From a virus (taxonomy: Duplodnaviria > Heunggongvirae > Uroviricota > Caudoviricetes), in the IMG/VR virus record IMGVR_UViG_3300028797_000098, positions 102,321 through 166,320 of that record: a stretch of 64,000 bases of DNA; one strand, given 5' to 3'. Both the position numbers and the translations under genes were made by a program. Positions within the stretch are counted from its first letter, which is position 1; each line of letters begins with the position of its first letter. The notes beneath the pieces were generated by a model that worked only from the letters and a program-made list of their open reading frames with translations, had not been told where the DNA came from and searched no databases. This document shows, in pieces, positions 1 through 64,000 of the stretch.

Positions 1-401
1 ACAACAAGTGGGAACGCAGGCTGTTTACAACCAAGCTAAAGATGCTTGCCGAACTTCACAAGTATGATATCGTCGAGGTCAACCCGATGTACTCGTCAGT
101 CGTAGGCAACTTCGCCTACGGGAACGGGAATACGCCGGACATGATTGCCGCCTCGATAGAGATCGCACGCCGTGCTTACAAGAAATTCGAAAAGGGATGG
201 TTCTATCCAAGATTCAATATTCAGCCCCGAGATGAGCAATGGAAGCAAACACTCGCTGCAGTGGAGGACTGGAAAGGACTTTTCTCTAAAATTAAAGAAT
301 CGGGACTGAAATACCGGTTCCTGCTTAAGGATTATATCCAGAATGCAGTCTTCAGCAAAAATTATATACAAAAGTGTTATAATATATACACTTTTGCCTA
401 G
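1..401 (+). CDS. tnpB: C-terminal part of an IS200/IS605/IS607-associated TnpB-like protein (5'-truncated by window edge)
   Basis: Frame open from the window start (NKWERRLFTTKLKMLAELHKYDIVEVNPMYSSVVGN...PDMIAASIEIARR); the EVNPxYSS and DxxAAxxIARR motifs match the RuvC C-terminal region of TnpB-like proteins. Confidence 0.7.
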   Translation, partial: NKWERRLFTTKLKMLAELHKYDIVEVNPMYSSVVGNFAYGNGNTPDMIAASIEIARRAYKKFEKGWFYPRFNIQPRDEQWKQTLAAVEDWKGLFSKIKESGLKYRFLLKDYIQNAVFSKNYIQKCYNIYTFA

Positions 402-403
402 TC

Positions 404-616
404 TTATATAGTTTTTGTATTATATGCGCATTTGCGGTGAAGGATTGATTCATCCTTTTCATATTGGATGATCTTTTCGGCCTCCTCCACGGTATCGACA
501 AATTTAAACGGGTCACGATATCTGGTTTCAACGACTCCATTGACCTTGATGGTCCATATCTCGCATATGGCGATTACGGCGTATTGCTCTATTGGTTTTG
601 GTGTTTTCTGGTCCAT
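404..616 (-). CDS. hypothetical protein (leaderless candidate)
   Basis: ATG lies 6 nt after the -10 box of the minus-strand promoter at 623-651. Confidence 0.65.
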   Translation of the reverse strand: MDQKTPKPIEQYAVIAICEIWTIKVNGVVETRYRDPFKFVDTVEEAEKIIQYEKDESILHRKCAYNTKTI

Positions 617-622
617 GTCACA

Positions 623-651
623 AATGTAGCAAAAATGTTCCTAGTTGCCAA
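623..651 (-). promoter_or_regulatory. sigma70-like promoter TTGGCA-N17-TACATT
   Basis: Matches the window-wide consensus; back-to-back with the 645-673 promoter. Confidence 0.7.
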
Positions 652-673
652 CAGGAGGAAACAATGCTACATT
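645..673 (+). promoter_or_regulatory. sigma70-like promoter TTGCCA-N17-TACATT
   Basis: Exact consensus and 17-nt spacer with TG extension; upstream of AGGAG-ATG at 698. Confidence 0.8.
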
Positions 674-697
674 GAGTACATAACACAGGAGAACTTG

Positions 698-1144
698 ATG
701 AATCAGAAAGATGCTGAAGACTTTGTAGGTTGGCTTGGCCTTGTACATCCTGGAATCCTCGAAGAATATACTAAGGCCAAGGCAAAAGACCCAGAATTCC
801 GTAACTTAGCACCAAGTCAGCAATATCTCGATACCAAGAAAGAAATTGATTCGCTTGTTGAAGCATCTAAGTACGAGTTTACACAGAAACATATTTCATC
901 ATACAAGGAAAGGGTAGGGTATTATTATAAGGACCAACTTGCGTTCGTGTATGACTGTACCTGTGTAGCTGACGGTAAATTGCCACACTTGACATATTGG
1001 ACTGATTTTTTCAGATATGACAACAAATACAAGGAAAGTATTAGAAACGATGGTAATTTCCATTATATCTCCATAGACGGAAAGCATATCGCCAAAAGGG
1101 TACAGCGAATTCTAAGCCAAATTTCGACCAAGGAAGCTAGTTGA
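698..1144 (+). CDS. hypothetical protein
   Basis: Start moved to the ATG after AGGAG, downstream of the promoter. Confidence 0.7.
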   Translation: MNQKDAEDFVGWLGLVHPGILEEYTKAKAKDPEFRNLAPSQQYLDTKKEIDSLVEASKYEFTQKHISSYKERVGYYYKDQLAFVYDCTCVADGKLPHLTYWTDFFRYDNKYKESIRNDGNFHYISIDGKHIAKRVQRILSQISTKEAS

Positions 1145-1150
1145 GGAAAT

Positions 1151-1597
1151 ATGAGTTGCTTAGGGCCGAAGATTGAATTACTGTTACTGAAACCGACTCG
1201 ACCGGGTAACCCGTACGAGTGGAACTTGCTGCACCGGGGAGACTGTACTCTGCATATTCCGAGCATGCAGTATGGGGGTGGATATTACCTGTTTACCGAC
1301 AATGGTGGAGCTTATGATTTGATTGAAGTTCGCCCGGATACGACGATTGAGAAACTTGAACATTTGCCATTTACGCATTGGTTTAGCAAGCCGATTTCAA
1401 CAGATAGCCACAGGCCCAATTATTGGAACCCGATTCGCATGTCCCATGGCAAGGAATACTTGGTAAGAATCAGGGATAGGTTAAAATATGATTACAAGTG
1501 GCAATTTATTAGTGATGTGTCCATCCTTCGCGATTGTCTTCCGATAGATGTGTGGATTGATGACGATGACCTGTTTCCTATTATACCGCTTATCTAG
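1151..1597 (+). CDS. hypothetical protein
   Basis: Packed co-oriented ORF, GAGG upstream. Confidence 0.65.
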   Translation: MSCLGPKIELLLLKPTRPGNPYEWNLLHRGDCTLHIPSMQYGGGYYLFTDNGGAYDLIEVRPDTTIEKLEHLPFTHWFSKPISTDSHRPNYWNPIRMSHGKEYLVRIRDRLKYDYKWQFISDVSILRDCLPIDVWIDDDDLFPIIPLI

Positions 1598-1605
1598 GAG
1601 AAATT

Positions 1606-1824
1606 ATGGTAGTTGAGGAAGAAGACATCAAGAAGTTCCTGGAACACATTAAGAAATACCGGACCCTACGCGAAGGAAGCAGTGATTTCCGGTGCGAGAG
1701 TGCAAAGGACCCGTCCCTTGACCGTCATTCATTCGCCAAGGGGTTTGAAATGGGTCTGTATTATGCCATTGATATCCTGTGCGGTACCGAATGGGTCGAC
1801 AGCCACCTGGATACGGAGGAATAG
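1606..1824 (+). CDS. hypothetical protein
   Basis: AGGAG upstream; packed run. Confidence 0.65.
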   Translation: MVVEEEDIKKFLEHIKKYRTLREGSSDFRCESAKDPSLDRHSFAKGFEMGLYYAIDILCGTEWVDSHLDTEE

Positions 1825-1825
1825 A

Positions 1826-2089
1826 ATGATAGACACTGAATGGCATTCTGATTTCACTGAATGCGGACCGTTTGACCATGAACTGGAATGGGACAAGTCG
1901 TGGATAGTCCCTGTCGAATTCAAGATGTTTGATGGGACAGTCAAGACGGTGAAACTCCTTTATGACGAGGAATTCGACTGTTTTGACTATGATCCTAAGA
2001 ACGAAGATTTCTGCATCGAATATGATGTTTATGAAATAGCTTCATGGCGCTTCCCGGCGCTTCCGGGAACTAACAACAAGGAGACTTGA
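1826..2089 (+). CDS. hypothetical protein
   Basis: GGAGG upstream; abuts previous stop. Confidence 0.65.
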   Translation: MIDTEWHSDFTECGPFDHELEWDKSWIVPVEFKMFDGTVKTVKLLYDEEFDCFDYDPKNEDFCIEYDVYEIASWRFPALPGTNNKET

Positions 2090-2091
2090 TT

Positions 2092-2271
2092 ATGGGTATT
2101 CTTAGTGGAATCGTTGGAACTATTGCGGATACGGCTGATGCCGTTGCTGATGTCGCATCTTCTGCCACCAAGGCGGGCGTGCGCGGCGCGAAATGTGTAG
2201 CCGATGACACGGAAAAGGTCGTAAAGGACGTTCTCGATCCGTTCAACCTGTTCCATGATGACGACGACTAA
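2092..2271 (+). CDS. small hypothetical protein
   Basis: AAGGAG upstream; Ala/Asp-rich. Confidence 0.6.
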   Translation: MGILSGIVGTIADTADAVADVASSATKAGVRGAKCVADDTEKVVKDVLDPFNLFHDDDD

Positions 2272-2276
2272 CGAAG

Positions 2277-2305
2277 TTGCCACGTAGTGGCATCTTTGCT
2301 ACATA
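2277..2305 (+). promoter_or_regulatory. sigma70-like promoter TTGCCA-N17-TACATA
   Basis: Consensus match; -35 sits in a small hairpin tgccac-gta-gtggca. Confidence 0.8.
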
Positions 2306-2332
2306 TGTCACATAAACAAAGAGGAAATAAAT

Positions 2333-2959
2333 ATGCAAATGACTGGCTTTACTAGTTTCATTATCAAAGATGGCATGACTAGTGCGTATGATTTTGTAAA
2401 GCTCTGCTTGCGCGGGTTTGGCATTCTCTGCGCGTATAGAGATGAGCCACTTTCTCCAAATATACCCAAGACATTGGAGAAGGAAACCTATCATAAGGAG
2501 GAACTTGCAAAGGCCAAGGAAAAACTTGAACGTCTTCGTGCGAGAACTGACGATGAATGGATAAAGGAAATTGAAACTGAAATTGATTCGGCAACCGCTC
2601 GCCATGAGAAGGAAGCTGCCGAGAATGCCGAAGCTTTGGAACGTCTCACCAAGGTCAAGAACGCTATCCAGGAATGGGATTGCGACGAAAAATATCTTCC
2701 TGTAAAGAAGTTTGCACTTGAGCAGATTTCAAGTTCCGAGCCGGATGAAGATACATGGCATGCGCGATACGTGGACTCATTGAAGACTGCTCTCGCTAGC
2801 CAGGAAGGCCTTGATGCATATAAGGCCAATCTGATTAACCTTGCCGTATCTGACATTCAATATCATAAGCAACATATGATAGAAGATGAAGAAAGATGGC
2901 GCGAGAATCAGGAATATCTCGACGGTTTCTGGAAAGAAGTTGAAAAATTAAACAAGTAG
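2333..2959 (+). CDS. hypothetical coiled-coil phage protein
   Basis: GAGG upstream, downstream of promoter; E/K-rich helical sequence. Confidence 0.75.
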   Translation: MQMTGFTSFIIKDGMTSAYDFVKLCLRGFGILCAYRDEPLSPNIPKTLEKETYHKEELAKAKEKLERLRARTDDEWIKEIETEIDSATARHEKEAAENAEALERLTKVKNAIQEWDCDEKYLPVKKFALEQISSSEPDEDTWHARYVDSLKTALASQEGLDAYKANLINLAVSDIQYHKQHMIEDEERWRENQEYLDGFWKEVEKLNK

Positions 2960-2965
2960 GACGAC

Positions 2966-3211
2966 ATGTCAACAAAAAATTCCACTATGGAATTGGCGAT
3001 ATCCATCATTGCGTTATTGATCATATTGGTCGTATACGCTGTGCTGGCCAAGCCAAAAGATACAGCGGGTGTTCTGTATATGATTGGAAATGACCAGCCG
3101 GTGTGTTCGGGTGTCTTGCATACGGTTCACACCGCGTATGGAAAGTCTAGCTCGTTTACATGTTCCGATGGGCGTGAAATCAAGCAAGTTACCAATTATA
3201 TCCTGAAATAA
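2966..3211 (+). CDS. hypothetical protein with N-terminal membrane anchor
   Basis: Hydrophobic LAISIIALLIILVVYAVLA. Confidence 0.65.
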   Translation: MSTKNSTMELAISIIALLIILVVYAVLAKPKDTAGVLYMIGNDQPVCSGVLHTVHTAYGKSSSFTCSDGREIKQVTNYILK

Positions 3212-3214
3212 CCC

Positions 3215-3421
3215 ATGATTAAATATTTCATCCTCATTTCCTACCTTTCCGGTTGGCCATTGCCAATCGGGGAGTTCTCGACCCTCGATGAATGCGAGAA
3301 GGCATGGAAGACTATTGCAAGCAACTATTACAACCCGAATATAGCTACTGGCAAAAACTGGTACCGGAAGAAGCCGTACCTGTGCATCGAGAATAACAAG
3401 CAGGCGGTACCCAAACCATGA
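3215..3421 (+). CDS. hypothetical protein
   Basis: Packed run. Confidence 0.55.
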   Translation: MIKYFILISYLSGWPLPIGEFSTLDECEKAWKTIASNYYNPNIATGKNWYRKKPYLCIENNKQAVPKP

Positions 3422-3447
3422 ATGAAGAAAGACATGGAGAATAGACC

Positions 3448-3747
3448 GTGAAACCGATCCCAATTATAGTTCTCGCCACTTACATACTGCTGTTTGCCAT
3501 CGTTGGCCTTATTTTTGGCTGGATGGCGGTTGTATATGCGTTGTTCAGCATGTTTGCACTTGGCACAGTGGTTTATGTTCTTGTCCTTCTCGAAGAAGAA
3601 CCGTGGAAATATGCCAACACTACTGAAAACATATTCGGGTACGCCCTGATGGCGTATTGTGTCGTGTTCCTCTTCATTCCCATCATTGTCCTGAACATAT
3701 TAAGCGACATGAGGGACGAAGGAAAAATAAGCACTAAGTGGATGTAA
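3448..3747 (+). CDS. hypothetical membrane protein
   Basis: About three hydrophobic segments. Confidence 0.65.
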   Translation: MKPIPIIVLATYILLFAIVGLIFGWMAVVYALFSMFALGTVVYVLVLLEEEPWKYANTTENIFGYALMAYCVVFLFIPIIVLNILSDMRDEGKISTKWM

Positions 3748-3762
3748 AATAATATTAACAAA

Positions 3763-5148
3763 ATGGTGAATATGACTAAGCCAGTAAAGAAAACCAGCAA
3801 AAAGCTGTATGACCAGCTATGCACGGAAATCGACCGTATTTTCGACCTTTACGGTAAGCCGAGCGACAACTGCATCGTTCTCGGCGTTTATTATAACGAT
3901 CGGGATAGCAGTTGGTCCCGTGGGCATAGTTGCATTTGCGAAGATTCGATAGCTTTGAGTAAAGCTGGCGATTTTCGGTATTTTAGTCCATATTATGACT
4001 GGGATTACGAATATAATCCATATGTGCGGCCAGTAATGCACGATGTTTCTGCGTTTACTACACTTGGAAAGCGTACGCACGATTCCCCTGACGAGGGCAT
4101 ATATGTCATTAGCCGAGGTCTCAGTGTTGGCCCGATCGGCAAGGAATCGCTCATGCCCAAGGACGTTGACCGCATCCCATGCAGTCCATTGATTGAAAAG
4201 CTTCGCGACTACTATGTCGATGCACGGAAGCTTGTTGAGATGATTAAGCCGCTGATGCATCAGGTTTGCGGTACTGGAAGATCCTATTGTGATAGTTCCA
4301 CTAACTGCTTCTGGCGTAACTACATTGTCGTTGGGCGGGACTATAATTTCCGGACGTTTACCATGCGTTATGATGCCATGGTGTCGAGTAGACACTTGGA
4401 TTTTGACTCCATGATTGTCGATAGAACATTGGGGGACTGTGGTCATGTCAAGCAGCATTTCACTCCGGCCAAAGAGTATGCTCCGACGGAAAATGTCGCC
4501 ATTCGTGAGCCTGTGCCGTATATCGAGTGGAAAGATTGGAAGAATCATGTCAGACGACTTGATACGCGTTATCTGCGCCGGGGTTGGCGTGCCGGCGTAA
4601 CAAACTTGGATGTGGTTCCGTTTGCCAGCATGAAGCTTAAAGAACTGCCAATATGCATGATTACCGACATTTTCATGCAGACGTATGACCGTGGAAGCGA
4701 TCCCAAATTATCAAATTTCTTCTACTACGAGCCTGAGAACAGAGACGAGGACATATACGCGCTCTGCCAGAACAGTGTCTATGAATTTGAATGTTATGGC
4801 AGGCAGCAGATTGGATTTAACTGGCATACCATGTGCTGCCTTCATGGCGATGTCAATTACCGCAAAGGTAAATCCAAGAAGGTGGTGGAAACTTACATCG
4901 GCGACATGACGCCAATCGAGTTTATCCAGTTCATCAATAAAACATTCTGGGACGAGTACAAGGAGTACACCGGTGACGTAGACTTGCTGTATTACGGGCT
5001 GGTGAAAAAGCTGGCACGACCGTCATATAAGAATTTTGGAAACTATGAGAACGGTACCCAGTATTGCTGGAACTCGATCCGCGCAAAGCCATGGTATCTC
5101 ACAATTGCGCAATATGATGAAGCCCAGGAAATCTTAAAAATAAGGTAA
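3763..5148 (+). CDS. hypothetical protein (461 aa)
   Basis: Long ORF; no family recognised. Confidence 0.8.
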   Translation: MVNMTKPVKKTSKKLYDQLCTEIDRIFDLYGKPSDNCIVLGVYYNDRDSSWSRGHSCICEDSIALSKAGDFRYFSPYYDWDYEYNPYVRPVMHDVSAFTTLGKRTHDSPDEGIYVISRGLSVGPIGKESLMPKDVDRIPCSPLIEKLRDYYVDARKLVEMIKPLMHQVCGTGRSYCDSSTNCFWRNYIVVGRDYNFRTFTMRYDAMVSSRHLDFDSMIVDRTLGDCGHVKQHFTPAKEYAPTENVAIREPVPYIEWKDWKNHVRRLDTRYLRRGWRAGVTNLDVVPFASMKLKELPICMITDIFMQTYDRGSDPKLSNFFYYEPENRDEDIYALCQNSVYEFECYGRQQIGFNWHTMCCLHGDVNYRKGKSKKVVETYIGDMTPIEFIQFINKTFWDEYKEYTGDVDLLYYGLVKKLARPSYKNFGNYENGTQYCWNSIRAKPWYLTIAQYDEAQEILKIR

Positions 5149-5152
5149 ATAC

Positions 5153-5578
5153 ATGAAACTTATAAAATTATTACATAGCACACTGTCTGATTTGACCGCC
5201 GAATATCCGGGCATCATGTGGAGTACAATGGTTATTGATGCAATCGTGCTGCTGTATCTGGATTTGATGGGACTTAATGCGCTTGGCTTTGAACATTATA
5301 CCATAGTATCCCATACTGTAATGGGTGTATATGGCGCAATAAATTCCATATTCTTTATCGTAGCCGTATTATATATGGCCGGGGATGATCCGCTTGAATA
5401 TGAACCGACCACCGAAGAACGTAGGGAACGGTACGGGAAGGTAATTGCTCCTATGTTGATATTGTTCCCGTTATTGCTTCCGATGTGGGTGGGATTTGTC
5501 ATCTCGCATGCAGTTGCTTTCATAGGCTCATTCATATATGAGATATACAAGAAACTGGAAAATTTGATACTGAAGTAA
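5153..5578 (+). CDS. hypothetical membrane protein
   Basis: Multiple hydrophobic segments. Confidence 0.7.
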   Translation: MKLIKLLHSTLSDLTAEYPGIMWSTMVIDAIVLLYLDLMGLNALGFEHYTIVSHTVMGVYGAINSIFFIVAVLYMAGDDPLEYEPTTEERRERYGKVIAPMLILFPLLLPMWVGFVISHAVAFIGSFIYEIYKKLENLILK

Positions 5579-5581
5579 AAC

Positions 5582-5612
5582 AAAAAGGATTGCCATTGAG
5601 GCAATCCTTTTT
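5582..5612. terminator. bidirectional intrinsic terminator
   Basis: AAAAA-GGATTGCC-attga-GGCAATCC-TTTTT between convergent genes. Confidence 0.85.
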
Positions 5613-5621
5613 ATTAGGCAA

Positions 5622-6263
5622 TTATTCACCATATTCCTTGTCGTATTCCTCGCAGATGAGCATCTGTTTCTTCATCTCCTCATCGCTAAACTTCGGGTCA
5701 CGGGAAATGATGTGCGGCCCGCTGTATTCCCATACCTTGAATGTATCTGGGTTGATTGCGTTACGATAACAGTAGCATGAATCGTGCCATGCGATGACCT
5801 TTGCCTCGTTCTTTGACCTGGCCTTGACTACAACGAACTGTTCCTCGTTGGCTATGTAGTTGAAATACTGTACCTGCCACAGGATGTACTCCGGGTCGTC
5901 AATGGCTACAACCTGTATTTTGCCGCTTCCGTCATTATATGGGTTGTTTGTGTTGGCATCAATTATAATCGTTATCATCCGGTTGCGGAAGCGTTCGAGT
6001 TTCATGGTGTATTTGTCGAGCGTTCCCAGTTCGACTATGCCATCCTGGATGGTTTTTATGGACAGCGTTCCATCACAGCCGACTTTGATATCGACATCTA
6101 TTCCCCCGTCCATTACTCCGGGGGTGTGCCAGTTAATCTTGAAGTCCTTTTTGGTAAGTGCGTATTCCTCGCTGACAATCCACCGAGGATCCTTGTCGCG
6201 TTGACAGATGGAGTTGTTGCAAAGGCTTTTAAGTGTCTGGTAAGTATTTTCATTGCTAGTCAT
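5622..6263 (-). CDS. hypothetical protein (leaderless candidate)
   Basis: ATG at 6263 is 6 nt after TGC-TATATT on the minus strand. Confidence 0.75.
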   Translation of the reverse strand: MTSNENTYQTLKSLCNNSICQRDKDPRWIVSEEYALTKKDFKINWHTPGVMDGGIDVDIKVGCDGTLSIKTIQDGIVELGTLDKYTMKLERFRNRMITIIIDANTNNPYNDGSGKIQVVAIDDPEYILWQVQYFNYIANEEQFVVVKARSKNEAKVIAWHDSCYCYRNAINPDTFKVWEYSGPHIISRDPKFSDEEMKKQMLICEEYDKEYGE

Positions 6264-6312
6264 GCCCCAAATATAGCAAAAATATGCTATATTTACCAAA
6301 AAGAGGTATAGA

Positions 6313-6792
6313 ATGCTTGAAGTTTACAAAAGTGCACTACGTTCCTTATGGACATTTACCAAATCGGGCATGATAGCCCTTGCTCTCATGCTGCCGGGCC
6401 TTATTCTCATAGCCTATATGGTTGCGACCAAGAATACTGACATCAGCTGGTGGGTAGTTGCCGGGGATCTGGTAGCCATTGCGCTGTGGGCACCGATAGT
6501 GCTTCGCTTTGCGCATATGGATGACTATGGTTCCTGTACATTGTGGGAATCATACCGGAAAACATTTGAAGGCATTGTTATGGGTATCATAGTATGTGCT
6601 TTTATTGCCGGATGGCTTATCTGGGTATGCCTTCCTATATTGGCTGGCTTGACTATTAGCGCATTGCTAAATCGGGGACCGAAAGATTTTGAAGTTGTCG
6701 CCACTCTGGTTTTCAATGTAATTTGGGCGCCAGGCGCACACTACCTATATGATAAGTGGTTGGATAAGGTGTTTGACAAGTCTTCAAAGTAG
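6313..6792 (+). CDS. hypothetical membrane protein (paralog of the 7793-8127 remnant)
   Basis: About four TM segments; GAGG upstream; shared C-terminal WxPGAHYL..K.LDKVF. Confidence 0.75.
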   Translation: MLEVYKSALRSLWTFTKSGMIALALMLPGLILIAYMVATKNTDISWWVVAGDLVAIALWAPIVLRFAHMDDYGSCTLWESYRKTFEGIVMGIIVCAFIAGWLIWVCLPILAGLTISALLNRGPKDFEVVATLVFNVIWAPGAHYLYDKWLDKVFDKSSK

Positions 6793-6797
6793 CCCTG

Positions 6798-6826
6798 TTG
6801 CCACCGGCGGTCCCCTTTGCTACATT
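6798..6826 (+). promoter_or_regulatory. sigma70-like promoter TTGCCA-N17-TACATT
   Basis: Exact consensus. Confidence 0.85.
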
Positions 6827-6844
6827 TGCAGTAAAGGTACAGCA

Positions 6845-7330
6845 ATGAAGAAGACTACACGACAGAAACTTGACGACATTGACCATCAGATACAGAACCT
6901 GCGCAACGAGCGGGCCAAGCTCAGAGCCTCGGTTGACGCCGAGGAGACGAATGCGCTCACGGCCAAGTTCGTTGGCAAGTGGGTGACTCTTGGCGGATGG
7001 GGTATCCATGACGAGCACACCTATGACAAGACGGCTGGTGGTCATTACAGAATATTCAGGATCGACAACTTGCGGAAATTCGCTCCCGGCGAGTACCGCC
7101 TGGATCGTTCTTGTGATTACCGTCTCAGCGTGTCTAATGAACTGAGCTTGCGTTCCGACGGCATATTGTTCTGTATGGACAAGAAAGACACTAAGTGCGA
7201 CATCATGGACATGGCTCACCTTACTGTAATTTCCGATAAGGAAATGGCCAAGGTGCTTTGCAAGGTGACCAAGAACTTATGCAATCTGCTGTCCGATCTT
7301 ACCGCACTTGAACAAGACTTCACCCATTGA
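6845..7330 (+). CDS. hypothetical protein
   Basis: AAGG upstream, follows promoter; start moved to MKKTTRQ. Confidence 0.7.
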   Translation: MKKTTRQKLDDIDHQIQNLRNERAKLRASVDAEETNALTAKFVGKWVTLGGWGIHDEHTYDKTAGGHYRIFRIDNLRKFAPGEYRLDRSCDYRLSVSNELSLRSDGILFCMDKKDTKCDIMDMAHLTVISDKEMAKVLCKVTKNLCNLLSDLTALEQDFTH

Positions 7331-7637
7331 TAAAAGGGAACAAATGGTATTTTTAATTCGTGACAGCTTTATTTTGGCAGTTGGCACCAAATATGACAAT
7401 GACGATATCATCAAGGTGTTCCGTGACGAGGTTGAACGAATCCTGTCAACATCCTGCACTGTCTACATTGACGACCAACCGATTAATGATACGCTCCCGA
7501 AAACATTCCCGGAGAAGGTTGATGCGTTGGTTTACTATCTCCTTCAAGGAACTACCGTTTTTAAGTTTAGGTGGCACGGCCCTCATGGACAGGTGAATTC
7601 TGAATCTGTAATCCATCTGCAAAGATATGAAATGTAA
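7308..7637 (+). CDS. hypothetical protein
   Basis: Packed run; start uncertain. Confidence 0.6.
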   Translation: MNKTSPIDKREQMVFLIRDSFILAVGTKYDNDDIIKVFRDEVERILSTSCTVYIDDQPINDTLPKTFPEKVDALVYYLLQGTTVFKFRWHGPHGQVNSESVIHLQRYEM

Positions 7638-7649
7638 ATGCGAGGTGAT

Positions 7650-8127
7650 ATGGTATCGGAACAAGATATAAGAAAGAGTCTTAATATTTCCAGTGAATAT
7701 GAGGTGGAACTGGATGACGATGTCAAGTTCAATGAAATTCGCGGCGGTGTATCATTCAAGTGCAAACATTGTCAGGCCGCATTCATGGCCGGATGTCGGC
7801 CTCGTGCCCGGTATCCTGGTCATTGCTGCGATTGTCCTGTGGTCCCCGGTGCCCCTGAGGCCAGTATTCTTCAAGGACGAGACATGGGCGGAATGCTATC
7901 TCACGCTGATGAAGGGACTTGGCGTAGCCGCCTTAATCTGCATTCTCCTGGTACTCTACATAATCTGGGTGGGCCTCCCCATCATGGCGGGAATGACATA
8001 CTGTTCATTGACGGCTCAAGAACCGGCGAAGTGGGGGATTATCGGTACAGGCATTGCCAACGGTGTCTGGGGGCCAGGCGCCCACTACCTGTTCACCAAG
8101 GCGCTCGACAAGGTGTTCCCCGATTAG
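7650..8127 (+). pseudogene. out-of-frame chimera: 5' copy of the 9170 gene fused to a 3' paralog of the 6313 membrane gene
   Basis: 7650-7792 matches 9170-9312 (MVSEQD.RKSL.ISS.Y.VELDDDVKFNEIR...AFMAG); 7793-8127, in another frame, aligns with the 6313 protein. Confidence 0.75.
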
Positions 8128-8132
8128 CCAGG

Positions 8133-8161
8133 TTGCCATGCGTGTCCCTTAATGCTACATT
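8133..8161 (+). promoter_or_regulatory. sigma70-like promoter TTGCCA-N17-TACATT
   Basis: Exact consensus. Confidence 0.85.
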
Positions 8162-8181
8162 TGGGGAAAAGAGGACACGAT

Positions 8182-8466
8182 ATGCTACTAGAATACAAGG
8201 TTGCGCCGCATTACGGCGACATCTGCGAACTGAACCCCGACTGCCATATCAACGGGGAGCCGTTGGATTACAACGACTTCGTGCGCAAGTACGACCACGA
8301 CAAGGCCCATGCACAGGAATTCGGCTGTCGCGACATGCGCTGCGACATCAAGCAACCGAGCGGAGACGTGCTGAACAAGTATTGCATTACAGCCGAGGAG
8401 TACCAGACGATTGCCTTCGAGATTTCGGAGGCGTTGAAATTCGGTGCATGCCGGGAATGCGTGTAA
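8182..8466 (+). CDS. hypothetical Cys-containing phage protein
   Basis: GAGG upstream; follows promoter. Confidence 0.7.
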   Translation: MLLEYKVAPHYGDICELNPDCHINGEPLDYNDFVRKYDHDKAHAQEFGCRDMRCDIKQPSGDVLNKYCITAEEYQTIAFEISEALKFGACRECV

Positions 8467-8471
8467 GTTTC

Positions 8472-8500
8472 TTGCCGGTGTAAGAAATTTTTGCTACATT
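8472..8500 (+). promoter_or_regulatory. sigma70-like promoter TTGCCG-N17-TACATT
   Basis: Consensus match. Confidence 0.8.
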
Positions 8501-8530
8501 TACAAGGTAAACAATTAACCACATGAGGAT

Positions 8531-9160
8531 ATGATGCAAGGTGGAAAACTGGCCGGGGGCAACCCGGAAAACGGTCGTGTCGATAACGACTTCTACGCGA
8601 CCGACCCTGCAGCGGTGGAGCAGCTTTTCAAGGCTCTCTGCATGTACGACAATGAGTTCACTGATTTCTCCCCGTGGTCCTTCATGGAACCGTGCGTGGG
8701 CAACGGCAACATCGCCAGGGCCACGCTGGACTACTTCAACTTCTCCCTCCACCGTCCGGAATCGGTGAATACATTCGTAGACATCGTGGACCGCGGGTAC
8801 CCGGAGACCATCGTGCAGGACTTCATGACGTTCAAGCCGGAACGGAAGTACCAGCTCATCGTCACCAATCCCCCGTATTCCATCGCACTCGACTTCGTGA
8901 AGAAGTGTCTGGAACATCTTGAACACCGGGGCTACCTGGCCATGTTCCTGAAAATCCAGTTCTGGGAAGGCGAGAAGCGCAAGCAGTTCCTCCTGGACAA
9001 CCCGCCGGCATTCTGCTTCCCCTTCTCCAAGCGTATGCCCACATGGAACAACGGGCAGCAGTGGGACGAGAACGGCAAGCGCTGGGCGACCACCATGTGC
9101 CACGCATGGTTCGTGTGGAAGAAGGACTACTGTGACCTTTGCAGGACAGTTCCAATCTAG
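8531..9160 (+). CDS. DNA N6-adenine (amino) methyltransferase
   Basis: DNDFYATDP, SAM-binding motif I MEPCVGNGNI and catalytic motif IV TNPPY. Confidence 0.85.
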   Translation: MMQGGKLAGGNPENGRVDNDFYATDPAAVEQLFKALCMYDNEFTDFSPWSFMEPCVGNGNIARATLDYFNFSLHRPESVNTFVDIVDRGYPETIVQDFMTFKPERKYQLIVTNPPYSIALDFVKKCLEHLEHRGYLAMFLKIQFWEGEKRKQFLLDNPPAFCFPFSKRMPTWNNGQQWDENGKRWATTMCHAWFVWKKDYCDLCRTVPI

Positions 9161-9169
9161 GAGTGTAAT

Positions 9170-9484
9170 ATGGTATCGGAACAAGATGTAAGGAAGAGTC
9201 TCGACATTTCCAGTGACTACGACGTGGAACTGGACGATGATGTCAAGTTCAACGAGATCCGCTACGGCGTAGAGTTCAAGTGCTTGCACTGCCAGGCCGC
9301 CTTCATGGCCGGTTATGACCAGATGTGGGTCTACAAATGCACCCCCATGCGCGGGAGGGCCCGATGGTACAACCCGGAACGTAAGGCCAGCTTCATTTTG
9401 GCAACGGAGTGCCCGTCCTGCAAGAAGCACATTGCAGCATGGGCCGAAGACTCCGACACTTACATGTACCTGGGGCGTAAATAA
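9170..9484 (+). CDS. hypothetical protein with two CxxC motifs
   Basis: CLHC...CPSC; AGGAG upstream. Confidence 0.7.
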   Translation: MVSEQDVRKSLDISSDYDVELDDDVKFNEIRYGVEFKCLHCQAAFMAGYDQMWVYKCTPMRGRARWYNPERKASFILATECPSCKKHIAAWAEDSDTYMYLGRK

Positions 9485-9753
9485 TGCACGGCCCGGTGGT
9501 CACAAAGGCGGACTTCTACGAGGCATGCGAACGGTACTTTCCCGAGCATGACATCGTGTTTACGCACAGCCGCATCAGTGACCGGCGGTTCACCGACTGC
9601 ATGGTGGGCGAGACGCTAGTCATGCGGTACTGTCCGCCGGACAAGTACGATGTGCCCCAGATGGTTATCCTCTTTATCGAGGGCGAGGAACCGCTGCATT
9701 GCATGCTGCAGGAAGACCTGTGTGATATCCTCAAAAACTTAAAAGAGTCATAG
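9484..9753 (+). CDS. hypothetical protein
   Basis: Stop/start coupled. Confidence 0.65.
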   Translation: MHGPVVTKADFYEACERYFPEHDIVFTHSRISDRRFTDCMVGETLVMRYCPPDKYDVPQMVILFIEGEEPLHCMLQEDLCDILKNLKES

Positions 9754-9775
9754 GATGGGTGAAAAATGAAACATT

Positions 9776-10318
9776 ATGGAACACGGAGTCAGAATGACCA
9801 ACAATCTTAAGACATTCTTGGATGAATTGCGTACACTCGAGAATCGGTACGGGGTTCATATTGTTACAACCGGCGAACAGGTAATTACCGTATCCGATAA
9901 GCATGCGAATGTCTGTTTTTGCAACGGAGAAATTACGCCGACCGGTATCGCGGCGGAACTTGAAAAACTGAAAAACGTGGTTAATACTGACTCCAACGTC
10001 AGGGAGCTAAGTGCGAATTCACCTACGGACATTGAGTGCACATTCGCTCTGTCTGATTTCATTACTATTCCAGGCCTCTGCTATCATTGGGACAACCAAG
10101 ATGCTAGTCCGGATAGCTTCATCGAATTCATCTGTGAGCGCAAAGATGACACTGTACGTGTGACGCTGTATCACGTGTACGATAATAACCAGTCGGCTGA
10201 GGAACTTGACCAGTTAGAATATATCCTGGATGGCCACAGTTATGATATTACATTAAAAATAACAGTGAGACCGCGTGATGATGGCACGTGGTTTAAACTG
10301 GAATCATGGACTATTTAG
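9776..10318 (+). CDS. hypothetical protein
   Basis: Packed run; start may be MTNNLK. Confidence 0.65.
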   Translation: MEHGVRMTNNLKTFLDELRTLENRYGVHIVTTGEQVITVSDKHANVCFCNGEITPTGIAAELEKLKNVVNTDSNVRELSANSPTDIECTFALSDFITIPGLCYHWDNQDASPDSFIEFICERKDDTVRVTLYHVYDNNQSAEELDQLEYILDGHSYDITLKITVRPRDDGTWFKLESWTI

Positions 10319-10325
10319 GTCATGC

Positions 10326-11060
10326 TCAGTTGGGAATCTTACGTTTTTCTTCCCAAATCTTCTTCAATTCGGGATGCTCTGACCCAAGGCGCCCCCACAT
10401 GTCCCCGATTTCACGGAACTCTCGCCCATGGACACGACCGATTGCCTTGTCCTGGGCGAAACCGTTGATAATAAGGACTGAATTGGCGTCTATGGTCACA
10501 TGGTGGGTGCCGTTCAGGAGGCACAGGAGCCTCATGAACTCGTCGTCCATGAACTTAAAGTACTTGATGCCGAACTGTGCATCCAGGTCATACGTGGAAC
10601 CGGGCGGATACAAAGCGACACCATACCTAACGCCGTCTATACTGTGCCTGTTCATCCAGGAGTACGGCTGTCCGGCACATCCATATATTACCCTGTCCGG
10701 ATGTTCGGTGTGAAGCTTCCACAAGGTCTTCATGAAATGCGGATATGCGGTAGAATCGTCGTCTACGGTAATGATTGGTAAGCTTGGATACTTCTCCTTC
10801 ACGGGGAAGTATTTTTTGTATGGACCAGTATTGGCGACCGTCCAGAGGATTTCAAAGTTTTCGCATCCCTTTGCCAGTTTCAATATGCCCTCCGGCACTT
10901 CGGCTTCCTTACCGGGGAATTCGTCCGATGACAGTACCAGTACCACCTTGAACGGTACCGGGGATTCCTGGGTGATGTAGGAGAATATGACCGGGGCGGT
11001 AAGCTCGTTGTATATGCGCCCCTTCCAGCTTGTAAGGGATATGATGACTTGCGGTTCCAT
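10326..11060 (-). CDS. putative GT-A-fold glycosyltransferase
   Basis: VIISLTSWKGRI...LVLSSDEFP...TGPYKKYFP...IITVDDD pattern; DxD-type motif. Confidence 0.6.
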   Translation of the reverse strand: MEPQVIISLTSWKGRIYNELTAPVIFSYITQESPVPFKVVLVLSSDEFPGKEAEVPEGILKLAKGCENFEILWTVANTGPYKKYFPVKEKYPSLPIITVDDDSTAYPHFMKTLWKLHTEHPDRVIYGCAGQPYSWMNRHSIDGVRYGVALYPPGSTYDLDAQFGIKYFKFMDDEFMRLLCLLNGTHHVTIDANSVLIINGFAQDKAIGRVHGREFREIGDMWGRLGSEHPELKKIWEEKRKIPN

Positions 11061-11080
11061 GCCTGGAAACTACACCAATG

Positions 11081-11109
11081 TTGCCATTTCTAGCAGGAAA
11101 TGCTACATT
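11081..11109 (+). promoter_or_regulatory. sigma70-like promoter TTGCCA-N17-TACATT
   Basis: Exact consensus; ATG 6 nt downstream. Confidence 0.85.
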
Positions 11110-11115
11110 TTGAAC

Positions 11116-11544
11116 ATGAATACACACTTATGCAAGCCATTGGACGACAGCGAGGATGCTCTCGCACTGGATATCGAAGTTGCTGTGAACGGAAGGTTCC
11201 CCGATCCCAGGAGACATTATGCAGGCGAGTTCGTCTGCATGACCGTGTACCTCTCCAGCAAGAACGAATTTATCACCTACGGTACCCACGATATTACATC
11301 GGATACCAGAGCTTCGATTGCTGCCAAATGCGGAAAGTTTGTTCTCTGCAAGGATGAGAAAGAAATGGTGCAAAGGGCGCTTTGGATGATTGAAACGGCT
11401 AATCCGACCTATGCCTTCGGTGACGATACGGAGCCGGCACTCATGGCCCTATATGCCCGAGCAAATGAACTAGGCGTGGTGAAACCGGATCTTGGCAAGA
11501 TGTTCAGGAAATACGATTCGCCGTATGCCGCATACTGTGTATAA
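11116..11544 (+). CDS. stand-alone family-B DNA polymerase 3'-5' exonuclease-like domain (degenerate)
   Basis: ExoI-like ALDIEV..NGRFPDP and DEKEMV motifs; ExoII/III not conserved. Confidence 0.5.
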   Translation: MNTHLCKPLDDSEDALALDIEVAVNGRFPDPRRHYAGEFVCMTVYLSSKNEFITYGTHDITSDTRASIAAKCGKFVLCKDEKEMVQRALWMIETANPTYAFGDDTEPALMALYARANELGVVKPDLGKMFRKYDSPYAAYCV

Positions 11545-11554
11545 GGAGAATGCC

Positions 11555-11860
11555 ATGTCTGAAAGTGCATACGAACAAAAAGACCTTACAATGGTCATGT
11601 CTGGACCGATCCGCAACCCGTATATTGAAATGAGCCTTAATGCCAAGGCATATTTCGAGGCGTACCGTGACCTGTGCCGCTTGCGCATCAGTTACGCACG
11701 CCGGTCGAAAGCGCTATTGGCTGCCGAGTATATATCCAACCACATTGACGGCGCTACAATGAGTGGCCGCAAGCTGTTCTGGTCACGTAGCGAGAACTAT
11801 TGGAAAAAGAAACTGGAAGAATCCTTCCAGCGCGAGAAGGACTACATGGAGGGCAAGTGA
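11555..11860 (+). CDS. hypothetical protein
   Basis: AAGGAG upstream. Confidence 0.65.
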   Translation: MSESAYEQKDLTMVMSGPIRNPYIEMSLNAKAYFEAYRDLCRLRISYARRSKALLAAEYISNHIDGATMSGRKLFWSRSENYWKKKLEESFQREKDYMEGK

Positions 11861-12840
11861 TGGAACCGTTTAGCAAAAATTATGATACGGATTGGATTGA
11901 GACCAAGGAGGTCGGCGGTGGTTTCTTCAGTACCGAAGATCGCCATACGGTATATACTACGCATGTGATACCGGTAAAATTCAGTTTCCTGAAAGAACTT
12001 CCAAACGGATATCTCATTTTTGAAATGAGCAAACCGAATGCAAATCTTGGCAATTCGTTCGATGAACGGTTTTCCAATGCGTCCTATGCGATTATTCACC
12101 CGGATGTCATTGACCATCATTCGTCTGAGTATATGAAAGACAGGTGCATTAGCAACGGCATTGACATGTTCGAGTGGATTTACCAGCAGTATATGTATGA
12201 ACAGGCTGGTGAAACCGGGTTTGAACATCCGCTGTGGGGATATTATCATTATCACGCTCCGAACACTATGACTAACCACATCTTCCTGAAACTCAAGGAA
12301 ACGATTCCGTCCAAGCAGTGGTATGGCCATACTGATGTCTGCATTAACGATGTGGCCAAGATTAAGAAGACTTGCATGGTGAAGGATGATTTCCTTGCCA
12401 CCCTGGAACGTATCCTTGATTACGAAATCAACAAGGTTGCCAAGACGACAACCAAGCAGTTGAACAAGGGTCTTTCTATGGATGACATGTTCAATCGGGA
12501 TATCCTTCCAATTTGCGAAAAGGCTATGCGTAAGCTGGAATCATTTGGATTGCCGAAGTTGTCAATTCACAAATTGTGTGGTGACCATACATACGTGGAA
12601 TATGTCATCCGGGAGGAATCGTACATGGTCAACCGGGTATTCATCTCGTATTATCCCGACAAGAAACGAAAGGTGGCCGTGTACAATAACTGCGAAAGCG
12701 TGTTCAATGATAAGTATCATGCACATGTCAGCGACTTCGGATACCAGTCGGGCTCAGTATTCGAAAATGAGATCTTTGGTGCAATTTTGGCTGCGTACTT
12801 TGCCGAGCGGTTCGCTTCAATACAGGAGTTGATGAAATGA
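11860..12840 (+). CDS. hypothetical protein
   Basis: Long ORF coupled to the previous stop. Confidence 0.75.
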   Translation: MEPFSKNYDTDWIETKEVGGGFFSTEDRHTVYTTHVIPVKFSFLKELPNGYLIFEMSKPNANLGNSFDERFSNASYAIIHPDVIDHHSSEYMKDRCISNGIDMFEWIYQQYMYEQAGETGFEHPLWGYYHYHAPNTMTNHIFLKLKETIPSKQWYGHTDVCINDVAKIKKTCMVKDDFLATLERILDYEINKVAKTTTKQLNKGLSMDDMFNRDILPICEKAMRKLESFGLPKLSIHKLCGDHTYVEYVIREESYMVNRVFISYYPDKKRKVAVYNNCESVFNDKYHAHVSDFGYQSGSVFENEIFGAILAAYFAERFASIQELMK

Positions 12841-13580
12841 ACGTTGATGAAATGACCGATGAGAAGCTTGATGAAATTCTTTTCATGCGATGCAAGGAAT
12901 ATGACGATAAGGTGCGTGCGGACCTGATGAACCGCATGACGCACATGTCCGATAACCCAAAGGCCCTGCTGAAGCACTTTGCCCACCTGGTCGAGGTGTT
13001 CAACAACCAGGTATGGCTCATCCATATATACCGCGAGTTCATCAGCGCCATAAACAAGGAAATCGATGTCCAGTGCAATGCTGCGAAGTCGCAGGGTGCC
13101 AAGCTTGATGCCGGAAACCTCACAAAGGTCATGGATGAATTCAACAAGCAGCTTAATGAAGCCAGGGACCTGTGCAAGCGTTGCGAGCCGGATTCCTTCA
13201 TGAAGATGGGTATCTTCAAGATTACTGATGTGAAGACGAATGAACAGCCTGACCTGCCTGTGTTTAAGACACCCAGAGACCTTCCCAAGAAACCTGATTT
13301 TAACGATGACCTTGACAAAATCAGGTCCTATATCCTCATGAGGTTCCCGTGGCTCATGAATGGGCCGGAGCAGGTGAAATTCTACTATATCGGGGTAAAC
13401 GATGCCAAGATGAAGGTGTTCCGCGCAGAAACCAAGAGTGGGAAATATGTGGACTTCATGTACAACCAGTGCCAGGAAGTCCAGTGGCTGAAGGAGCAGC
13501 TTACGTGGCCGTTCCCCGAGGAACATCCGGAAGCCGAATACGAAATGTACAATGTCTTGTACGGGAGTAAGAATGCGTGA
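12837..13580 (+). CDS. hypothetical protein
   Basis: ATGA overlap with the previous gene. Confidence 0.75.
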   Translation: MNVDEMTDEKLDEILFMRCKEYDDKVRADLMNRMTHMSDNPKALLKHFAHLVEVFNNQVWLIHIYREFISAINKEIDVQCNAAKSQGAKLDAGNLTKVMDEFNKQLNEARDLCKRCEPDSFMKMGIFKITDVKTNEQPDLPVFKTPRDLPKKPDFNDDLDKIRSYILMRFPWLMNGPEQVKFYYIGVNDAKMKVFRAETKSGKYVDFMYNQCQEVQWLKEQLTWPFPEEHPEAEYEMYNVLYGSKNA

Positions 13581-13854
13581 GGAAATGAAGGACAGCATCC
13601 AGCTCAATCTGGAGAACTATGTCCAATCCGTAAAAGGGCCATTGAATGATATTCATGCCCGACTCGCGGTGAAGGATATCCATGGCAAGATTGAGAAGGC
13701 GTTGGGCAACATTACGGCATCCTGCGTGGCCCGCGCAAGGCCCATAAAGTCAGAATCCAGACTGTTGACGACCTGGCAGACCGAAATCCTTGAAATCATG
13801 GAAGCGAACGGTGTTTCCGAGGAAAATATCGGGAAGGTGCTGGACCTGCTCTAG
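13573..13854 (+). CDS. hypothetical protein
   Basis: GGAG upstream. Confidence 0.65.
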   Translation: MREEMKDSIQLNLENYVQSVKGPLNDIHARLAVKDIHGKIEKALGNITASCVARARPIKSESRLLTTWQTEILEIMEANGVSEENIGKVLDLL

Positions 13855-14555
13855 CCTTTGTGCTTGTAGTATTCCATCTGCTGAAGGTGCTTCTTGGCCT
13901 CGGATTCCGACTTGTGGGATGACAGGATCTTGCCGGTCTCATGGGAAACGATGGCCCACGGGGCCTCTTCGCCCTTGGAATTCTTGTGGCCTTTCACGTA
14001 TTTCACCGACTCCACCAATGGGGCCGGTTTTTGATAATTGGACATGGACTTGTCGCCCCTTCGGTTCCAGATTTCGCCAAGGATACTTCTTGGCAGGTTT
14101 TCCGGAATGAGCGAGAGGAGCCTTTCCACATCCTTGTCCGTGTGACCATCGAACGGTTTGGCCTTCTCGATTTCCTTGCATTTGAATCGGTCCCAGTCCT
14201 TCATCGGGTAATGATAGGAATATGGTCCTTTCGGAGTTTCGATGCAGACGAGGAAGTTTTTTCCACCGAAGCATGGCTTTCCGTCGTCATGCTTCTTTGT
14301 CTTCCAGGAAATCTTCGGGAACAGGTTTACCAGAGCGGCGAACAGGACACAGCGCTGGTTGTACAGGTCATTGAAAGTGTGGTTTCCGTCAGACAGGTCA
14401 CCCTCATCCTTTACGCCCGCAATCTTGCATGCCTCCTTGATGGCCTTCTCCATCTTGGTATCCTTGGCTTCGAATATGGCGGTAAACGCCTTTGCACTTG
14501 CTTCCATGAAGGGGCGAGGGATGTCAAGCTGTGATAATGATTCAAGGAAATTCAT
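13851..14555 (-). CDS. WDGH-like domain phage protein with basic C-terminal module
   Basis: SDGNHTFNDLY..R..LF...WKTKKHDDG...SYHY...FDGHT..DVERL pattern recognised from memory. Confidence 0.55.
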   Translation of the reverse strand: MNFLESLSQLDIPRPFMEASAKAFTAIFEAKDTKMEKAIKEACKIAGVKDEGDLSDGNHTFNDLYNQRCVLFAALVNLFPKISWKTKKHDDGKPCFGGKNFLVCIETPKGPYSYHYPMKDWDRFKCKEIEKAKPFDGHTDKDVERLLSLIPENLPRSILGEIWNRRGDKSMSNYQKPAPLVESVKYVKGHKNSKGEEAPWAIVSHETGKILSSHKSESEAKKHLQQMEYYKHKG

Positions 14556-14559
14556 GTCT

Positions 14560-14569
14560 ACAGTTTATA
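14560..14569 (-). promoter_or_regulatory. candidate late-type promoter TATAAACTGT
   Basis: The same 10-mer lies upstream of the amidase (25749-25758). Confidence 0.45.
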
Positions 14570-14576
14570 GGTTTTG

Positions 14577-14605
14577 TTGCCATTGGGCACCGGTTTTGCT
14601 ACATT
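14577..14605 (+). promoter_or_regulatory. sigma70-like promoter TTGCCA-N17-TACATT
   Basis: Exact consensus; ATG 6 nt downstream. Confidence 0.85.
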
Positions 14606-14611
14606 TATACC

Positions 14612-15052
14612 ATGAATTATCCACAAGCAAATCAAGAAATGACGGTTGGTGCTTTCAAGGAAATGACCGACCATATCGAGAAGCAGAGCCGTTTTCCGTT
14701 CCACAAGAGGATGAGCACTCTCGATGGGGCATTCCGCTATGCGAAGCTTGCCCTGGAAACTTACAGCAATGCAAAGGCTACTGTTGAACCTATTGACGAA
14801 GGCATATGGAAGTACCGCATCACTGTCGATGAAGTGACAGAGCCCAAGAAGGAAGAGGAACTTCCTCCGTGGGCAGCAAATGAGACCATGGATCCGGTCG
14901 AAATGGCTCAGATCATGCTTAAAACTGCCTGCAAGTTTGACGATGCGGAAGCCATTGCTGAGGCGACTGCTGATCTCGCGACTGCACAGGTGGCCAAGAT
15001 GCTTGTAACCGAGAAGAAACCGTATAAGGGGGATATCGATGAGACCCATTAG
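14612..15052 (+). CDS. hypothetical protein (leaderless candidate)
   Basis: ATG 6 nt after the -10 box. Confidence 0.7.
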   Translation: MNYPQANQEMTVGAFKEMTDHIEKQSRFPFHKRMSTLDGAFRYAKLALETYSNAKATVEPIDEGIWKYRITVDEVTEPKKEEELPPWAANETMDPVEMAQIMLKTACKFDDAEAIAEATADLATAQVAKMLVTEKKPYKGDIDETH

Positions 15053-15455
15053 TCAAGTCAGGAAGGAAATCCGTGATGTGTTACTTAGTGTTGGGGAGTT
15101 GGACACTGAGGTGGCCACGTATTACCAGGCGGCACTCGAAGTCAGTCTGGACTGGCAGAAACGTTTTGCTTCCGACGCCACGAAGCAGGATAGCGAAATG
15201 TTCCGCGACTACGTCTTTGCTCTCCGATATGCCACCCTGGTGTTGCTGACAGTGAAGGACGAACTCAAAAGGGCCAATTACTTTACCAGGATTGAAAACT
15301 GTGTTGTCGATCCGGACACCGGTGTCCTGTATGATTGGCGTATCGCGACCTTGAATGGCATTCGGAACGAGGCACATCGGGACATCGTTGATTGGAATAC
15401 TCCTCGTCTTATCAAGATTAGCGTGGGCGACATGAGGACTTTGGAGGAAGAGTAG
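15039..15455 (+). CDS. hypothetical protein
   Basis: Packed run. Confidence 0.65.
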   Translation: MRPISQVRKEIRDVLLSVGELDTEVATYYQAALEVSLDWQKRFASDATKQDSEMFRDYVFALRYATLVLLTVKDELKRANYFTRIENCVVDPDTGVLYDWRIATLNGIRNEAHRDIVDWNTPRLIKISVGDMRTLEEE

Positions 15456-15457
15456 AA

Positions 15458-15808
15458 ATGAGCGAAACGCAAGAACGCGAGGACAATACCGAGTCTAAAT
15501 TGTTCCAGGAAAGCTACCGAAATGACAGGCAAGCGTATATCGAAATAGTCGAGGACAAGTTCAATGATATCATCGCCATCCAGAAACTACTCAACAAGTA
15601 TGGTGACAGAAAACTGTCCGATTTATTGGAAAATGTCCAGGGACGTTATGACATGGCACGTGAACTCCTTGACGACTTCTGCAAGGAAGAGAACGAGGCT
15701 ATAAGCGCCCTTGAAAAGAAGTACAAGCCAGGTGAGCTTGTTGCGCTTACGTGTAAATCTAGGGACATAGTGGACCTTGCAATCAAGTATTTGAAGGGGG
15801 AAATCTGA
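15458..15808 (+). CDS. hypothetical protein
   Basis: Packed run. Confidence 0.65.
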   Translation: MSETQEREDNTESKLFQESYRNDRQAYIEIVEDKFNDIIAIQKLLNKYGDRKLSDLLENVQGRYDMARELLDDFCKEENEAISALEKKYKPGELVALTCKSRDIVDLAIKYLKGEI

Positions 15809-16074
15809 TGGCGTTCAGTCCTACTTCGATTACCATTGACAAGATTGCCGAGGGAATTACAGATTTTACCGTCGTTTTTGATTATATCATCAAGGTATCC
15901 GGATTCAAGCTTGCGCCGGACGTTAGGGATGTTGGCCTATTTAAATGGAAAAGCTGGAAAATAATATGGCCGGACAATATGTCCATAATGGACCCTTGGC
16001 AGGATGATATTGAGCGGAAAATTGAGAAAGAATTAAAGGAGGCTATCAGTGCTGATAAGAAGAACGTTCAGTGA
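15808..16074 (+). CDS. hypothetical protein
   Basis: Coupled stop/start. Confidence 0.6.
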   Translation: MAFSPTSITIDKIAEGITDFTVVFDYIIKVSGFKLAPDVRDVGLFKWKSWKIIWPDNMSIMDPWQDDIERKIEKELKEAISADKKNVQ

Positions 16075-16229
16075 TGCGGGACATCTGACTGATTTTGTCA
16101 ATGAGAATGACATTGACCGGGATGACATCCAGTCTATATCGGCGGTGACGCCCAATATGTTTATTCTGTGGTATTGGGAACCGGTTGAATCAATCCCAAT
16201 AGGATTCATTCCAGAAGAAGAATAATAAT

Positions 16230-16460
16230 ATGCGCTGCAGATGTTGTCCATACCTTGAATTCGACTATTCAGAGAACTGCTCATTCTGTGGTATCTTCGG
16301 GTGGGATAGTGACGAGTTTTCTGAAAATAGAAATGGTGAGGAAGGATGCCGGTATAACGGGGTGACACTCGAAAAGTATCACCGGCTCAACGTAGCTTCA
16401 TTGTTTGAAGTCGATTGCTGTATCGACCCCCATGTAAAACAGATTATTGAAGGACGATAA
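16230..16460 (+). CDS. hypothetical Cys-rich protein
   Basis: Packed run. Confidence 0.6.
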   Translation: MRCRCCPYLEFDYSENCSFCGIFGWDSDEFSENRNGEEGCRYNGVTLEKYHRLNVASLFEVDCCIDPHVKQIIEGR

Positions 16461-16461
16461 C

Positions 16462-16782
16462 ATGAATGTAAAATTTAGGGAAGGCGTTTCCGAGGAAGTG
16501 AAGGACGAGGTTCGCAAGTTTATGCATGAATCGTCATTCGCTGAGTTTTTCGACGGAGTGTCGGCGAGCTATGCGCCATTGTACCATTTTCTTGTTGAGA
16601 TGAACTGTCACGCTGTTTTGCATGTGGACTATATGGAAATCATGCCGATGGACGTATGGGTTAAGGAAGAGATAGCTTCATGGCCGCCCAATTATTCGGC
16701 ATATTATGGGTATATCCTTCATGACTACCTGGTAAGGGCTGGTTTCCCGATTGACAAAGTCAATGAATGGATGAAGGGATAG
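16462..16782 (+). CDS. hypothetical protein
   Basis: GAAGGA upstream. Confidence 0.6.
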   Translation: MNVKFREGVSEEVKDEVRKFMHESSFAEFFDGVSASYAPLYHFLVEMNCHAVLHVDYMEIMPMDVWVKEEIASWPPNYSAYYGYILHDYLVRAGFPIDKVNEWMKG

Positions 16783-16785
16783 ACT

Positions 16786-17061
16786 ATGCACGAAATCATA
16801 ACGGACCCGAAAGAATGGGTACTTAACTGGTTGGAAGATCGCTTCCAGGTCACCCGCCAGTGCCTTGAAAACTCAACATGCCTGGCCGACTGCACCATGT
16901 TCGATGTCGTGGACGGGATGCTGATGGAATGCGATGCGGCAACCGACTTCGACTGTTTCATCACTGACGGCACATTCAGTGAATGTACCACCGTAAATGA
17001 ACTGGTTGCCGCGTTGGAACGTGTGATCGAGAATGAACGCAAGAAGGAAAACGAAACATGA
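16786..17061 (+). CDS. hypothetical acidic protein, possibly acyl-carrier-like fold
   Basis: D.V..MLM....FD..I.D..F....TV.ELV..LE pattern; no DSL serine. Confidence 0.5.
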   Translation: MHEIITDPKEWVLNWLEDRFQVTRQCLENSTCLADCTMFDVVDGMLMECDAATDFDCFITDGTFSECTTVNELVAALERVIENERKKENET

Positions 17062-17333
17062 AAAATGGCAAATCCTTGACACAGAGGCAGATTGACTTAA
17101 AGACTCTTACCATTGGTAAGTTTAAACAGATTATTCGTAAGTCTAAGTTACCTGATGATGCACCAATGTTTGCTGATTATCCGAAAGGGTGGAGCGGCAT
17201 ATTCCAGGTCTATAAGCAGGATGGTGGGTTGTATTTACTCGCATCGGACAATGAAGATGATAGCGGAATAGGCGGTGGAACTGTGGTACTTGATACTCTG
17301 TTGTGGCAGGCTGATGGTTTAAGTGAGGAGTAA
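17058..17333 (+). CDS. hypothetical protein
   Basis: ATGA overlap. Confidence 0.6.
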   Translation: MKNGKSLTQRQIDLKTLTIGKFKQIIRKSKLPDDAPMFADYPKGWSGIFQVYKQDGGLYLLASDNEDDSGIGGGTVVLDTLLWQADGLSEE

Positions 17334-17334
17334 T

Positions 17335-17559
17335 ATGGCTGAATATCATGTAGGATGCGGTATGGCTGCAATTTATGCCGGTACCATCAAGAACCCGGGC
17401 GATTGGAAGTGCAAAAACGATGTAACAGATGAGGCGCTTCGTTCAGTTGCTGAATACATGCTCGGCAAGATTAAACCGGGTGATAAAGCGTATGAGATTA
17501 CCTGGACTAACCGGAATACGGGCAAGAAGATTGTCCTTACTTGTCATCAGGAGGAATAA
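17335..17559 (+). CDS. conserved-looking phage hypothetical protein
   Basis: GAGGAG upstream; YHVGCG...IYAGT...DVT.EA...VA pattern. Confidence 0.65.
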   Translation: MAEYHVGCGMAAIYAGTIKNPGDWKCKNDVTDEALRSVAEYMLGKIKPGDKAYEITWTNRNTGKKIVLTCHQEE

Positions 17560-18156
17560 ATGCGTTTCAATGGGGTTGAACTGTATGAAGTAACTGCTGA
17601 CCGGTGGAACGGAAAGACTCGTTCCATGGTTGTGTGGAACACCTCGGATGCCACGCCAAGCGTAGGTGAAGTATATGGGGTATTCTTTACTGATAGCAAG
17701 CCGGTGTGGTCGGTCAGGATTCTTGACAAGGAACTGAAAGCTGAACATGTTGCGGACATTCCCAATATTGAAACTAAGAATACGGCTGAAATGATCAAAC
17801 TGCGTGAGAAAATTAATGAATACTCATCAACCTGCCAGTTCATGCGAAGCCAGTTGGAAAAGGCAGAACAGAAAAACAAGGAATTGCAGTCGATAAATGA
17901 CCAGTATTATTTCATCGACCAGTGCATCAACAAGAAGGTTCCGTGTAGCAATGATTATGTGAATGCTCGATTGGGACAGATGTATCGTGATTGGGACTTC
18001 ACCTGGAACTTTGAAGGTGACCTGATTCATGTGCGATTTGCTGAAATGAATGGATTCCCAAAATCTGGGTGGGACATCTGGCTGACAAATACACTTGACT
18101 TGAAGCTGAAACGCCGTAGGCATGACCGAGATGGTGTAACGGAGAATTTTGATTAG
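17560..18156 (+). CDS. hypothetical protein
   Basis: GGAGG upstream. Confidence 0.7.
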   Translation: MRFNGVELYEVTADRWNGKTRSMVVWNTSDATPSVGEVYGVFFTDSKPVWSVRILDKELKAEHVADIPNIETKNTAEMIKLREKINEYSSTCQFMRSQLEKAEQKNKELQSINDQYYFIDQCINKKVPCSNDYVNARLGQMYRDWDFTWNFEGDLIHVRFAEMNGFPKSGWDIWLTNTLDLKLKRRRHDRDGVTENFD

Positions 18157-18164
18157 GAGGTATT

Positions 18165-18896
18165 ATGAAGTCAAAGAACCATGCCGAAATCATGCGTATC
18201 AATAAGCAGATAGAGGCACTTGAACAGCGACGCAGCAAGTTATTTGAGGAAGATTCAAAACTGGAGCACGAAGCCAAGGAAAAGGCTTGGAAGGATGAAA
18301 ACGCGGAAGCCATTAGCTTTTGTAAGAAACTCGTAGGAAAAGCGTTTTCATTTGGTCCTAAAGTCATCAAACATCATAATCCATTTGGTGAGCCGCCTGG
18401 ATATGATTACGTTAACGTATATTTCCCGCTTTGCATAGATTATGCGGATAAGTATAATGTGCATCTGTATTGTCGCCAGATGGTAAATGATGATCACGCA
18501 GCCAGATTGACTGACCGGCATACTATGACTTTGCGGGTGTCTTATTTGGATGGAACATACAAGCCGACCGAGCACGAGATTTACAGCGGCGCGGTGCATA
18601 TCTTGACTGACGACGAACTTAAAATTGCATTTGATTTCTGGCTGAAAAAAACAAATGACCTATTTGCTAACGAGTTCACTAAGAATACGAAGAGACCTTG
18701 GGAATGCTCGTTTGACCCGGACAAGCATCTGATGTTCAGTACAAAGAAATTAGAAAAAGAAGCCAAGGATGCCGAAGAGGAAAGGTTCCTCAAGGAACGC
18801 GCGGCGATACTTTCGGCACGGGAAGTGTATTACCGCTTGCTGAACGATAGTGAATATGGCAGCATACTTCGTGCAGAAAATGAACACAACTGGTGA
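18165..18896 (+). CDS. hypothetical protein
   Basis: AGGAGG upstream. Confidence 0.75.
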   Translation: MKSKNHAEIMRINKQIEALEQRRSKLFEEDSKLEHEAKEKAWKDENAEAISFCKKLVGKAFSFGPKVIKHHNPFGEPPGYDYVNVYFPLCIDYADKYNVHLYCRQMVNDDHAARLTDRHTMTLRVSYLDGTYKPTEHEIYSGAVHILTDDELKIAFDFWLKKTNDLFANEFTKNTKRPWECSFDPDKHLMFSTKKLEKEAKDAEEERFLKERAAILSAREVYYRLLNDSEYGSILRAENEHNW

Positions 18897-18902
18897 TAGA
18901 AT

Positions 18903-19661
18903 ATGAAGAAAATAGGCATAACTGAAACATATGACCCGTGCTTCGTCCCTGACTGGGAAACGAAGCTACTGGAAGCCAACATCGTCATCTCCAAGGAACT
19001 CAACGACGAGATGATTGAGAAACTCCTTATTGTCCAGGACCGTGTAATTTTCCACCATACCGTCACCGGGCAGGGCGGTACTGTCCTCGAACCCAATGTC
19101 CAGACCCCGGACCATGAATTTGCACAGTTTAGAAAGCTGCTGTCCAGAGGTTTCCCGTTGACCCACTATGTCCTCCGGCTCGATCCGATTATCCTGTGGT
19201 CCAAGGAAACACAGGACAACATCATCAAGGTACTGGAACTGTGGAAGCCTGTGGTCGAGGAATGCCGTAACCAAATCAGGTGCAGGGTGTCCGTGGTGGA
19301 CCTGTATCCCCACGTAAAAGAACGCCTTGCAGCGGCTGGCTACAAGGTCTTCTATGACTCGTTTACGGCTCCCGATGCCGTATTCAGGCGCATTGACACG
19401 ATTTTCTGCCGGTTCTACCAGTATTTCCGCTTAGAGTGCTGTGCCGAGCCGAAACTGTTCCCCTATAACTTCCTGCACTACGGGTGTGCAAGCTATTATG
19501 ACCTGGAACTGCTCGGATTTGACAGGGAAACGCAGAAGGAATATGGGGCTCCAGACAAAAAGCAGCGTGGGGACTGCATGTGCCTCGCCAAGAAACAGAT
19601 TCTCGGGACGAAGCCACGCAGATGCCCGCACGGCTGCTTGTATTGTTTCTGGAAGGACTAG
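18903..19661 (+). CDS. DUF1848-like / spore-photoproduct-lyase-related protein with C-terminal Cys cluster
   Basis: LRLDPII, C-terminal RGDCMC...CPHGCLYCFW. Confidence 0.6.
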   Translation: MKKIGITETYDPCFVPDWETKLLEANIVISKELNDEMIEKLLIVQDRVIFHHTVTGQGGTVLEPNVQTPDHEFAQFRKLLSRGFPLTHYVLRLDPIILWSKETQDNIIKVLELWKPVVEECRNQIRCRVSVVDLYPHVKERLAAAGYKVFYDSFTAPDAVFRRIDTIFCRFYQYFRLECCAEPKLFPYNFLHYGCASYYDLELLGFDRETQKEYGAPDKKQRGDCMCLAKKQILGTKPRRCPHGCLYCFWKD

Positions 19662-19662
19662 T

Positions 19663-20340
19663 TTAGTCCTTCTTTTTGTATGGTGCGAAACTGAGCTTGC
19701 ATTTGAGTACCCCATCATACTGGTTGTGAATGATAATCTTGTTCTTTCCTTCGTGTATGATGTAGTCCTGCTCACCGTCTACGATCTGGTCATGCCATGG
19801 TGTCAACGGTTCGCCGGGGATTCCCCAGTAGGCGAACACGTCATGGGGTCCTTCTTCTAGTCTATTCAATTCCTGTTGCAGGTCGAGCCCTTCCTCTTCC
19901 AGGTTCTCGAAGTTAACCCGAACCGTTTCGCCATCCTTGAAATCGGTCTCGATGACAACGTCACTTCCCTTGATGACTGAATAGGTAACCGGTTCCGGTA
20001 CCTTGGGTGCCACGTCGTAGATGGGACAGAGTTCGTCGGTCTCGAAGAATACCTGGTTGTTCTTGAAGCAGGGGCCTGGCATGCCCATGTGCATGTGTGC
20101 GCCGAATTCCGTCATGAACCCCCAAATCTGCATCTTCAGTAGCTTCTTGTTCTCTCCCCGGACATTTACCGTGGTCATATGTTTCTTCTTTTTGGCAATG
20201 TGCTCGTCGAGTTCCTTGGGACTATAATACTTCTTGTCATTTTCGCGGATGATTTGCCAGGTGAGCTCGTTGGGCTCGATGTATACGCTGAGATTGGTGT
20301 TGATTGATGCGAGCATAGTATTCTCCTTAGATGTCGCCAT
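19663..20340 (-). CDS. hypothetical protein
   Basis: Long minus-strand ORF in an operon with 20327-20719. Confidence 0.7.
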   Translation of the reverse strand: MATSKENTMLASINTNLSVYIEPNELTWQIIRENDKKYYSPKELDEHIAKKKKHMTTVNVRGENKKLLKMQIWGFMTEFGAHMHMGMPGPCFKNNQVFFETDELCPIYDVAPKVPEPVTYSVIKGSDVVIETDFKDGETVRVNFENLEEEGLDLQQELNRLEEGPHDVFAYWGIPGEPLTPWHDQIVDGEQDYIIHEGKNKIIIHNQYDGVLKCKLSFAPYKKKD

Positions 20341-20719
20341 TTATTTTTAGCCAGTGGATGCCTAATTCGTCTTGGAAAAGCTCGATCTTCGGGCGTTTCT
20401 GCAGATATTTGCTGAACGGACGACGGAAGGCAAGTGTATGCGTGGCATCAAATGCGCTGATATCCTCACCGGGCATCCAGAACTGTACTTCCGAACTGGC
20501 CCAGCATGTTTGGCCTTTGACCCTTTGCATAAAAGTGTGCCAGTCGAGATGAATGCCGAACAGTTCGTACAGCTTCTTCGATAGGTTAATCTTGGTCTGG
20601 GAAATGTATTTGTAATCGGTACAGTGGTCCACGTAGTGGGGGTCACCTTCCGGGATTGTGACGATGATGGGGCAGGTTGCGTACCTGTACTGCTCACCGC
20701 CTTTCAGGTAGTTGTACAT
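20327..20719 (-). CDS. hypothetical protein
   Basis: AGGAG upstream, downstream of the minus-strand promoter. Confidence 0.7.
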   Translation of the reverse strand: MYNYLKGGEQYRYATCPIIVTIPEGDPHYVDHCTDYKYISQTKINLSKKLYELFGIHLDWHTFMQRVKGQTCWASSEVQFWMPGEDISAFDATHTLAFRRPFSKYLQKRPKIELFQDELGIHWLKINGDI

Positions 20720-20742
20720 GGAAATCTCCTATGTTTGGGATA

Positions 20743-20771
20743 AATGTAGCAATTGATGTGGTATTTGACAA
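20743..20771 (-). promoter_or_regulatory. sigma70-like promoter TTGTCA-N17-TACATT
   Basis: Consensus variant, divergent from 20776-20804. Confidence 0.75.
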
Positions 20772-20775
20772 CCGG

Positions 20776-20804
20776 TTGCCGATTGCCTAATCATTTGCTA
20801 CATT
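20776..20804 (+). promoter_or_regulatory. sigma70-like promoter TTGCCG-N17-TACATT
   Basis: Consensus; ATG 6 nt downstream. Confidence 0.85.
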
Positions 20805-20810
20805 TTGATC

Positions 20811-21296
20811 ATGAGCAAAAAAGCTACCAAAACCAATCTTGAACTCGGAACCGAAATTTTCGATAACTATCTCAACGCCAAGAAGACATTGACTTCCCGT
20901 ATCAAGGCCGTCCTTGACATCCTGGCACAATGCAATTCACTTGATGTGGAGCCGAAGGATGCCGCCAAGTGGGTCGCCCGTGAGACCACGAAGGTCTCCA
21001 GCCACCAGTGGCAGTACAATGCCGGTCACGAGACAATCTACTGTCAGCACATGTACGATTTCCGTGGCAGTTTTAACAAGAAGTGCACCGTGAAGTTGCC
21101 CGTCAGGTTCCTTGGCATGACCGATATGGAAATCATCAAAGAGAACCGCGATGCTGTCATAAAGGCCCTGAAAGAACAGCGCAAGGCTCTTGAAGACAGC
21201 ATTGTCGAGGTGAGCAAGCCGATTAACGACAAAATCGGCAAGATTGACGAGCAGATCGAGGCGTTGAAGCAGGAGACTGCCAGTGAAAATGTTTGA
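20811..21296 (+). CDS. hypothetical protein (leaderless candidate)
   Basis: ATG 6 nt after the -10 box. Confidence 0.7.
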   Translation: MSKKATKTNLELGTEIFDNYLNAKKTLTSRIKAVLDILAQCNSLDVEPKDAAKWVARETTKVSSHQWQYNAGHETIYCQHMYDFRGSFNKKCTVKLPVRFLGMTDMEIIKENRDAVIKALKEQRKALEDSIVEVSKPINDKIGKIDEQIEALKQETASENV

Positions 21297-21762
21297 TGCA
21301 GAGCATCCAATGCGAGTTTTCGTATCTGGTAGTTCGGCGCTAACCGAGCTTACCACGGAAATGCAGGCTGCATTGGATGACATGATGGCAAAGAAAGTGC
21401 AATTTCTTATTGGCGATTGCTATGGCGCCGATGAACTGGCGCAGCGGTATCTGAAGGCAAACGGTTACGAAGATGTAATCGTCTATTGTTCACAGGAGAA
21501 ACCGCATGCCAGGCGCATCTGTTATGACCGCGTGAAATCCCTGTGGGACAAGGCGAAGGGTAAGACCGGTGAAGAATTTTACCAGGTAAAGGATGAGGCA
21601 ATGACGGAAGATTGCGACGTTGCCCTGGCGTTCTGGAACGGAACATCCTATGGCGTCAAGTGTAACATTGAAAGATGCAAGAAGCTGGGCAAGCCGTGCA
21701 AGGTGTTCCTGGCACCGCTGTTCCAGAAGAGCAAAGAAACCAACCCGACAAATTTCGTGTAA
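21283..21762 (+). CDS. SLOG-superfamily (DUF2493/YspA-like) protein
   Basis: RVFVSGS...IGDCYGADELAQRY...DCDVALAFWNGTSYG. Confidence 0.65.
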   Translation: MKMFDAEHPMRVFVSGSSALTELTTEMQAALDDMMAKKVQFLIGDCYGADELAQRYLKANGYEDVIVYCSQEKPHARRICYDRVKSLWDKAKGKTGEEFYQVKDEAMTEDCDVALAFWNGTSYGVKCNIERCKKLGKPCKVFLAPLFQKSKETNPTNFV

Positions 21763-21772
21763 GGAAATACTC

Positions 21773-23182
21773 ATGCCAGTGAAGGATTTGAAGAAACGGC
21801 TTGACAAGTGCAATGCGGACCATGAACAGCAGGTGAAAGACTGCACCAATAAGGAACTGGAAACCAAGAAGGCCATGGAGAAGGCAAATGCGGCGTATAG
21901 CAGTGCCTTGGCTGCATTGAAGAATGCAAAGGAAACCAGGATTTCTGACCGTCTCAAGATTGCCAAGGAGTTCATCGACAATGAAATCAAGTTGGACCTG
22001 AAACTCTCCAAGTATGACCGGGAGGATGTTACCAAGCTTATGATTGAGCTCAGACAGATCCGTTCGGAACATGCCACCATCGAGGACAGGATCGAGATTG
22101 CGAAGCGTTTCTGGCGGTTAAGGTCGTACTTTGTAAAGTTTCCGTTACTTATGCGCATCAAGACCGCGTTGGAAAAGAAGAAGCCTGAATGGAAAATCGA
22201 GTTTCGCCCGAATGAGAGCAATGGTAAAAACCATTGGCTGTGTAACCATAACTGGCGTATCGAAAAGAACACAATGGATTATCCAGGCCTGGATGAAGAA
22301 TGGCGAGGCAAGTTCGGGGACTATCAGTTCGGGGCGTTATATTTGGACGATGTGTTCCTTTGTGGGGTGACATGCGAACCGCGTGTCACGCACAACTGGC
22401 GAGGAACCGATTGTAGTCTTGACTACACAATGCACTGGTTCCTGTTTTACCATCCTACACTTCTTAACGATGTCACACCCCAGTATTGGATTCAGGGTGC
22501 CGGTGTTAGGCCGATGTCGTTCTCGAACTTCGATATATGTGCCCGAGACGGCAGGGATGATTATCGGAACGTACACAGCGTGAACGAGATACGAGCTGCC
22601 GCCATGGACATTACGCCGGAATTCCTCATTGGTGAGGCAAACAAGTTGAAGCCGAGAACTTTTCGTGATGCGAACAAGGAATATTACACGCCCGGTGATT
22701 ACAGGAACATGTGCAACATCCTATCATCCATTTGTGAGACCGGTTTGTTCAGTGGACACTACAAGGGCGGGTGCAACTGCTGGCTCTATGACGATAACAC
22801 TGATGGCTATGAACCGGATCCGCGAACAAGGCGGCCAATGGATGAAAACGAGATTGCCGATGCTATTATCCAGCACTTGGAAACTGTAGCCGAAGCGGAA
22901 GCCAGGCGCAAGGCCAAGGAGGAAGAAGAGAAGCGCATCGCAAATCTTCCAAAGAACTGTGAAGAGGCAATCGGTATCAAGTACCCGTGGGCAACCAAGG
23001 TCGAGAAGGTATTGGATGGCCGTGATGGATATTCCTATTTCAATGTCTATTGTGGTGGCAAGCACATCATGTTGTGCCAGCGTGATACAGGATATGTGGA
23101 ATGGAAACGCGATTTCGATAAGGATTATCGGCAATTGAGTGATAGCCAAGTCAAGTATTACCTAACTGGAAAGGAAAAGTAA
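21773..23182 (+). CDS. hypothetical protein with N-terminal coiled coil
   Basis: AAGGA upstream; long ORF. Confidence 0.8.
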   Translation: MPVKDLKKRLDKCNADHEQQVKDCTNKELETKKAMEKANAAYSSALAALKNAKETRISDRLKIAKEFIDNEIKLDLKLSKYDREDVTKLMIELRQIRSEHATIEDRIEIAKRFWRLRSYFVKFPLLMRIKTALEKKKPEWKIEFRPNESNGKNHWLCNHNWRIEKNTMDYPGLDEEWRGKFGDYQFGALYLDDVFLCGVTCEPRVTHNWRGTDCSLDYTMHWFLFYHPTLLNDVTPQYWIQGAGVRPMSFSNFDICARDGRDDYRNVHSVNEIRAAAMDITPEFLIGEANKLKPRTFRDANKEYYTPGDYRNMCNILSSICETGLFSGHYKGGCNCWLYDDNTDGYEPDPRTRRPMDENEIADAIIQHLETVAEAEARRKAKEEEEKRIANLPKNCEEAIGIKYPWATKVEKVLDGRDGYSYFNVYCGGKHIMLCQRDTGYVEWKRDFDKDYRQLSDSQVKYYLTGKEK

Positions 23183-23183
23183 C

Positions 23184-23855
23184 ATGAAAGAAACATACAG
23201 TGCAGATATCGTCCAGATTTACTACAAGGTGAATGTCCGCAAAGTGAATACCCGTACAGGAGAGAACTATGGTGACATTGACCTCGACGAGGAACGGAAA
23301 ATCTTCCCGGAACTGCTCACCTGGTTCGGACCCTCATGGTTCTCACGCAACTTCCCGCACAACGAGGAGGACTTGCCGAAGCGTGTCGAACCCGCCCAAC
23401 ATTTCCTCACATGGGACAAGAAGAAGGGTATCTGCCTTTGTGTCGGGTACTACATTGACCAAAACATCATTTATGATACCGACGATTTCAAGGAAACCTT
23501 GGCCAAGATTATCGATGATGCGGAAGGCCAGTTCTCCGACGGTTGGGGCGAAAGTCTTGAACAGCGAGATTTCAAGGTCGGACGTACTCTATATTCTCCC
23601 CAGGCCCAGTCCGATGTCATTGCCATCGTGACCCAGGTTCCTCTTCATGAAAACTTCATGGCGAAATGGAAATCGGTTGATGAAATCGAGCATACTGACT
23701 GGATGCTTGCCTACGACAACGATGCCTTCAACATCTGCTTCAACAAGGCGGCGCACGAGAAGAAGCTCCAGGAATGCAAGTTTTTCGCCATGGATAAGAA
23801 AGAAGTCTTCGAGTTCATCGAAAAGAACAAGAAGCATTTCTTCATCTCGAGGTAG
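23184..23855 (+). CDS. hypothetical protein (paralog of 23859-24596)
   Basis: Shared I.YDT..F...DD and W..IDEIE..W...YENDA.NI motifs. Confidence 0.75.
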   Translation: MKETYSADIVQIYYKVNVRKVNTRTGENYGDIDLDEERKIFPELLTWFGPSWFSRNFPHNEEDLPKRVEPAQHFLTWDKKKGICLCVGYYIDQNIIYDTDDFKETLAKIIDDAEGQFSDGWGESLEQRDFKVGRTLYSPQAQSDVIAIVTQVPLHENFMAKWKSVDEIEHTDWMLAYDNDAFNICFNKAAHEKKLQECKFFAMDKKEVFEFIEKNKKHFFISR

Positions 23856-23858
23856 TCA

Positions 23859-24596
23859 ATGAGTACACATGAACAGAGCGAAACCGTACAGCTCCTGTAC
23901 AAGCTGAGCATCCGGTCCCTGGAAGACGAGGACGAGGACTATGACGGGGTAATCTACTGTAACCCGGAAACACAGGTCCCCATCTTCGCCGACCTTATGA
24001 CCGCGTTCACTCATTCGTACCAGGCGGTCGATGCTCCGTACTACGACCTTCCCAAGGGTGTCGAGGGCAGCAACTATTTCATGTCCTTCGACAAGGAACT
24101 CGGGGCCGTTCTGTGTGCCAATTACCGCATCCAGCACAAGATACTCTACGATACCGAAAAGTTCATTGCCGCAATCAAGGCGATTGATGACGATATCGGG
24201 AGTAATTTCGACAGCTGGATTGACTGTCATTTCGAGTTCAATTCCTGTGGAAAGCGGCTCAGCGTATCGGCGAGTTGTGGGCCCGACCGGATCGTCGCCC
24301 CGGTGGCATGTACTTGTCAGTTCCTGTTCAGGTGGAACAATATCGACGAAATCGAGAAGGTGAACTGGGCGATTGGCTATGAGAATGACGCGCTCAACAT
24401 CGTGCGGCATCCGAAGCGTCATGAGGAAGAACTCGCAAGGGTCAACCGCCGTATCGAGGACATTACCGAATTATTGAAGCAGGTAGGCGAAGATGTGAAC
24501 GGGAACATTTCCATCCAGCATGACAAAGAGCTGCTGGAAATGTTCAAGTGGGTGGAAGCCCACAAGGACCGGTACTTCTACGGAACCTACTGCTAG
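23859..24596 (+). CDS. hypothetical protein (paralog of 23184-23855)
   Basis: Tandem paralog by manual alignment. Confidence 0.75.
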   Translation: MSTHEQSETVQLLYKLSIRSLEDEDEDYDGVIYCNPETQVPIFADLMTAFTHSYQAVDAPYYDLPKGVEGSNYFMSFDKELGAVLCANYRIQHKILYDTEKFIAAIKAIDDDIGSNFDSWIDCHFEFNSCGKRLSVSASCGPDRIVAPVACTCQFLFRWNNIDEIEKVNWAIGYENDALNIVRHPKRHEEELARVNRRIEDITELLKQVGEDVNGNISIQHDKELLEMFKWVEAHKDRYFYGTYC

Positions 24597-24604
24597 GGGG
24601 AACT

Positions 24605-24805
24605 ATGGCTGAACAATACTCATATTGCGTGGTGGAAGACATCCTTAGCGATGAATGCGATGCTGACGGTCTCCTTATTCCCACAGGGAGAGTTCGCATC
24701 CTGTTTGATGGCGGTTTCGATAAGGATTCGTGCAGCAAGTGGATGGAAGAACACCCTGAACAGTGCAATGCGTCGTCAGTGCGGATAATGCCGTTTCCGA
24801 AGTAA
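24605..24805 (+). CDS. hypothetical protein
   Basis: AGGGGG upstream. Confidence 0.6.
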   Translation: MAEQYSYCVVEDILSDECDADGLLIPTGRVRILFDGGFDKDSCSKWMEEHPEQCNASSVRIMPFPK

Positions 24806-24807
24806 AC

Positions 24808-25215
24808 ATGATAAGACATGTCATATACGGTGTCCTGGTTGGCAGGTTTCTCATGAAGTTTGCAGAACGTTTCACCATGTCATTCAATGGCGTCCATAAT
24901 GAAATTAAGCCGAAAGCGCTCATAATGAACTACGGAAATGAGACGATATGGTGTGCGGTTGTACGCAACCGGTATGTTGCCGAACGGGTTATAGGGTATT
25001 TGTGCCGTAACAATCCCAATATTGCGCCGAATTTCTATGTAGATGATACAATATTTGATAATTCCCGTTCGGAAATATACAAAAGCTATGTAAAGCAGTT
25101 TCAATCGGGCGACATACACAATATAAGGATATTTGCACCCCGTGTACCGAGAATAGCGTATTATCCATTGCAGACCGCAATGTTTTCATTACATTCAATT
25201 AAAGCAACGCATTGA
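24808..25215 (+). CDS. hypothetical protein
   Basis: N-terminus resembles that of 48648-49118. Confidence 0.6.
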   Translation: MIRHVIYGVLVGRFLMKFAERFTMSFNGVHNEIKPKALIMNYGNETIWCAVVRNRYVAERVIGYLCRNNPNIAPNFYVDDTIFDNSRSEIYKSYVKQFQSGDIHNIRIFAPRVPRIAYYPLQTAMFSLHSIKATH

Positions 25216-25732
25216 CCTTCGCGGCAATGTCGAACATGCGTTCTTCAAGATAGGCCCCAGGGCATGCCTTGTTGGCGAACCATTTGTGCAGTGTCATGTT
25301 CTGCAACAGGTTACCGTCGGCATCGGTCTTGCCCACGAGGGTCTTGTCGTGTTTCCAGAGCAGCTTCCTGATACCGTTCCTGCGGCAGATGTCGGCCACC
25401 AGGTATATGAGTGACGCATAGGCCGCATCGGAGACGGCATAGGGCGCCTTGGCGTCACTTGATACCTCGATTGTCACTGCGCGGTGGTCGTTGCCTGCGT
25501 TGCTGCTGCACCAGCTCCTGGATTCCTCGTTTACATAGAGGCCGATGCGCCCATCCTTGTCTACGCCGTAGTTGGATGATGCCTGTCTTTCCTTCTTTGC
25601 GAAGATTTCCCCAAGCTCCTCGGCGGTCACCTGTCTTGCTGTGCAGTGGATGGTGATTGTGTCAATCGCGTGGGTGCGCTTGGTGGTCTTGTTCGGGGAA
25701 AGATTGGTATGTACTACGAGCGGGCTGTTCAT
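25199..25732 (-). CDS. N-acetylmuramoyl-L-alanine amidase (Amidase_2), probable endolysin
   Basis: ITIHCTA, ASSNYGV..DG.I..YV.E..RSW, AVTIEV, HKWFANKACPG Zn-amidase motifs. Confidence 0.9.
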   Translation of the reverse strand: MNSPLVVHTNLSPNKTTKRTHAIDTITIHCTARQVTAEELGEIFAKKERQASSNYGVDKDGRIGLYVNEESRSWCSSNAGNDHRAVTIEVSSDAKAPYAVSDAAYASLIYLVADICRRNGIRKLLWKHDKTLVGKTDADGNLLQNMTLHKWFANKACPGAYLEERMFDIAAKVNALL

Positions 25733-25748
25733 CAGAAACCTCTTTCAA

Positions 25749-25758
25749 GACAGTTTAT
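25749..25758 (-). promoter_or_regulatory. candidate late-type promoter TATAAACTGT
   Basis: Upstream of GAGG-ATG of the amidase. Confidence 0.45.
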
Positions 25759-25787
25759 ATTGCCATTTGCTTGGTGGTTTGCTACAT
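25759..25787 (+). promoter_or_regulatory. sigma70-like promoter TTGCCA-N17-TACATT
   Basis: Exact consensus. Confidence 0.85.
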
Positions 25788-25818
25788 TTCGGATATCGTT
25801 GGACATTACGCTGAACGG

Positions 25819-25852
25819 AAAGCCCACGGCTTTAGCCGTGGGAGTATGTCAA
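25819..25852 (+). mobile_element. isolated IS200/IS605 right-end hairpin
   Basis: AAGCCCACGGC-TTTA-GCCGTGGG-AGTATGTCAA, same architecture as the 53725 right end. Confidence 0.7.
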
Positions 25853-25869
25853 TCTAAAGGAAAATAAAA

Positions 25870-26796
25870 ATGGAAGAGAATAAATCAAAGGTTTATTTCC
25901 GCTGCGCCCAAATGCCTATAATCACCAAAAAAAGAAGTTCTGATAATTCCCGCCGCTATGCAGGTGATGATGATTATAACTCTGTGGAACGGGTTGCGTT
26001 TATCTACGATAGAGCACCAATGGCCGCAAATAATGAATATGATACCTGGTGCATCGCAGAGGCTGTATTGGCACACCCGGAAAAATGCCTTGATGATTCT
26101 AATACTAAGATAATTTCATTCATTTCATCAATTCCGAAGCCGGGTAATGAAAATTTCACGACTAATATGACAGAGCGTGATTTGACAGATCCTGAAGACC
26201 TTGAATTGATTTATGGGATGTCTGGCAACGATCTTGATAAGGAAGAACCTGATCTTTATGCAATCTATCTGACCGGAACCCGTAAGTACATTCGTAGAGT
26301 TCGGGTTACGCGAAAAGGAGTAAAATTGCCGATTCCGCTGTCGGTTGTGAATACTTCTGGGATTACTCCAGATGGTGGGTGTCTTAACCTTAAACTTCCG
26401 ATTAAGGACAAGATGGCGTTTGATGACCATTTGAAGGAACTCGATATTGTTGAAGACTTGTCGAGTGCTGACAAGGCAGTCATCATCATATTCCATGATA
26501 TTAAGCATGCAGTTGCGTACCTCATGGCTCAATCAAATGCCGATGTAAAGGCAGGCGAGAATAGCTGGGTGGCAAAGTGGAGTTATACAGTATCGAAGCA
26601 TGTCGCGGAAAAACGAGAAGCAGACGAAAAGAAACGGAAAGCGAATGAAGAATATAACAACTTCATCAAGTCGCTGCCGCCTGCGCCCGGGTACATCCCG
26701 CGTAAAAAGAAATTCAACTGGAAACGAATGGTTATGATACCTGCTGGACTGGCGATTGGATTTCTGCTTGGCGAACTCTGGATGCTATGTCATTAA
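25870..26796 (+). CDS. hypothetical protein with C-terminal membrane anchor
   Basis: AAGGA upstream; C-terminal hydrophobic helix. Confidence 0.75.
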   Translation: MEENKSKVYFRCAQMPIITKKRSSDNSRRYAGDDDYNSVERVAFIYDRAPMAANNEYDTWCIAEAVLAHPEKCLDDSNTKIISFISSIPKPGNENFTTNMTERDLTDPEDLELIYGMSGNDLDKEEPDLYAIYLTGTRKYIRRVRVTRKGVKLPIPLSVVNTSGITPDGGCLNLKLPIKDKMAFDDHLKELDIVEDLSSADKAVIIIFHDIKHAVAYLMAQSNADVKAGENSWVAKWSYTVSKHVAEKREADEKKRKANEEYNNFIKSLPPAPGYIPRKKKFNWKRMVMIPAGLAIGFLLGELWMLCH

Positions 26797-26812
26797 ATCC
26801 GCCAACCGGTGG

Positions 26813-26841
26813 TTGCCATCAGTTGAGCTGTTTGCTACATT
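26813..26841 (+). promoter_or_regulatory. sigma70-like promoter TTGCCA-N17-TACATT
   Basis: Exact consensus; in-frame GTG 6 nt downstream. Confidence 0.85.
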
Positions 26842-26847
26842 TTGAAC

Positions 26848-27357
26848 GTGACTGAAGAACAATTTATATCTATTCTCCCGCTGTTCCGTGGAACACCTAG
26901 GCAGGCAAAGGATGCTTTGGCTGCATATCCCGAAATCAACCGCATGGCAATCTGGTCAATTCGTAAGATTTTGGGATACACCGCCGGTGAACCTACCAAG
27001 GTCAACGGCACGCCCGAAGTTCTTGCCGAAATGGTGGATAAATATCGCAACGGCGAGGGTACGCTGCGTGGCCTTGCAAATGAGTACCATGTTGCGCCTA
27101 AAACGTTACAGAGGGCCTTGCACAAGGCCGGATTCGATACATCAAGGCAGGATACCTGGAGTACCATAAAGGAAAAAAGACTACTGAAATACATTGCTGA
27201 CGGCATGACCTATACCCAGATAAGCAAGCTGTTCAATATCAGCATATCAGCGGTATCACAGAAGGCCCACCGTCTAGGTGTCCCGAATGTCAAAGCAGGA
27301 CACCCAAGCAAGTACAAGGGAATGCGGCTTAATGGCGCTTCTAAGCCGAGAGGTTAG
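26848..27357 (+). CDS. putative helix-turn-helix DNA-binding protein
   Basis: TLRGLANEYHVAPKTLQRAL and GMTYTQISKLFNISISAVSQKA HTH-like segments. Confidence 0.6.
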   Translation: MTEEQFISILPLFRGTPRQAKDALAAYPEINRMAIWSIRKILGYTAGEPTKVNGTPEVLAEMVDKYRNGEGTLRGLANEYHVAPKTLQRALHKAGFDTSRQDTWSTIKEKRLLKYIADGMTYTQISKLFNISISAVSQKAHRLGVPNVKAGHPSKYKGMRLNGASKPRG

Positions 27358-27361
27358 CCAG

Positions 27362-27390
27362 TTGCCGCTCACTGCACAATTTGCTACATT
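27362..27390 (+). promoter_or_regulatory. sigma70-like promoter TTGCCG-N17-TACATT
   Basis: Consensus. Confidence 0.8.
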
Positions 27391-27404
27391 TGGATAGTAA
27401 TATT

Positions 27405-27620
27405 ATGAATATCGAGAACCTTTTCAAGAATAAAAACCAAATTGACCGGGATGCCAGGGGTACCGCCGAGTTTCTTGCGGATGGCAAGATGTTCGATGAT
27501 ATCTCCGAAGAATTTGAATTCAAGGCGGGCGCACAGGCGGGTTTCCGCGAAGGCATCAAGTACGCAATCGCCATCATCGACAACCACTTGGCAGAAAGCT
27601 GCACCGACAAGGATGTATAA
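27405..27620 (+). CDS. hypothetical protein
   Basis: Follows promoter. Confidence 0.6.
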   Translation: MNIENLFKNKNQIDRDARGTAEFLADGKMFDDISEEFEFKAGAQAGFREGIKYAIAIIDNHLAESCTDKDV

Positions 27621-27621
27621 C

Positions 27622-28506
27622 ATGGAAAAGCAAGACTTAATCAAGATTGAAGATATTGCCATTCGCGTGGCTGGTGACCAACTGGCCACGATGTATAAGC
27701 CGAACTTCCCACAGGGAGTATGCTCAGAAGTTCAAAAACTCAGGGAAGCCGAACGTGCCTATTCTGAAGGATTCAAGGCAGGCGCCGCTTATTATCGTCA
27801 CCTCCTTAACTGTATCAACGAGGAATTCCTGGGCCTTGTTGAGGGCGTCCGCATTGACAGCGGTACTGAGGAAGATACCCATTCCGTAACGGAAATGGCC
27901 ATGAAGAATGGCATTCCGGTCATTACTGCAAAACAGGTGACTACCGGGAGTAAAACGGCGAAGCAGATGGAAGCTGTCAGGAACTATATAGCTACGGTAC
28001 CACTTGACCTGACACCTGAGAAAGCTAAAAAGTTTGCCGAACAGCATACTACGGAAAGCGAACCCGCTGAACCCAAGAAGGATGATTCCCCCGTAGGTGA
28101 AACGATGGAATCTTGCATAAAGGCTACCCCGGAACAATGCCAGGACTGCGATTCTAATGCGGCCTGCCCCCGCTCGTGTGCTGATATCGAAAAGAATAAT
28201 GCACCGGAATTGGGTAACCCGATTGAGAAGGTTGGAAATCTACTGGCAAACTTGGGAATCAAGTGTATTCATGAAGGTGGAATTAGGGGTATTCATAACG
28301 CTAATGAACACATCGACTATATTCGGTTCAGTAGGTCGTTAGTAGCCTATACTGTCTATTTTGAAAAACAAGAAGATGGATTTTATAAGGCGGTATTCTC
28401 CAAAAGCAATGAACATGGCGGAGAGGTATTGTGGCGTGGCATAATCAGAAATAATCTTGACCAAATGAACTTGGAAAGTAAAATCTCTGAACAGGTAGGT
28501 TGGTAA
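27622..28506 (+). CDS. hypothetical protein
   Basis: Start moved to MEKQDL after AAGGA. Confidence 0.7.
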   Translation: MEKQDLIKIEDIAIRVAGDQLATMYKPNFPQGVCSEVQKLREAERAYSEGFKAGAAYYRHLLNCINEEFLGLVEGVRIDSGTEEDTHSVTEMAMKNGIPVITAKQVTTGSKTAKQMEAVRNYIATVPLDLTPEKAKKFAEQHTTESEPAEPKKDDSPVGETMESCIKATPEQCQDCDSNAACPRSCADIEKNNAPELGNPIEKVGNLLANLGIKCIHEGGIRGIHNANEHIDYIRFSRSLVAYTVYFEKQEDGFYKAVFSKSNEHGGEVLWRGIIRNNLDQMNLESKISEQVGW

Positions 28507-28508
28507 TC

Positions 28509-28730
28509 ATGGCGAAAAGTGAACATTTCACCAAGGAACAGCTCCTTGAACAGTGCAAGAATGCGAAGCCCATTCCGGGCCGCAACAGCATGGGATGTAG
28601 CGAATCCTGGTACGATCCGTTCTTCTGCTTGCAGCAAATCTTTACCGAGGACGAACTCGGCGCCATGACGGAACAGGAACTGAACAACCTGTACCGTCTG
28701 GCCGACGAATTGACCCGCACATTTTACTAG
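28509..28730 (+). CDS. hypothetical protein
   Basis: Packed run. Confidence 0.65.
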   Translation: MAKSEHFTKEQLLEQCKNAKPIPGRNSMGCSESWYDPFFCLQQIFTEDELGAMTEQELNNLYRLADELTRTFY

Positions 28731-28738
28731 GAGACAGA

Positions 28739-29206
28739 ATGATTATCGCAGCAGTTTGCCTTGGCAAGTTTGTGCCGTCCGGACAGCCAATAAATGCCCC
28801 GTTCGGCAAGGGCCATGACCATGGCGAAGCGTTTACCCAGCTTTTGCAGTTTTATGATGTCTGTCAAAGCCATGGTGACGGGTTTGCCGCTTCCGTGGAT
28901 GACAAAATTGTGTACCTTGACCGTGAAGACGCGATGAAACATGCGCTCGACTGTGGCCAGGTGAAGCCGGAATGCCGTAGACGCAAGCGACTCAATTCCG
29001 AAATGCTCACCGCATGGGAACGCGGGGAGGCATATGACCGGCTTACCGATATAGACTGGCGCATGAAGGATTTTTATTGGCTGGCCAAGGCGAAGTACGA
29101 TATTGAGACCCGGTACAGGCACATCCCGGCACTTTCCCAGTCCGAACGCGAAACAATCTTGAACAACGTGGCGGAAACTTGCGGATTCCCAGGCGTCTGC
29201 TACTAG
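28739..29206 (+). CDS. hypothetical protein
   Basis: AGGAG upstream. Confidence 0.7.
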   Translation: MIIAAVCLGKFVPSGQPINAPFGKGHDHGEAFTQLLQFYDVCQSHGDGFAASVDDKIVYLDREDAMKHALDCGQVKPECRRRKRLNSEMLTAWERGEAYDRLTDIDWRMKDFYWLAKAKYDIETRYRHIPALSQSERETILNNVAETCGFPGVCY

Positions 29207-29214
29207 GAGCAACA

Positions 29215-29751
29215 ATGAAAACCTGTGTATATCCCGGTTCATTCGATCCCTTTACCAACGGTCACCTCGATATCGCACTCCGTGCGGGCGACCTGTTTGA
29301 CAGGGTGGTCATCCTGATTTCCCAGAACCCGGGCAAGGGGGAACGCTTCCTTCCCGCTGAGGAAATGAAGAATGCCATCTATTCCGCACTTATAACAGCG
29401 GGCACCAAGGGCCGTTGTCCAAAGACGGAGTTCATGGTGGACATCTTGAAGCCGGAACATACCGTTCTCGACTACATGAGCAACCACCGCGAATATCTCG
29501 AAAACTGCATGAACATCATCCGCGGCATCCGTAATGCAACCGATGCTACCGATGAACTGAACCTGGCCGACCAGTACAAGTGGTTCAGCCACATGATCCG
29601 TTTCGAGTTCATCCCGCTGATTGCGAAACCGAAATACCGGAGCGTATCAAGTTCGTTGGTGCGGGAGATGGTCAAGTATCTCCCGCTGGATGAAATCCCG
29701 GTCCCGGAACCGGTGGCAAACTTAATCATTGATAGCAAGAGAGGTAAATAA
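29215..29751 (+). CDS. coaD: phosphopantetheine adenylyltransferase
   Basis: YPGSFDPFTNGHLDI, IIRGIR..TD, VSSSLVRE hallmarks. Confidence 0.85.
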   Translation: MKTCVYPGSFDPFTNGHLDIALRAGDLFDRVVILISQNPGKGERFLPAEEMKNAIYSALITAGTKGRCPKTEFMVDILKPEHTVLDYMSNHREYLENCMNIIRGIRNATDATDELNLADQYKWFSHMIRFEFIPLIAKPKYRSVSSSLVREMVKYLPLDEIPVPEPVANLIIDSKRGK

Positions 29752-30092
29752 TGCTGTTCGCTAGTGTTGAAAAGATTGAAGACGGTGACCAGAAGTGGCA
29801 TGGCATCGGTGGTCTCTATCTTCATGGAAAGGTAGAGGATTTCTTCGGCTATGACATCGTGGCCGTGGCCAAGGACGACCTTGAAGAATTGCAGACTGCC
29901 TCCAAAGAAGGCCGTGATGGCGTTGAATGTCAGGTGGACGGCTACCAGGGCAAGACCCTGCTTTTCGTCTGGAAGGCCAAACAGGGCATCTTCCCGGCAG
30001 AGTTCTACCGCGGTCTCATCGTGGATGCGTCAGACGAGGAAGCCGTCAAGCATGCCCGTACAAAGTTTAACGAGAAGGCGTTCGCCATATGA
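29751..30092 (+). CDS. hypothetical protein
   Basis: GAGG upstream; coupled. Confidence 0.65.
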   Translation: MLFASVEKIEDGDQKWHGIGGLYLHGKVEDFFGYDIVAVAKDDLEELQTASKEGRDGVECQVDGYQGKTLLFVWKAKQGIFPAEFYRGLIVDASDEEAVKHARTKFNEKAFAI

Positions 30093-30403
30093 GTGAAGAA
30101 CAAGTAGAACATTATGCCATCCTGTATGAGGACGAACGGAATACCCGATATACGGTGTTTGCTTCGACCGATTTGAATACCCTCGGTAACATCTTTGCCA
30201 AGATGTTGCAGTTTGAGAGCATATTCCATACATTTCCGAACATGTCCTGCCACCTGTGCTTAGAGAAGGATTACAATTACGACCCGGACCTTGGTGCCTT
30301 CCGCATGGATGCGATTCCGTTCATGGAATCCCATAAGTGGAGTGTGTTGATAGATGAAATTATACACGATTACAGCTATGTGCTTGACAGTCCGAGGAGA
30401 TAA
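30089..30403 (+). CDS. hypothetical protein
   Basis: ATGA overlap. Confidence 0.65.
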   Translation: MSEEQVEHYAILYEDERNTRYTVFASTDLNTLGNIFAKMLQFESIFHTFPNMSCHLCLEKDYNYDPDLGAFRMDAIPFMESHKWSVLIDEIIHDYSYVLDSPRR

Positions 30404-30405
30404 GA

Positions 30406-30606
30406 ATGGACAAGATTGATCCGAACATGAAACCTGAACTGGATGAATTTGGTCATCCGGTTCACTTTGTATCCAAGGTATTTCCCGGTCTTCACATCGG
30501 GGAATATACCGAAAACTGGGCCCGCTACTGGAAGACTTCCAGTGGTAATTGGGATGTTGAAATCTATAAGACCCGTTATGAGGACGGGCATATTCGTGAA
30601 TGGTGA
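30406..30606 (+). CDS. hypothetical protein
   Basis: GAGGAG upstream. Confidence 0.6.
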   Translation: MDKIDPNMKPELDEFGHPVHFVSKVFPGLHIGEYTENWARYWKTSSGNWDVEIYKTRYEDGHIREW

Positions 30607-30609
30607 GGA

Positions 30610-30849
30610 GTGCCTATGTCGTTTGAACTGTGTGTCCTGATCGCTCTGCTGATTGTATCCGCTGCTGTGGTATTAATTGTCCACCTGGTATTGAAACATT
30701 TATGTGCGCATGAGTGGGAAACCATTGAAGAATTGCCGGTGTATGGCGAAAGTGATATAAGACCCTGTGCGTTCCTGTATGTCTTGAAATGCAAGAAGTG
30801 TGGGGAAATACGCCAGAAGGTAGTAAAATACGAGGTATTAACTCTATGA
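30610..30849 (+). CDS. hypothetical membrane-anchored protein with C.H.W...CxxC
   Basis: N-terminal TM and Zn-ribbon-like C-terminus. Confidence 0.6.
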   Translation: MPMSFELCVLIALLIVSAAVVLIVHLVLKHLCAHEWETIEELPVYGESDIRPCAFLYVLKCKKCGEIRQKVVKYEVLTL

Positions 30850-31055
30850 TTTTTGCGGGCTATGGAAAGATGAATCCTCATCGAAAATGTAATCAGCCTG
30901 ATGTCGTTATACTGAAATCAGGCAACAAGCTGACCTTCAAGTGCGTCCACTGCGGGTGCGAGTTCATGGTGTCTCAGAAGTTCTGCGAAACTTCGATGAC
31001 CGGGGAATTCGTGTATAATTGTCCCGAATGCAAGCGGAAATGCTACACAGGGTGA
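30846..31055 (+). CDS. small Zn-ribbon protein
   Basis: FKCVHCGCEF...CPEC. Confidence 0.6.
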   Translation: MIFAGYGKMNPHRKCNQPDVVILKSGNKLTFKCVHCGCEFMVSQKFCETSMTGEFVYNCPECKRKCYTG

Positions 31056-31058
31056 TTT

Positions 31059-31315
31059 ATGACCATAAAGTTATTCGGCTATGAGTTACGGATATCGGTG
31101 TCTTTGGTTAATACATCGAAAAACTGTATTATATCCGGGCTGACTGGAATGATGGCGACGTTGGATATTATCGCATTGGGGAGAACTGTAAAGCCGACCT
31201 GTGGTATCGTCCATCCCAAAAACAGTTTGCTCTGATCTATCCGACGAAAGAAGCAAGACGGCAGCTGAGAATGCTGCGCAAGATGTTCAAACGATATAAA
31301 AATATAGTTCCCTGA
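31059..31315 (+). pseudogene. probable frameshifted hypothetical gene
   Basis: MTIKLFGYELRISVSLV continues as YIEKLYYIRADWNDG...YKNIVP* only after a -1 shift at GGTTAATAC (~31110). Confidence 0.45.
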
Positions 31316-31340
31316 CCCTTTCGTTGGAATAGGTACCGCA

Positions 31341-31808
31341 TTGTTTAGAATAAAAATCAACTCCCCATCAGATCCGAACTTCACCTTTGAGGCGGACACC
31401 CCCGATGAGTATAGGTGGATTGAACGGAATGGGTACCGGGTAATGGATACATATACCCAGACTGTAATTAGCGAGCAGTGCATGTATCTCGGTATCAGTC
31501 TTGATGTATCGAAGATGACATTCGCGAAGTATCTTGAATATGGACGGGAATTCCAGGGGTACCTGCAGTTCCTGGCTGATTTCGAGGGTACCCCGGTCGA
31601 TCCGGATGATCAAGGCACGAAAGAGTATGCATATATGCTATGGATGAATCTCACACGGGGTCTTGGGTTTACAAAGAGTAACATTGATGAGATCGCAAAC
31701 CTTGCAAACTCAATGTACAGGAATGAAGTCGAACAGCATTCAATACCTTCTTGGGCAATTCAGCTAAAGCGGAAAATTCAACCAAAATGTAACCTTAGAC
31801 TTGCCTAG
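31341..31808 (+). CDS. hypothetical protein
   Basis: Packed run; start uncertain. Confidence 0.65.
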   Translation: MFRIKINSPSDPNFTFEADTPDEYRWIERNGYRVMDTYTQTVISEQCMYLGISLDVSKMTFAKYLEYGREFQGYLQFLADFEGTPVDPDDQGTKEYAYMLWMNLTRGLGFTKSNIDEIANLANSMYRNEVEQHSIPSWAIQLKRKIQPKCNLRLA

Positions 31809-31837
31809 TTGCCATTCTTCGCAGTTGATGCTACATT
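31809..31837 (+). promoter_or_regulatory. sigma70-like promoter TTGCCA-N17-TACATT
   Basis: Exact consensus. Confidence 0.85.
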
Positions 31838-31861
31838 TGAGGTATCAAGAGAGGATACAAA

Positions 31862-32194
31862 ATGACACACTTAGCAGTTACAATCAGTTCCAAGACAGTT
31901 GCCCTTCGCAAACAGTTCAAACGTTATGAACGTGAAGCAAAGGATGCCGGACACCCGAGACGCCAAAAGCTGTATTGCTTCATTCAGCACAAGCTGAAGC
32001 AGTTTGGTAACTGGTTCTTCACCCTCTGGTCCGAGGAAATTCAGGCTGAAATGCTTAAGGACGCGAAACCGTTCCAAATGAATGCGGGTGAAACCACTAC
32101 TTTACGTTGGATTAACCAACCGGACTGGATGCAGACTGATCTCGGACTGAAACGTCATATTGAACCGATCAGTTTGAACGGAAAGAAGGACTAG
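31862..32194 (+). CDS. hypothetical protein
   Basis: GAGG upstream. Confidence 0.7.
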   Translation: MTHLAVTISSKTVALRKQFKRYEREAKDAGHPRRQKLYCFIQHKLKQFGNWFFTLWSEEIQAEMLKDAKPFQMNAGETTTLRWINQPDWMQTDLGLKRHIEPISLNGKKD

Positions 32195-32195
32195 C

Positions 32196-32573
32196 ATGGC
32201 TAAAAATACGACTAAGGTAGATTGCCCATACTGCCGTCGCAGATTGGTAAAGTCACTGAAAGAAAATGACAAACCGACAAAAATCACCAATGTATCTTAT
32301 TCCATGTTATGTTCTCCAAGAAAAGATGGCGATGGAAAGAAGCTTGCTGCGGGTCTTAAAGAACGCCTTACCATGACATTAGCGAAATTCGCTATAGACA
32401 TGAATGTGACATTGGATGAAATGATTAATATGACCTCATGTCGATACCGGTCGGATGGTGAGATAAAGGTGCGCATTAAGGTGTCCAATCCACTTGTTAA
32501 ATATCTGACCAGTTACCTTTATACCAAACAGGATGATCTGGAAATTGATATATTGGAAGCTGGAAAGGACTGA
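32196..32573 (+). CDS. hypothetical protein
   Basis: Packed run. Confidence 0.65.
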   Translation: MAKNTTKVDCPYCRRRLVKSLKENDKPTKITNVSYSMLCSPRKDGDGKKLAAGLKERLTMTLAKFAIDMNVTLDEMINMTSCRYRSDGEIKVRIKVSNPLVKYLTSYLYTKQDDLEIDILEAGKD

Positions 32574-32575
32574 TT

Positions 32576-32803
32576 ATGAATATGCCCGACGAAGAAAAGA
32601 AATTGGATGAGTTACTTAAGGCCGTCCCAAGACCCAAGATAACCATCGAGATAGAAACCGGCATTTTCTGGCCCTTTGTGTGGTTCTTTTCGAAGTTTGG
32701 ACTATGCAAGATGAAGGAAAAGTGCCAGGCAGAGAATCCGGGATACAATGTCCGGTATGATTTCGAGGCAGCTTACCCATATAAATCCGATAAAAATTTT
32801 TGA
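32576..32803 (+). CDS. hypothetical protein
   Basis: AAGGA upstream. Confidence 0.6.
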   Translation: MNMPDEEKKLDELLKAVPRPKITIEIETGIFWPFVWFFSKFGLCKMKEKCQAENPGYNVRYDFEAAYPYKSDKNF

Positions 32804-32839
32804 ATATCATATAAGCTGCAATAAATTTCACTTTTCTGG

Positions 32840-32868
32840 TTGCCAAAAGCAAAAACATTTGCTACATT
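32840..32868 (+). promoter_or_regulatory. sigma70-like promoter heading the RNA island
   Basis: TTGCCA-N17-TACATT followed by non-coding structured sequence. Confidence 0.85.
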
Positions 32869-32873
32869 TGGAA

Positions 32874-33284
32874 CAGCCGGGAAGAGCGGCGATTTGGCCG
32901 AGAGCCATATCAGAAGATTGACATGTCGGAAGCGTTTAAATAGTGCAGCGGTAGCACGGGTTCTTTATTCACCGTTTGTTTCCCGTGCTACCGAAAAGTT
33001 TAAAGGTGGCCGCCTGCAGCGGCATCGTAGTTCCTCGTCGTACCAAAAACATGGCATGGTCTCAATAGTAAAGAGTTTAAGGGTCACTTGTGGCCGTCGA
33101 ACTCTCCCCATGTACTGGGCGTGCAAACTGTGCGCCGACGTAACGACCTAAGCCCCTCGGCTGGGGGCGTTGTTCCTGGACTGACCGTAGTACGTTGGGA
33201 AGGGAGCGATCGTAGCAGTAGGAAGAGTCAGCCCCCCTCTGGGAGATCTTGCCGTCAAAGGCGCCGTGAGGCAAAGGGGCACAT
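32874..33284 (+). ncRNA. candidate ~410-nt structured ncRNA, family unknown
   Basis: Starts at the predicted TSS; contiguous hairpins including a 12-bp stem CGGTAGCACGGG/CCCGTGCTACCG (32949-32993). Confidence 0.55.
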
Positions 33285-33358
33285 CGGAGTTTAGCTCAGT
33301 CTGGTAGAGCATCTGCTTTGGGAGCAGAGGGTCGCTGGTTCGAATCCAGTTACTCCGA
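33285..33358 (+). tRNA. tRNA-Pro(UGG)
   Basis: Cloverleaf, TCTGC-TTTGGGA-GCAGA anticodon arm, GGTTCGAATCC; no encoded CCA. Confidence 0.95.
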
Positions 33359-33359
33359 C

Positions 33360-33676
33360 GAAATTAAACAAGAAGAGCGGTTTGAAATCGACCTTTGGTG
33401 CTCGCCCGGTATCGTGTGGCTGCAGCGCATGCCGGATAAAAAGGTTAAATGTGTCGAACAATTTGGAACAGTCTGGATGAACAATTAAGTGGTCCACATG
33501 CCTTTGTTTGAGGTCTTCAGTAATGAAGGCACTCCCGTTAGGGAGGGTGGCATGTGAGGGGTAGCGAATCGGGATTCCCCTTGTTCCGTTGAATGTCGCC
33601 AATTGGATGATTGCGTTGCTTGGATACTCATTCGATTGGTTTCTTGGGACGATAAGCAACTAGTCCCATGCTCTCT
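33360..33676 (+). ncRNA. candidate structured RNA segment
   Basis: CACATGCC/GGCATGTG multiloop (33495-33556) plus other hairpins; no credible ORF. Confidence 0.4.
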
Positions 33677-34036
33677 GGGGGTGCTTTGGTTTCGACTGGG
33701 CATCTGACCATGGAGGCCTCGCCCGAAGTTAGTCTGTGGCTTCGTAAAAACGGACTGAAAGAATAAATGCTAACAATGCATACGCCTGCCGCATGGCTGC
33801 CTAATCGGTAGTTATGCTGCTGCCTGGGACAAGCGAGAGGAATAAATCCCGGGACCAAGTGCATATCTCTCGAATCTAGGCCGGAGTTATGGATTTGCAT
33901 GGCCTACCTTACTTTAATCCAGAACCCTCACTGGTTAGATCACCTTGGGCAACAGGTCAGGGCCCGAAACGATTGATGGCGATATGGTTGAATTGGAAGG
34001 AAGTTTAGGACAGGGGTTCGAACCCCCTCACCTCCA
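33677..34036 (+). ncRNA. ssrA: tmRNA, tag ANNAYACRMAA* (33769-33804)
   Basis: GGGGGTG/CACCTCC acceptor with G3-U70, GGTTTCGAC, T-arm GGGGTTCGAACCCC, resume codon GCT after ATAAAT. Confidence 0.95.
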
Positions 34037-34043
34037 CGAATAG

Positions 34044-34133
34044 ATATGTGCTCGTAGGCCCAATAGGCTGACGGACACCCGGGAAGGTCCGTTGGAATTG
34101 ATCTGACTAGGGGCCGGGGAAACGGGCACATAT
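34044..34133 (+). ncRNA. candidate ~90-nt rod-shaped RNA
   Basis: 12-bp closing stem ATATGTGCTCGT/ACGGGCACATAT with nested GGCCC/GGGCC and ACGG..ACC/GGT.CCGT. Confidence 0.5.
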
Positions 34134-34145
34134 TGTTGAATTTAT

Positions 34146-35097
34146 GTCCTCCTGCCGGTAGGACCGCCCTTCAGCACGGGGTAGATTGCATATACGGTTA
34201 CGAGTGTTGCCGATGTTGCATGAAGGCAGTGGACCAAAGTATGACCTGAGGACCCATCTTGGTGGATGGGCGTGGCAAGATGCTTCGTAACAGATTCACA
34301 GGGTCAGAGGCTTCCCCTGACAAGGGGTTCTCGTCTAGCATCGGCTAAGGTAGACGAGCTCGTAAAATCGAGAGCACCCGGATTACTTAATTGTGGCTCA
34401 GGGTGTGCCGAGAGTTTCATTCTCCTGGTCCCTTCGTGGATACGGGTTGCACTGTGGACTGCGTACCAGTCACAGCAGCGTAAAGCGGTAGGCCGGCGCT
34501 ATAACCGGCAGTGTGTTTGAAAAACGCGGTCGTCTAAACGAGCAGGCGTTAATAGCGTCTGTGCTTAGGACCCCGGCGCCATCGTGGCCACGAATGTATC
34601 AAATAACGGATGTGGCAAACAGCGCGGGTGATATAGGTTCCGTCCCTATCCGCAACGCTTATGGAACGCCTTATTATTAAGTACGGTGTAAGGCCGGGCG
34701 GTCCTCCTCCCCGAGAAATCGCGGAGAATGGGACAGCCAAAGTAGGAAATTTTAAGATTCCGGGATGTTCTATAAAACGTCATCGGTGAAGATTGTTAGG
34801 GCACATCGTCTGGTTGAGGGTGAAAGCCTGTGGAGACCCACGCCTAACCGCACCGGTGACATCGAATTTAATATCCGCAGAACCAAACGCAGACTCCGGG
34901 TCTCGAGAAACTGGATATGTGTGGCCTACCGGCTAAGGTAGCGGAAAATAGTCGCTTGCTTACTATTGTACCTTGGACCCACCATGTACATGCGTACCGT
35001 GGCACAAGGCGCCTCTGGAAGCGAAAAATGCGAGAACGGCAAGCGGCAAGGGGTGGTTCTTCCCTGGTTTAGATCATGAACCACCCCGGCGCTTTTA
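34146..35097 (+). ncRNA. candidate ~950-nt large structured ncRNA (or array of RNAs), family unknown
   Basis: More than 20 near-contiguous hairpins and multiloops, no plausible ORF, ends in the 10-bp stem GGGGTGGTTC/GAACCACCCC followed by a short T run. Confidence 0.6.
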
Positions 35098-35098
35098 T

Positions 35099-35171
35099 TG
35101 ATACATAGCTCAGTTGGTAGAGCCCGCGACTGTTAATCGCGTTGTCCCTGGTTCGAGTCCAGGTGTATCAG
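35099..35171 (+). tRNA. tRNA-Asn(GUU)
   Basis: TGATACA/TGTATCA acceptor, CGCGA-CTGTTAA-TCGCG. Confidence 0.95.
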
Positions 35172-35181
35172 CTAAACCATC

Positions 35182-35335
35182 ACGTACCCGATGTCTGCCT
35201 ACTCGGAGTAGGAAGCATGTAGGGCCATTTGAATGCACCGGTATGCAGAGTAACGCCCTTGATGGTAAGGGTTCCGCTTCACCGGCTATATCCGCTCGAC
35301 TCGGATCATCTAGGTGACCGCAGATAAGGGTACGT
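35182..35335 (+). ncRNA. candidate ~155-nt closed RNA
   Basis: ACGTACCC/GGGTACGT plus TGTCTGC/GCAGATA closing stems enclosing hairpins. Confidence 0.5.
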
Positions 35336-35340
35336 CTTTT

Positions 35341-35413
35341 TCCGGAGTAGCTCAGTTGGTAGAGCAGTTGCCTTGTAAGCATCAGGTCGGGAGTTCGAGC
35401 CTCTCCTCCGGAG
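35341..35413 (+). tRNA. tRNA-Thr(UGU)
   Basis: TCCGGAG/CTCCGGA acceptor, loop CTTGTAA, GTTCGAG T-loop. Confidence 0.9.
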
Positions 35414-35443
35414 CTAGAATATAAACGCTGTTGAGTTTTTAGT

Positions 35444-35519
35444 TGCGGGTGAGTGGAACGTATATACCATTCGAGCCTCATAAGCTCCGAGATACTGGGT
35501 CAGACTCCCAGACCCGCTA
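35444..35519 (+). tRNA. atypical tRNA-Met(CAU), initiator-like
   Basis: GCGGGT/ACCCGC acceptor with 1:72 mismatch, loop CTCATAA, T-arm CTGGG-TCAGACT-CCCAG. Confidence 0.7.
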
Positions 35520-35572
35520 CTAAGAATTTGTACGTGTTAAAAGCAAAAACAATGTGTATATTCGGTCGATTT

Positions 35573-35779
35573 AAGTTCGATGTGTAACTTAATGACACCG
35601 TTCTAAACCGGGCACCATCGAAACTTTTTTGAGATAGAATAAGGTCTAAGCCGAAAGTCGCGGGTCTTTAGTTCCAAATGACTAGAACACCGACCGGGGC
35701 AACCCTCGTTGGAGGCTCTGGGTTAAAGTCCCAGTTGATCCGAATAGCGGCGCAAGCTGTCGAACGAGTAGGCTAGGTC
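35573..35779 (+). ncRNA. candidate multibranched RNA
   Basis: AGTTCGATG/CATCGAAACT hairpin and CTAAGCC/GGCTAGG multiloop with a GCAA-capped helix. Confidence 0.4.
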
Positions 35780-35855
35780 ACAGTGAGAAAGGACTGTCTT
35801 GAATTTGAAATTGTCGCAGTGCACGGCGACATACTGGACGCATGGAAGAAAAACA

Positions 35856-35937
35856 GGCTGCGTGGTGTAGTTGGAAGAACATACCCGCCTCGGGCAACTG
35901 ACGCGAGAGACGCTAGGTTCGAAACCTGCTGTAGCAC
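35856..35937 (+). ncRNA. tRNA-like RNA lacking an anticodon loop
   Basis: Acceptor GCTGCG/TGTAGC, D-arm GTGT-AGTTGGAAGA-ACAT, T-arm AGG-TTCGAAA-CCT, central arm CGC-C-TCGG-GCAA-CTGA-C-GCG. Confidence 0.55.
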
Positions 35938-36029
35938 ATTGGCCGGGTTACCGGTTGAAGGAGTATTCCGTGCGGGTGGCAACAAAGAGCCACACATGCA
36001 GCCCTCTGGCCAGGTAGGGAAATTTAAAC

Positions 36030-36103
36030 GGACCGGTAGCTCAGTTGGTCAGAGCGGCGGACTCATAACCCGTTGGTCCCTGGTTCAAGTCCAGGCCGGT
36101 CCA
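36030..36103 (+). tRNA. tRNA(CAU), probably Ile2 (lysidine type)
   Basis: GGACCGG/CCGGTCC-A acceptor resembles bacterial Ile2; loop CTCATAA. Confidence 0.85.
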
Positions 36104-36163
36104 CTTTTGCCCAACGGGCGCCCGCTGAACCATGGATAACATCTGGCGCATCCGGTAAGCAGA

Positions 36164-36250
36164 CGGCGCATAGGTATCGTCTAATTTCCATAGGACGCCT
36201 CCCTGTATTCGGGGGAAACCCGGTGTTGGAATCCGGAAACCGTGCGCCGA
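36164..36250 (+). ncRNA. degenerate tRNA-like RNA (8-nt anticodon loop, extended acceptor)
   Basis: CGGCGCA/TGCGCCG + GGT/ACC, D-like TCGTCTAA..TAGGACG, CCTCC-CTGTATTC-GGGGG, CCGG-TGTTGGAAT-CCGG. Confidence 0.5.
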
Positions 36251-36270
36251 TCACTTTTAATGGAGGAAAA

Positions 36271-36516
36271 ATGGCTGACAAAAACGAATTCCACAATGAC
36301 TTGGAAGTCTATTGCTCCGCTAAGGAACACAAGGGAATGGTCCTTGACCTTATAAGGGTGTACGGACCGACAGCCACGCTGAAGGATGTCCTTGCCAGCA
36401 TTAACTATCAGATGGACAAGTACGAGAACCTTTTGTTCATGCACAACCTGTTAGAGACCAAGAGTGTTGCGGGTGCCGTGCTGTCGTCCCTTAGCGATTT
36501 GAAGGAAACTGAATGA
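36271..36516 (+). CDS. hypothetical protein within the RNA island
   Basis: GGAGG upstream. Confidence 0.7.
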   Translation: MADKNEFHNDLEVYCSAKEHKGMVLDLIRVYGPTATLKDVLASINYQMDKYENLLFMHNLLETKSVAGAVLSSLSDLKETE

Positions 36517-36531
36517 ATGAATGACTAACAA

Positions 36532-36630
36532 ATGCGCATAGTGTAGCTTCCGTTGATCACGGGAGTCTCCTGCCCTGTCGATTCCGGGTCGGCCAAAGTC
36601 AGGCAATGAAGGTGGATGCCTGGTGCGCAT
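36532..36630 (+). ncRNA. candidate ~100-nt closed RNA
   Basis: ATGCGCA/TGCGCAT closing stem; inner TTCCG-TTGATCA-CGGGA hairpin. Confidence 0.4.
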
Positions 36631-36641
36631 GTTTTTAACGA

Positions 36642-36717
36642 GTCCGTGTCGTCAAGTTGGAATGGCCCCTCTCTCCTAAAGAGGTGTTTTACACAGGTTC
36701 GAGCCCTGTCACGGATA
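36642..36717 (+). tRNA. tRNA-Arg(CCU)
   Basis: GTCCGTG/CACGGAT acceptor, CCTCT-CTCCTAA-AGAGG, ACAGG-TTCGAGC-CCTGT. Confidence 0.9.
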
Positions 36718-36739
36718 CTAATATCGAATGGAGAACAAC

Positions 36740-36916
36740 ATGAAAGAGAAGAAGAAAGAATTTGTTGAGGAGACCCAGGAGCAGAAGGATGCTCGCTGGA
36801 AGAAACAGGCCAAGGCGGCAAAGAGTTTCGCGGTGTCTAGCGGCATTGACTTGAAGAAGGTAGCTCGCGAACGCCGCAATAACGAATGGGCCAAGAATAA
36901 GGATAATTGGTACTAA
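36740..36916 (+). CDS. small basic hypothetical protein
   Basis: GGAG upstream; K/E/R-rich. Confidence 0.55.
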   Translation: MKEKKKEFVEETQEQKDARWKKQAKAAKSFAVSSGIDLKKVARERRNNEWAKNKDNWY

Positions 36917-36962
36917 TAAGCTTGACGCTTCCGACAAGAGCTTTGCGTTCAATGTCCAGCAA

Positions 36963-36992
36963 GGCGTCCCGTTGCCACGGGGCGCCTTTTTT
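36963..36992 (+). terminator. intrinsic terminator closing the RNA island
   Basis: GGCGTCCCG-TTGCCA-CGGGGCGCC-TTTTTT. Confidence 0.8.
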
Positions 36993-37000
36993 GCTATATT
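36972..37000 (+). promoter_or_regulatory. sigma70-like promoter TTGCCA-N17-TATATT
   Basis: -35 is the loop of the terminator hairpin; ATG 6 nt downstream. Confidence 0.8.
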
Positions 37001-37006
37001 CCCAAC

Positions 37007-37717
37007 ATGAAATATGACATGTTTGACAGAGAATCCGTAAAGAGAGTGCTTGATACGTTTGAAGCACATAGCCTGTTCATCAACAAAAAGTACGAGGCGT
37101 TTAAATCCAAGAATAACTACTGGTCATCCGACCGCGAACGATTCGTTGGACGGTTCTTCAAAAAGTATCGGGGCAAGTTCTTTATCCTGATTGACAAGGA
37201 AGTCATTGGATATCACGATGAAGTCAATGATACTGCATTTTTCAGCAGTGTTGACCCTGTATCCATCTATTCACGCAAGTATAGTGAACATTCCTACCAT
37301 TATAGGGGCGAGCGTATTACCCGAACGGTCAAGAAGTTCCTGTGCGTATCTTATATCAGTGCTGTCAATACTAGTGTCAGTTCCGGATATATTGAAATGT
37401 CTTGCTATGACCTGTTTGGTGACAAGGTTAACTACGTGCTCGACCTGCATATGCTGGCAAATATGCAGTTCAAAGAAATTACCGAGGAAGAGTTTAACCA
37501 GATGGCTAGACTGTTCCAGGATGACCGCGATGACCGTGAATTCAAGGTAACCCGTTACCTTGATGCCGATGAACTGAAGTCCAGGAAGCGCAGCGAAAGG
37601 AAGAACCTTATCAAGGTAGGCAGGTATCTCACCAAGGAAATCGTTACGGTCATGGCGAAGGATTCTGATGACGCTATGAAGAAATGTACCAATGCAATCG
37701 AGGTATCGTCATGTTAA
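37007..37717 (+). CDS. hypothetical protein (leaderless candidate)
   Basis: ATG 6 nt after the -10 box. Confidence 0.75.
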   Translation: MKYDMFDRESVKRVLDTFEAHSLFINKKYEAFKSKNNYWSSDRERFVGRFFKKYRGKFFILIDKEVIGYHDEVNDTAFFSSVDPVSIYSRKYSEHSYHYRGERITRTVKKFLCVSYISAVNTSVSSGYIEMSCYDLFGDKVNYVLDLHMLANMQFKEITEEEFNQMARLFQDDRDDREFKVTRYLDADELKSRKRSERKNLIKVGRYLTKEIVTVMAKDSDDAMKKCTNAIEVSSC

Positions 37718-37992
37718 AATATCTTGTAGGATGCTATGATCCCAGGCACCCGGAGGCCACGTCTTTTGGCGAACCGTTTTTCATTATACGGGCAAAGGAC
37801 AGGGAAGGTGCACTGGAACGGTATGATGCCATTCTAGGAAAGAGAAATGGCGAATTCATGCTGCCTGGCCAGACTCATATGGGCAAGGTCATGGGACTGG
37901 TGACCCTTCTCGGCCCGATGAACCTTGACCCGCAATGCAGTCTTGAAGTCGCCAAAAAGGCGATGAAGACTGCGACGGAAGTGGATGACTGA
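37711..37992 (+). CDS. hypothetical protein
   Basis: GAGG upstream. Confidence 0.6.
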   Translation: MLKYLVGCYDPRHPEATSFGEPFFIIRAKDREGALERYDAILGKRNGEFMLPGQTHMGKVMGLVTLLGPMNLDPQCSLEVAKKAMKTATEVDD

Positions 37993-38195
37993 TGATGGAC
38001 AGACAGTATAAGCTCTGCAAGCACCGTGGCGACTGTGCCAATGCATTCTACAACCTTTGCTCCTTTGGCAGTCGCTTCAATGACCCAACCAACAGCGAAA
38101 TAGATAACCCGAAGTCTGTCTGCTGGAGGTATGAGGAAGATGATAGTGCTCCATGTACACAATATCAGTAATTAAAACATCGGAGGATATAATCC

Positions 38196-38405
38196 ATGAA
38201 AAAGATATTACGGGGATTGCTTTTTATAGTCATTAGCTGCACATTGCTGTGCACTATTTGGCCGCTTGCGTTTATCGCATCCGTGTTCGGCGCAGTATTG
38301 CAATATGCCACCGAAGATGTGACGCTTAAGGAAGCTGTCAAGGAAAAATTCTCTTTAAATTTTCGAGATTTCAATCCATACGAGTGGGTTTCTAAGAGAT
38401 ACTGA
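38196..38405 (+). CDS. small membrane protein
   Basis: GGAGG upstream; hydrophobic N-terminal half. Confidence 0.65.
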   Translation: MKKILRGLLFIVISCTLLCTIWPLAFIASVFGAVLQYATEDVTLKEAVKEKFSLNFRDFNPYEWVSKRY

Positions 38406-39901
38406 TGCTTGACGAAAATGAAATACAGTCCAAGCTGTCCTATGCGGCTAACTTGATGTCAAACCGGGCGCCCATTCTCCTTGGTTTCTATGTCATGCTC
38501 AACAAGCGCATGACTAGTGACAAGTCGATAACCATGCGAGCTGGATGCGATGCCGGAAAGCCGTTTATCGAGTACAGTGACTGGTTCGTGAACATGATGG
38601 AACCGTCCTTGCTCGGGGCGGTGCTGTATGCCAACTGCCTCAGGATAGCGTTGCACCATTGCGATACCCGTGTAAAGATGCCTGAAGCCATGTTCAGGCT
38701 TGCAAGTGACCTGGTGGTATATGAATACGCCCGGCATGTCGTCGATACTACCGTCGATGACAATTCGGCGATTGTTGGACAGTTGTTCCCGAGCATCTGG
38801 GCTTATTCCGACAAGTTTGCTGCAGCCGGGTTTGACCCTGTCAAGGACTTGACCCTTGAAAAGGTGTTCGACCTCCTTATGCAGAGCAAGGAGGATTCCG
38901 AAAATGAAACCGACGAAAAGAATCCGGACGGCAACCAGGAAGATAGCGGGAGCGAAGGCAACGGTGAACAAAGCGACAACGGTGACGAGGAAGGTGGCGA
39001 ACCGAACCACGATGGCGAATCTGGCGGGGAAGAAGGCGAGGATGATAAATCCCAGGAAGGCGGTGGAGGTTCCGGGGAATCCGATGACTTTGATGATGAC
39101 GATGCCGACTCCGAAAACGAAGGCGAATCGGGAAGCGGTGGCGACAATGCAGGGGATAGTGATGATGGGAAGAGCGAATCCTATCAGGCTATCCAGCAGA
39201 TGTTTGACCCGGAAAATTCGGCCCAGGACATGAAGGACTGGGGACAGGATTCTGACGCTTCCGACAATATCCGCGATGCCGCCTCGATTCAGTTTGCCAA
39301 TGGGCAAGGTGGTGCCAGTGGCCAGTTGGCCCTGGTTATCAAGGAAGCCAACCGCGTGCATGTAGATGCCGCTCGTCTGTTCAACATGTTCATGACTAGC
39401 AATTTCGGTGCATCGACCAGGCAGACGTGGTCCATGCCCAACCTGGCCCTGCGCCGGTTCGGCTCGATAGCCCCTGGCCATGTCCGCAAGAAGGACAAGC
39501 CGAAACTATTGTTTGCAGTTGACGTATCAGGCTCCATGCTTAGCATGAACCTGGTAAACCGGTGCTTTGCCGCAGTGAACAACTTCATCGGCGATGCCGC
39601 GCTTGACCTGTGCTATTGGGATGACGTATGTTCTGAAATCCTGCATGACCCTAAGGACGTATTCAATACGGACGTGTTCGGGGGTGGCATGACAAATCCG
39701 CAGTGCGTGCTTAAACGGCTTGAAATGGAACACAGGACTTATGATGGCATAGTGTTTCTTACCGACTGCGAGTTTGACTGGGAACGCCCACGCGAGGTCA
39801 ACCGTATCTGCGTGGTGAAAGCTGGAACCGGTGCCGGAATTGTACCTGCCTGGTGCAGGTGGACAATGGGAATCGACGACCTGTTGAAAAATGCAACTTA
39901 A
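38405..39901 (+). CDS. vWA domain / DUF2201-like putative metallopeptidase protein
   Basis: N-terminal helical domain, acidic Gly-rich linker, MIDAS-like AVDVSGSM, GGGMT, VFLTDCE; HExxH replaced by ANCLRIALHH. Confidence 0.8.
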   Translation: MLDENEIQSKLSYAANLMSNRAPILLGFYVMLNKRMTSDKSITMRAGCDAGKPFIEYSDWFVNMMEPSLLGAVLYANCLRIALHHCDTRVKMPEAMFRLASDLVVYEYARHVVDTTVDDNSAIVGQLFPSIWAYSDKFAAAGFDPVKDLTLEKVFDLLMQSKEDSENETDEKNPDGNQEDSGSEGNGEQSDNGDEEGGEPNHDGESGGEEGEDDKSQEGGGGSGESDDFDDDDADSENEGESGSGGDNAGDSDDGKSESYQAIQQMFDPENSAQDMKDWGQDSDASDNIRDAASIQFANGQGGASGQLALVIKEANRVHVDAARLFNMFMTSNFGASTRQTWSMPNLALRRFGSIAPGHVRKKDKPKLLFAVDVSGSMLSMNLVNRCFAAVNNFIGDAALDLCYWDDVCSEILHDPKDVFNTDVFGGGMTNPQCVLKRLEMEHRTYDGIVFLTDCEFDWERPREVNRICVVKAGTGAGIVPAWCRWTMGIDDLLKNAT

Positions 39902-39921
39902 CTTTTAAAGAGGAACCCAAC

Positions 39922-40410
39922 ATGACAACCAAACCATACAAGATCTATGACACCGTGAAAACCGTTAAAGATAAACGGAAATCTGAACATAAGGGCTGGT
40001 TTGATGACTGGAATGACCGATACGGCGAGGCATTCAATGAAAGCGTTAAGCCCATCCTCGATGTGCTTCAAAAAATAGGATGCGATGAAAAGCAGGCCGA
40101 CAATGTGTTTGAATATTCGTATAAAGACACGAACGGTGTTCCACACGTAGTTTTTCGGATGAATGCTAAAAACTTCGCGCTTGAATATCCGTTCCTCTCG
40201 GAACTTGGCCCATCCAAGGAAGATAGCGAAGCATTTAATGAGGGAAAATTCCCGGCATATTTCGAGAATCCGTTAAGTTGCTTTATGCAAGCATATGTAT
40301 ATTTAGTCAACCATATCTTAAACGACCATCAGCAGCGTGCCGAATCACTCGCCAGGTGCATCTATTTCTATTGCGCACATATCAGCAAGGGAAAAAGCAT
40401 AGCAAAATGA
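39922..40410 (+). CDS. hypothetical protein
   Basis: GAGG upstream. Confidence 0.7.
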   Translation: MTTKPYKIYDTVKTVKDKRKSEHKGWFDDWNDRYGEAFNESVKPILDVLQKIGCDEKQADNVFEYSYKDTNGVPHVVFRMNAKNFALEYPFLSELGPSKEDSEAFNEGKFPAYFENPLSCFMQAYVYLVNHILNDHQQRAESLARCIYFYCAHISKGKSIAK

Positions 40411-40462
40411 TTCCGACCGCCAAATGAGCAATGGAATGATCCGCATATAAGCTGGTGGTGAA

Positions 40463-40780
40463 ATGTCTACTGCATACTATATTTTCCACATATTTTGTGT
40501 CATTCTCGGATATGCCGGCTCATTCATGTTTGCTATTTGCAATGTGCCGGCAATCGTTAAAATCAAGAGGACCGAATCGGTCGAGGGCGTGTCCCTCGGG
40601 TGGATAGGTCTCTCGACTGCAGCCAACATCTGCTGTGGCCTGTTTGTACTGGACAGCAACATCATTAGCGGTGTGTGGCAGTATCCCCTGTACGGAAATT
40701 ACGGGTTTGCCCTGTTCTGCTGCATCTGGTTGCTGAAACTGTACAGAAAATACAAGGTGAATGACAAAATCGATAATTAA
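40463..40780 (+). CDS. PQ-loop / SemiSWEET-like three-TM protein
   Basis: LGYAGSFMFAICNVPAIVKIKRTESVEGVS pattern. Confidence 0.65.
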   Translation: MSTAYYIFHIFCVILGYAGSFMFAICNVPAIVKIKRTESVEGVSLGWIGLSTAANICCGLFVLDSNIISGVWQYPLYGNYGFALFCCIWLLKLYRKYKVNDKIDN

Positions 40781-40796
40781 TTGCTATATTTGTAGC

Positions 40797-41078
40797 ATGA
40801 ATATTACTAAGCAACACCTGGTTACCGATATCGCGGTGGCGACAGGCATTACACAGAAAGATACCAAGCAAGTCGTTGAAGCTTTCCTGGATTTAATTGA
40901 GCTGCATCTTGAAAAGGGCAATACTGTCGAACTCCGTGGGTTTGGACGGTTTTCGGTCAAAGGCCGCAAATCGAGGCCAGTGCGCAATCCCAAAACCGGG
41001 GCGGTGTTGCAACTGGGCGACCGCATGGTTCCTACTGTGAAGTTCTGTGATGATTTAAAGGAAAGGGTTAACAAATAA
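40797..41078 (+). CDS. hup: HU/IHF family DNA-binding protein
   Basis: MNITKQHLV..IA...GIT...VELRGFGRFSVKGRKSRPVRNPKTG. Confidence 0.9.
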   Translation: MNITKQHLVTDIAVATGITQKDTKQVVEAFLDLIELHLEKGNTVELRGFGRFSVKGRKSRPVRNPKTGAVLQLGDRMVPTVKFCDDLKERVNK

Positions 41079-42295
41079 TGCGTCGTTGTAGCATTGCGCA
41101 GTTCTATGAACTGATTGACATCATACCGACCTGGAAGCCGATATTGCTCATTGGCGACACCGGTATCGGCAAGACAACCATTGTTAAGAAGCAATCCCTG
41201 CAGAAGAACAGGTATTTCGCGTACTGTCCCTGCATGTCCACTGCTGAAACTATTAACCTGACCGGTATTCCTGATGTTTCCGGCGATCATACGGTCTACA
41301 AGCCGATGGAATGGTTCAAGCCGGATACGGTGACCGACCTGTTGCTTGATGAAATCAACCGTAACGAGTATATCATCAATGCCCTCATGGAACTTGCCGT
41401 CGACCAGCACATCGGCAGTGCGCAGCTTGCACCAGGCTCCCGAGTGTTTGCGGCAATGAACCCGTCATCGGCAAACGAGTTCATGGTCAAGGAACTGGAA
41501 CTTTCCCACATGAGAAGGTTTTGCGTTGTCGAATTGGCCCCTACTGTCGATGAATGGCTGGAATTCAGCAAGGAAGAAGGTTGCCATCCGGCAATCGTCA
41601 AATACATCAATGCGCACCGTGAGGCATTAGATCCTAGCGAGGATTCGTCCATCCGCAAGGGAAGACGGTATTATACCAACATGGATGCGACCAGAAGCGG
41701 ATGGTCCACCCTGTCGGAAGCCTTGTTCAACGGGGAAAGCCAGAACAAGTTTGACCCGTTCAAGCGAAAGGATGGCAAGCAGCTCCTGGAACTCCTGGTC
41801 AACGGGTATGTTGGGCCGGAATATTCCGAAAGCTTTTGCGAACTCTATTACAGCATGTTCTACAATACCAACGGGGCATCACTGGATGAAATGCTGACGG
41901 CAACTGATATCATTGAGGGCAGTACCGAAAGATGGAAGAGCGAGCTCCCGGAAAGGGTGTCCCGGCTGTGCAAGGAGAATACCATTGAAGCTGCGAAACT
42001 TGTTGGCTCAGTGGCCAAATACCTGTCAAGCAATGCCGGGTTGCTGTACAACTCGACCACAAACAAGGTGACCATCAAGGGCATTACTTATGCAGTGAAC
42101 TTCTTTAAGTTCCTGCGTTCGTGCACCCCCGAACTCGTATCCCAGATGTACTTCAACCATATCAAGCCGGCTAAGCTGAAAGCGGGCGATGAGGGCATTA
42201 CATGGGCGGATGCGATGTGTGCGGGCTGTCCGGAAACTGTAAAGCTTTTGCAGGAAGTCCGAAAAAATTCTGGACAGCCGGTTGCCAAGTATTAA
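41078..42295 (+). CDS. MoxR-like AAA+ ATPase
   Basis: Walker A GDTGIGKT, Walker B LLLDEINR, VFAAMNP, RRF. Confidence 0.85.
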   Translation: MRRCSIAQFYELIDIIPTWKPILLIGDTGIGKTTIVKKQSLQKNRYFAYCPCMSTAETINLTGIPDVSGDHTVYKPMEWFKPDTVTDLLLDEINRNEYIINALMELAVDQHIGSAQLAPGSRVFAAMNPSSANEFMVKELELSHMRRFCVVELAPTVDEWLEFSKEEGCHPAIVKYINAHREALDPSEDSSIRKGRRYYTNMDATRSGWSTLSEALFNGESQNKFDPFKRKDGKQLLELLVNGYVGPEYSESFCELYYSMFYNTNGASLDEMLTATDIIEGSTERWKSELPERVSRLCKENTIEAAKLVGSVAKYLSSNAGLLYNSTTNKVTIKGITYAVNFFKFLRSCTPELVSQMYFNHIKPAKLKAGDEGITWADAMCAGCPETVKLLQEVRKNSGQPVAKY

Positions 42296-42310
42296 ATCAT
42301 TTGCTACATT
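42282..42310 (+). promoter_or_regulatory. sigma70-like promoter TTGCCA-N17-TACATT
   Basis: Exact consensus. Confidence 0.8.
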
Positions 42311-42350
42311 AGGGTTACACAAAACCTAATCATTTAACAAGGAAATAACA

Positions 42351-42614
42351 ATGAAAAATCCATTCTCTAATGAAACCGTAAAATCCGCAGCAATCGTCAT
42401 TGGCTCTGCAATCGCATTCATTGCCATCTCCAAGGGCGTGGGCGCTCTCCGCAAGAAGTTTGGCTTGACCGGCAAGGATGCTGCCAAGGCTCTCTTCGAT
42501 GCAGCAGAAACCAACGACAGTTCCGCAAGATCTCTCAATTTGAGAGGTGATTGCCCTGCTGAAGAGACGAGCGATGCTTGTGAAGCCTCATATGCATCCA
42601 AAGCTTCCCGATAG
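42351..42614 (+). CDS. hypothetical membrane-anchored protein
   Basis: AAGGA upstream; one TM. Confidence 0.7.
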   Translation: MKNPFSNETVKSAAIVIGSAIAFIAISKGVGALRKKFGLTGKDAAKALFDAAETNDSSARSLNLRGDCPAEETSDACEASYASKASR

Positions 42615-42685
42615 GTGAGTTGTAACTGATTCGGAAAAAACTATAGGAGTCGCTGGCCCAACCAGCGTATTGTTTCCATAATGCG

Positions 42686-42710
42686 AAAATGGCCCGAAAG
42701 GGCCATTTTT
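42686..42710 (+). terminator. intrinsic terminator
   Basis: AAAATGGCCC-GAAA-GGGCCATTTTT. Confidence 0.8.
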
Positions 42711-42718
42711 GTCTGTAG

Positions 42719-42747
42719 TTGCCATTAGTTTGCCAGTTTGCTACATA
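42719..42747 (+). promoter_or_regulatory. sigma70-like promoter TTGCCA-N17-TACATA
   Basis: Consensus. Confidence 0.8.
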
Positions 42748-42772
42748 TGGAACACAAGCAAAGGAGGATACC

Positions 42773-43390
42773 ATGCTTAACCTTTTCAAGAAACAGTGGA
42801 TGCCTGATTACATCCGCGAATACATCAGCAAGAAGCTTCCCGCCAAGTATTTCAAGGTGGAGTTTGAAATTGGCGGGAAACTGGTCCCGCTTGCGGACGT
42901 AGTTGGAAACGAACGGTTCGTGAAGCAGGGTGTCGTCACTTTCACCGATGCCAAGGGCAGCACGGCAACCCAGTGGCTCTACCTGTTCAGGGGCGAGCTT
43001 ATGCATGACGCGGTTGACCATGTGGTGAGCGAATTTGCCATGAAGGGCATCGAGCCGGCTACCCACCGTGCGCCCATTATCGGCGATGCGGGAAAGGTTG
43101 ACAAGATACGCAAGGAACTGAAGGACAAGCTGTCGAAGGCTATTGATTACTGTCCGGGTTCCTTCCTGGATGTCATCAAGGAATATCCCATTACCGACAT
43201 GCCGCGCTGGCGCCGCAAGCGCATCCTGAACCTGCTTGCCAACCTCAGCGAGGAGAGCATCCCGGTATTCATCAGCTTTGATCTTGACCATGCCTCATTG
43301 AGCCAGCTTGAACAGTTCAATGACGAACTGGAACTCGCCATGATGGTCGAAAACACGTATAACCCCGAATTAAAGGAAGAACATGTCTAA
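42773..43390 (+). CDS. hypothetical protein
   Basis: AAGGAGG upstream. Confidence 0.75.
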   Translation: MLNLFKKQWMPDYIREYISKKLPAKYFKVEFEIGGKLVPLADVVGNERFVKQGVVTFTDAKGSTATQWLYLFRGELMHDAVDHVVSEFAMKGIEPATHRAPIIGDAGKVDKIRKELKDKLSKAIDYCPGSFLDVIKEYPITDMPRWRRKRILNLLANLSEESIPVFISFDLDHASLSQLEQFNDELELAMMVENTYNPELKEEHV

Positions 43391-44333
43391 AAGTACCCCA
43401 TTTTTCAAAGACGTTACCTTGGAAGGTAAAAAAGAAAACCGTCGCAAGATTCTTGTGATTGCTGGCGTTCATGGCAATGAACAGAATGCCGTGCTTGCTG
43501 CATACCGCCTGTATGAGTCGTTCGCACAGGCGACCGAGGATGCTTATAAGAATGAAAATGACATCAGGTTTATCATTGGTGTGAACAAGTGGGGACTCCT
43601 GACCAACAAGCGCGAGTTTGGCCAGCGTACAGACGTGTATCCGGACCCAATCCAAAAGGACAAGCCGATTGATTTCAACCGTGTATTCACCAAGAACCAT
43701 ATTACCGAACTGAACGAGGATGCCGCTGCGGTGCGCGATTTTATCCAGGAGGCTGTCGAAGGCGCTGACATTGTGATTGACGTGCACAATTCGCCGGCAT
43801 GCACCAACATGGTGCTGCTTAACAATGATGAATATGCGGCATCGACAATTAAGTTCATGAACGAATGCCACATGGATACCGACTACATGGTTTGCGAATC
43901 CCAGACCAGTACCATCAAGAAGTATGCCATTGAACAGGGCAAGGTTGGCTTTACTGTGGAACTTGGCGGCATGACGCTTGCTGGATTGCAGGATGGAACC
44001 ATCGTCCTTGACCAGTTTGCCTTCCTTAAGACGTTTATTTCTTGGATTGACCAGTTTATGCCTAAGTTTGAAAAGGGGGCACTGTTGCTTCCTGCACAAT
44101 TATGCATGCCTATTTATGCACATGCATACGGGCTTATTGATAAGGTGAATTTCCACCGATGCGCACCGCTGAAGAAGGGCGAAGTATTTGCTACCATGAT
44201 TACGGACAGCGACAACCCGGACGATGCCGAGTTTAAGGCTCCATGCGACGGCTTCCTTGTTGCATGCGAGGACCACCGTGCCGTGAAGCCTGGTGACGAA
44301 ATATTCTATTGGCAGCCGGTTGTAAACGGTTAG
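43383..44333 (+). CDS. succinylglutamate desuccinylase/aspartoacylase (peptidase M14-like) family hydrolase
   Basis: VIAGVHGNE, DFNRVF, IDVHNS, FTVELG, C-terminal APCDG..V..V.PGD module. Confidence 0.8.
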   Translation: MSKSTPFFKDVTLEGKKENRRKILVIAGVHGNEQNAVLAAYRLYESFAQATEDAYKNENDIRFIIGVNKWGLLTNKREFGQRTDVYPDPIQKDKPIDFNRVFTKNHITELNEDAAAVRDFIQEAVEGADIVIDVHNSPACTNMVLLNNDEYAASTIKFMNECHMDTDYMVCESQTSTIKKYAIEQGKVGFTVELGGMTLAGLQDGTIVLDQFAFLKTFISWIDQFMPKFEKGALLLPAQLCMPIYAHAYGLIDKVNFHRCAPLKKGEVFATMITDSDNPDDAEFKAPCDGFLVACEDHRAVKPGDEIFYWQPVVNG

Positions 44334-44341
44334 AGGTAAAA

Positions 44342-44884
44342 ATGGCCAAATTGCTTGCTCGAATGAAAATGGAATATGATACGCTGGAACGTATCGAAAA
44401 ACTGAGGACGCTATCCAAGGTTCTCAATGAACATAAGGATTGCATAATCAAGATAGTGGAGCTCGGTACGATTGGCGATGATCCAGTATTCTACATTCGT
44501 CCGGGCAAGCACGTTATCAATTATAACTCGAATACCCGTTATGCTGAAATGATAATCACCTCTAAGGGGATGCTGTCATATGAACAGTCAGTTATCGACC
44601 CAGGTGATCTTCCCCGAGTGAACGAGTGGAAGAAGTATTGCATTGAATGTGCCATGAGATATGAAATAACGGTCTATGATGAACTCCCGGATTCGGAAAT
44701 TCGCCATGCCGAACGCCCGTTCATTGAAGAAATAGTCGCCTTGCAGCGCAAGATTAAGCAAGTGCAGCGGGAATACCTCAAGGCAATGAAAATTACTCAG
44801 TGCATGGTATGGCCTAACGATCCCCAGACCAAGGAATGGCTAGAGAAACATCCCACGATATTACATGATTACAGGAAGGTGTAA
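44342..44884 (+). CDS. hypothetical protein
   Basis: GAGG upstream. Confidence 0.7.
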   Translation: MAKLLARMKMEYDTLERIEKLRTLSKVLNEHKDCIIKIVELGTIGDDPVFYIRPGKHVINYNSNTRYAEMIITSKGMLSYEQSVIDPGDLPRVNEWKKYCIECAMRYEITVYDELPDSEIRHAERPFIEEIVALQRKIKQVQREYLKAMKITQCMVWPNDPQTKEWLEKHPTILHDYRKV

Positions 44885-46141
44885 ATGTTTACCGAAATCG
44901 CATGCAACATCATCAAGGCCACCGACGACAAAGTGCCTGATATCGAGGCTGCAGAGTTTAACCTGAAAGGGAAGAAAGCCAACCTTGACCTTGTCCAGAA
45001 GGAATATGAACAAGCCAAGAAATCGCTTCATAAGGCTAAGATGGCGCAATACAATGCCCGAAAGAAGGTCGTGCAGGATTATATCGACAATGTCCTTATG
45101 AACATGCGGGCGCCTGAAACCTACGATCCAGACCGTGTGAAGAAGCTGCGCAGCATCCTGGCAAGCTATGACGAAAAGGACACCTATGTCAAGCGTCTTG
45201 AAATCCTGACCGCAATCCGCGAACTGCAACTAATTCTTACGGCATTCCCCATCGCCCGCCGAGTGGGCAACATTGTCCGCGAATGGACAGGGAACAAGGA
45301 TGTCGTTATCAGCGAGGATGGCAGTAAAGTCAGCGTAGGTAAAAATGTCATCATGCGGACAGTGGAACAACTGGACCAGAGTGACAGTTTCATATCCAGC
45401 ATATGTCGAGAATACAAGTATAGACACCTGTTGCAATTCTATGGAAGCGAAGCACATTATTCCGGTACTCCAATGGGTTATATTCATGAATTCTGGGAAA
45501 GCAGGTGCCTTGCCCTGCCACTTGATCCTGACATAGTGATTGGTGAAGCCCCGTCAGATGAAGTTGATTTTAACCGGTCAAAATATTCCCGTGCTTTCGA
45601 TTGGTGTAAAAATACTGACAAGTATTCAATAAGGGATATTGGCACTGAATTGTTCAAGGTTGACGGGAGTCGTTTTTCTGGCATGGTTGCCATGTTAGCA
45701 GAGTGTGACCCCAGTGTTGCCGAAAGCACAGTATCCGACATTGACTGGGCAAGCAACTTCATTGTGCTGAATCCGTGCCTTTTTACTGTCAATGAGGTAA
45801 TGAGTAATTACGGACGGTTTACACAGGCCCACTATAAGGGTTGCACGGACATGTATCATAATTCCAAGTCTCACCTTGATTTTTACATCAACCGCATCAA
45901 CGAGAAATTGCAGGAATGTGCCCCCAAGACTGTCAAGGATATCAAGTTCGATGCGGACTTGATGGCGGTCACCTGGCGCGATCCGTATGACAAGGACATG
46001 GCGTTTGACCCGGACACATGTGAAATGCAGCATCCGTCGCAGACGGTCCATAAGCTGGATGTGCGAAATGTTATATTGTACTATGTCGTTATGTATGCCT
46101 ACAAGCACATACCTGGCATGAAGAAGCCGGACGAGGTTTGA
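44885..46141 (+). CDS. hypothetical protein
   Basis: Long ORF, N-terminal coiled coil. Confidence 0.8.
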   Translation: MFTEIACNIIKATDDKVPDIEAAEFNLKGKKANLDLVQKEYEQAKKSLHKAKMAQYNARKKVVQDYIDNVLMNMRAPETYDPDRVKKLRSILASYDEKDTYVKRLEILTAIRELQLILTAFPIARRVGNIVREWTGNKDVVISEDGSKVSVGKNVIMRTVEQLDQSDSFISSICREYKYRHLLQFYGSEAHYSGTPMGYIHEFWESRCLALPLDPDIVIGEAPSDEVDFNRSKYSRAFDWCKNTDKYSIRDIGTELFKVDGSRFSGMVAMLAECDPSVAESTVSDIDWASNFIVLNPCLFTVNEVMSNYGRFTQAHYKGCTDMYHNSKSHLDFYINRINEKLQECAPKTVKDIKFDADLMAVTWRDPYDKDMAFDPDTCEMQHPSQTVHKLDVRNVILYYVVMYAYKHIPGMKKPDEV

Positions 46142-46162
46142 CAATAATTCCCGTTAACATAC

Positions 46163-46191
46163 AAAAAGCACCGGTGAGAACCGGTGCTTTT
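46163..46191. terminator. bidirectional intrinsic terminator
   Basis: AAAAA-GCACCGGT-GAGA-ACCGGTGC-TTTT between convergent genes. Confidence 0.85.
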
Positions 46192-46212
46192 CCGTTTAAT
46201 GTGTAGTATCGA

Positions 46213-47151
46213 CTAGCGGCACTTGCGTTCAACTGCGTTGTAACAGATGGCGCGGATTGCATCGTCGGAGAGGTGGTCGGAGTTGCCGAACACGCTTTCG
46301 AAGCATGCGCGGAGGTCGGAAGTTGCGATGGATTCCTCGGCAACATTGTCCGAGAGAGCCTTCTTTGCAAAGTTCCATGCCTTCTTTGCGATGCGGCCTG
46401 GACGGGTCGGGTCGTACTTCATTGCATCCTTGAACTTGCTCCAGAACCCTGGCTTCTTTTCTTCCTTCTTTGGTGCATTGCCATTCTGTTCAGGCTTGGC
46501 TTCGGCCTTGGCATCGGGCTTCTGATTGGCTTCTTCCGTCTGTTTGGCTTCAGCCTTCTTCTTTTCCTCGGCTGCCTTCTTTTCGTTGTTCCGGTCGTCA
46601 ATCCACTTCTTCTTGTCAGCGTCGTACTTTGCACGCTTCATTTCAGGCGTGATGAAACCACCGGCACCGCGCTCACGCTTGACCTTCTTCTTGGATTCGT
46701 CAGCCCATACGAGGCCGCCTTCTTCACTGTCAAGGTATTCCTCGATAGTCGGACGGAGAGTGTTTTCAACCCATGCGTCGAGTTCGCCCGGGGCGATTTC
46801 GGCATATTCTTCCAGGGTGTGTTCGGCTGTCTTGACCCTGCGCTTCATGCCGTTGAGCTGCTTGCCCCACTGCTTGTTGCGGGCTTCGACATCGGAGTTG
46901 TAGGCATTCTTCTCATCCTGGCTCATCTGCTTGCTTGCCGGGCCATTATGCGTACGCATGGAAGGGTCCTTGGTCCTGGAAATCTCGGCCATGTTACGGT
47001 CAAAGATGCCTTCAAGCTGGGCACTTCCCGCAAACACCTGGCGGGCTTCCTGGATGAACTGTTTTTCCCGTTCAGTAGTGGCAACACTTTCAAGACGGGC
47101 TGTGAAATCAAGAAAACGTTTGCATTTTTCGTTGGTCATGGAGAACTCCAT
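46213..47151 (-). CDS. hypothetical charged low-complexity protein
   Basis: Isolated minus-strand ORF, K/E/A-rich; TATAAGCTAT upstream. Confidence 0.75.
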   Translation of the reverse strand: MEFSMTNEKCKRFLDFTARLESVATTEREKQFIQEARQVFAGSAQLEGIFDRNMAEISRTKDPSMRTHNGPASKQMSQDEKNAYNSDVEARNKQWGKQLNGMKRRVKTAEHTLEEYAEIAPGELDAWVENTLRPTIEEYLDSEEGGLVWADESKKKVKRERGAGGFITPEMKRAKYDADKKKWIDDRNNEKKAAEEKKKAEAKQTEEANQKPDAKAEAKPEQNGNAPKKEEKKPGFWSKFKDAMKYDPTRPGRIAKKAWNFAKKALSDNVAEESIATSDLRACFESVFGNSDHLSDDAIRAICYNAVERKCR

Positions 47152-47196
47152 TTTAATGTTTATTCGCGAATATCTATAGCTTATAAGTTTTCGTTA

Positions 47197-47225
47197 TTGC
47201 CATTACAGTCCGTTTTTGCTATATT
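47197..47225 (+). promoter_or_regulatory. sigma70-like promoter TTGCCA-N17-TATATT
   Basis: Consensus; ATG 6 nt downstream. Confidence 0.85.
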
Positions 47226-47231
47226 CAGCAT

Positions 47232-47573
47232 ATGACAAGAGAGAATTCCAATAAAAGCTTGGTTGCCGACAACACCAGGCTGCAACATGAAGTAGATAAG
47301 CTTTCCAGGGCGCTCCTGGAAGTAAAGCACGGCAAGTCATTCTACATGGTTTCAAGCGAAACGTCCTTCATCAAGGACGGCGTTTACCGCACATCGCACA
47401 CTCAGCAGTTCTATTGCCGCAAGAAGGATGCCATCATGTTCATGAAGTCGGCGATTGACGAACTCCCGAATGACACTGAAATAAAAGTTAACTGGTCATC
47501 CGCGACATCGGTAACATGCACCGGTGAAAACATCTTCTTTAACTGCAAAGTGGAAAAGATTAACCCGATTTAA
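47232..47573 (+). CDS. hypothetical protein (leaderless candidate)
   Basis: ATG 6 nt after the -10 box. Confidence 0.7.
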   Translation: MTRENSNKSLVADNTRLQHEVDKLSRALLEVKHGKSFYMVSSETSFIKDGVYRTSHTQQFYCRKKDAIMFMKSAIDELPNDTEIKVNWSSATSVTCTGENIFFNCKVEKINPI

Positions 47574-47575
47574 GT

Positions 47576-47860
47576 ATGTTTACGATAGCCAACATGTTAG
47601 CCCAGATGAACGACGGTATCCACCATGTGTCCGATTTCCTCATGGTGGACGATACGGTGCATTACATATCGCCAAAAAACAAGTCATTGGACTTGACTGT
47701 TCAGCTGTTGCCGATACCCAGGGATTCCTTTATTGACGCAATCGATCCGATAGCAGGTGACGATTGGGAAATCATGGAATCCCTGTACGGCAAGTATAAC
47801 TCTTTTGCAATGGAACCGGGTACCAATAAATACTACGCATGGTACGATAACGACAGGTAA
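47576..47860 (+). CDS. hypothetical protein
   Basis: Packed run. Confidence 0.65.
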   Translation: MFTIANMLAQMNDGIHHVSDFLMVDDTVHYISPKNKSLDLTVQLLPIPRDSFIDAIDPIAGDDWEIMESLYGKYNSFAMEPGTNKYYAWYDNDR

Positions 47861-47864
47861 GTAT

Positions 47865-48146
47865 ATGAGCAATGAAAAGCCAATGTCCCCAAGCCAGCAA
47901 CTTATGAAGATTAAGGAAAAGATACAGGCAAAATGCCCGCTGGCTGTCGAGGAGGTGATTTCATCACTGGCAAGATGCGAATTGGTTTATAACAACTGCG
48001 ACGATAAAATTGAAAAATATTTTGCAAAGGAATCGATAAATGTCCTTCAGGATCTAGGCGGGCAGCTACTCTCGCTTGCTGCACATCCGAACATTCAGCA
48101 AATAGTGGAATCTGCACCACAGGGATTTGAACCAGATGGATTATAA
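47865..48146 (+). CDS. hypothetical protein
   Basis: Start moved to MSNEKP. Confidence 0.6.
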   Translation: MSNEKPMSPSQQLMKIKEKIQAKCPLAVEEVISSLARCELVYNNCDDKIEKYFAKESINVLQDLGGQLLSLAAHPNIQQIVESAPQGFEPDGL

Positions 48147-48651
48147 GAAGATATACTGCGACAAGTGGCGTTCGGCATATACAAGCAACACCATCAATGA
48201 AGCGGATGGTAACATCGTTGAGCTTAGGTGGAAAAATGTTCCGCTTGGGGAGCTGTTCTGTGGGCCTACCGGCGTTGTGTTCACCAAGCTGTACAAGTTT
48301 ATGGGCGACCCGGACGTTATCAAGATTCAGGCATTTCCTGCTGCTGAAAAGGAATTCAACACACTGTTGAAAAATGTGGAAAAACTTGAATACATCTGTC
48401 AGCTATATGAAGATGTTGAAACAAGTGACCTGAACATCTACCTATACCGCAATAAGCAGATGTACGGGCAAATAACGTTCTACAATGGCGAGGCTGAATT
48501 TAAGGGTAGGTTGAATGAAGGGTGGAAAACGTCCAAAAACCCGGAAACTTTGATAACCCATGCCAAATGGCTGAAGGACAGGGCCCGCGACCTGGAACTG
48601 ATGGATGACATGGATCTTATCAGTGAACTCGGGAGCATGCTGAAACGATGA
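48136..48651 (+). CDS. hypothetical protein
   Basis: Packed run. Confidence 0.65.
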   Translation: MDYKKIYCDKWRSAYTSNTINEADGNIVELRWKNVPLGELFCGPTGVVFTKLYKFMGDPDVIKIQAFPAAEKEFNTLLKNVEKLEYICQLYEDVETSDLNIYLYRNKQMYGQITFYNGEAEFKGRLNEGWKTSKNPETLITHAKWLKDRARDLELMDDMDLISELGSMLKR

Positions 48652-49118
48652 AGTATATGGCTAACATTGTATACGGTTCAATCATTGGCCGGTTCCTGTT
48701 GCAGATTGCTGACCGTATGCTTCATCCGGACCGGGCGAGTGGGGTAGGTGGCAAATATCTTCTCATGCAGGTTTTTAATCGCACTAGTGGTGAGAAGTCG
48801 GCTCTTGGCGAGAAGTCGGCTCATTATGCAATGGTATTTGGATATGCAGATGATATTGATACTCTTGAATCGCACCTTGCCGAGCTGCTTGCCAAAGGAT
48901 TTAAGCCGATTCAGCCGGAAGGCCGCATGATTATTGCACGCCGCGGTGGATTATATACATATCGTGACACACTTGGAAATGAATATGGCCCAATAACATT
49001 CTTGACTACGACTAGTCGCGGGTGTTGGTGGTATGTTGCGGAAAAATTTGGAATGCAGAAGAAAATATTAGATCAAATTTGCGACGAGGGTACGGCGCCT
49101 GATGAAAGGAAAAGATGA
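48648..49118 (+). CDS. hypothetical protein
   Basis: ATGA overlap; N-terminus like 24808. Confidence 0.65.
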   Translation: MKYMANIVYGSIIGRFLLQIADRMLHPDRASGVGGKYLLMQVFNRTSGEKSALGEKSAHYAMVFGYADDIDTLESHLAELLAKGFKPIQPEGRMIIARRGGLYTYRDTLGNEYGPITFLTTTSRGCWWYVAEKFGMQKKILDQICDEGTAPDERKR

Positions 49119-49338
49119 ATTTGATGATATCGACGGCGCAATCAAGGAGTTCCGCAAGAAGCTGCGGGCGAACTCCGTCCCGTTGCGCCTACGGGACAAG
49201 AGGCTGAAATCTAATGACGGATACCCGGACTATGTTACCCAGGCGGAAATGGATGCGACCGCCATACTTAATGCAAACTATAGGGAAAGCATCAAGAACC
49301 TTGAACTTTTAAAACGTGTATTGGAGGAAACAAAATGA
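49102..49338 (+). CDS. hypothetical protein
   Basis: Packed run. Confidence 0.6.
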   Translation: MKGKDEFDDIDGAIKEFRKKLRANSVPLRLRDKRLKSNDGYPDYVTQAEMDATAILNANYRESIKNLELLKRVLEETK

Positions 49339-49640
49339 GCGAAACAGAAGAGGCGATTGATATCGGGTGCGAATGCGCTGCCAAGGGCATGGTGGGGCAG
49401 GATTTCCCGGAACTGCTTAAACAGCTGGAGGCCAAGGGGTATAAAAGTGGCAGGGTAGTCCACAATCGCCAAAAGGGTACGTCTACCGTACTGATTACCA
49501 ATGGAAGCCACGAGACAAGATTACAATATAAAGTTACATTTAACTGGAAGGAGAAATTCCCTGGCATGGAATCACCGAACAAGGTGGTTGATTGCAAATG
49601 GGTGAAACCACTCCGTCCAGAACCTTTTGAAGTGAGGTGA
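49335..49640 (+). CDS. hypothetical protein
   Basis: GGAGG upstream. Confidence 0.65.
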   Translation: MSETEEAIDIGCECAAKGMVGQDFPELLKQLEAKGYKSGRVVHNRQKGTSTVLITNGSHETRLQYKVTFNWKEKFPGMESPNKVVDCKWVKPLRPEPFEVR

Positions 49641-49945
49641 TTATGTCATCTGTTTTACCGTTTGAAGAAGCATACAGAAAAGTCATTGAACATGCCGCTG
49701 AAGGCGTGGATGTAGATAGCGTATATCGCAATCTCGGACTGGATCCGGAATTTGCCGACGATGCAAGCAAGCTGATGGTTGCTTTGGTGATTATGAACAG
49801 CGGGTGCGTTCAGGAACACGTACCAACCAATGTGGAATACAGCATCAAGGCGGCATGCAAGAATGTCATTGAACGCGGGGAAATCGAAGGGACTTCCCCG
49901 GAAGCGGCAGCCGAATCAATGAGCAAGATGCGCTCAATGATTTAG
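49637..49945 (+). CDS. hypothetical protein
   Basis: GAGG upstream. Confidence 0.65.
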   Translation: MIMSSVLPFEEAYRKVIEHAAEGVDVDSVYRNLGLDPEFADDASKLMVALVIMNSGCVQEHVPTNVEYSIKAACKNVIERGEIEGTSPEAAAESMSKMRSMI

Positions 49946-50487
49946 ATGTATTCGGACTCGTATTCGTGGGCGATGCCGTACTTGATTGCATCGTCCGCCC
50001 CGAGGAATACATCCTCCCGGAGCATCCGGTCAAGGAGGTCCTGGGGGATGGACATGGTGGACAGAAGGTTCCTGAACAGGCCGTTGTAGTAATCCAGTTC
50101 AAGCGCCATGTTCATTGCGTCGTTACGGGTAGTGACGCCACCGGACTCTTCATTGTAGAAAGCCGGGTGTATCATTATCCTTGCATGGCGGTAGATTGTC
50201 CTGCGAACACCAGCACAGAATATCATGGCGCCCATCGAACTTGCCTTCCCGGATGCAATCGTGTTTACTGTGCATCCCTTTGTCCGTGCGATGGTCATCG
50301 CGTCGATGATTCGGAACCCGTCATCAAGGGAGCCGCCATCGCTACAAATGATTAATGTAATCTCCCCCGGCTCGCGGCAAAGCTCGTGGATGGCCCGGAC
50401 GCACTTGTCAGCAGACTCCTCTGAAATCTCCCCGGTCAGCCTAATGATTCGTTCTTCGTTATCGACTTCTAGCTGTTCTTCGTCCAT
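49942..50487 (-). CDS. clpP: ClpP-like serine protease
   Basis: IIRLTGEI, ICSDGGS..DGFRIID, catalytic Ser in KASSMG, His in IMIHP, EDVFL.A.DA..YGI. Confidence 0.85.
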   Translation of the reverse strand: MDEEQLEVDNEERIIRLTGEISEESADKCVRAIHELCREPGEITLIICSDGGSLDDGFRIIDAMTIARTKGCTVNTIASGKASSMGAMIFCAGVRRTIYRHARIMIHPAFYNEESGGVTTRNDAMNMALELDYYNGLFRNLLSTMSIPQDLLDRMLREDVFLGADDAIKYGIAHEYESEYI

Positions 50488-50611
50488 ATGGAACCTCCTG
50501 ATAGGAGTTTATTCATCGCGGCCCGGACCGGACTGCCGTTTCCGGTCGAGGGTAAAATGTTAAAATATATTTACAAGAAAAAAGTAAGAAAAATTCTAAT
50601 TTTAGGCTGAA

Positions 50612-50992
50612 ATGAGCATAAATTGCATCAAATATATACTTTACGGCTGTATCGTTGGCGGGATGGTTCGCAAGATATGGAACCGCACCCATGAGGAAAG
50701 CAAGATTAATCTCAGAGAGGAAAGACCGGTTCCTCCCCCTCCGGCGCTTTCCCTTGATCTGAGTCCAGCGGATTCCTATCAGGATATCAGGCCGGTAGGT
50801 TATGGTTATGCTCGGCGACCGGTCTACCGGGCTACTGATCTAGCCGTAGCCGGATATACGCCGGAGAATAAAGACGGACGTATCATGTTCAATGGCAAAG
50901 TTTTTTCCAGCGCGGCTGAATTATTCCAGGCGATGGAACAGGAAACCTTGTATAGTAAGGAAACCTCCATAATTACACCAGCAGAGGAATGA
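50612..50992 (+). CDS. hypothetical protein
   Basis: Packed run start. Confidence 0.6.
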   Translation: MSINCIKYILYGCIVGGMVRKIWNRTHEESKINLREERPVPPPPALSLDLSPADSYQDIRPVGYGYARRPVYRATDLAVAGYTPENKDGRIMFNGKVFSSAAELFQAMEQETLYSKETSIITPAEE

Positions 50993-51534
50993 TGTCTACA
51001 TACATCAAGAAAGAAGCAATCAAGAACCTATTCTCCACCAATGGCTTTACATTGGTGAAAAACGATTCGGGCCTGGCATTCAGATACAAGAACAAGGCCG
51101 GGTTCTCACTGGAGTTCCCGGTCAAGTGGCTTGACGGTGATGACGACCGGGAATACGACCTGGCACAGGTTCGCCATGTTCTCAACAACATGACCGCTGC
51201 TGCAAAGGAAGAGGCTGCAATCGACGCCTTCATGCGGAACGAGACGAAAATGGCCATGCTGTTTTCCGATGCCAAGGATTATGGCATGGCCTATGACGAA
51301 GACGCCAAGATGTTCATCTACAAGAAGACGAAGACTAGCAAGAAGGCTGAGTTTGTTGCCGAGCTGGATTTCGTGATTGCAGCCAGGATCAAGTCGGAGG
51401 AAGCGGCCAAGCTGGCAGCGAAAAACAAGAAAAAGATGAAGGTGCTTACATTCAAGGAAATCTTCGATATCTTGAAGAAACGCACCGAGGAAGACAAGAA
51501 ACCAAACCCAACACAGGAAAAGGTGAACAAATGA
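50989..51534 (+). CDS. hypothetical protein
   Basis: GAGG upstream. Confidence 0.7.
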   Translation: MMSTYIKKEAIKNLFSTNGFTLVKNDSGLAFRYKNKAGFSLEFPVKWLDGDDDREYDLAQVRHVLNNMTAAAKEEAAIDAFMRNETKMAMLFSDAKDYGMAYDEDAKMFIYKKTKTSKKAEFVAELDFVIAARIKSEEAAKLAAKNKKKMKVLTFKEIFDILKKRTEEDKKPNPTQEKVNK

Positions 51535-51962
51535 GCACTATCGCAGTGGATTTCGACGGAACAATTTGCTACAAAGGGTGGCCTAATATTTCCTATGGTC
51601 GGCCAAACGAACCGTTAATTAATTGGCTGATTAAACGGCAAAAGAAGGGCGACAAGATTATTCTATGGACGTGCCGTGAAAACTATGGCGGCAAGGACTT
51701 CCCCGATGGCGAATATCTTAATGACGCAATAAATTTCTGCAATAGGCATGGATTATATTTTGCCAACTACAATTCCAACGTAATCGGCGACTATTTTGAA
51801 TCTGGCTGGGAACCGAAGAACTTTGGCCGAAAGATTCGATGCGACTTTTACCTTGACGACCGTTCAGTATGTTTCAATCCGGAATCCAAGTGGATGTGGA
51901 GGATCTATCTGTGGCTAGTTGGCCGCAAGCTGGACAAGGAGTCCAGAAAGGGCTTGGAGTAA
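51531..51962 (+). CDS. HAD-superfamily phosphatase-like protein
   Basis: IAVDFDGTI, ILWTCRE, FYLDDR. Confidence 0.8.
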   Translation: MSTIAVDFDGTICYKGWPNISYGRPNEPLINWLIKRQKKGDKIILWTCRENYGGKDFPDGEYLNDAINFCNRHGLYFANYNSNVIGDYFESGWEPKNFGRKIRCDFYLDDRSVCFNPESKWMWRIYLWLVGRKLDKESRKGLE

Positions 51963-51965
51963 AAA

Positions 51966-52565
51966 ATGAAAATTTATTTCATCAGACATGCACCTACATC
52001 GGCAAACCTGACGGGAACGATGGCTGCCGTTTATGACGATGCCGATATAACGCTTCTGGACAAGCCGGATGACTGGGAGGAGCGTGTGGGCTGTCATATA
52101 CCGGAAGAGGCTAGACGCACCATTATCAGCTCCCCTACAAGGCGCTGCATGAGCACCGCCAACATGCTGTTTGAGCGCTATCCCGATGAAGTGAGCAAAG
52201 AACTTGGTGAGTTCGACTGCAAGGGACTGGGTGCACGTAAGTTCTGGGAAATAACCAGGGAAGAGTTTGAGGAACTGGTCCCCCTGCGCCCATCGACAAT
52301 GAAACTGAGAATCAAGGCTATATTGAGCGAGCTTGCCAACAATGTCAAGCATGAAAATGGCGTTGATTCCTTTGTCGCCGTGTCCCATGGGATGGTGATC
52401 CGTTATCTCTATCACTACATTAATGGAAATCCGGACATTTCAGCCTATGACATCATCAACTCCACCGGCTTCAGGTTCTCTAACCTTGACTTGCTTGTTG
52501 TAGATACCGATAAAATGAAAACCGAGTCTTACCATTGGCAAGACCCGGTCAATCATTCGGCTTAG
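51966..52565 (+). CDS. histidine phosphatase (phosphoglycerate mutase-like) family protein
   Basis: YFIRHAPT, SSPTRRC, LGEFD, VAVSHG. Confidence 0.85.
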   Translation: MKIYFIRHAPTSANLTGTMAAVYDDADITLLDKPDDWEERVGCHIPEEARRTIISSPTRRCMSTANMLFERYPDEVSKELGEFDCKGLGARKFWEITREEFEELVPLRPSTMKLRIKAILSELANNVKHENGVDSFVAVSHGMVIRYLYHYINGNPDISAYDIINSTGFRFSNLDLLVVDTDKMKTESYHWQDPVNHSA

Positions 52566-53497
52566 TTGGTTCCGAACAGGTTCTCGGCTACCATGTTGAT
52601 GAACTCATCCTTTTCCGCTGTCGGTATAAGCTGTCCCGCGGCACCAGGATGACCACCGCCACCTCGTCCCAATTCCTTCAAGAACTGCCCGATATTCACA
52701 TCCTTCCGGCTTGTACGGAAGGATAATTTTGTCATACCCGGCGAGCATTCTTCTGGATCCGTGAGTACGAGCCAGTCGTAGTGTTCCAAAAGTCGGATAA
52801 CGATGTCGCTGTTGAAGCGGTCGGTTTCAATATAGTAACCGTTGTATGGTAATTTATGCTGTTCGCACCTGAGCATGTGTTCGTCTACTGCCTTGTCGTG
52901 ATTGTCGAGAATCGGGAGTGTGTCCGAAGGAAGATTATATCCTTCCATCCCGCCCATGAACTTTTCAATGAACTCGTCATAGCCGAGCTCATAGAGCAAA
53001 GTGTTCAGGTTGTCCGAGAGCGGAATCATCTGTCTAATCCAAAGGTCATGGTCGTTGGTGGCCTTGCACAATGTATCCAGGTGTTCCAAGTTTGCAAAGT
53101 GCGCCAGATTCTTAAGGGTAAGAACAGCACCGCAGACTTTCGTATTGACGAGGTACAGTCCCAGTTCATCGTCAAGACGAATGTTGGCTGTCTGGTGATG
53201 GTCGATGACAACGTACGGCTTATTTACCGAGTGTATCAACTGTACCATGTTGTTGTCCGGGGAGAAGTCCGTGATGACGATTGCATCGTAGTTCAGTCCG
53301 GTAATTGCCTCGCAGGCAGATTCGTATTCGGCGGAACCGCGGTAATTCACCTTGACGGTGATTGCGTTCGGGAATACATTTCTTACCACGATACCGGCAA
53401 CTGCGCCATCGAGGTCGGTATGGGTCAGGTTCAGGACGGTCTTGTTGCTCTGTCCCTTATGGGACGCGCTTAGACCAAGTGTGTCGATTATGTTCAT
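52562..53497 (-). CDS. DHH-family phosphoesterase
   Basis: THTDLDG, ITDFSP, VIDHH, GGGHPGAAG. Confidence 0.85.
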   Translation of the reverse strand: MNIIDTLGLSASHKGQSNKTVLNLTHTDLDGAVAGIVVRNVFPNAITVKVNYRGSAEYESACEAITGLNYDAIVITDFSPDNNMVQLIHSVNKPYVVIDHHQTANIRLDDELGLYLVNTKVCGAVLTLKNLAHFANLEHLDTLCKATNDHDLWIRQMIPLSDNLNTLLYELGYDEFIEKFMGGMEGYNLPSDTLPILDNHDKAVDEHMLRCEQHKLPYNGYYIETDRFNSDIVIRLLEHYDWLVLTDPEECSPGMTKLSFRTSRKDVNIGQFLKELGRGGGGHPGAAGQLIPTAEKDEFINMVAENLFGTN

Positions 53498-53724
53498 ACG
53501 GTTCCTATTGGATAAATGAGTTGAAGCTTTTCGAGGAAACGGATAACTGCGGACAGCTCCTCGTTACTGAAGTATTCGGTAAGCGCGGTTCGGTTTCCCA
53601 CTTGGCTTGTCGTATTGCAGCCCTTTCTTCCATTTCAGCAATTTGAGCTGGCGTGTAGACATATTGTACGCTACCACCGCCATTACCGTTGTCACTTACG
53701 ATGTACTTGGCTGCCGCTAAACCC

Positions 53725-55176
53725 GTGAACTACCCACAGCCTAAAGGCTGTGAGCTTCGAGTTTTCGCTTCAACGGAGCCGCTTGTGCTAACCCAGTAGA
53801 ACTGGACTGCATAGAGGCGGCTACCTCAGCGGAGGCGTGTTCCACGCACTCAGCACGTTTAGTCGTGCCAAACAAGAGTACATTACAGGCGGAATGCCAG
53901 TCTCTGGGCTTGGTGTATCCGCAATCACAATGATATGTGCGTTCATCCAATCCAATCTGATTGACTGCACCGCAGACCGGACACATCTTGGTTGTCGGCA
54001 GCCACTTGGACAGCACGAATGCACGGTCTGCCTTAACCAGCATCTTAATGCGCTGTTTAAGGGCACCCATGCAAGAATGCTGGACTTGCTTGCCGAACCA
54101 CGTCTGGTGCCAGTTCTTGATTTGCTCGTCCTGTATGTAGATGACATCGTAATTGGACACAAGGTCGTGATAGATTTTGTTGCAGATGTCCTTACGGATA
54201 TTTGCAACATGTTCATGCTCACGGGCAAGCTGCTTCCTACAGTTCCACCGCCGCTTGGAGTCCTTCTCTTTCTTGTGCCTATTCAACATCTTTGATAGGT
54301 ACTTCAGGTACTCGGTTTCTTGCACTTTGCAATCGTAGGTCTTGTTGTCCGATGTCGTTATCGTGTTCTTGATGCCGAAGTCCAGGCCGACACTCCGGCG
54401 AGTGCGGTTTCTCGGTTCCTTCGGCAACATAATGGTGAGTTTTACATAGTAGCCGGACGCCTTGCGAATAAGCTTGGCGTCGGCTATCTCGTATTCCTCA
54501 AATTCTATCTGATGCAATCCATTCACCTTCAGCTTCCTGAACCCAGGAATGGTGATATGGCTTGCGTCCAGAATCTTCGTGAAACCCGTAATGATGGGGA
54601 TGCAGTTCACTTCCGACTTGAACTTCAATGCACCAACCTTGATTCCTTTCTTCTTGGCTTTTGCAAGGTTGATGATGTCTGTCTTCTTCTGGGCCACAGT
54701 AGCCCTGTGGAGAACAGACGGTAGTGTAATGGTTGAAGTGACCGGATTCTTGTCCTTGTCGTAGTGGACTACATCCTTGTGCTCGGTGTACTTGTAGTCG
54801 AACATACTGTTGTCGGGATTGTCCTTGGACAACGACAGCATGTCGTTGATTACCCATTTCGCTTCCTTGAAGCACTGGGCCAGTTTCTGGAAGGTCTCTT
54901 TCGGGTTGTGCCGTATGGACACTTTGAGCTCAAAGACACGACATATCTGCGACTTACGACGGGCATGAGTCTCAGCCATGCTCGCCTTAATTTTCGCCTT
55001 CGTATCTTCGCTTCTTATCAGTTCCATAATAAGTTCTTGACTATACTTATAGTTTAGTAGTTTTACTCAATAAATATAGCTATTTTAGTGTACATAAAAT
55101 GTTATTTATTTCTTACATCTGCTATCGGCGGGTCTTACCCACGCCCTAAAGGGCGTGAGCTTGCGACCGCCCATTT
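53725..55176 (-). mobile_element. tnpB-only IS200/IS605 (IS1341-type) element, 1452 bp
   Basis: Left end AAATGGGCGGTCGCAAGCTCACGCCC-TTTA-GGGCGTGGG after TTGAC; right end GCTCACAGCC-TTTA-GGCTGTGGGTAGTTCAC; no tnpA. Confidence 0.9.
53741..55027 (-). CDS. tnpB: RNA-guided endonuclease TnpB
   Basis: RuvC-I VGLDFGI, RuvC-II IYIQDEQI, Zn finger CPVC...CDCG, RuvC-III RDWHSACN. Confidence 0.9.
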   Translation of the reverse strand: MELIRSEDTKAKIKASMAETHARRKSQICRVFELKVSIRHNPKETFQKLAQCFKEAKWVINDMLSLSKDNPDNSMFDYKYTEHKDVVHYDKDKNPVTSTITLPSVLHRATVAQKKTDIINLAKAKKKGIKVGALKFKSEVNCIPIITGFTKILDASHITIPGFRKLKVNGLHQIEFEEYEIADAKLIRKASGYYVKLTIMLPKEPRNRTRRSVGLDFGIKNTITTSDNKTYDCKVQETEYLKYLSKMLNRHKKEKDSKRRWNCRKQLAREHEHVANIRKDICNKIYHDLVSNYDVIYIQDEQIKNWHQTWFGKQVQHSCMGALKQRIKMLVKADRAFVLSKWLPTTKMCPVCGAVNQIGLDERTYHCDCGYTKPRDWHSACNVLLFGTTKRAECVEHASAEVAASMQSSSTGLAQAAPLKRKLEAHSL

Positions 55177-55208
55177 GTCAAAATACCCCAGAATCCCATT
55201 ATATTTCC

Positions 55209-55622
55209 TTATGCGTCTGTGTTGATAGAGTTCATGCAGTCCACGATGAACTGCCCGTATTCGTCCTGGATGGCAGCGGCAACCTTCGGGTGGAGACGCT
55301 TTCTGTCTGTCAGGAATCCCCAACCGCGAACATGCAGTTCAATTTCCTCGCCATCCGCCTTGAACCTTACTATGGAATCGGTCATGGTGCCCTCGTAGTC
55401 CGGGTGACCAAAGGACATCTTCGCGGGGAGTTCGGTCCCGTTCACAGTGGCGTTCATGGCTGCTGCCATGGCCTTGAAATGGGCATCTGCGGTGCCCTTA
55501 AATGCGGCTTCCGAAGAGGAAGTCGTGGTCCGGTTGCCTGCGGAATCCCAGATTGTATCGGCACAAATTCTGTCGTTATGGAAAGGAGGGATAAAATATT
55601 TGGTCCAGCTATATTCTTTCAT
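55209..55622 (-). CDS. hypothetical protein (leaderless candidate)
   Basis: ATG at 55622 is 6 nt after the -10 box of the 55629-55657 promoter. Confidence 0.7.
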   Translation of the reverse strand: MKEYSWTKYFIPPFHNDRICADTIWDSAGNRTTTSSSEAAFKGTADAHFKAMAAAMNATVNGTELPAKMSFGHPDYEGTMTDSIVRFKADGEEIELHVRGWGFLTDRKRLHPKVAAAIQDEYGQFIVDCMNSINTDA

Positions 55623-55628
55623 GGTCAA

Positions 55629-55657
55629 AATTTAGCAAAATTGAAAGAAAATGGCAA
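55629..55657 (-). promoter_or_regulatory. sigma70-like promoter TTGCCA-N17-TAAATT
   Basis: Consensus variant; -35 overlaps the hairpin GGCAACCGGGAC/GTCCCGATTGCC. Confidence 0.7.
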
Positions 55658-55710
55658 CCGGGACTATGTGTCCCGATTGCCAAAAAATAAAATTTTAGGG
55701 ACTTATACTC

Positions 55711-56163
55711 CTATCCAAGATAGATGGTGTCCTTGCCAACACCGATGTTGCGGCCAACATGATGATATGTAAGCCCATCAAACATGACGACCTTGCACCC
55801 GCCATGCCCATATTGGATAAGCTCGTCCAGATGCTCTTTCAGTTCAATGACGGTCGTTGTCCCGGTCTCGGTAAGCCAGGCATTTCGTGCCTTTTTATGC
55901 TTGATGTTTTTCCATTCAGCCCACATTGCACCAAATGAAACCAATGCACAGAAGATGACATCCAGTACGAAAGTAAAGGTAGATGAATTTACTTCATCCG
56001 ACATGTCCACCATTATGTTCAACAGGCAACATGCGGCACCGCAGGTTAGCATCATGAAGCCGCATTCATATTGCTTTTTAATGAACAGGCAAATCGAGCC
56101 CATGAATATTGAAAAAATCATGAAGCCGTACATTACAACAATCATCGAGTAGTTCATGGTCAA
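55711..56163 (-). CDS. hypothetical membrane protein
   Basis: Three N-terminal hydrophobic segments. Confidence 0.7.
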   Translation of the reverse strand: MTMNYSMIVVMYGFMIFSIFMGSICLFIKKQYECGFMMLTCGAACCLLNIMVDMSDEVNSSTFTFVLDVIFCALVSFGAMWAEWKNIKHKKARNAWLTETGTTTVIELKEHLDELIQYGHGGCKVVMFDGLTYHHVGRNIGVGKDTIYLG

Positions 56164-56169
56164 TTCTCC

Positions 56170-56385
56170 TTATTTGGTTAAGTGTGAAACAGGACGGTGG
56201 CCATGGTGCCACCAGTACGGTATGCGCCAGAAGATTCCCCAGCGTTCCTTAAGTTCCATTATCCAATGCATTTGGTCGATTTCGTCCATCCGTTGGCAAA
56301 GCTTGACATCTTGCATGTTGTATGCCAACCAGGGGCTTATGCTCGGGTGGGCATTTCCATCAATAGTGCCAGTCTGTTTCGTCAT
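56170..56385 (-). CDS. hypothetical protein
   Basis: Packed minus-strand run. Confidence 0.55.
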   Translation of the reverse strand: MTKQTGTIDGNAHPSISPWLAYNMQDVKLCQRMDEIDQMHWIMELKERWGIFWRIPYWWHHGHRPVSHLTK

Positions 56386-56623
56386 TCTTCAACTCCATAA
56401 ATTTAGTTTTGCCTTCCTCCTTGTAGGTGTAGTATTTTTGCCCGGTGCTCCAACGGACAATGCGTTCATCGGTGATTGCATCCGGTTTCGGGGGAGGGGT
56501 GAGGTATTCGATTGTGCACCCGGAGCCCGATTTAAGGAAGGCGATTTCAACAATCCTGCCCTGCTTGTCATAGTACTTAACAAGGCCTTCGTTTTCAAGT
56601 GTTTCGGATCTTTCAATTTCCAT
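56360..56623 (-). CDS. hypothetical protein
   Basis: AGGAG upstream. Confidence 0.65.
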   Translation of the reverse strand: MEIERSETLENEGLVKYYDKQGRIVEIAFLKSGSGCTIEYLTPPPKPDAITDERIVRWSTGQKYYTYKEEGKTKFMELKNDETDWHY

Positions 56624-56631
56624 ATAGTCTC

Positions 56632-57108
56632 CTAAGTTTCCGGGGTCGTGAGGGCAAAACTGTCCGTCGCAAAATCGGTAAGCCGTTGGCCCAGTCTACG
56701 GTAGACATCCATGGCGATGTCGTGCATTTCCGCGGCCATCCAATCCTTGACTTCCGGGTGGTAAAGAATCTGCATGGCGAATGTCTTACAGAACTTTCGG
56801 CCATCGGTGATTGACTGGAAATCACGGGCATGGTCTCGGTACCAGAACACTCGCGCTATGTTGCCGTACACGGCCAGGTCGAGAGCCTTGTTCTCTTTAA
56901 GATACCTGTCAATGGATTCCTTGGGCATGTCATCCTTAGCAAATTCCCAAAAGAGCAAGCGAAGCTGTCCAAGGTCAATGTAGGTACCGTCTTCGGTGCG
57001 AATGCGTTCCTGGTGGTCGTCGGACCACCATGATGCCTCTACGTGTTCCATTGGGATAACGCCGTTATTCTTCTTTATGACTTCTTCTACTTTGACTTCG
57101 ATAGGCAT
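56632..57108 (-). CDS. hypothetical protein
   Basis: GGAG upstream. Confidence 0.7.
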   Translation of the reverse strand: MPIEVKVEEVIKKNNGVIPMEHVEASWWSDDHQERIRTEDGTYIDLGQLRLLFWEFAKDDMPKESIDRYLKENKALDLAVYGNIARVFWYRDHARDFQSITDGRKFCKTFAMQILYHPEVKDWMAAEMHDIAMDVYRRLGQRLTDFATDSFALTTPET

Positions 57109-57138
57109 GGTGTGTCTCCAAAAATTAAAAATTAAAAA

Positions 57139-57456
57139 TTAAAATGGTAAACTTGTTGCCGGGTGTTCCCACGGATAATACGCGCCCTTGATGTATTGTC
57201 TCGGGCGGTTCCACTTCTCGTACAGGAGGAACGGGAGCAGAATGCGAGAGACAAATCTGTAGGCAAGTATCATCTTCGTGGCGAACTTTCCATGGAAGTC
57301 TTCCGGGTACATTTCGCGGAGTTTATGGTCAGCTTCTTCCGGGGTTACCCATCCACCGGAATACTCCCCGGTGATGCTTCCATAGAGGGCGCTGAAATGC
57401 CCGCAGTTCTGACAAGCCGAAGTGGCATATCGTTGGCAATGGTCACAAACAATCAT
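57139..57456 (-). CDS. hypothetical protein with CxxC motifs
   Basis: CDHC...CQNC. Confidence 0.6.
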   Translation of the reverse strand: MIVCDHCQRYATSACQNCGHFSALYGSITGEYSGGWVTPEEADHKLREMYPEDFHGKFATKMILAYRFVSRILLPFLLYEKWNRPRQYIKGAYYPWEHPATSLPF

Positions 57457-57458
57457 AA

Positions 57459-57506
57459 TTTATACCGCCATTTATACCGCCATTTATTATGACATTTATA
57501 CCGCCA
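57459..57506. repeat. four 12-bp units, TTTATACCGCCA x3 plus one diverged
   Basis: 57459-70, 57471-82, (57483-94 TTTATTATGACA), 57495-506. Confidence 0.85.
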
Positions 57507-58275
57507 TGCGGTCTTCCACGTAGATTTCGGACATCTTTTCGCGGAGGCGTTTCAGTGCTCGGTTCTTGACCTTGCGTGCCCATTCGTGGGAACAGCCATG
57601 CGATTCGCCCCATTCTCGGGTGGACACGTGGTCATCGCCCATGACCATCTTCTTGATGGCATCGCATTCGATTTCGGGAAGGGAAGAGAGAAGTTCATTG
57701 ACCAGTGCGGAACGGTCGCGTTCTTCGGCTTCTTCTGCCCCGTTTTCGCCTTCTGCGCTCAACGTTTCAAGAAGGGTGGTCTTGGAATCGTCATCGCCGA
57801 CCATTGCATCGCCGGACACGACCTTGACCGGATTGCGCTTGATGGGCTGTCCGTCTTCATCGAGAAGAGGCTTGCCATCGGTACCCTTGGCGGGCTTCTG
57901 CAAGTTTTCCGGCACGGCGACAACGGAATCGCCATAGAGTTCCTTGTTCATGGCATTCTTGATATGCCACTTGTAGTAGCAACCAAATTCATAACCAAGA
58001 CTGCTATCAAACAGTTCAATGGCGCGATTGAACCCGAGAGCGGCTGCGCCGATAAGGTCGCTCATTTCGCCCGTGTACATTTCGTAGTTGCGGGAACGGG
58101 CGAAAGTAATGACCATCGGGATGTAAAGGTTGAACAGGGTGTCACGTGCGGACTGCGAACCCGCCTTGGCATTGATGATGTATTGTTTCTCAATCTCCGT
58201 AGAAGTGATGACCTTCTTTGCGGCCTCGTAAGCCTTGGAGAGTTGAGAACGGAGGTAGGATGAGCAGTTGAGCAT
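57496..58275 (-). CDS. RNA polymerase sigma-70-family factor
   Basis: Region 2 ARDTLFNLYIPMV...DLI....GF.RAIELFD..LGY.F..Y..WHI; region 4 LSSLPE.E...I...T.E.GE..G.S.EWARKV..RALKRLR. Confidence 0.85.
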   Translation of the reverse strand: MLNCSSYLRSQLSKAYEAAKKVITSTEIEKQYIINAKAGSQSARDTLFNLYIPMVITFARSRNYEMYTGEMSDLIGAAALGFNRAIELFDSSLGYEFGCYYKWHIKNAMNKELYGDSVVAVPENLQKPAKGTDGKPLLDEDGQPIKRNPVKVVSGDAMVGDDDSKTTLLETLSAEGENGAEEAEERDRSALVNELLSSLPEIECDAIKKMVMGDDHVSTREWGESHGCSHEWARKVKNRALKRLREKMSEIYVEDRMAV

Positions 58276-58319
58276 TTTGTTGTTTCCCTTCTTATGTTGA
58301 TTGTTTGTTTCGTTGCTGA

Positions 58320-58367
58320 TACGATTCGCCCCCAGGTCCCCTTAGCCCTGGATGCCCTCGGATACGG
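58320..58367 (-). promoter_or_regulatory. ACCGT-N22-GGGACCTGGGG-N5-TCGTA motif
   Basis: One of three copies; upstream of the sigma gene. Confidence 0.6.
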
Positions 58368-58791
58368 TCGGTTCTTCTTCCGGCTTCGGATCCAGAGGAA
58401 TGTGGGTATATTCGATTCGCTCCTTAGATGGGTCGTAGAACGCAGCCTTCCAGGCGAGCTTTCCTTCGTTGATGTCCTTTTCGGCCTTTTCAAGACCTAG
58501 AATAAGACTGATGATGTCCGGGTTTCTAATATCTGCGTGTCGCCAGTCATGTGTGCAAACCCCGATGATTTTATCGAGTTCATGACACAATAAACCGCCG
58601 AAACCAAGGAGATTCAGGAAGGCGAGCAACATCGTGCCTGGGCATTGGGTTACATCATTGCATACAATCCACAACGCCTGCCATGCGGCAACTATCGCCT
58701 CGATGAACATGAAGTCCAGGCTGACCCGAACCGGGTGGTTCTTGCGGTCATTGTATGCCTTGTCATGCATCCACTTAAACGGGTTTTTCAT
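58342..58791 (-). CDS. hypothetical membrane protein
   Basis: Two hydrophobic segments. Confidence 0.7.
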   Translation of the reverse strand: MKNPFKWMHDKAYNDRKNHPVRVSLDFMFIEAIVAAWQALWIVCNDVTQCPGTMLLAFLNLLGFGGLLCHELDKIIGVCTHDWRHADIRNPDIISLILGLEKAEKDINEGKLAWKAAFYDPSKERIEYTHIPLDPKPEEEPTVSEGIQG

Positions 58792-59986
58792 TGGTTCTCC
58801 TGTTGATTATACTGTAAATCTGTTTGTACATGTTGATGAAGTTCATGATGTCTTTATCGGACATCCAGCATCCATGCAGACGGGTAACTCCATCGGTAGT
58901 CTTGAACAGCATGTCCCCACGTCCCAGAAGCGACTCGGCACCGATTTCATCAAGGATAGTCTTGGAGTCTACCTGTGACGGGAGCCGGAACGCGATGCGG
59001 GTCGGGAGGTTTGCCTTGATTGTGCCTGTGATTACATCGCGGGAAGGTCTCTGCGTTGCGAGGACTAGGTGGATGCCTGCGGCACGGGCTTTCGCGGCGA
59101 GACGGGCGATGCTTGTTTCCATGCCCTGTTTATCGCATGCCATCAGGTCGGCAACTTCATCAATTACCACGACGATGCGGCAACGGTTGCTTATGTCGCG
59201 TGTGTAATCGGTGACAGTTTCCATGTAGTCATCAAGCGTACGTACAGGCTTTCCGCACGAAACCGTTGCTTCCGTAAACATTCTGTAACGGGCTTCCATC
59301 ACATCGACAAGCGAGGCGAGCTTCTTTACGGCATCACGCACGTTGTTGATGACCTGGACTGTCGGTATCGCCGCATAAGACTGCATTTCAGTTCCCTTCG
59401 GATCGATCAGGACGAGGGATAATTCATTGGGATGGTTGTTCATCAGGAGGTTGCAGATGAGCGAGTTGAGGAACACGCTCTTGCCTGAACCTGTCTGTCC
59501 CGCGACAAGCATGTGCGGTGCCTTTGCGAGGTTGAAGTGTACCGGATTTCCAACAATATCGACACCCATGCCAATATTGAGCGAGCCGAACTGTATCAGG
59601 CCGCTGTTATCTGGGGTCACGATGGTACGGCACGGGACTACTGAGCGTGTCTCGTTCGGGACTTCGATGCCGATAAGGCCATCGTTACACTCGATGCGGA
59701 TGGACTTGCATGGCACGCCAAGGCGCATTGCGAGGTCTTCGAGATTATTTCGCACATTTCGCACGCGGATGCCATCGCCCACCTTTACCATATAGCGGGT
59801 AATGACGGGACCCTGCTTGATGCCGACTACCTCTGCATTCAGGTGGAGGCTTGCTAGGGCGTCATTCATGGCTTCCGTACGGTCGGTGCGCGTGCTATCA
59901 GTGGAGGATGGCTTCGTGAGTGCATTCCACAAGATAGGTGCGGCAATGTTGCGCCATCCGCTAACGCATTTATATTCGTTTCGCAT
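58775..59986 (-). CDS. FtsK/SpoIIIE-family DNA translocase ATPase
   Basis: PHMLVAGQTGSGKS, LIDPKG, VVVIDEVADLM, ARAAGIHLVLATQRP, GAESLLGRGDML. Confidence 0.9.
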   Translation of the reverse strand: MRNEYKCVSGWRNIAAPILWNALTKPSSTDSTRTDRTEAMNDALASLHLNAEVVGIKQGPVITRYMVKVGDGIRVRNVRNNLEDLAMRLGVPCKSIRIECNDGLIGIEVPNETRSVVPCRTIVTPDNSGLIQFGSLNIGMGVDIVGNPVHFNLAKAPHMLVAGQTGSGKSVFLNSLICNLLMNNHPNELSLVLIDPKGTEMQSYAAIPTVQVINNVRDAVKKLASLVDVMEARYRMFTEATVSCGKPVRTLDDYMETVTDYTRDISNRCRIVVVIDEVADLMACDKQGMETSIARLAAKARAAGIHLVLATQRPSRDVITGTIKANLPTRIAFRLPSQVDSKTILDEIGAESLLGRGDMLFKTTDGVTRLHGCWMSDKDIMNFINMYKQIYSIINRRTNEKPV

Positions 59987-60007
59987 TTAATCTCCTTTCG
60001 GTTGCCT

Positions 60008-60056
60008 TACGATGATCCCCCAGGTCCCCAAAGAACGGGAACATGGTGTACACGGT
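60008..60056 (-). promoter_or_regulatory. ACCGT-N23-GGGACCTGGGG-N5-TCGTA motif
   Basis: Copy upstream of the FtsK-like gene. Confidence 0.6.
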
Positions 60057-60060
60057 TGAA

Positions 60061-60420
60061 TCAGTTTGACTTGCACTTCACAAGGTAGTTGTGAAGCTCC
60101 ATAATCTCGGTCGGAATCCTAAACAGCTTCCATGAGGTCGGCCCCTTCTGTGGCTGGTTAATCAAGACTTCCGCGGTGTCGCAGTCGGGTATGTAGGCCG
60201 GGTCCCCGGGAAGGGCCGGGCGACCGCTGATTGTATCGACCACATCGCATGTCATCACGGTAAGCATGGGGCGACCGTATTTCTCGTTTGGGATATATTC
60301 CAGGCGCATTATCGCGTCAATGTCCACGGTCATGATTGCGCCATTGCGCTGTTTCCATTGCATTATCATAGCTTTACCCCCAGGCAGGTCGCATGGTTCT
60401 TGTCGAACCACAGGACACAT
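60061..60420 (-). CDS. hypothetical protein
   Basis: Packed minus-strand run; start probably near 60375. Confidence 0.6.
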   Translation of the reverse strand: MCPVVRQEPCDLPGGKAMIMQWKQRNGAIMTVDIDAIMRLEYIPNEKYGRPMLTVMTCDVVDTISGRPALPGDPAYIPDCDTAEVLINQPQKGPTSWKLFRIPTEIMELHNYLVKCKSN

Positions 60421-60620
60421 CGGATGAACGTTGATTTAAGGAAGATTCGTTGCAGAAGTTTCTTGTTGTGGTCGAAGAAGTTTGTACCGGAATATATGTC
60501 CACCCGGTTGCCCAGGGAGTTCAGGATGCCAAACATGTTCGTCTTGCACGCGAGCACGTTCGCGTTGGCTTCCTTGCTCATGGACTTTTTCTGTATAGGG
60601 TCGTTAAGCGTGATAGTCAT
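60366..60620 (-). CDS. hypothetical protein
   Basis: GAGG upstream, after the motif copy. Confidence 0.65.
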   Translation of the reverse strand: MTITLNDPIQKKSMSKEANANVLACKTNMFGILNSLGNRVDIYSGTNFFDHNKKLLQRIFLKSTFIRCVLWFDKNHATCLGVKL

Positions 60621-60645
60621 AGTTGCCTCGTTTCGTTTCGGTACA

Positions 60646-60694
60646 TACGATGATACCCCAGGTCCCATGAAAACGGGGCACTGGGTTATACGGT
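60646..60694 (-). promoter_or_regulatory. ACCGT-N23-GGGACCTGGGG-N5-TCGTA motif
   Basis: Third copy. Confidence 0.6.
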
Positions 60695-60717
60695 TGTTTC
60701 ATGTTTCACGGCACGGA

Positions 60718-60924
60718 TCAAATGGAGTCTACGAACTCTTGGAGTTTTGTTGCGATTTCCTGGAGCCTTTCTTTCGAGAAGTCCCCGACACAGGCGGTTG
60801 TCGTGTGCTTTTTGCCTTCCCATTCCCCATCGTTCCTTGTGAGGATGATGTTGTATCCGAAAGCGCCCCGCATGACTTCAATGTTACCTTGCCTGTCGTT
60901 GTAGATGTAGGTGGAGTCTGGCAT
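60718..60924 (-). CDS. hypothetical protein
   Basis: AAGGA upstream; protein-like composition. Confidence 0.6.
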   Translation of the reverse strand: MPDSTYIYNDRQGNIEVMRGAFGYNIILTRNDGEWEGKKHTTTACVGDFSKERLQEIATKLQEFVDSI

Positions 60925-61607
60925 TGTCTGTCCTTCTTGGTTGATTTGTGTAAGGGAATCTTTACGCTGTCGCGGGTCAGGTAATCGGGGATGCCTTGTA
61001 TCATCGGGATAATTGCCTTCATCCTTGATACTGCGCCCTTGTATTCCTCAAAACTGGACACGATTTCGTACTTGACGTTATGCCCGTGATTCTGTACCGT
61101 CACGCCATCGGGTTCCAAGCCGATTATGGTGCTGAACATGATTTTCAGGGAATATATCTGAATTTCATCGTTGCCGATGCGGTTGTACTTTGACAGCCGG
61201 ACACCATTCAGGCTTACCTCGGTTTCCCATTCCCGGTCATCAACGGACACATCGGTCACGTAGATGTATTCGGTTGAGTTCGCGATGCCATTGGGATATT
61301 TAATCAGCTTGCCTTTCATTGCATTGAGGTACGCGAGCTTTTCTTCATCCCCGTGTTTAGATTTGCCATAGTAGATGTCATCGTTCGCCGCATGGATGAT
61401 GCGTTCGCATGCCATTATGACATGTTCAAGTGACTTTGGCTTCCATGCGCCCATCTTGGCGAGCATGCCGCTGATGTCATCGGTAACCGGTGTGCTGGTT
61501 GTCATGCGGCGGTCGATTTCAATTCTTCTCATGGCATTCCTGTGCTGTTTTCGCAAGTTCAGCTTTGAAGCGATTGGCATTGATGCCGGACGTAGCGCGA
61601 TGCCCAT
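60729..61607 (-). CDS. hypothetical protein
   Basis: Long ORF; last ~65 codons overlap the next gene. Confidence 0.65.
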   Translation of the reverse strand: MGIALRPASMPIASKLNLRKQHRNAMRRIEIDRRMTTSTPVTDDISGMLAKMGAWKPKSLEHVIMACERIIHAANDDIYYGKSKHGDEEKLAYLNAMKGKLIKYPNGIANSTEYIYVTDVSVDDREWETEVSLNGVRLSKYNRIGNDEIQIYSLKIMFSTIIGLEPDGVTVQNHGHNVKYEIVSSFEEYKGAVSRMKAIIPMIQGIPDYLTRDSVKIPLHKSTKKDRQCQTPPTSTTTGKVTLKSCGALSDTTSSSQGTMGNGKAKSTRQPPVSGTSRKKGSRKSQQNSKSS

Positions 61608-61670
61608 TCTTGTACGATATCGTCTCGACCATTATCTGCAAGGGGTTGAACTTGCACTTGAAATGCTTTC

Positions 61671-62123
61671 TCATTGTTTACCTCCATTGAACAGATTGTC
61701 CACGAGTTTCACGAGTTCGGGAATAACACCCACATTGATTCGTAGTATTTCATTACAGCCATGTACCGCAGTATGTACGGACAACGCGTTGCGCTCTCCA
61801 TCGACCTCGGCGAACCCGGTATTTCCGCGCCGGAGCATCCACGCATAACGGCTTGCGATGACGATTGCCCTCATGAGTTCAAGGAACTTGTAGCGGATGT
61901 CCTCCGGTATTATCCCATCGAACGCGGTAGCATTCATCACATAGTCAGTCATGCAGGCGCAAATGCGGTGTTCGCCCCTGCCGGGACGGGTACCCCTCGG
62001 GTAGTGGAACACCATGCAGGTTTCCCAGTATCCGTTGGGAGCCTTACGGGGTTTCTGCATCCACAGCGTATCCCCAAACTGGTCCTTGCCCAGTTTCCAG
62101 AAGTCCTTAATGGTTTCTTGCAT
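61671..62123 (-). CDS. hypothetical protein
   Basis: Start moved to MQETIK. Confidence 0.65.
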   Translation of the reverse strand: MQETIKDFWKLGKDQFGDTLWMQKPRKAPNGYWETCMVFHYPRGTRPGRGEHRICACMTDYVMNATAFDGIIPEDIRYKFLELMRAIVIASRYAWMLRRGNTGFAEVDGERNALSVHTAVHGCNEILRINVGVIPELVKLVDNLFNGGKQ

Positions 62124-62349
62124 CGGTAGGTATCCTGTACTTCGTGTAGATGGACGTTTCAGGCATTTCGTAAGCAAGCACGAAATCCATTGCATCCTTG
62201 CAATCCTTATATACGGAAAGGAACGCCATGCTTGACACGGAACTTGGTTCGGCGCGAAGGCCATCCCAAATACGGGAGTAGATACCCCCGAACTGTTCAG
62301 AAGCGTCCTTAACCACTTTCAAAAGTCTTTCTAATTGTTCCTTTTCCAT
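62107..62349 (-). CDS. hypothetical protein
   Basis: GAGGTG upstream, after promoter. Confidence 0.7.
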   Translation of the reverse strand: MEKEQLERLLKVVKDASEQFGGIYSRIWDGLRAEPSSVSSMAFLSVYKDCKDAMDFVLAYEMPETSIYTKYRIPTDARNH

Positions 62350-62372
62350 AATACACCTCACTTGTTTTTCAT

Positions 62373-62401
62373 AATGTAGCAAACGGCGGTGCGCATGGCA
62401 A
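62373..62401 (-). promoter_or_regulatory. sigma70-like promoter TTGCCA-N17-TACATT
   Basis: Exact consensus. Confidence 0.85.
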
Positions 62402-62429
62402 CCAACGCCGTCAATATGTATTGTATTGG

Positions 62430-63059
62430 CTATTTTCCCATTCGTTTCCCGTACACGCTTCCGGGGCGTTCCCATTGGTCCCATCCGTATCCGGGTCGCC
62501 GCAATACCCAGTCGTATGTATCGCGATAGCGTATTTGGTTCTCGTACCTCTTGTCGAACCTGTCAAGCGTTTCCCTCGTATTGGACATAATCTGCTTGAT
62601 TGGTTCCCCGTCCTTGTAATATATGGCCTGGTTTTCCACGGGCTTGAACCAGTATTCCCCGATTATCTCGAAGCCACCGTTTACAGCCGCGAGTATGTCG
62701 GGACAGTTGTCGCGATATACGTCATTGGACAGGTAGTTGCCGCCCATGTCCGGGTATGACCAGTCATAGGCGCAGTACAGCCCAATAATCTTCCCGTCTT
62801 CCTCCATCGCCTGCGCCTTTGCAAGATGCAGGATAAGGATATCGTCACATCGACCGTAGTCGTTCAGCGGGAAGCTGATCTGTCCTGCGTAATGGCAGAC
62901 AACCTTACCGCCGATGTTGACCATTGTCCCCGGATGGTTCCATGCGGTCGAGTGCATCGCGTTTGTGCGTGCGAGTCTCCAGACGCCGGATGGCTTGTTT
63001 GCGAACAGCGTGGTCGCAGTGAACAGCAGGATTGCAAAAATCAAAAATTTCTTCATCAT
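62430..63059 (-). CDS. hypothetical secreted protein
   Basis: Signal peptide MKKFLIFAILLFTATTLFA. Confidence 0.75.
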   Translation of the reverse strand: MMKKFLIFAILLFTATTLFANKPSGVWRLARTNAMHSTAWNHPGTMVNIGGKVVCHYAGQISFPLNDYGRCDDILILHLAKAQAMEEDGKIIGLYCAYDWSYPDMGGNYLSNDVYRDNCPDILAAVNGGFEIIGEYWFKPVENQAIYYKDGEPIKQIMSNTRETLDRFDKRYENQIRYRDTYDWVLRRPGYGWDQWERPGSVYGKRMGK

Positions 63060-63442
63060 CCCTCCTTGATTTCTTCCAAGAGAGCCTTGGGTTCCTTGTT
63101 GAGCCAGTGGCAGATTGACTTGAAGTGCGGGCTGTCGGTCGCTTCAAGCACGCTCTTGTCCGGCATGGAGCGGAGCGTGTCCATCATGAACTTCGCGACT
63201 TCATCGTCATGGAAGAACGTGAGTGTCGGAAGCTCGTAAATCTTATAGGGACCCATCGGACTCTTGCTGATGCGGTAGACATCCGGCATACCGTCCTTGA
63301 CGAAGGTAACCCAGATGCCTTCTTCTCCCTCTTTCGGGTAAATAACCCTGTCGAGAGTCCCACCGCATTCCTTGATACGGGATACGGCGTATTCAACGAC
63401 ATTTTCCGGTCGGAAAAACTTGGAAAGTACGTATCTCACCAT
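63056..63442 (-). CDS. hypothetical protein
   Basis: GAGG upstream. Confidence 0.7.
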   Translation of the reverse strand: MVRYVLSKFFRPENVVEYAVSRIKECGGTLDRVIYPKEGEEGIWVTFVKDGMPDVYRISKSPMGPYKIYELPTLTFFHDDEVAKFMMDTLRSMPDKSVLEATDSPHFKSICHWLNKEPKALLEEIKEG

Positions 63443-63467
63443 ATTGATATCCTCTTAAAATTAAAAA

Positions 63468-63710
63468 TTATTTATTGCCTTCATTCAATAGGCGGTTGAA
63501 CTCGGAAATAAAATTCTTGCAATCAGGAATAAATTTCCGCATGGCCTTGAGCCATACAAGAAATCCGATGATGTCGCTGGTGATTGCAATTAATTGGACC
63601 GCATCGTTCTTGGTACACGGGTGCTCGAACCAATATGCGAGCGCCGGGAACCAAGAAACGAGTACGGATGCAATCAGGAGAAGCAACAAGTCATAAAGAA
63701 TGGCTTTCAT
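63468..63710 (-). CDS. small membrane protein
   Basis: Two TM segments. Confidence 0.65.
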   Translation of the reverse strand: MKAILYDLLLLLIASVLVSWFPALAYWFEHPCTKNDAVQLIAITSDIIGFLVWLKAMRKFIPDCKNFISEFNRLLNEGNK

Positions 63711-63724
63711 ACCTGGTCACCTCC

Positions 63725-64000
63725 CTAGAACTGTCTATCATCGAGACCGTCTGCATAGAAATCGACCGTTTCGCGCTGTTCATCGTCCGGGAGCTTGGCC
63801 ATTTCAAGAATCTTGGTCTTGAGAAGCTGACGGGCAAATTCGACATTCTTGGCCTCGAAGTAGATGTTGGCAGCGCACTTCGGGTGGTCGCCGACACCGG
63901 GGCACCAGGAAATGTACGGACGACCGTATCCAAGGTCATCATTGAAGCAGAACTCGAAGTGGAGCTTCAAGACGGTATCAGGTTCAACTTCGCCCCTGAA
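63725..64000 (-). CDS. hypothetical protein (5'-truncated by window edge)
   Basis: Frame open to the window end. Confidence 0.6.
   Translation of the reverse strand, partial: FRGEVEPDTVLKLHFEFCFNDDLGYGRPYISWCPGVGDHPKCAANIYFEAKNVEFARQLLKTKILEMAKLPDDEQRETVDFYADGLDDRQF

Follow-up and report, generated by a model that had tools for sequence, protein, structure and literature searches.

An RNA-rich island in a densely coding phage genome

Why does a phage genome that is elsewhere packed with genes leave about 4 kb almost free of them? The window analysed here, the whole stretch of 64,000 nucleotides, is densely coding as previously described, with ORFs of at least 90 aa covering 92% of it, and the longest gap without such ORFs (1209 nt) falls within an RNA-rich island at 32840–36990 on the plus strand (~4.1 kb), which holds tRNAs, a tmRNA, structured spacers and two small ORFs. 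We conclude, with a probability of roughly 0.65, that this island is an operon, made up mostly of RNA genes, which a clade of large uncultured phages has conserved. Comparative sequence analysis points to eight or more non-coding units (S1, S2, S3-A, S3-B, S3-C, E, S5b, S6 and H), none of them assignable to a described RNA family, that appear to be maintained by selection as plus-strand RNA structures.

Two sites bracket the island:

32810–32868, plus strand: promoter region, with an upstream 20-nt element, TTGCCA, N17 and TACATT with TG
36961–36988, plus strand: intrinsic terminator (12-bp stem, then a T-run)

The promoter-like site has TTGCCA at 32840 and, after a 17-nt gap, TACATT with a TG, ending at 32868. 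It is conserved in L004 and G001, and the 20-nt element upstream (32810–32829) is invariant, this 20-mer being unique in the window. The promoter class TTGCCA-N14-TGCTACATT, predicted to be the phage's own, has 21 copies in the window versus 1.5 expected, and none between 32869 and 36971; transcription would start near 32875. Conservation of the terminator region extends to L002, L008 and L011, and the terminator loop contains the −35 hexamer of the following promoter (36972–37000). Both sites proposed in an earlier note on this DNA were found, and the promoter-class scan supports, at the level of predicted motifs, an arrangement with a single promoter and a single terminator.

The tRNAs, the tmRNA and the ORFs are as follows:

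33285–33359, plus strand: tRNA-Pro (TGG); ARAGORN, Rfam
33677–34039, plus strand: tmRNA, tag ANNAYACRMAA; ARAGORN, Rfam, 106 bits
35099–35172, plus strand: tRNA-Asn (GTT); ARAGORN, Rfam
35341–35414, plus strand: tRNA-Thr (TGT); ARAGORN, Rfam
36030–36104, plus strand: tRNA-Met (CAT); ARAGORN, Rfam
36642–36718, plus strand: tRNA-Arg (CCT); ARAGORN, Rfam
36271–36516, plus strand: ORF1, 81 aa; called as a gene in relatives L002 and L009
36740–36916, plus strand: ORF2, 58 aa, Lys/Glu-rich; called as a gene in relatives

ARAGORN and Rfam thus give five tRNAs (Pro, Asn, Thr, Met and Arg) plus the tmRNA, not the six tRNAs counted earlier; the sixth probably corresponds to a decayed tRNA-Met at ~35444–35518 or to one of the three tRNA-shaped elements that do not decode. 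Together the tRNAs and tmRNA occupy 738 nt, within the earlier estimate of less than 1 kb, and the two small ORFs already noticed are the only credible ones, neither having a family match. No long ORFs appear in the island under any single stop-codon reassignment, and its stop-codon usage is non-coding in appearance. Also, only 0–17% of spacer indels are multiples of three, and the codon-position bias seen in a control gene is absent.

Main spacer units are conserved, and several covary, among related phages

The same island occurs in 15 related metagenomic phage loci, with the common order promoter, S1, tRNA-Pro, S2, tmRNA, S3, (Asn), Thr, Met1, E, (S5b), Met2, ..., Arg. The spacers are conserved across these loci: mean pairwise identity is 77–93% for spacers, whereas the tmRNA stands at 90%, the adjacent gene at 73%, and tRNA-Pro, tRNA-Thr and tRNA-Arg at 71–80%. 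The main spacer units are conserved at or above the level of the true tRNAs and tmRNA and above that of the neighbouring gene.

Compensatory pair changes are found well above both slid-partner and column-shuffle controls. Canonical pairing in S3-A, S3-B, S3-C, S1, S6 and H reaches 94–98%, versus 30–50% with slid partners, and column-shuffle z-scores range from −4 to −9.6 across the tested units (S3 modules, S1 and S6), values that come from relatives amounting to ~3–4 mosaic lineages, a small effective sample in which phylogeny can inflate shuffle statistics. In each of the six units tested, the plus-strand consensus fold has the greater stability, and variable-length domains are located at hairpin tips, as expected for structured RNA. 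Single-sequence folding energies are modestly better than those of shuffles (z −0.6 to −2.2). The earlier picture, in which nearly all the remainder forms closed hairpin domains, stands in so far as conserved, covarying units recur in relatives; single-sequence folding is unconvincing, and "nearly all" was too strong, because parts of the spacers look like decay or recent insertions; 34045–34140, for example, is unique to this genome and 35415–35600 is decayed.

Structured units between the tRNAs

32875–33284, plus strand: S1, structured RNA of ~410 nt, from the putative start site to tRNA-Pro
33360–33676, plus strand: S2, structured spacer of 317 nt, between tRNA-Pro and tmRNA
34146–34235, plus strand: S3-A, closed three-way junction of ~90 nt, with covariation
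34424–34660, plus strand: S3-B, with covariation
34780–35098, plus strand: S3-C, 3′ end flush with tRNA-Asn
36531–36635, plus strand: H module, structured RNA of 105 nt (covariance model R1)

The 3′ 280 nt of S1 are nearly invariant, with invariant blocks of 42, 34, 25 and 24 nt across three genomes, a 12-bp stem carrying compensatory changes, and a hairpin (32949–32994) whose tip varies in length. Eight of its 104 pairs are compensatory and 98% are canonical (shuffle z −5.3). S2 is conserved in L030, L035, L029, L033 and L004, in an alignment that displays compensatory stems; in L023 and L025 it is supplanted by a HEARO RNA. With the HEARO locus L027, which is unrelated and was included in error, 23 of 83 pairs were counted as compensatory, a number reached by 10 of 150 shuffles; the recount without L027 gave 11 of 80, counted without a shuffle control. 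Compensatory changes thus lend the putative S2 structure weaker support.

The three S3 modules are each supported by compensatory changes. S3-A has ~30 pairs, of which 11–12 are compensatory (29 and 11 in one count; z −6.6, matched by none of 100 shuffles), and its G-U pairs are frequent and conserved, one pair being UG in 8/8 sequences. S3-B has 122 pairs, 16 of them compensatory (z −9.1; 0/100 shuffles), and at one of its hairpin tips most relatives bear an extra 146-nt domain, absent here and in L033. For S3-C, a first count gave 69 pairs with 10 compensatory, and a second gave 89 with 12 (z −9.6; 1/100 shuffles). Combined, the modules amount to ~1 kb and may be parts of a single RNA reaching up to 1 kb. 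The H module lies 5′ of tRNA-Arg here and directly 3′ of the tmRNA in most relatives, and a search of 16 sources recovered a single copy per locus in 11 of them (80–117 bits); 97% of its cells are paired, and seven of 19 pairs are compensatory, versus 0–1 in slid controls.

Three units with tRNA-shaped cores

35626–35798, plus strand: E, ultraconserved RNA of ~170 nt, 15 loci
35801–36029, plus strand: S5b, conserved RNA of ~230 nt, nine loci
36105–36270, plus strand: S6, structured RNA of 166 nt, with covariation

E and S5b, and S6 more loosely, are predicted to adopt a tRNA shape without the ability to decode. In E, a closing helix pairs 35643–35652 with 35771–35779, and the tRNA-shaped core (35661–35742) comprises an anticodon stem (35690–35694 with 35708–35712), a mini-hairpin with a GCAA cap (35699–35702) replacing the anticodon loop, and a T-arm (35718–35734); a second GNRA hairpin (35747–35760) and a terminal hairpin (35781–35798) follow. 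E is 95–97% identical in 15/15 loci. In L032 and L033, its acceptor pair C35661–G35742 becomes U-A, its T-loop (UUAAAGU here) is the canonical UUCGAGC, and the tRNA model scores 27.1 bits against a cut-off of 29; tetraloops remain GNRA where the sequence changes. S5b has a similar core (35856–35937), in which GCAA (35894–35897) caps the central arm and a mini-hairpin again stands where the anticodon loop would be; it is 95–99% identical in nine loci, and has 66 pairs, 98.5% of them canonical; it is missing from L004, L023 and L035, and in L029 and L031 the tRNA model gives 24.7 bits.

Both units show little covariation because they are too highly conserved: each has two compensatory pairs, a number reached by 34 of 200 shuffles for E and 12 of 150 for S5b, so their structures rest on 1–2 compensatory events together with tRNA likeness. 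The 95–99% identity of E, S5b and a further element, S4, could in part reflect recombinational spread of recent date instead of constraint. In S6, the core (~36164–36250) is cloverleaf-like, the stem at the anticodon position covaries and the loop sequence varies. Ten distinct S6 sequences give 46 pairs, five of them compensatory (z −4.0; 2/150 shuffles), and its 3′ end bears the ribosome-binding site of ORF1.

Variable, decayed and mobile segments

34045–34140, plus strand: hairpin domain directly 3′ of tmRNA, genome-specific
34236–34423, plus strand: S3 variable insert V1, in the window, L033 and L023 only
34661–34779, plus strand: S3 variable insert V2, variable among genomes
35173–35340, plus strand: S4, closed hairpin element of 168 nt, an indel between genomes
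35415–35625, plus strand: decayed segment, tRNA-Met remnant (~35444–35518) and half a tRNA-like hairpin

The 34045–34140 hairpin has no homologs among relatives or elsewhere in the genome, and in the closest relative, L033, the tmRNA is joined directly to S3-A without it; a role as a functional conserved RNA is unsupported for a segment found in this genome only. V1 and V2 look like decay or recent insertion, with no support for a functional role, and so does S4, which is restricted to the window, L028 and L030 (95–96% identity) and is replaced by a 7-nt spacer in most relatives. The decayed segment is 74–77% identical to the Met1 (first tRNA-Met) region of L034, L030 and L025, and contains the 3′ half of a tRNA-like hairpin that is whole in relatives. 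Neither ARAGORN nor Rfam calls its tRNA-Met remnant, and we found no support for 35415–35600, a decayed tRNA-Met plus partial hairpin, as a functional RNA.

The islands of relatives contain HEARO copies, TnpB, a DUF559 endonuclease and an intron-like insert, indicating that the region collects mobile DNA. HEARO, the IscB omega RNA (RF02033), is structured and 230–245 nt long; stand-alone copies (one in L023, one in L025, three in L034) replace or interrupt conserved units in relatives, and the window has none.

Comparison with known RNAs and alternative explanations

The units might be divergent members of described families, S3 of ROOL or GOLLD, S1 of RNase P RNA and E of the Y RNA-like group. 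The phage RNAs ROOL and GOLLD commonly neighbour tRNA islands, and GOLLD linkers can hold tRNAs (PMC12286853). Both (RF03087 and RF01998) are large multi-domain RNAs of phages and prophages, of unknown function. S3, at 0.9–1.4 kb, resembles GOLLD in joining conserved modules with variable inserts, and it too has tRNAs beside it, lying between tmRNA and tRNAs; but it is always 3′ of the tmRNA and has no sequence or structure match to the ROOL or GOLLD covariance models at E≤10. S1 has the length of RNase P RNA. YrlA (RF02553; bacteria and some phages), like E, combines an end-to-end stem with a tRNA-like domain in a small RNA; however, the closing helix of E joins the acceptor side and not the anticodon stem, the YrlA model does not match E (its weak matches in relatives coincide with pairs of genuine tRNAs), and no TROVE (Ro60) gene lies within the 203-kb fragment. 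The sole Rfam hint for E in the window is a weak mascRNA-model match at 35696–35741 (18.9 bits, E=3; family cut-off 42.5 bits). The mascRNA of MALAT1 and the MEN-beta tRNA-like element (RF01684) likewise place a non-decoding tRNA shape in a longer ncRNA, with ends set by RNase P, but this family is eukaryotic, and the closing helix around the core of E may keep that core from being excised. Searches of the whole island, and of S3 and S1 by themselves, yield no spacer that Rfam 15 (4227 families) explains at E≤10, and the units stay unmatched at E≤1 across 11 relatives; models of ROOL, GOLLD, RNase P, YrlA and HEARO match no island unit. Membership of these families is therefore very unlikely.

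The spacers could instead act only in cis, as folding insulators or processing scaffolds for tRNA and tmRNA maturation that are then degraded. They abut the ends of tRNAs and tmRNA, H always lies beside a tRNA-type gene (3′ of tmRNA or 5′ of tRNA-Arg), and tRNA-shaped cores could recruit RNase P. Yet an ordinary array elsewhere in the same genome packs 33 tRNAs into 3.5 kb, with most spacers of a few to a dozen bases; this phage thus does not use long spacers by default, and long scaffolds are unnecessary; a ~1 kb multi-domain structure and near-invariance over 170–280 nt (E, the 3′ part of S1) exceed what a spacer needs, and the 245-nt HEARO insertions tolerated in relatives point to independent modules, not tuned-length spacers. 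We regard a purely cis role as unlikely. Evolutionary debris (decayed tRNA genes, mobile-element remnants and intergenic filler without function of its own) would account for the decayed and genome-unique segments, the patchy presence of S4, V1 and V2, the mobile DNA in relatives and the weak single-sequence folding. It is an improbable source of the main units, which match or exceed the tRNAs and tmRNA in conservation, surpass the neighbouring gene and carry many compensatory changes; pseudogenes would not hold 95–99% identity beside functional tRNAs at 71–80%. Finally, the region might act as DNA, as a replication origin, packaging site or recombination hot spot with hairpins as DNA features, a reading that draws on the long ORF-free stretch, its G+C of 52% versus 48% in the rest of the window, and the many mobile insertions in relatives. 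We give it hardly any credence: the consensus folds favour the plus strand, conserved G-U pairs such as that in S3-A would count as mismatches in DNA, promoter and terminator enclose the units on the strand of the tRNAs, and reading of the region by eye noticed no origin-type repeat arrays.

A proposed route from operon to released RNAs

For the operon of RNA genes that we favour, the whole island would be transcribed as one precursor, in which host RNase P and 3′-end tRNA-processing enzymes, while maturing the tRNAs and tmRNA, might also define the ends of the intervening RNAs, with cuts in A/U-rich linkers assisting their release. The tRNA-shaped cores could serve as additional processing signals, or as mimics engaging tRNA-binding factors, and the RNAs, once released, may work in trans in the infected cell. 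The constant association of the units with tmRNA and tRNAs makes the translation or tRNA-surveillance machinery of the host the most likely arena of action. The island would supply new RNA classes for study, one of up to 1 kb and three that are tRNA-shaped but non-decoding.

Species 1 and species 2 (rnaC and rnaD) are stable RNAs, of unknown function, that are co-transcribed with the tRNA cluster of phage T4 and matured by the tRNA-processing machinery. Compared with these two small RNAs, the present island has at least eight units over ~3 kb, one of up to 1 kb, and includes a tmRNA.

Layout of the RNA gene island

Our comparative analysis shows a conserved unit made up mostly of RNA genes between one predicted promoter and one predicted terminator, with several new candidate structured RNAs on the strand that carries the tRNAs. 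This island occupies positions 32840–36990. ARAGORN and Rfam concur on five tRNAs and the tmRNA, one tRNA fewer than the six counted in the earlier note, and a consensus scan finds the promoter, which that note had placed at 32840, and the bracketing terminator. The island was said to hold only two small ORFs, and this is borne out: no stop-codon reassignment opens a long ORF there, and both small ORFs have a ribosome-binding site and are predicted as genes in relatives. Stop-codon frequencies in the island are non-coding-like, and the window's longest run without ORFs of at least 90 aa falls within it.

Features of the island (window positions; tRNAs and tmRNA by ARAGORN and Rfam)
32840–32868, + strand: promoter-like sequence
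32875–33284, + strand: conserved unit S1
33285–33359, + strand: tRNA-Pro
33360–33676, + strand: conserved unit S2
33677–34039, + strand: tmRNA
34146–34235, + strand: S3-A, first conserved unit of S3
34424–34660, + strand: S3-B, second conserved unit of S3
34780–35098, + strand: S3-C, third conserved unit of S3
35099–35172, + strand: tRNA-Asn
35173–35340, + strand: segment S4
35341–35414, + strand: tRNA-Thr
35626–35798, + strand: conserved unit E
35801–36029, + strand: conserved unit S5b
36030–36104, + strand: tRNA-Met
36105–36270, + strand: conserved unit S6
36271–36516, + strand: small ORF
36531–36635, + strand: module H
36642–36718, + strand: tRNA-Arg
36740–36916, + strand: small ORF
36961–36988, + strand: terminator

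The window covers positions 102321–166320 of a 203-kb IMG/VR virus record with a CheckV completeness of about 52%, and thus belongs to an uncultured phage of very large size. Matches to phage families are few among the window's proteins; no close relative is found among 50,697 deposited phage genomes, and BLAST with the island in near and distant modes matched tRNAs only. Across the whole record there are 40 tRNAs and one tmRNA, including an ordinary array outside the window (G000:C1:44241-47779) with 33 tRNAs in 3.5 kb. Spacers in that array mostly measure from a few to a dozen bases, with a maximum of 385, which argues that the long conserved spacers of the island are a special feature and not the phage's usual tRNA arrangement.

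The island promoter falls in a phage-specific class, TTGCCA-N14-TGCTACATT, with 21 copies in the window, mostly on the + strand, against 1.5 expected by chance (12 of the 21 lie at 645, 6798, 8133, 11081, 14577, 25760, 26813, 31809, 32840, 36972, 42282 and 47197), and this class looks to be the phage's main one. There are no copies within 32869–36971, the next being at 36972, inside the terminator loop. Just 5' of the −35 hexamer of the island promoter lies a 20-nt sequence, TATAAGCTGCAATAAATTTC (32810–32829), that is invariant in three divergent genomes and occurs once in the window; it could serve as an UP element or operon-specific activator site.

Homologous islands in relatives

Relatives were reached by a homology search with the downstream protein (37007–37717), contig look-up and then exact strings from the conserved RNA units. 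The downstream protein has 34 homologs in public assemblies (97–42% identity); scans of viral contigs with each of two downstream proteins singly gave no matches. In one contig, L004, the downstream protein is only 55% identical, yet a homologous island lies in the DNA upstream. Strings invariant between the window and L004 led to a 224-kb IMG/VR relative (G001, locus L023) and 12 metagenome loci (L024–L035). The homologous islands sought by the earlier note are thus present, with a gene order common to all: promoter, S1, tRNA-Pro, S2, tmRNA, S3, tRNA-Asn (in some loci), tRNA-Thr, a first tRNA-Met, E, S5b (in some loci), a second tRNA-Met and, farther downstream, tRNA-Arg.

Mean pairwise identity among relatives
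S1: 90%
S2: 84%
S3-A: 82%
S3-B: 84%
S3-C: 77%
E with flanks: 91% (core 95–97%)
S5b: 93%
S6: 90%
tRNA-Pro: 75%
tRNA-Thr: 80%
tRNA-Arg: 71%
tmRNA: 90%
Downstream gene (DNA): 73%

Set against the known RNA genes, these identities show the spacers to be constrained at least as strongly. Only 0–17% of indels in spacer units are divisible by three, and S3 shows little codon-position bias, while the neighbouring gene has the expected excess of third-position changes; judged by these two patterns, the spacers are non-coding. ORFs in S3 homologs are also inconsistent in location and strand. A 32-codon ORF within E was rejected as a gene, having no ribosome-binding site and several non-synonymous changes between relatives in an alignment inspected by eye.

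Tag peptides of the tmRNA differ among members of the clade (ANNAYACRMAA, ANDAFACRMAA, ADNAFACRMAA and ADNAFAYSAAA); most have a cysteine and an RMAA ending in place of the usual ALAA.

Covarying helices in the spacer units

According to the earlier note, nearly all of the remaining island forms closed hairpin domains. Single-sequence folding energies are slightly better than those of shuffles (z −0.6 to −2.2), one sequence being insufficient to establish structure. Across the relatives, the covariation check proposed in the same note shows compensatory pair changes in S3-A, S3-B, S3-C, S1 and S6 above both shuffled and slid controls. In the slid control, which preserves sequence relatedness, 3' partners were moved by one to three columns, and canonical cells fell from 94–98% in these units to 30–50%. 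These relatives are mosaic and represent some three or four lineages, which makes the effective sample behind these counts small.

Compensatory changes in spacer units (unit: predicted pairs; compensatory pairs; column-shuffle z; shuffles reaching the observed count)
S3-A: 29–30; 11–12; −6.6; 0/100
S3-B: 122; 16; −9.1; 0/100
S3-C: 69–89; 10–12; −9.6; 1/100
S1: 104; 8; −5.3; 0/100 (shuffle maximum 5)
S6: 46; 5; −4.0; 2/150

Covariation is weaker in S2, where compensatory stems are visible in the alignment: a run that included an unrelated HEARO locus (L027) gave 23 of 83 compensatory pairs, a figure reached by 10 of 150 shuffles, and the recount without that locus, a bare count with no shuffle control, gave 11 of 80. 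In each of the six units tested, the + strand gives a more stable consensus fold than the − strand, and conserved G-U pairs are frequent, which points to RNA on the tRNA strand and not to DNA hairpins.

Hairpin-tip expansions are typical of large structured RNAs, and variable domains are found at hairpin tips here, for example a 146-nt domain on one S3-B hairpin that is present in most relatives and missing from the window. In a 12-bp hairpin of S1 (32949–32994), three to four pairs change in concert and the tip ranges from about 18 to 70 nt. S3 has the properties of a large multi-domain phage RNA beside tRNA genes, with covarying helices and a length of 0.9–1.4 kb between tmRNA and tRNA in nine loci; in L033, which is without the Asn and Thr genes, it reaches 1.65 kb.

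In most relatives, the homolog of the H module (105 nt, 5' of tRNA-Arg) is a stretch of about 105 nt directly 3' of the tmRNA. Seven copies were used to build a covariance model, which finds a single copy in each of 11 sources, out of 16 searched, and no other copies. The H alignment has 97% of cells paired, with 7 of 19 pairs compensatory against 0–1 in slid controls. H thus stands as an independent unit that moved within the island. Rfam gives weak 'permuted tmRNA' matches over H (33.7 bits, cut-off 47), a signal that comes mostly from the tmRNA 3' end.

Other segments are not supported as functional RNAs, and 'nearly all' in the earlier note claims too much. The stretch 34045–34140 has no homolog anywhere, the tmRNA being joined directly to S3-A in the nearest relative; 35415–35600 consists of a decayed copy of the first tRNA-Met and half of a tRNA-like hairpin that is intact in relatives. 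S4 is present in three loci only (95–96% identity), is replaced by a 7-nt spacer in the others and looks like a recent insertion, and V1 and V2 are lineage-specific inserts within S3.

tRNA-shaped RNAs predicted not to decode

Unit E is 95–97% identical in 15 of 15 loci, and its predicted fold contains a tRNA-shaped core.

Predicted parts of E
35643–35652 with 35771–35779, + strand: closing helix
35661–35742, + strand: tRNA-shaped core; acceptor stem of six pairs, D-arm position taken by a seven-pair hairpin
Within the core, + strand: anticodon stem of five pairs, its loop a 13-nt mini-hairpin with a GCAA cap; T-arm
Further parts, + strand: second GNRA hairpin; terminal hairpin with a variable loop

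Acceptor stem, T-arm with T-loop and anticodon-position stem are all maintained, and the stems are 98.8% canonical over 12 distinct sequences. In two loci (L032 and L033) the acceptor pair C35661-G35742 becomes U-A and the T-loop is the canonical UUCGAGC. Both tetraloops are still GNRA after change (GCAA to GCGA, GCAA to GAAA). S5b, 95–99% identical in nine loci, contains a second tRNA-shaped core (35856–35937) whose central arm is likewise GCAA-capped, the mini-hairpin that replaces the anticodon loop in E and S5b being 13–14 nt long. In S6, the anticodon-position stem of a cloverleaf-like core covaries and the loop sequence varies among relatives; this freedom to vary indicates that S6 does not decode.

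We considered whether these cores could be true tRNAs or their remains. The tRNA model (RF00005) comes close, with 27.1 bits on the E core of L032 and L033, just below the gathering threshold of 29, and 24.7 bits on the S5b core in relatives, also below it; in the window it has no match on the E, S5b or S6 cores. E and S5b, with scores below 29 bits and no 7-nt anticodon loop, and S6, with its variable loop, were rejected as true tRNAs. The compensatory count of E is reached by 34 of 200 shuffles and that of S5b by 12 of 150, both units being too conserved for covariation statistics; the case for E and S5b comes from their extreme conservation beside faster-drifting true tRNAs, the opposite of what pseudogenes would show. 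E was also rejected as a YrlA/Y RNA-like RNA (RF02553), as there is no model match, the topology differs and the 203-kb fragment, about 52% of the genome, encodes no Ro60/TROVE domain; SmpB, the tmRNA partner, is likewise not encoded there. An anchor string of E had no match in 185,579 species genomes and so gave no clue to the host.

Between the first tRNA-Met and E, relatives have one more tRNA-like hairpin (for example, L030:2453-2530). Its acceptor-like stem has seven pairs, one arm is capped by UUCG, and a T-arm-like CCCGG-UUCUAAA-CCGGG precedes a U-run. Of this hairpin, just the 3' half (35600–35625) is retained in the window.

Comparison with known RNAs and possible roles

Searched against Rfam 15, as the earlier note had advised, the island matches only tRNA and tmRNA families at E<=10. 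Known large RNAs do not account for the spacers: S3 was rejected as ROOL (RF03087) or GOLLD (RF01998) for want of a covariance-model match at E<=10 on the island and on S3 alone, and ROOL, GOLLD, OLE and RNase P are without a match in 11 relatives at E<=1. Neither S1 nor S3, searched alone, has a meaningful Rfam match at E<=10, and S1 was rejected as bacterial RNase P RNA (RF00010, RF00011), of which S3 likewise shows no match; a short AGGAAGAGUC string near the S1 3' end is in the wrong location for the RNase P P4 core.

The tRNA cluster of phage T4 encodes two stable non-tRNA RNAs and is, in this respect, one of the closest precedents for the island. The others are ROOL and GOLLD, which occur near tRNA islands of phages (PMC12286853). 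We found no description of the island or its units in the literature. Some of the units may already be among the 10,006 unnamed candidate RNAs predicted from IMG/VR by a 2023 survey (PMC10690425).

With tRNAs interleaved with other conserved RNAs on a single strand between one promoter and one terminator, the layout agrees with the operon proposed in the earlier note. We infer that the island would be transcribed as one precursor, and that RNase P and the 3'-end enzymes maturing the tRNAs and tmRNA would also set the ends of S1, S2, S3, E, S5b, S6 and H, with cuts in the A/U-rich linkers assisting their release. The tRNA-shaped cores could be added processing sites, or tRNA mimics for some binding partner, and the RNAs may act in trans on translation or tRNA surveillance, towards which the tmRNA linkage is also pointing during infection. 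Taken further, a joint reading, to which we give odds of roughly one in four, is that this phage clade has partly turned its tRNA region into a toolkit of novel functional RNAs: S3, and perhaps S1, would form a new, tmRNA-tied class of giant ornate RNAs like ROOL and GOLLD, and the role of E and S5b would be that of uncleavable tRNA mimics that occupy or disarm host tRNA-directed factors (e.g. anticodon nucleases), or that dock through their GNRA loops into larger RNAs to give an RNA-only assembly.

Large, highly structured RNAs of bacteria and phages are rare, and new classes (OLE, GOLLD, ROOL and HEARO, the IscB guide RNA) have each opened new biology. Here, several candidates share one conserved, predicted transcription unit: the roughly 1-kb module set S3, the 410-nt leader RNA S1 and three non-decoding tRNA-derived RNAs. 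Two of these three are near-invariant while adjacent true tRNAs drift, which suggests that tRNA genes in phage arrays can take on new functions under strong selection. As they stand, the 15 loci can seed an alignment for models, metatranscriptome mining and structure constructs.

Mobile elements in the islands of relatives

No HEARO/IscB omega RNA (RF02033) of at least 83 bits occurs in the window; such scores are reached solely by inserted copies in the relatives, where stand-alone HEARO RNAs of 117–131 bits lie inside the islands with no room for an adjacent IscB gene (L023:2225-2453; L025:3446-3673, − strand; and three within 3 kb at L034:659-903, 2481-2725 and 3160-3404). Possible readings of these copies are orphan guide RNAs and non-autonomous mini-elements. 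Additionally, a 215-nt insert (L002:1831-2045, L026:555-769) interrupts the second tRNA-Met precisely at its anticodon, corresponding to window position 36064/36065, and has a weak group I intron match in Rfam (31.6 bits, E=2.7e-4); L002 also carries an inserted 278-aa gene nearby (808–1644). DUF559 endonuclease and TnpB genes and a resolvase are found in or beside further islands (L004:5184-5489, 8011-9333; L006, L007; L011:924-2636), and the presence of mobile-element genes at several of these loci marks the region as a frequent landing site.

Follow-up and report, generated by a model that had tools for sequence, protein, structure and literature searches.

The window analysed here, a 64,000-nucleotide stretch of DNA, belongs to a virus record of 203,111 bases that carries 42 tRNA/tmRNA genes. 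The record derives from a rumen jumbo phage, which is present in sequencing runs of the bovine gut. Positions 32875-36990 of the window form an almost gene-free island, which comprises tRNA-Pro(UGG) (33285-33359), tmRNA, tRNA-Asn, -Thr, -Met and -Arg and two small genes, and which possesses a single promoter (32839-32868) and an intrinsic terminator (36961-36995) that closes the operon and overlaps the next promoter. The promoter, the terminator, tRNA-Pro and the parts of the leader, orphan RNA and trailer described below lie on the plus strand; rRNA genes are absent from the window. The loop of the terminator hairpin (36961-37006) holds the -35 box of the following promoter, and the hairpin sequence is 82% complementary to 33257-33278 over 22 nt, which is probably due to chance. 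The two small genes (36271-36516 and 36728-36916) are without a Pfam family, and the one of 55-62 aa, kept in all related phages, marks the end of the RNA operon.

Twelve close homologues of the locus were collected (L001, L035 and L043-L052). The RNA operon promoter (-35 TTGCCA, 17 nt, extended -10 TG-C-TACATT) is conserved in 10 homologues and belongs to a set of 28 consensus copies across the genome; we take it to resemble the Fibrobacter type. Genome-wide, nearly half of these consensus promoters (13/28) give leaderless mRNAs with the ATG exactly 6 nt behind the -10 box, and since the leaderless genes start at this distance, the RNA operon would start at about 32875. An initial annotation of this stretch had placed the beginning of a structured RNA at the start site of a promoter, at 32874; the promoter is genuine and the two start positions differ by a single base. 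RNA starting at the promoter is a gene-order feature of this phage lineage.

The first 62 nt (32875-32936) are an rRNA-operon-style leader at the head of a tRNA/tmRNA transcript. It begins with a 5'-terminal hairpin (32875-32890), which is 100% paired in 10 homologues and combines an invariant GCCG/CGGC core with a variable loop, and continues with a boxB-like hairpin (32891-32911) that has two compensated pairs and a CG(A/T)GA pentaloop, the latter recurring on different stems in 9 other leaders. Immediately 3' of this hairpin lies a boxA-like 12-mer (32912-32923), and the position of boxC is taken by a strand (32924-32936) complementary to the far end of the operon. Leaders of rRNA operons have the order boxB-boxA-boxC (PMC10250234), and in B. 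subtilis a small hairpin precedes a divergent NusB-binding boxA (PMC13753749); the phage leader resembles them in its promoter-proximal hairpin followed by a 12-mer ending in TT(A/G)ACA, and in a leader strand whose pairing partner lies at the distal end of an untranslated transcript. The word at 32912-32923 has one further copy in the genome, heading a cluster of 33 tRNAs. As a pattern, pentaloop plus 12-mer occurs nine times in 7 of 9 related phage records (reversed control: 0), every copy being located 3' of a hairpin and at or near the beginning of a tRNA block.

The 12-mer is identical to the boxA of E. coli at 6/12 and to that of B. subtilis at 7/12 positions, and the C described as critical in E. 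coli (10.1101/091223) is missing from it; its putative boxA identity therefore rests on its position. The sequence might instead serve a phage-specific purpose next to the leader-trailer helix, as a signal for processing or protein binding, and not be a Nus-binding boxA, as half of its letters differ from described boxA, which may not be those of the host. We regard this as rather doubtful, since the 12-mer is placed at the start of untranslated operons, between an upstream hairpin and the downstream leader strand, and since its TT(A/G)ACA end follows rrn boxA down to the A/G variation. The rrn antitermination complex comprises NusA, NusB, NusE, NusG, SuhB and S4. The phages encode neither NusB nor NusG, so that the elongation factors would be those of the host, and loading of host Nus factors at the 12-mer appears fairly probable from its placement.

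The complement of the leader strand is a 13-bp match at 36924-36936, downstream of the last tRNA, with the terminator 25 nt further on; relatives show compensatory changes. Of 12 leaders, 9 have such a trailer of 11-20 bp, located immediately 3' of the last or nearly last tRNA; a tenth, in L046, contains one mismatch, and two leaders have no trailer within 14 kb. Shuffled leaders find 8-13 Watson-Crick pairs anywhere in 9-14 kb. An exact second copy of the 13-nt trailer lies at 39254-39266 inside a 498-aa gene, probably as a coincidence of coding sequence. Because of this perfect second copy, a 13-mer alone may be coincidental, and the case for the helix rests on position and covariation, not on length. 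The two strands have changed together among the window, L001, G001 and G003, and it is this covariation, at the level of sequence, that shows the leader-trailer pairing. The helix is probably an RNase III site. A second leader of like type, outside the window (G000 44329-47337; L119), has a 17-bp trailer and encloses 31 tRNA genes.

Unlike an rrn leader, the phage leader encloses tRNAs, tmRNA and orphan RNAs, its 12-mer agrees with described boxA at no more than the positions given above, and its helix measures 11-20 bp versus 25-40. By analogy, it would work like an rrn leader, yet it frames no rRNA. The literature searched contained no paper on boxA-type leaders with closing helices on phage tRNA operons, and none joining phage tRNA genes, boxA, leader and RNase III.

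Between the leader and the following RNA lies a spacer hairpin of variable sequence (32949-32993), which may belong to either. Its 12-bp stem, already recognised in the initial annotation, gains support from compensation of 6 of the 12 pairs, and its loop ranges from 21 to 60 nt. The TTTAAA/TTTAAA pair described as flanking this stem is not conserved; its first copy adjoins the leader-trailer strand.

Positions 33001-33282 are a conserved orphan RNA of ~280 nt that belongs to no catalogued family (hereafter the core). Its main domain (33001-33232) contains a multiloop with two dispensable arms (33072-33105 and 33142-33174), both of which are missing from the shorter forms described below. The first element of the domain is a hairpin (33009-33023), which has compensatory changes between the long and the short forms, and two copies of the motif ATCGTAG lie at 33024 and 33209; the part shared with the short forms is ATCGTA in the first copy and TCGTAG in the second. 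The multiloop is closed by a long-range helix (33034-33043/33190-33199) with one-sided changes only, and includes a helix with a GTAAA loop region (33054-33059/33108-33113), compensated in L044, and a hairpin (33118-33136), compensated in L111. The 3' domain (33233-33282) consists of a compensated outer C/G helix, a GGGAG-type loop and an optional GNRA hairpin. RNAalifold proposed to pair 33037-33043 with 33139-33147; this pairing is disrupted in L044, and the helix with 33190-33199 was adopted instead. The loop of 33009-33023 may form a pseudoknot with 33218-33222, which is compatible with the window, L053 and L111 and mismatched in L072 and L117; in most copies, the GGGAG loop may pair with pyrimidines behind the first ATCGTAG.

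Covariation was assessed with ten full-length copies, on a structure of 92 pairs that had been checked by hand. Of the cells, 98.9% pair across the 10 homologues, and 12 pairs have changed on both sides, a number reached in 0 of 500 shuffles (a shuffle count on related copies and not a probability), while slid controls gave 1-3. Identity to the window amounts to 89-92% in the core, as against 52-62% in the 200 nt upstream, and to 67-100% in the adjacent tRNA-Pro. Single-nucleotide indels are numerous among the homologues, which excludes a protein-coding frame; the longest open stretch covers 73-140 codons. Covariation, conservation of the core relative to its upstream region and indels without regard to a frame together argue that the structure is real and under selection. 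Comparison of homologues, a check proposed in the initial annotation, thus supports the RNA much more strongly than does folding energy, another such check, which is only marginally better than in shuffled controls (z -1.74, with 3 of 100 shuffles as good; -1.45 in a second estimate). For the separate parts, z lies between -0.5 and -1.8, with +0.3 for the 3' domain, and the fold derived from covariation lies 20 kcal/mol above the computed energy minimum.

The complementary pairs listed at the outset are all present where they had been placed, and differ in their evolutionary support. Variation in homologues backs the GAGTTT/GAACTC arm and the outer CCCC/GGGG helix, and GCCGC/GCGGC is compensated in short forms. 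The AACGAC-GCCCC arm is invariant and absent from short forms. Besides TTTAAA/TTTAAA, two further pairs are unsupported: CTGAC/GTCAG, invariant in close relatives, is lost in 3 of 4 short forms, and distant forms possess a GNRA hairpin (33263-33272) in place of TTGCC/GGCAA.

Short forms of the core, 165-200 nt in length, are found in other jumbo phages, far from any promoter. The relationship was recovered in both directions: a covariance model built from long forms only (33007-33284) detected a 196-nt form in a 355-kb phage (E 1e-11), and a model built from four short forms only (L053, L072, L111 and L117) detected the window at 33001-33275 (E 1e-10). Of 9 records, 5 contain the core, as a single copy in each genome, and 4 lack it, including 2 of 4 near-complete ones, and in L006 it is interrupted by an IS605-like miniature element (identified by eye from its ends), while tRNA-Pro is kept; it is therefore dispensable. 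BLAST searches of cultured phages and plasmids returned only the tRNA or no match, flanking proteins as queries retrieved no viral loci, and a search of bacterial genomes with the hairpin pattern gave 23 matches, a number below the chance estimate, none of which reaches the rest of the RNA.

These distributions bear on the unity of the locus. The short forms lack the leader, that of G005 being situated 7.2 kb inside a tRNA operon, and the first 62 nt and the 3' 280 nt each recur without the other, so that the region is not one 410-nt gene. The ~410-nt structured RNA of the initial annotation accordingly stands as structured, non-coding and transcribed, but not as a unit. A single RNA gene with a single fold from the start site to tRNA-Pro would account for the preservation of the whole span in 10 close relatives, for one RNA contig spanning 32887-33280 and for computed folds that close the RNA via 32919-32923/33227-33231. 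However, this closing pair uses letters of the boxA-like 12-mer and never varies, the contig can equally derive from a precursor, and leader and core are found apart in other phages, which makes a single gene quite unlikely. We favour, as on balance the probable reading, two parts: an rrn-like leader with a closing helix, and a mobile core RNA that may act in trans.

The 3' boundary of the core coincides with a tRNA. Its last helix ends at 33280, conservation ends at 33282, strains diverge at 33283 and tRNA-Pro begins at 33285, in agreement with the earlier proposal that the RNA ends right at this gene. In 13 of 13 complete loci, close or intermediate, as well as in L072 and L117, the next tRNA lies 1-11 nt further on; short forms end 2-5 nt before tRNA-Pro, -Thr or -Glu, and L111 has no canonical tRNA behind its short form. 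5' cleavage of tRNA-Pro by RNase P would set the 3' end of the orphan RNA, and release of the core in this manner is likely. The region is present in RNA libraries from three studies. In run X13, from a near-identical strain, a contig covers 32887-33280 at depth 40 and tmRNA has a depth of 30, with the upstream genes uncovered; contigs from runs X17 and X20 stop at 33277 and 33280, while a DNA run (X5) continues through tRNA-Pro. The RNA contigs of the three studies thus end 4-7 nt before tRNA-Pro. These stops point weakly to a 3' end at the RNase P site, as such contigs show neither ends nor strand and the divergence at 33283 could also break them; missing RNA cover on parts of the island counts as no evidence.

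The constant proximity of a tRNA could also mean that the core is nothing but a folded cis element 5' of this tRNA, which it would protect, pace or present for cleavage by RNase P. We judge this unlikely. The downstream tRNA is not constant: behind the same upstream RNA, at least five unrelated alleles of tRNA-Pro(UGG) have been exchanged, one of them with an 11-nt gap, other loci have Thr or Glu, and L111 has no canonical tRNA at all. Moreover, most phage tRNAs lack such a leader, L006 retains tRNA-Pro despite its broken core, and the unpaired motifs of the core are better conserved than the tRNA. The exchange of alleles suggests pressure on tRNA-Pro itself.

Searches for known families gave negative results throughout. 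Rfam returned no match at E<=10 for 32840-33284 (including SRP, 6S, group I/II introns, HDV-like and other small ribozymes and HEARO), none for the short forms, and nothing for the orphan RNA at gathering and permissive thresholds. Together with a targeted search for RNase P RNA (RF00010), which revealed neither a model match nor the P4 pseudoknot, this bears out the initial view that the RNA is not RNase P, SRP or an intron. The cobalamin riboswitch (RF00174) was not detected in any of 5 carriers at E<=10, with positive controls, and look-alike words are due to chance. A model of the conserved 3' domain of GOLLD (RF02032) had no match at E<=10 in the phage's own genome, and ROOL (RF03087) gave no match either, although the control of the targeted search was likewise unmatched; the RNA is also far below the ~580 nt of ROOL.

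With GOLLD and ROOL (PMC12286853, PMC5737381), the core nevertheless shares the character of a multi-junction non-coding RNA with optional domains beside phage tRNA genes, and with ROOL also the rumen habitat. It might accordingly be a small RNA-only oligomer of this kind, in which repeats and the GNRA and GGGAG loops make contacts between copies: the phage tRNA-island context is common to all (PMC12286853, PMC5737381), and the internal repeats permit swapped pairings. Against this stand a size of 165-280 nt versus ~580 to >800 nt (a third to a half of theirs), a lack of similarity in sequence or to either model, and covariation that shows no intermolecular pair, so that an oligomer seems improbable.

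A derivation from tRNA, with the core as a tRNA mimic or a decoy for anticodon nucleases, is very unlikely. It would fit the D-loop-like GTTGGTAG of the short forms, their arm with an A-rich loop like that of tRNA-Leu(UAA), a CCA behind a 7-bp hairpin, the frequent swapping of neighbouring tRNA alleles, and the adjoining Ro60 and Y-RNA-like genes in one relative. The long form in the window, however, lacks the CCA and the loop, alignment scores against 264 phage tRNAs fall within the shuffled range, and neither a tRNA profile nor the Rfam tRNA model matched. A single phage has the Y-RNA-like elements and a Ro60 (TROVE) gene immediately behind its short form (L111 1932-2188; G005 171529-172125), i.e. 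1 of 5 carriers, and Rfam gave no match to Y RNA (YrlA). The tRNA region of phage T4 encodes two non-tRNA stable RNAs that are cut from the tRNA precursor by host nucleases. The core is likewise a non-tRNA RNA within a phage tRNA precursor; unlike the T4 stable RNAs, it is larger, is set in an rrn-type frame and shows no sequence likeness to them (no match in cultured phages).

Under the favoured two-part reading, the phage would transcribe 32875-36990 as a single untranslated precursor of five tRNAs, tmRNA and several orphan RNAs, with host RNA polymerase starting at the host-type promoter. The hairpin and the boxA-like 12-mer would load the Nus factors that serve rRNA elongation in the host and thereby let 4 kb of ribosome-free RNA escape premature termination and fold. 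Pairing of 32924-32936 with 36924-36936 would then close the precursor in the manner of the leader-trailer helix of 16S rRNA. The first cargo would be the 280-nt core (33001-33282), a mobile module of this phage group, whose 3' end would be freed by the RNase P cut of pre-tRNA-Pro. Acting in trans, the core may bind, as a platform or decoy, a host protein that acts on stable RNA or translation, its working parts being the invariant unpaired motifs, i.e. the two ATCGTAG copies, GTAAA, the AAACT loop and the GGGAG loop. This role is put forward tentatively, from anatomy and context: invariant unpaired motifs, dispensable arms, indifference to the tRNA downstream and co-expression with tRNAs and tmRNA. 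More speculative, and in our opinion somewhat improbable, is that the core represents a new class of trans-acting phage RNA with a biochemical activity of its own, made from an operon that hijacks host rRNA elongation and RNase III maturation; if true, that activity could consist, e.g., in disarming an RNA-targeting defence of the host or in steering translation.

The core adds a covariation-supported RNA family, from a phage group without a cultured relative, whose minimal natural form of 165 nt is amenable to probing and structure solution. In such phages, a framing like that of rRNA precursors appears to be the way in which long untranslated transcripts are made. The dispensability of the RNA in some relatives tempers its weight.

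Further RNA elements populate the island and its counterparts. The spacer between tRNA-Pro and tmRNA (33360-33676) contains several hairpins and has an RNA contig of its own (33484-33646); its modules come and go among relatives. Between tmRNA and tRNA-Asn, ~1 kb of conserved non-coding sequence (34040-35098) is represented by RNA contigs and has no Rfam match, and its 3' domain has the word CC-TCTGG(G/A)AG in common with the 3' domain of the orphan RNA. Two elements (35440-35520 and 35655-35745) look tRNA-like by eye and were called neither by ARAGORN nor by Rfam. In relatives, HEARO copies, some of them ORF-less, and IS605-like ends have been inserted into the RNA island (L006 667-895, 2436-2679 and 3295-3520; L035 2737-2965; L006 1-378; L053 1-29), with IscB, TnpB and IS607 elements nearby, and the island of L046 contains a group I intron match (4117-4381; 55 bits). 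Finally, more distant phages share another uncatalogued structured RNA of several hundred bases, which precedes tRNA genes (L013 700-1510; L117 upstream of 4750 on the minus strand).

Follow-up and report, generated by a model that had tools for sequence, protein, structure and literature searches.

Positions 34040–35098 of the window (the whole stretch of 64,000 nt of phage DNA that was analyzed) are a real, conserved, structured non-coding RNA locus of about 1 kb. This large RNA locus is new; Rfam does not contain it, and it differs from GOLLD and ROOL. On the available evidence, a chain of autonomous modules is more likely than a single integrated ornate fold. According to the best explanation, in which we place slightly more belief than doubt, the locus would represent a new non-coding RNA family in a tmRNA/tRNA operon, composed of about ten autonomous modules, and its product would be a passenger stable RNA released by tRNA-processing enzymes.

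The RNA island and its tmRNA

The parent IMG/VR record (G000) has a length of 203 kb and an estimated completeness of 52%, and thus the phage genome should comprise about 400 kb. The record contains 41 tRNA genes and one tmRNA. Thirty-three of the tRNA genes form one tight array outside the window (G000 genome coordinates 44241–47779) with spacers of mostly 3–15 nt; therefore, the kilobase spacers of the second, distinct RNA island (32.8–37.0 kb of the window) are not ordinary tRNA spacers. The order in this island is tRNA-Pro, tmRNA, candidate RNA, tRNA-Asn, tRNA-Thr, tRNA-Met, and tRNA-Arg. The island is bracketed by one promoter-like and one terminator-like site:

32840–32868, + strand: promoter-like site (TTGCCA-17-TACATT with TG) at the head of the island; consensus match only
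33677–34039, + strand: phage tmRNA (Rfam RF00023, 106 bits; ARAGORN)
34040–35098, + strand: candidate RNA
35099–35172, + strand: tRNA-Asn (GTT), no encoded CCA (Rfam tRNA model and ARAGORN)
36961–36988, + strand: strong terminator-like hairpin (12 bp and T-run) closing the island; consensus match only

Based on these sites, the island is predicted to be a single stable-RNA operon with a promoter near 32840 and a terminator near 36961. A TTGCCA-type site is also present upstream of the next protein gene at 36972.

The tmRNA is complete and spans positions 1–374 of the RF00023 model. Its tag is ANNAYACRMAA in the window and ANDAFACRMAA or ADNAFAYSAAA in the relatives. CCA is not encoded; CGA stands in its place, and thus a mature 3′-end requires cleavage and the addition of CCA.

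Several other features of the surroundings were observed. The most conserved piece of the island comprises about 200 nt (35600–35803) of the tRNA-Thr/tRNA-Met spacer; it is 95–97% identical to the related contigs L019 and L023, compared to 75–83% for the rest of the island. ARAGORN at low threshold made five extra calls in the island, all on the + strand; a Met-like element was predicted at 35448–35520 and an Arg-like element at 35856–35937. The common orientation of the low-threshold elements suggests that they are real pseudo-tRNAs or tRNA mimics. A TnpB/IS605 OrfB-type gene is located at 53741–55027 on the − strand (PF01385, PF07282; phrog_506), and genes of this type also adjoin the homologous loci in L019 and L021.

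Conserved structure and distribution of the RNA

As the initial annotation had claimed, the region is gene-free, ORF-poor, and helix-dense on the + strand, and it ends at tRNA-Asn (35099). The annotation let the RNA begin at 34146. The conserved RNA indeed ends before tRNA-Asn, but its start had to be moved to 34040, directly after the tmRNA, and the additional domain (M0) covaries.

The fold of the single sequence 34139–35097 had an energy of −353 kcal/mol, compared to −331 ± 5 kcal/mol for 20 dinucleotide shuffles (z = −4.3). When the two strands were compared, the values were −392 kcal/mol for the + strand and −351 kcal/mol for the − strand. RNAalifold analysis of an alignment of 10 homologs (A3) yielded 202 pairs, 37 of them with compensatory double changes, compared to 18 ± 2.4 (maximum 25) such pairs in 300 shuffles. 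The consensus energy was −195 kcal/mol, in contrast to −110 ± 6 kcal/mol for column-shuffled alignments (z = −13), and −164 kcal/mol for the opposite strand. In the consensus, 98% of the cells were paired, and this value dropped to 36–42% when the partners were slid by 1–3 columns. The short ORFs of the window are broken in the homologs by frameshifting indels and stops, and coding potential was rejected on this basis. The controls of fold and covariation, together with the destruction of the ORFs in the relatives, thus identify a genuine structured non-coding RNA.

The initial annotation had named 11 helices, nine of which are kept in the relatives, six with compensatory or consistent changes. 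The latter are CTCGTCTA/TAGACGAG, GCACCC/GGGTGT (AUAUCC/GGAUAU in L023), CTGTGGACTG/CAGTCACAG, GCCGG/CCGGC, the nested ATCGGTG...CACCGGT domain, and the final GGGGTGGTTC stem. The CCCATC/GATGGG helix is also kept in the relatives but is invariant. GGCGGTCC/GGACAGCC turned out to be an enlargement, specific for the window, of a hairpin that the homologs have at the same spot. One helix, GTCAG/CTGAC, was not supported, as its 3′-arm is deleted in L023, leaving a CCC-GUAA-GGG hairpin. Two helices, GCCCTTCA/TGAAGGC and ATATCC/GGATAT, are ambiguous, with alternative helices competing for these sequences.

A blastn search of GenBank phage records with the candidate region gave no match, and thus no cultured relative was found. 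A search of viral contigs for synteny via the neighbouring proteins was also negative. A homolog of the flanking protein encoded at 37007–37717 led to contig L019, which carries the same island. The most conserved block of the alignment of the window and L019 was then used as a DNA search pattern; it retrieved L023 and L024 from viral contigs and 14 true loci from metagenome contigs. The collection of homologs that the initial annotation had proposed thereby grew to 10 distinct full-length versions and three partial relatives, with covariation among them. The full-length versions have lengths of 812–1167 nt (the shortest being L032) and identities of 63–99%, reside on uncultivated giant-phage contigs, and have the 5′-block, the 3′-block, and the terminal hairpin in common. 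The three further relatives (L040, L046, and L114) contain only some of the modules. L040/L030 and L046/L026 have the 5′-modules in common with the family and diverge after them; in L040 and L046, the whole 3′-half has been swapped for unrelated sequence. The replacement is a non-coding block of 398 nt (L040 4695–5091, L046 7516–7912) with 94% mutual identity. L040 has about 2 kb without ORFs from the tmRNA to the next tRNA, with a tRNA-like stretch near 5357–5425. In L042, the 5′-part resembles one lineage and the 3′-part another, and this mixed affinity suggests recombination inside the RNA.

Other searches did not extend the family. A first 16-mer pattern gave only chance matches, the pattern GGCGCCTCTGGNAGCGAAAAATG had no match in viral contigs, and CCGGCGNCATCGTGGCCA matched 56 stretches, all by chance except the already known L023. 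The 424-kb phage G001 has only tRNAs in common with the window. On the contigs of more distant homologs of the flanking protein (P0020, P0015, P0009, P0003, P0012, and P0006), the island is missing or truncated. The sample label "STEW19" of one related-protein contig may indicate a rumen origin. The invariant stretch of module M1 (see below) had three chance matches in G+C-rich bacteria among 185,579 species genomes, and thus no prophage copy was detected. From these sequence searches, the family seems to be limited to a single clade of uncultivated giant phages. A literature search found no paper describing this RNA; some of its short hairpins could be included in a published collection (PMC10690425), which has 8,495 unnamed motifs from IMG/VR.

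Modular architecture

The region is a chain of about 10 helix-closed junction modules, joined by linkers of 2–6 nt. The modules were defined by block-by-block realignment and were mapped in each relative by profile searches:

34040–34137, + strand: M0, helix-closed multi-hairpin domain directly 3′ of the tmRNA; RNAalifold with 7 sequences, 26 pairs, 10 covarying
34146–34234, + strand: M1, junction domain; 14 sequences, 28 pairs, 10 covarying
34235–34413, + strand: A, optional 180-nt multi-hairpin insert; window and L023 only, 3 compensatory pairs between both copies
34423–34519, + strand: M2, three hairpins; 13 sequences, 23 pairs, 10 covarying
34523–34663, + strand: M4, four-way junction; 32 pairs when the stand-alone paralogs are included, 18 of them with compensatory changes
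34658–34778, + strand: M5a, optional, hairpin enlarged in the window; GCGGG-GNAA-CCCGC at that spot in homologs
34779–34860, + strand: M5b, optional domain of nested hairpins with GUCAUCGGUG/CACCGGUGAC as closing helix; 27 pairs, with consistent changes and 1 compensatory one
34866–34945, + strand: M6, three-way junction with CCGC/GCGG as closing helix; invariant loop UCUCGAG on one hairpin
34948–35048, + strand: M7, multi-branch 3′-domain; M7 and T together, 34 pairs, 7 covarying
35050–35098, + strand: T, terminal hairpin (35050–59/35078–87); 3 covarying pairs

The closing helix of M0 is AUAUGUGC/GCACAUAU in the window, compared to UGCAUGC/GCAUGCA in the relatives; M0 was found in seven of nine relatives checked and is missing from L023 and L046. 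M1 starts 8–116 nt past the end of the tmRNA in all nine relatives checked. Its helices are P1 (34146–34156/34225–34234) and a long hairpin (34187–34198/34209–34220), and between flanking helices that vary, it contains a 30-nt stretch, CGGUAGGACCGCC(C/U)UUCAGCACGGGG(U/C)AGA at 34156–34185, that is invariant in 14 sequences. The three hairpins of M2 (34429–31/34438–40, 34449–61/34467–81, and 34492–96/34505–09) are accompanied by the invariant stretches GCGUAAAGCGGUA and CAGUGUGUUU. M4 is formed by P1 (34526–29/34650–53), P2 (34532–35/34568–71) with an extension hairpin (34542–49/34555–62), P3 (34573–79/34622–28 and 34587–91/34612–16), and P4 (34633–37/34645–49). M7 is closed by GUCGCUUGC/GCAAGCGGC (34951–59/35039–47) and contains the invariant GGCGCC...AGCGAAAAAUG. 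The T hairpin is followed by GGCGC and by a U-run (35093–96) running into tRNA-Asn. It falls short of an intrinsic terminator, as its loop has 18 nt and the GGCGC leaves a 5-nt gap before the U-run, and the terminator scan made no call there.

The set of modules differs between members: A, B, M3, M5a, M5b, and a second copy of M6 are each present in some members only, and M6 is duplicated in L019, L023, and L048. M3 has a length of 152 nt, is nearly invariant, and occurs in nine of the 10 full-length relatives (e.g., L023 3834–3984, L019 3925–4075). It was found neither in the window nor in the whole 203-kb record, and it is also missing from L040. M3 may be a separate RNA family.

Modules were also detected apart from this RNA. 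In L046, tRNA-Arg(ACG) and tRNA-His are separated by exactly one M4 copy of 139 nt, and M4-like copies are present in the tRNA-Arg/tRNA-His spacer of L040 and between tRNA-Asn and tRNA-His in L114. L114 also contains M2, which follows tRNA-Thr there and is preceded neither by M1 nor immediately by a tmRNA gene. The occurrence of M4 and M2 outside of this RNA indicates that the modules are autonomous folding units; probably, they are also autonomous functional units.

The initial annotation had proposed a giant ornate RNA. A large structured non-coding RNA is indeed present, but one integrated fold of the GOLLD/ROOL type was not found; the covarying helices are local, and modules are optional. 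A search for stacked covarying column pairs yielded only local helices with a span of up to 80 columns and no long-range covarying helix, with the qualification that the homologs represent about four independent lineages and that a long-range helix or pseudoknot of invariant bases is invisible to covariation. RNAalifold proposed two long-range candidates, AAAGCGG 34482–89/CGCUUU 35088–95 and GUGUG 34511–15/CACGC 34839–43, both of which have invariant bases or one-sided changes. Modularity alone is compatible with a single functional giant RNA, because the module order is fixed in all 10 members, notwithstanding loss, insertion, or duplication of modules, and because tRNAs are embedded in linkers of GOLLD (PMC12286853).

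Two invariant elements are also relevant for this question. The M6 loop UCUCGAG(A/U)A is invariant in all 10 full-length members and is presented on five different covarying stems. The loop has 11–13 nt and contains the palindrome CUCGAG (34902–34907). Its CUCG is complementary to CGAG in the apical loop of M1; L046 lacks M6, and its M1 loop has a different palindrome, CCAUGG. No loop that could pair with the altered M1 loop was found in L046 or L040. The palindromic and complementary loops are a hint at loop-loop contacts within or between molecules, and as the bases are invariant, this hint is beyond the reach of covariation. The M1 30-nt stretch and the M6 UCUCGAG loop are likely sites of functional contact with a protein or with an RNA, the latter either a different RNA or a second copy of this one. 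A search of the 203-kb record for antisense targets of the invariant stretches retrieved nothing beyond chance 9-mers.

The locus might encode a single giant ornate RNA with an integrated fold, functionally analogous to GOLLD and ROOL. Its modules would be domains of one tertiary or quaternary architecture, and it would self-assemble into an RNA-only multimer, e.g., via a CUCGAG kissing loop. In its size of 0.8–1.2 kb, its phage origin, and its location in a tRNA/tmRNA island, the RNA agrees with GOLLD and ROOL, and GOLLD also tolerates variable regions and embedded tRNAs (PMC12286853). The very short linkers, the loops described above, and the fixed sequence of modules, whose 5′- and 3′-ends are conserved throughout the 10 members, would also fit. 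However, no long-range covarying helix was found, the nearly invariant M3 is dispensable, M4 and M2 exist alone elsewhere, L040 and L046 carry an unrelated 3′-half, and with about 20 loops, a single palindromic one may well arise by chance. Therefore, we regard this possibility as unlikely, albeit with enough in its favour to be taken seriously. A more far-reaching proposal is a new giant (0.8–1.2 kb), multi-domain, tmRNA-coupled class of phage RNAs in which palindromic loops (M6 CUCGAG; M1 UCGA or CCAUGG) drive GOLLD/ROOL-like RNA-only self-assembly and which acts on ribosome rescue or tRNA supply in infection; we consider it speculative and rather improbable.

Known families and possible function of the RNA

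No known Rfam family was found, as the initial annotation had expected. A search of the whole window with Rfam 15 at gathering score, including GOLLD, ROOL, RNase P, introns, and tRNA, gave no match in the candidate. A search of 32800–37500 at E ≤ 10 retrieved inside 34140–35098 only chance-level models of eukaryotic lncRNAs and miRNAs, and L023 likewise had no family match at E ≤ 10. The comparison with the GOLLD and ROOL models, which had also been suggested, was negative as well: GOLLD (RF02032) had no match at E ≤ 10 in G000, G002, and G003, and ROOL (RF03087) had none in the window and L023. In Rfam 15, RF02032 is indeed the accession of GOLLD, and RF01998 denotes group-II-D1D4-1. The ROOL model also had no match in this record and two related phage records, in a search the control of which also gave no signal.

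Is the RNA nevertheless a very divergent member of a known family, i.e., GOLLD, ROOL, RNase P RNA, a group I/II intron, or the intervening part of a two-piece tmRNA? A weak match to the permuted tmRNA model (RF04321, tmRNA_permuted) at 34004–34111 reached 18 bits (E = 1.2), compared to the cut-off of 47 bits; the upstream tmRNA is complete, and this candidate was rejected. AGGGUGAAAGCC in M5b is reminiscent of the J11/12 region of RNase P. However, the module with these RNase P-like words is optional, and L019 and L048 do not share the words. Together with the negative Rfam searches in the window and L023, these results make a divergent known family very improbable.

GOLLD and ROOL are large (0.6–0.8 kb or more), intricately folded RNAs of phages and prophages that have variable regions and often reside in tRNA islands, and GOLLD sometimes has embedded tRNAs (PMC12286853). 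The present RNA resembles them in being large, intricately folded, variable in parts, encoded by phages, and located in a tRNA island. The location in a phage beside tRNA genes and the length of about 800 nt or more that are typical of GOLLD are thus found here as well, and they describe a common habitat, not homology. The differences are considerable: neither a match in sequence or structure nor evidence for the long-range pseudoknots of GOLLD and ROOL was obtained, the most conserved part is the 5′-module in contrast to the 3′-region in GOLLD, and unlike GOLLD and ROOL, the present RNA is tied to the tmRNA gene and its modules occur independently elsewhere. With respect to the homo-oligomeric RNA-only nanocages of GOLLD and ROOL, the palindromic loop is the only hint in the present sequences.

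Another explanation denies the RNA any function in trans. The modules would be cis-acting spacers that serve folding, the order of processing, or the nuclease resistance of the tmRNA/tRNA precursor, or they would be decayed and re-used tRNA genes. The modules indeed occupy exact spacer positions. M4 has a tRNA-like connectivity (2 nt, 1 nt, 5 nt, and 0 nt between its four helices) and a 5-bp arm with a 7-nt loop of the GGUUC type, and it takes the place of a tRNA before tRNA-His; the pseudo-tRNA-like elements that ARAGORN at low threshold called in other parts of the island, without exception on the + strand, would fit as well. However, the Rfam tRNA model and ARAGORN at default settings recognized no module inside 34040–35098. 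Furthermore, an invariant 30-nt stretch and an invariant loop amid a divergence of 20–35% argue for sequence-specific contacts rather than plain stem-loops, and the 33 tRNAs of the same phage with their short spacers indicate that long spacers are not needed for processing. Taken together, this explanation appears doubtful to us. The low-threshold ARAGORN calls within the RNA (34404–34483 and 34481–34569) contradict helices that are supported by covariation, and tRNA ancestry of the modules was rejected.

The preferred explanation, a passenger stable RNA in the tmRNA/tRNA operon, has a precedent in phage T4. Species 1 and 2 of T4 (rnaC and rnaD) are non-tRNA stable RNAs that are co-transcribed with phage tRNAs and are freed by tRNA-processing enzymes. 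The present RNA is similar in its position between tRNA and tmRNA genes in one predicted transcription unit and in its presumed release by processing, and the stand-alone M4 of about 139 nt in a tRNA-tRNA spacer of L046 is of the same kind as the T4 species. T4 species 1 and 2 have only 120–140 nt, in contrast to about 1 kb and roughly ten modules in the present case, and homology is not expected. As CCA is not encoded, the operon transcript would be cut at the 3′-end of the tmRNA by RNase Z-type cleavage, and an RNase P cut at the 5′-end of tRNA-Asn would set the 3′-end of the RNA. By analogy to the release of small stable RNAs from the T4 tRNA cluster, both cuts would free one passenger RNA of about 1,059 nt. 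The modules probably stay linked, because they have no detectable tRNA features; the absence of a tRNA-like module and the linkers of 2–6 nt make a single RNA the default product. We infer the processing, the stability, the action in trans, and any connection with the function of the tmRNA. The RNA keeps its place right behind the tmRNA and contains invariant elements; both observations hint at a sequence-specific partner in the translation and ribosome-rescue toolkit of the phage.

To our knowledge, very few bacterial and phage non-coding RNAs of more than 500 nt are known. The structures of GOLLD, ROOL, and OLE have been solved and revealed unexpected RNA-only assemblies. The family described here adds a kilobase-scale RNA supported by covariation that is modular, contains a strictly invariant 30-nt element, and has a constant link to a phage tmRNA. 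Its 10 full-length variants with natural deletions and duplications of domains are material for structural and assembly studies. In addition, the family is a test case for the construction of large RNAs by the addition and shuffling of autonomous modules, which circulate between tRNA genes as small passenger RNAs as well.

Follow-up and report, generated by a model that had tools for sequence, protein, structure and literature searches.

The RNA island and the head of module A

The stretch of DNA analyzed here (hereafter the window) comprises 64,000 nt of a 203-kb linear IMG/VR virus record, which is estimated to be 52% complete. The virus is a gut jumbo phage whose close relatives are a contig of 399 kb, accession JAEEGJ010001900.1, and one of 474 kb, from which locus L003 comes; sample names suggest that the relatives come from the rumen and from other gut sources. 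At positions 32840 to 36988, on the plus strand, lies a polycistronic RNA island spanning ~4 kb, which contains five called tRNAs, a tmRNA, two small ORFs, and many structured modules without an assignment; modules A and B, treated below, belong to it. The promoter-like site at its start (32840-68) is a consensus match of a type that is no commoner than in shuffled sequences, and the terminator-like site at its end (36961-88) is a consensus match alone. A second array of ~30 tRNAs lies elsewhere in the 203-kb genome, and the phage encodes, as judged by motifs, a CCA/poly(A)-type nucleotidyltransferase (G000:55847). Related loci were fetched with the 82-aa ORF of the island as the anchor; single neighboring proteins used as queries gave no match. 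Downstream of the island are a DUF2201 metallopeptidase-like gene and an AAA_5 ATPase gene (38405-39901 and 41078-42295, plus strand), and a ClpP-family protease is encoded at 49942-50487 on the minus strand. Two closed, non-tRNA structured modules (G000:44695-44765 and 45097-45200) are found inside the main tRNA array of the genome, the second being ~86% identical in the remote phages G001 and G002 though protein similarity to them is low.

Module A carries a tRNA-like domain (35856 to 35938, plus strand) made up of an acceptor stem, a D-arm, a sealed central arm, a 4-nt variable loop, and a T-arm. The original prediction had described a tRNA-shaped RNA at 35856-35937 whose anticodon loop is replaced by a GCAA-capped helix, and the acceptor, the D-arm with its GG, the TTCGAAA T-arm, and the GCAA were each recovered where it had put them. 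The acceptor (35856-62 paired with 35930-37) forms six pairs and contains a position that can be read as a G·A mismatch or as a bulged A, the D-arm (35865-82) includes G18G19, and the T-arm (35912-29) presents the loop TTCGAAA on a stem with one bulged base. The D- and T-arms agree with the tRNA consensus (U8, A14, G18G19, the T-loop, and G15-C48). The central arm (35884 to 35907, plus strand) is formed by a 5-step anticodon stem and a 14-nt loop, CT-CGG-GCAA-CTG-AC, with the tetraloop at 35894-35897. This loop folds on itself through C·C, U-A, CGG/CUG, and GCAA, with pair probabilities of ~0.55. The predicted GCAA cap is therefore present, but the proposed 8-bp helix below it consists of seven standard or wobble pairs broken by the C·C mismatch; beneath this rod, a C·A mismatch and a C-G pair lie in the anticodon stem.

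As encoded, the element cannot decode, in agreement with the prediction: the loop has 14 nt in every copy, and none offers a 7-nt anticodon loop with U33. Module A of the window receives no ARAGORN call and no Rfam match at the gathering score, and the copy at locus L048 reaches 20.5 bits on the tRNA model (RF00005), below the cut-off of 29. Because deletion of 7 nt from the loop in silico yields an ARAGORN tRNA call at a relaxed score, the body is considered to be a real, tRNA-derived one, and the suggestion of a tRNA mimic is supported. As to the type of tRNA from which it arose, the scores of module A for Gly, Pro, Asp, Lys, and Ile are no more than one point apart, and Asp leads narrowly for module B. 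A tRNA-Asp ancestry, considered at first, is thus one candidate among several.

The same in silico deletion raises the question of whether the element is simply a tRNA-Pro(CGG) or tRNA-Gln(CTG) gene with a 7-nt intron, since removal of 7 nt leads ARAGORN to call Gln(CTG) or Pro(CGG). RtcB is encoded in the clade (G003), and there is no Pro(CGG) gene in the sequenced part of G000, the genome of the window phage. However, removal of the insert restores a canonical tRNA in most A copies only: no removal from module B gives U33, and the A copies of the L027 type have G at position 33. Furthermore, G000 has a normal Gln(CTG) gene, G003 has two normal Pro(CGG) genes, and the acceptor ends of module A presumably fit neither the Pro nor the Gln identity set. 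An intron thus has a negligible chance of being the explanation.

When taken alone, the 96-nt piece around the head has a folding energy no better than that of shuffled sequences (z -0.19), and its D-arm is not favored by the energy model. Consequently, the evidence against chance is comparative, consisting of conservation, the pattern of substitutions, and the paralogs.

Several other tRNA-like elements occur in or near the island. At 35444-35520 (plus strand) is a gene shaped like tRNA-Met(CAT), in which the D-arm is degenerate and the T-loop reads TCAGACT; it is called by neither ARAGORN nor Rfam, and in many relatives its place is taken by a different, normal CAT tRNA. A further tRNA-like element at 36164-36250 (plus strand) is 86-98% conserved. 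Its central loop has 8 nt here and is of the GGGATGA type in L048, and because this loop differs between copies, decoding is unlikely. The CAT tRNA just 3' of module A carries in several relatives, by eye, a group I intron-like insert in its anticodon loop, of which there are at least two versions (L019:100-400, L021, L048:4560-4800, and L043:1830-2060). Another anticodon-less tRNA shape, free and stalkless, is found at L003:2293-2364 (plus strand) and also in L022; its short central arm contains GGCAA, and its T-loop is TTAGAAG. Finally, a tRNA-Gln(CTG) call at L044:4018-4092 (plus strand) is 89% identical to the tRNA-Asn(GTT) of the window, an apparent anticodon switch.

A shared stalk and two paralogs

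Although the predicted interval placed the arms correctly, the whole element is larger. Module A as a unit of gain and loss extends from 35810 to 36020 (plus strand), between A/T-rich linkers. Its outer helix, P1, pairs 35839-47 with 35966-74 and is part of the minimum-energy fold in 9 of the 11 copies. The 5' strand of P1 (35839-35847) is continued, up to 35850, by a GAA strand; opposed to the AGUA on the other side of the helix, this GAA is taken to form a bulged-G (loop E or sarcin-ricin type) motif. From the outside inward, P1 is followed by the bulged-G motif, a short helix, and a three-way junction from which the acceptor stem and a side hairpin, P3, emerge. P3 (35942 to 35955, plus strand) is supported by folds and pair counts and covaries in module B, and the 3' side of the stalk (35954 to 35974, plus strand) consists of the family motif GTYGAA-N1-2-GAGTA (35954-35965) and the second P1 strand (35966-35974). 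In the RNA, the junction motif reads GUYGAA. Outside the stalk, the module also includes a hairpin on the 5' side (35812-35831) and a tail on the 3' side (35975-36019). The 141 nt of the stalked region fold more stably than shuffled sequences (z -2.0), whereas the full 211 nt do not (z -0.6). By eye, there is also some likeness to CsrA-binding GGA loops, to ribozymes, and to 5S loop E.

Thus, the free-standing, tRNA-sized RNA that had been envisaged is not what is encoded, as the 5' and 3' flanks of the head pair into a stalk that is common to two paralogs. The tRNA-like domain may well be the head of a larger phage RNA of ~135 nt (35839-35974), or up to ~210 nt with its flanks. Because of the stalk pairing, the acceptor end would be blocked unless RNase P and RNase Z cut the head out.

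The first paralog, module B (35646 to 35776, plus strand; tRNA-like domain at 35661-35742), has the same stalk and motif, and its central arm bears a 13-nt loop holding GGG-GCAA-CCC. The second, module C, is not in the window genome but is present in many relatives, with a GCAAA-capped arm and an extra hairpin in the D-loop. Hence the central arm is sealed by GCAA or GCAAA in all three paralogs. The motif GTYGAA-N1-2-GAGTA follows A, B, and C; in the whole 203-kb genome it occurs twice, after A and after B. The unpaired junction bases are nearly invariant both within and between the paralogs. A covariance model (R2) trained on module A copies alone recognizes B over its full length at 45-57 bits (52 bits for the B of the window) and C at 25-33 bits. 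Ordinary tRNAs are matched mostly in the head and reach at most 30 bits, with one flank-inclusive tRNA match at 33. In B, six pairs show two-sided changes, two of them in the outer stalk, a number reached in 0 of 500 shuffles; the changes fall in the outer stalk, acceptor, T-stem, and P3. The single two-sided change in module C, located in P1, does not exceed what shuffles give. There are no two-sided pair changes among the copies of module A itself, and so the covariation of the family comes from B and C. The stalk is accordingly well supported in B, where pairs covary; in A and C it is backed by homology and folding. The elbow of B is relaxed, with a TTAAAGT loop and a G19 that is often lost, and B is without a C74-type 3' end.

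These features bear on the idea that RNase P and RNase Z cut the head free, that CCA is then added, and that the resulting tRNA-sized molecule misleads nucleases, synthetases, or EF-Tu as a decoy or mimic. Such a fate would suit the canonical elbow of A, the A-C that follows the stem at its 3' end, as N73-C74 does in most tRNA genes of the window phage, and the phage-encoded nucleotidyltransferase; it also has a precedent in the YrlA RNA of M. smegmatis, which is cleaved by RNase P and gains CA (PMC4201824). However, release leaves a stalk and junction conserved in three paralogs without an explanation, the acceptor, whose six pairs are accompanied by a mismatch or bulge, carries no clear identity set, and B lacks the C74-type end. 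Moreover, anticodon nucleases recognize the sequence of the anticodon loop itself (PMC10264068), and since this sequence is missing from module A, a decoy for these enzymes in particular is weakened. A released head is therefore judged unlikely.

Part of the 3' tail of module A can pair with the 5' half of the head, which could in principle create a two-state switch in which the tail unfolds the tRNA shape. The alternative duplex has ~20 pairs, 11 of which hold in all 11 rows of the alignment, and it is the alignment consensus fold; its energy is reached by 4 of 500 shuffles for the window copy. In L020, however, 41 of 500 shuffles do as well, nothing comparable is seen in B or C, there is no two-sided change, and the complementarity is partly due to P1 and to G+C-rich stems. 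Such a switch is thus very unlikely.

The modules come and go in the clade. Module A is 95-98% identical where present but is absent in L014, L044, L163, and L263-L265, and in L025 its 5' hairpin is the sole part retained. One, two, or (in L263-L265) all three of the modules are missing from certain relatives, which makes A, B, and C accessory. In L271 (3771-3940, plus strand), the B-C block is tandemly duplicated, and within this duplication the 5' part of A is fused to B; the chimera is a product of recombination or an assembly artifact. Mobile inserts with ends that look, by eye, IS200/605- or HEARO-like break modules of the island in L268 near 2530, L039:2330-2700, L264:3540-3900, and L267:1470-1800; the one in L268 hits the 5' flank of module C.

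The location of module A in a polycistronic RNA island rich in structured modules has also been considered as a sign of a processing mark acting in cis, similar to mascRNA. In this case, the tRNA shape would attract RNase P and RNase Z, whose cuts in the 4-kb transcript would set the ends of the neighboring RNAs, and the arm could be sealed since no anticodon is needed; in keeping with this, elbow and acceptor features are all that is kept. However, real tRNAs already punctuate the island, pairing of leader with trailer is needless for a simple mark, and the same neighbors are found in a relative without module A (L014). Such a mark is distinctly unlikely.

Searches for the family beyond the clade gave a narrow range. 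The family pattern has 20 matches in viral_contigs, one of which is a true member (L163/G003, of the same clade), and 75 in genome_contigs (GTDB genomes), none of which is a member; these were exact-pattern scans that miss diverged members. Exact patterns for the central arm, D-arm, and 5' scaffold found chance matches alone in viral_contigs. A generic scan for GCAA plus a T-loop returned 58 stretches, among which, by eye, there is no family member save the tmRNA of the clade. In L059, L062, L070, L072, and about ten more IMG/VR loci, the generic GCAA pattern hits a recurring short RNA of tRNA-like shape that combines a T-loop with an atypical 5' half; by eye, it is unrelated to the clade of module A. 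Three candidates were rejected: the L252 contig (Fibrobacteraceae bin) is an ordinary tRNA-Leu locus and not this phage, a possible fourth module in L003 near 2243 is unmatched by the covariance model, and L163:2508-2688 is an ordinary tRNA-Pro with flanks. No family in Rfam 15 matches module A at the gathering threshold, no GenBank phage matches its sequence, and a literature search, from which subscription journals were mostly absent, returned no description of the RNA. The three modules thus constitute a stalked tRNA-mimic family that is new to Rfam 15 and to the literature searched and has a narrow known range.

Conservation and substitution pattern

The original prediction held that a GNRA cap points to selection rather than decay, which would be contradicted if homologs had ordinary 7-nt anticodon loops, as expected of a simple pseudogene. 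None has one. The cap itself is GCAA in 32 of the 33 central arms counted, a number that includes redundant loci, and ACAA in the remaining arm (L268); in one B copy (L033) it is GCGA, a variation within GNRA. The GNRA cap is thus kept strongly without being absolute.

The tRNA-like domain is 92-98% identical in every relative that has it. At the DNA level, module A is 95-98% identical in L003, L027, L029, and L039, compared with 67-68% for the 236-aa ORF and 72-75% for the 58-aa ORF. Recent exchange of modules between phages could contribute in part to this high identity, and for this reason, the pattern of changes outweighs the level of identity as evidence. Within the tRNA-like domain, copies differ at position 9 and at T-loop position 60, in the D-loop and the variable loop, and in the bulge of the T-stem (T, G, or deleted), or the difference makes a pair better (G7-C66, G10-C25, and U28-A42); one change breaks a pair. 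Among 17 distinct substitutions placed on the stalked structure, 10 fall on unpaired bases, 6 preserve or strengthen a pair, and 1 disrupts one. The single pair-breaking change compares with 4.9 expected for the full stalked model (P ~0.01) and 3.7 for the head alone (P ~0.06), in both cases with a statistic that ignores relatedness.

These results bear on whether module A is a decayed pseudo-tRNA riding in a mobile cassette. The module is dispensable in the clade, and GNRA is lost in one copy (L268). However, its identity is above that of the neighboring genes, its changes spare pairs, and its paralogs covary, which upholds selection as predicted. The decay reading is already largely refuted and retains a very slim chance.

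A tRNA look-alike as a possible protein tether

In its proposed mode of action, module A would most resemble the tRNA mimics Yrn1 and YrlA. In D. radiodurans Yrn1, T and D arms flank an anticodon-type arm with a loop of other than 7 nt, all mounted on a protein-bound stem (PMC4201824), and YrlA RNAs contain the motif GNCGAAN0-1G (PMC4201824). Module A shares with Yrn1/YrlA (RF02553) a non-decoding, tRNA-like D/T domain on a stem, to which is added a junction motif that resembles GNCGAAN0-1G, and with Yrn1 specifically the anticodon-type arm between the other arms (PMC4201824). However, YrlA is circularly permuted, with a T arm, an acceptor stem-loop closed by a loop, and a D arm, in that order, whereas module A has the normal tRNA order of D-arm, central arm, and T-arm and a sealed anticodon arm. 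In addition, module A has a bulged-G motif and an extra junction hairpin, its motif lies 3' of the head, and no Ro60 gene is found within ~4 kb of it on the same strand or elsewhere in two partial genomes of the clade.

A true Y RNA with Yrn1-type wiring, bound by phage or host Ro60/Rsr, has thus to be weighed. GNCGAAN0-1G is exact in B and has one mismatch in A and in C. In the remote clade of G001 and G002, Ro60 is encoded within a tRNA array beside tRNA-framed RNAs, some of which are GCAA-tipped, and the 82-aa island gene is common to that clade and to the clade of the window. However, the motif is 3' of the head in all of these modules rather than near the 5' end, and a few percent of RNAs this long would contain so short a motif by chance. 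The YrlA model RF02553 gives no match to module A at E values up to 10. Pfam finds no TROVE/Ro60 in G000 or G003, which are partial (52% and 59%), both cover the island, and jointly represent, by estimate, perhaps three quarters of a genome; a custom profile of the G001-type phage Ro60 finds none in them either. Among the Ro60 cluster members listed, none is on the known long contigs of the clade. Furthermore, G001 is remote (47 of 237 ORFs match, with a median identity of 35%), and its tRNA array is without A, B, and C. The Ro60 lead, which came from that clade, was consequently not carried over to the clade of module A. Because there is no YrlA match, the topology differs, and no Ro60 is found in G000 or G003, module A is not filed as a Y RNA, and a Ro60-bound Y RNA is considered quite improbable.

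Four tRNA-framed RNAs in G002 (23863-23995, 24097-24225, 26404-26545, and 26800-26945; loci L125, L126, and L131), with the same in G001 (L130), carry a long arm, common to them all, where the anticodon loop would be, and the last of them lies directly upstream of the Ro60/TROVE gene in the tRNA array. Like module A, they have a tRNA body with a structured arm in place of the anticodon loop, in some cases tipped by GCAA. They differ in having the protein-binding helix inside the anticodon arm and a free acceptor end, whereas the arm of module A is short and its motif lies beyond the acceptor stem.

tRNA-Other of Bacillus cereus, a chromosomal pseudo-tRNA that flanks an island, is not known to have a stalk or a paralogous family. 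It resembles module A in being a tRNA-shaped RNA that has no function in translation, yet it has a phenotype (PMC3399842). Stable RNAs of unknown function from phage tRNA regions have long been known, as exemplified by RNAC and RNAD of phage T4. These two are located in the tRNA region and undergo tRNA-like processing. Neither is known to present a full cloverleaf whose arm is sealed and which stands on a stalk; module A also has no sequence match in any GenBank phage. Like module A, RNAC and RNAD (species I and II) are phage non-coding RNAs without a known function (PMC9697503).

Taken together, the comparisons establish a cloverleaf, a sealed arm, a stalk, a conserved junction sequence, and three paralogs. 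They have led to a model in which module A is most likely a protein-binding tRNA look-alike. With a probability of roughly one half, it is a stalked, non-decoding RNA whose tRNA-derived head is mounted by its acceptor stem and that works as a protein tether or sink. In this model, module A would be transcribed along with the RNA island and excised at the A/T-rich linkers. The D/T elbow (G18G19, TTCGA, and G15-C48, all kept in A) would fold like that of a tRNA and could be read by tRNA-binding or tRNA-modifying proteins, while a second protein may dock on the stalk, with its bulged-G motif and GUYGAA junction. Like Yrn1/YrlA, the RNA would thereby tether or soak up proteins and so tune RNA processing, decay, or translation control in the infected cell. 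The GNRA cap would be a stabilizing seal on an arm that no longer decodes rather than an active part. On this analysis, a protein-docking scaffold would be preferred to a decoy for anticodon nucleases, which is the weaker idea.

A more specific version, tentative and on the whole rather unlikely, is that the RNA family is independent of Ro60 and that its sealed tRNA heads, mounted on bulged-G stalks, tether or titrate a host protein that senses tRNA or degrades RNA. This would give the phage an RNA-based tool of counter-defense or translation control, with different partners for the three paralogs. tRNA shapes without an anticodon loop escape standard annotation, and the module A family, with its covariation support, exact helices, and invariant junction, could be studied in vitro without culture of the phage. 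If the stalk does bind a partner other than Ro60, the design of Y RNAs, a tRNA head on a protein-binding stem, would extend to a new system.
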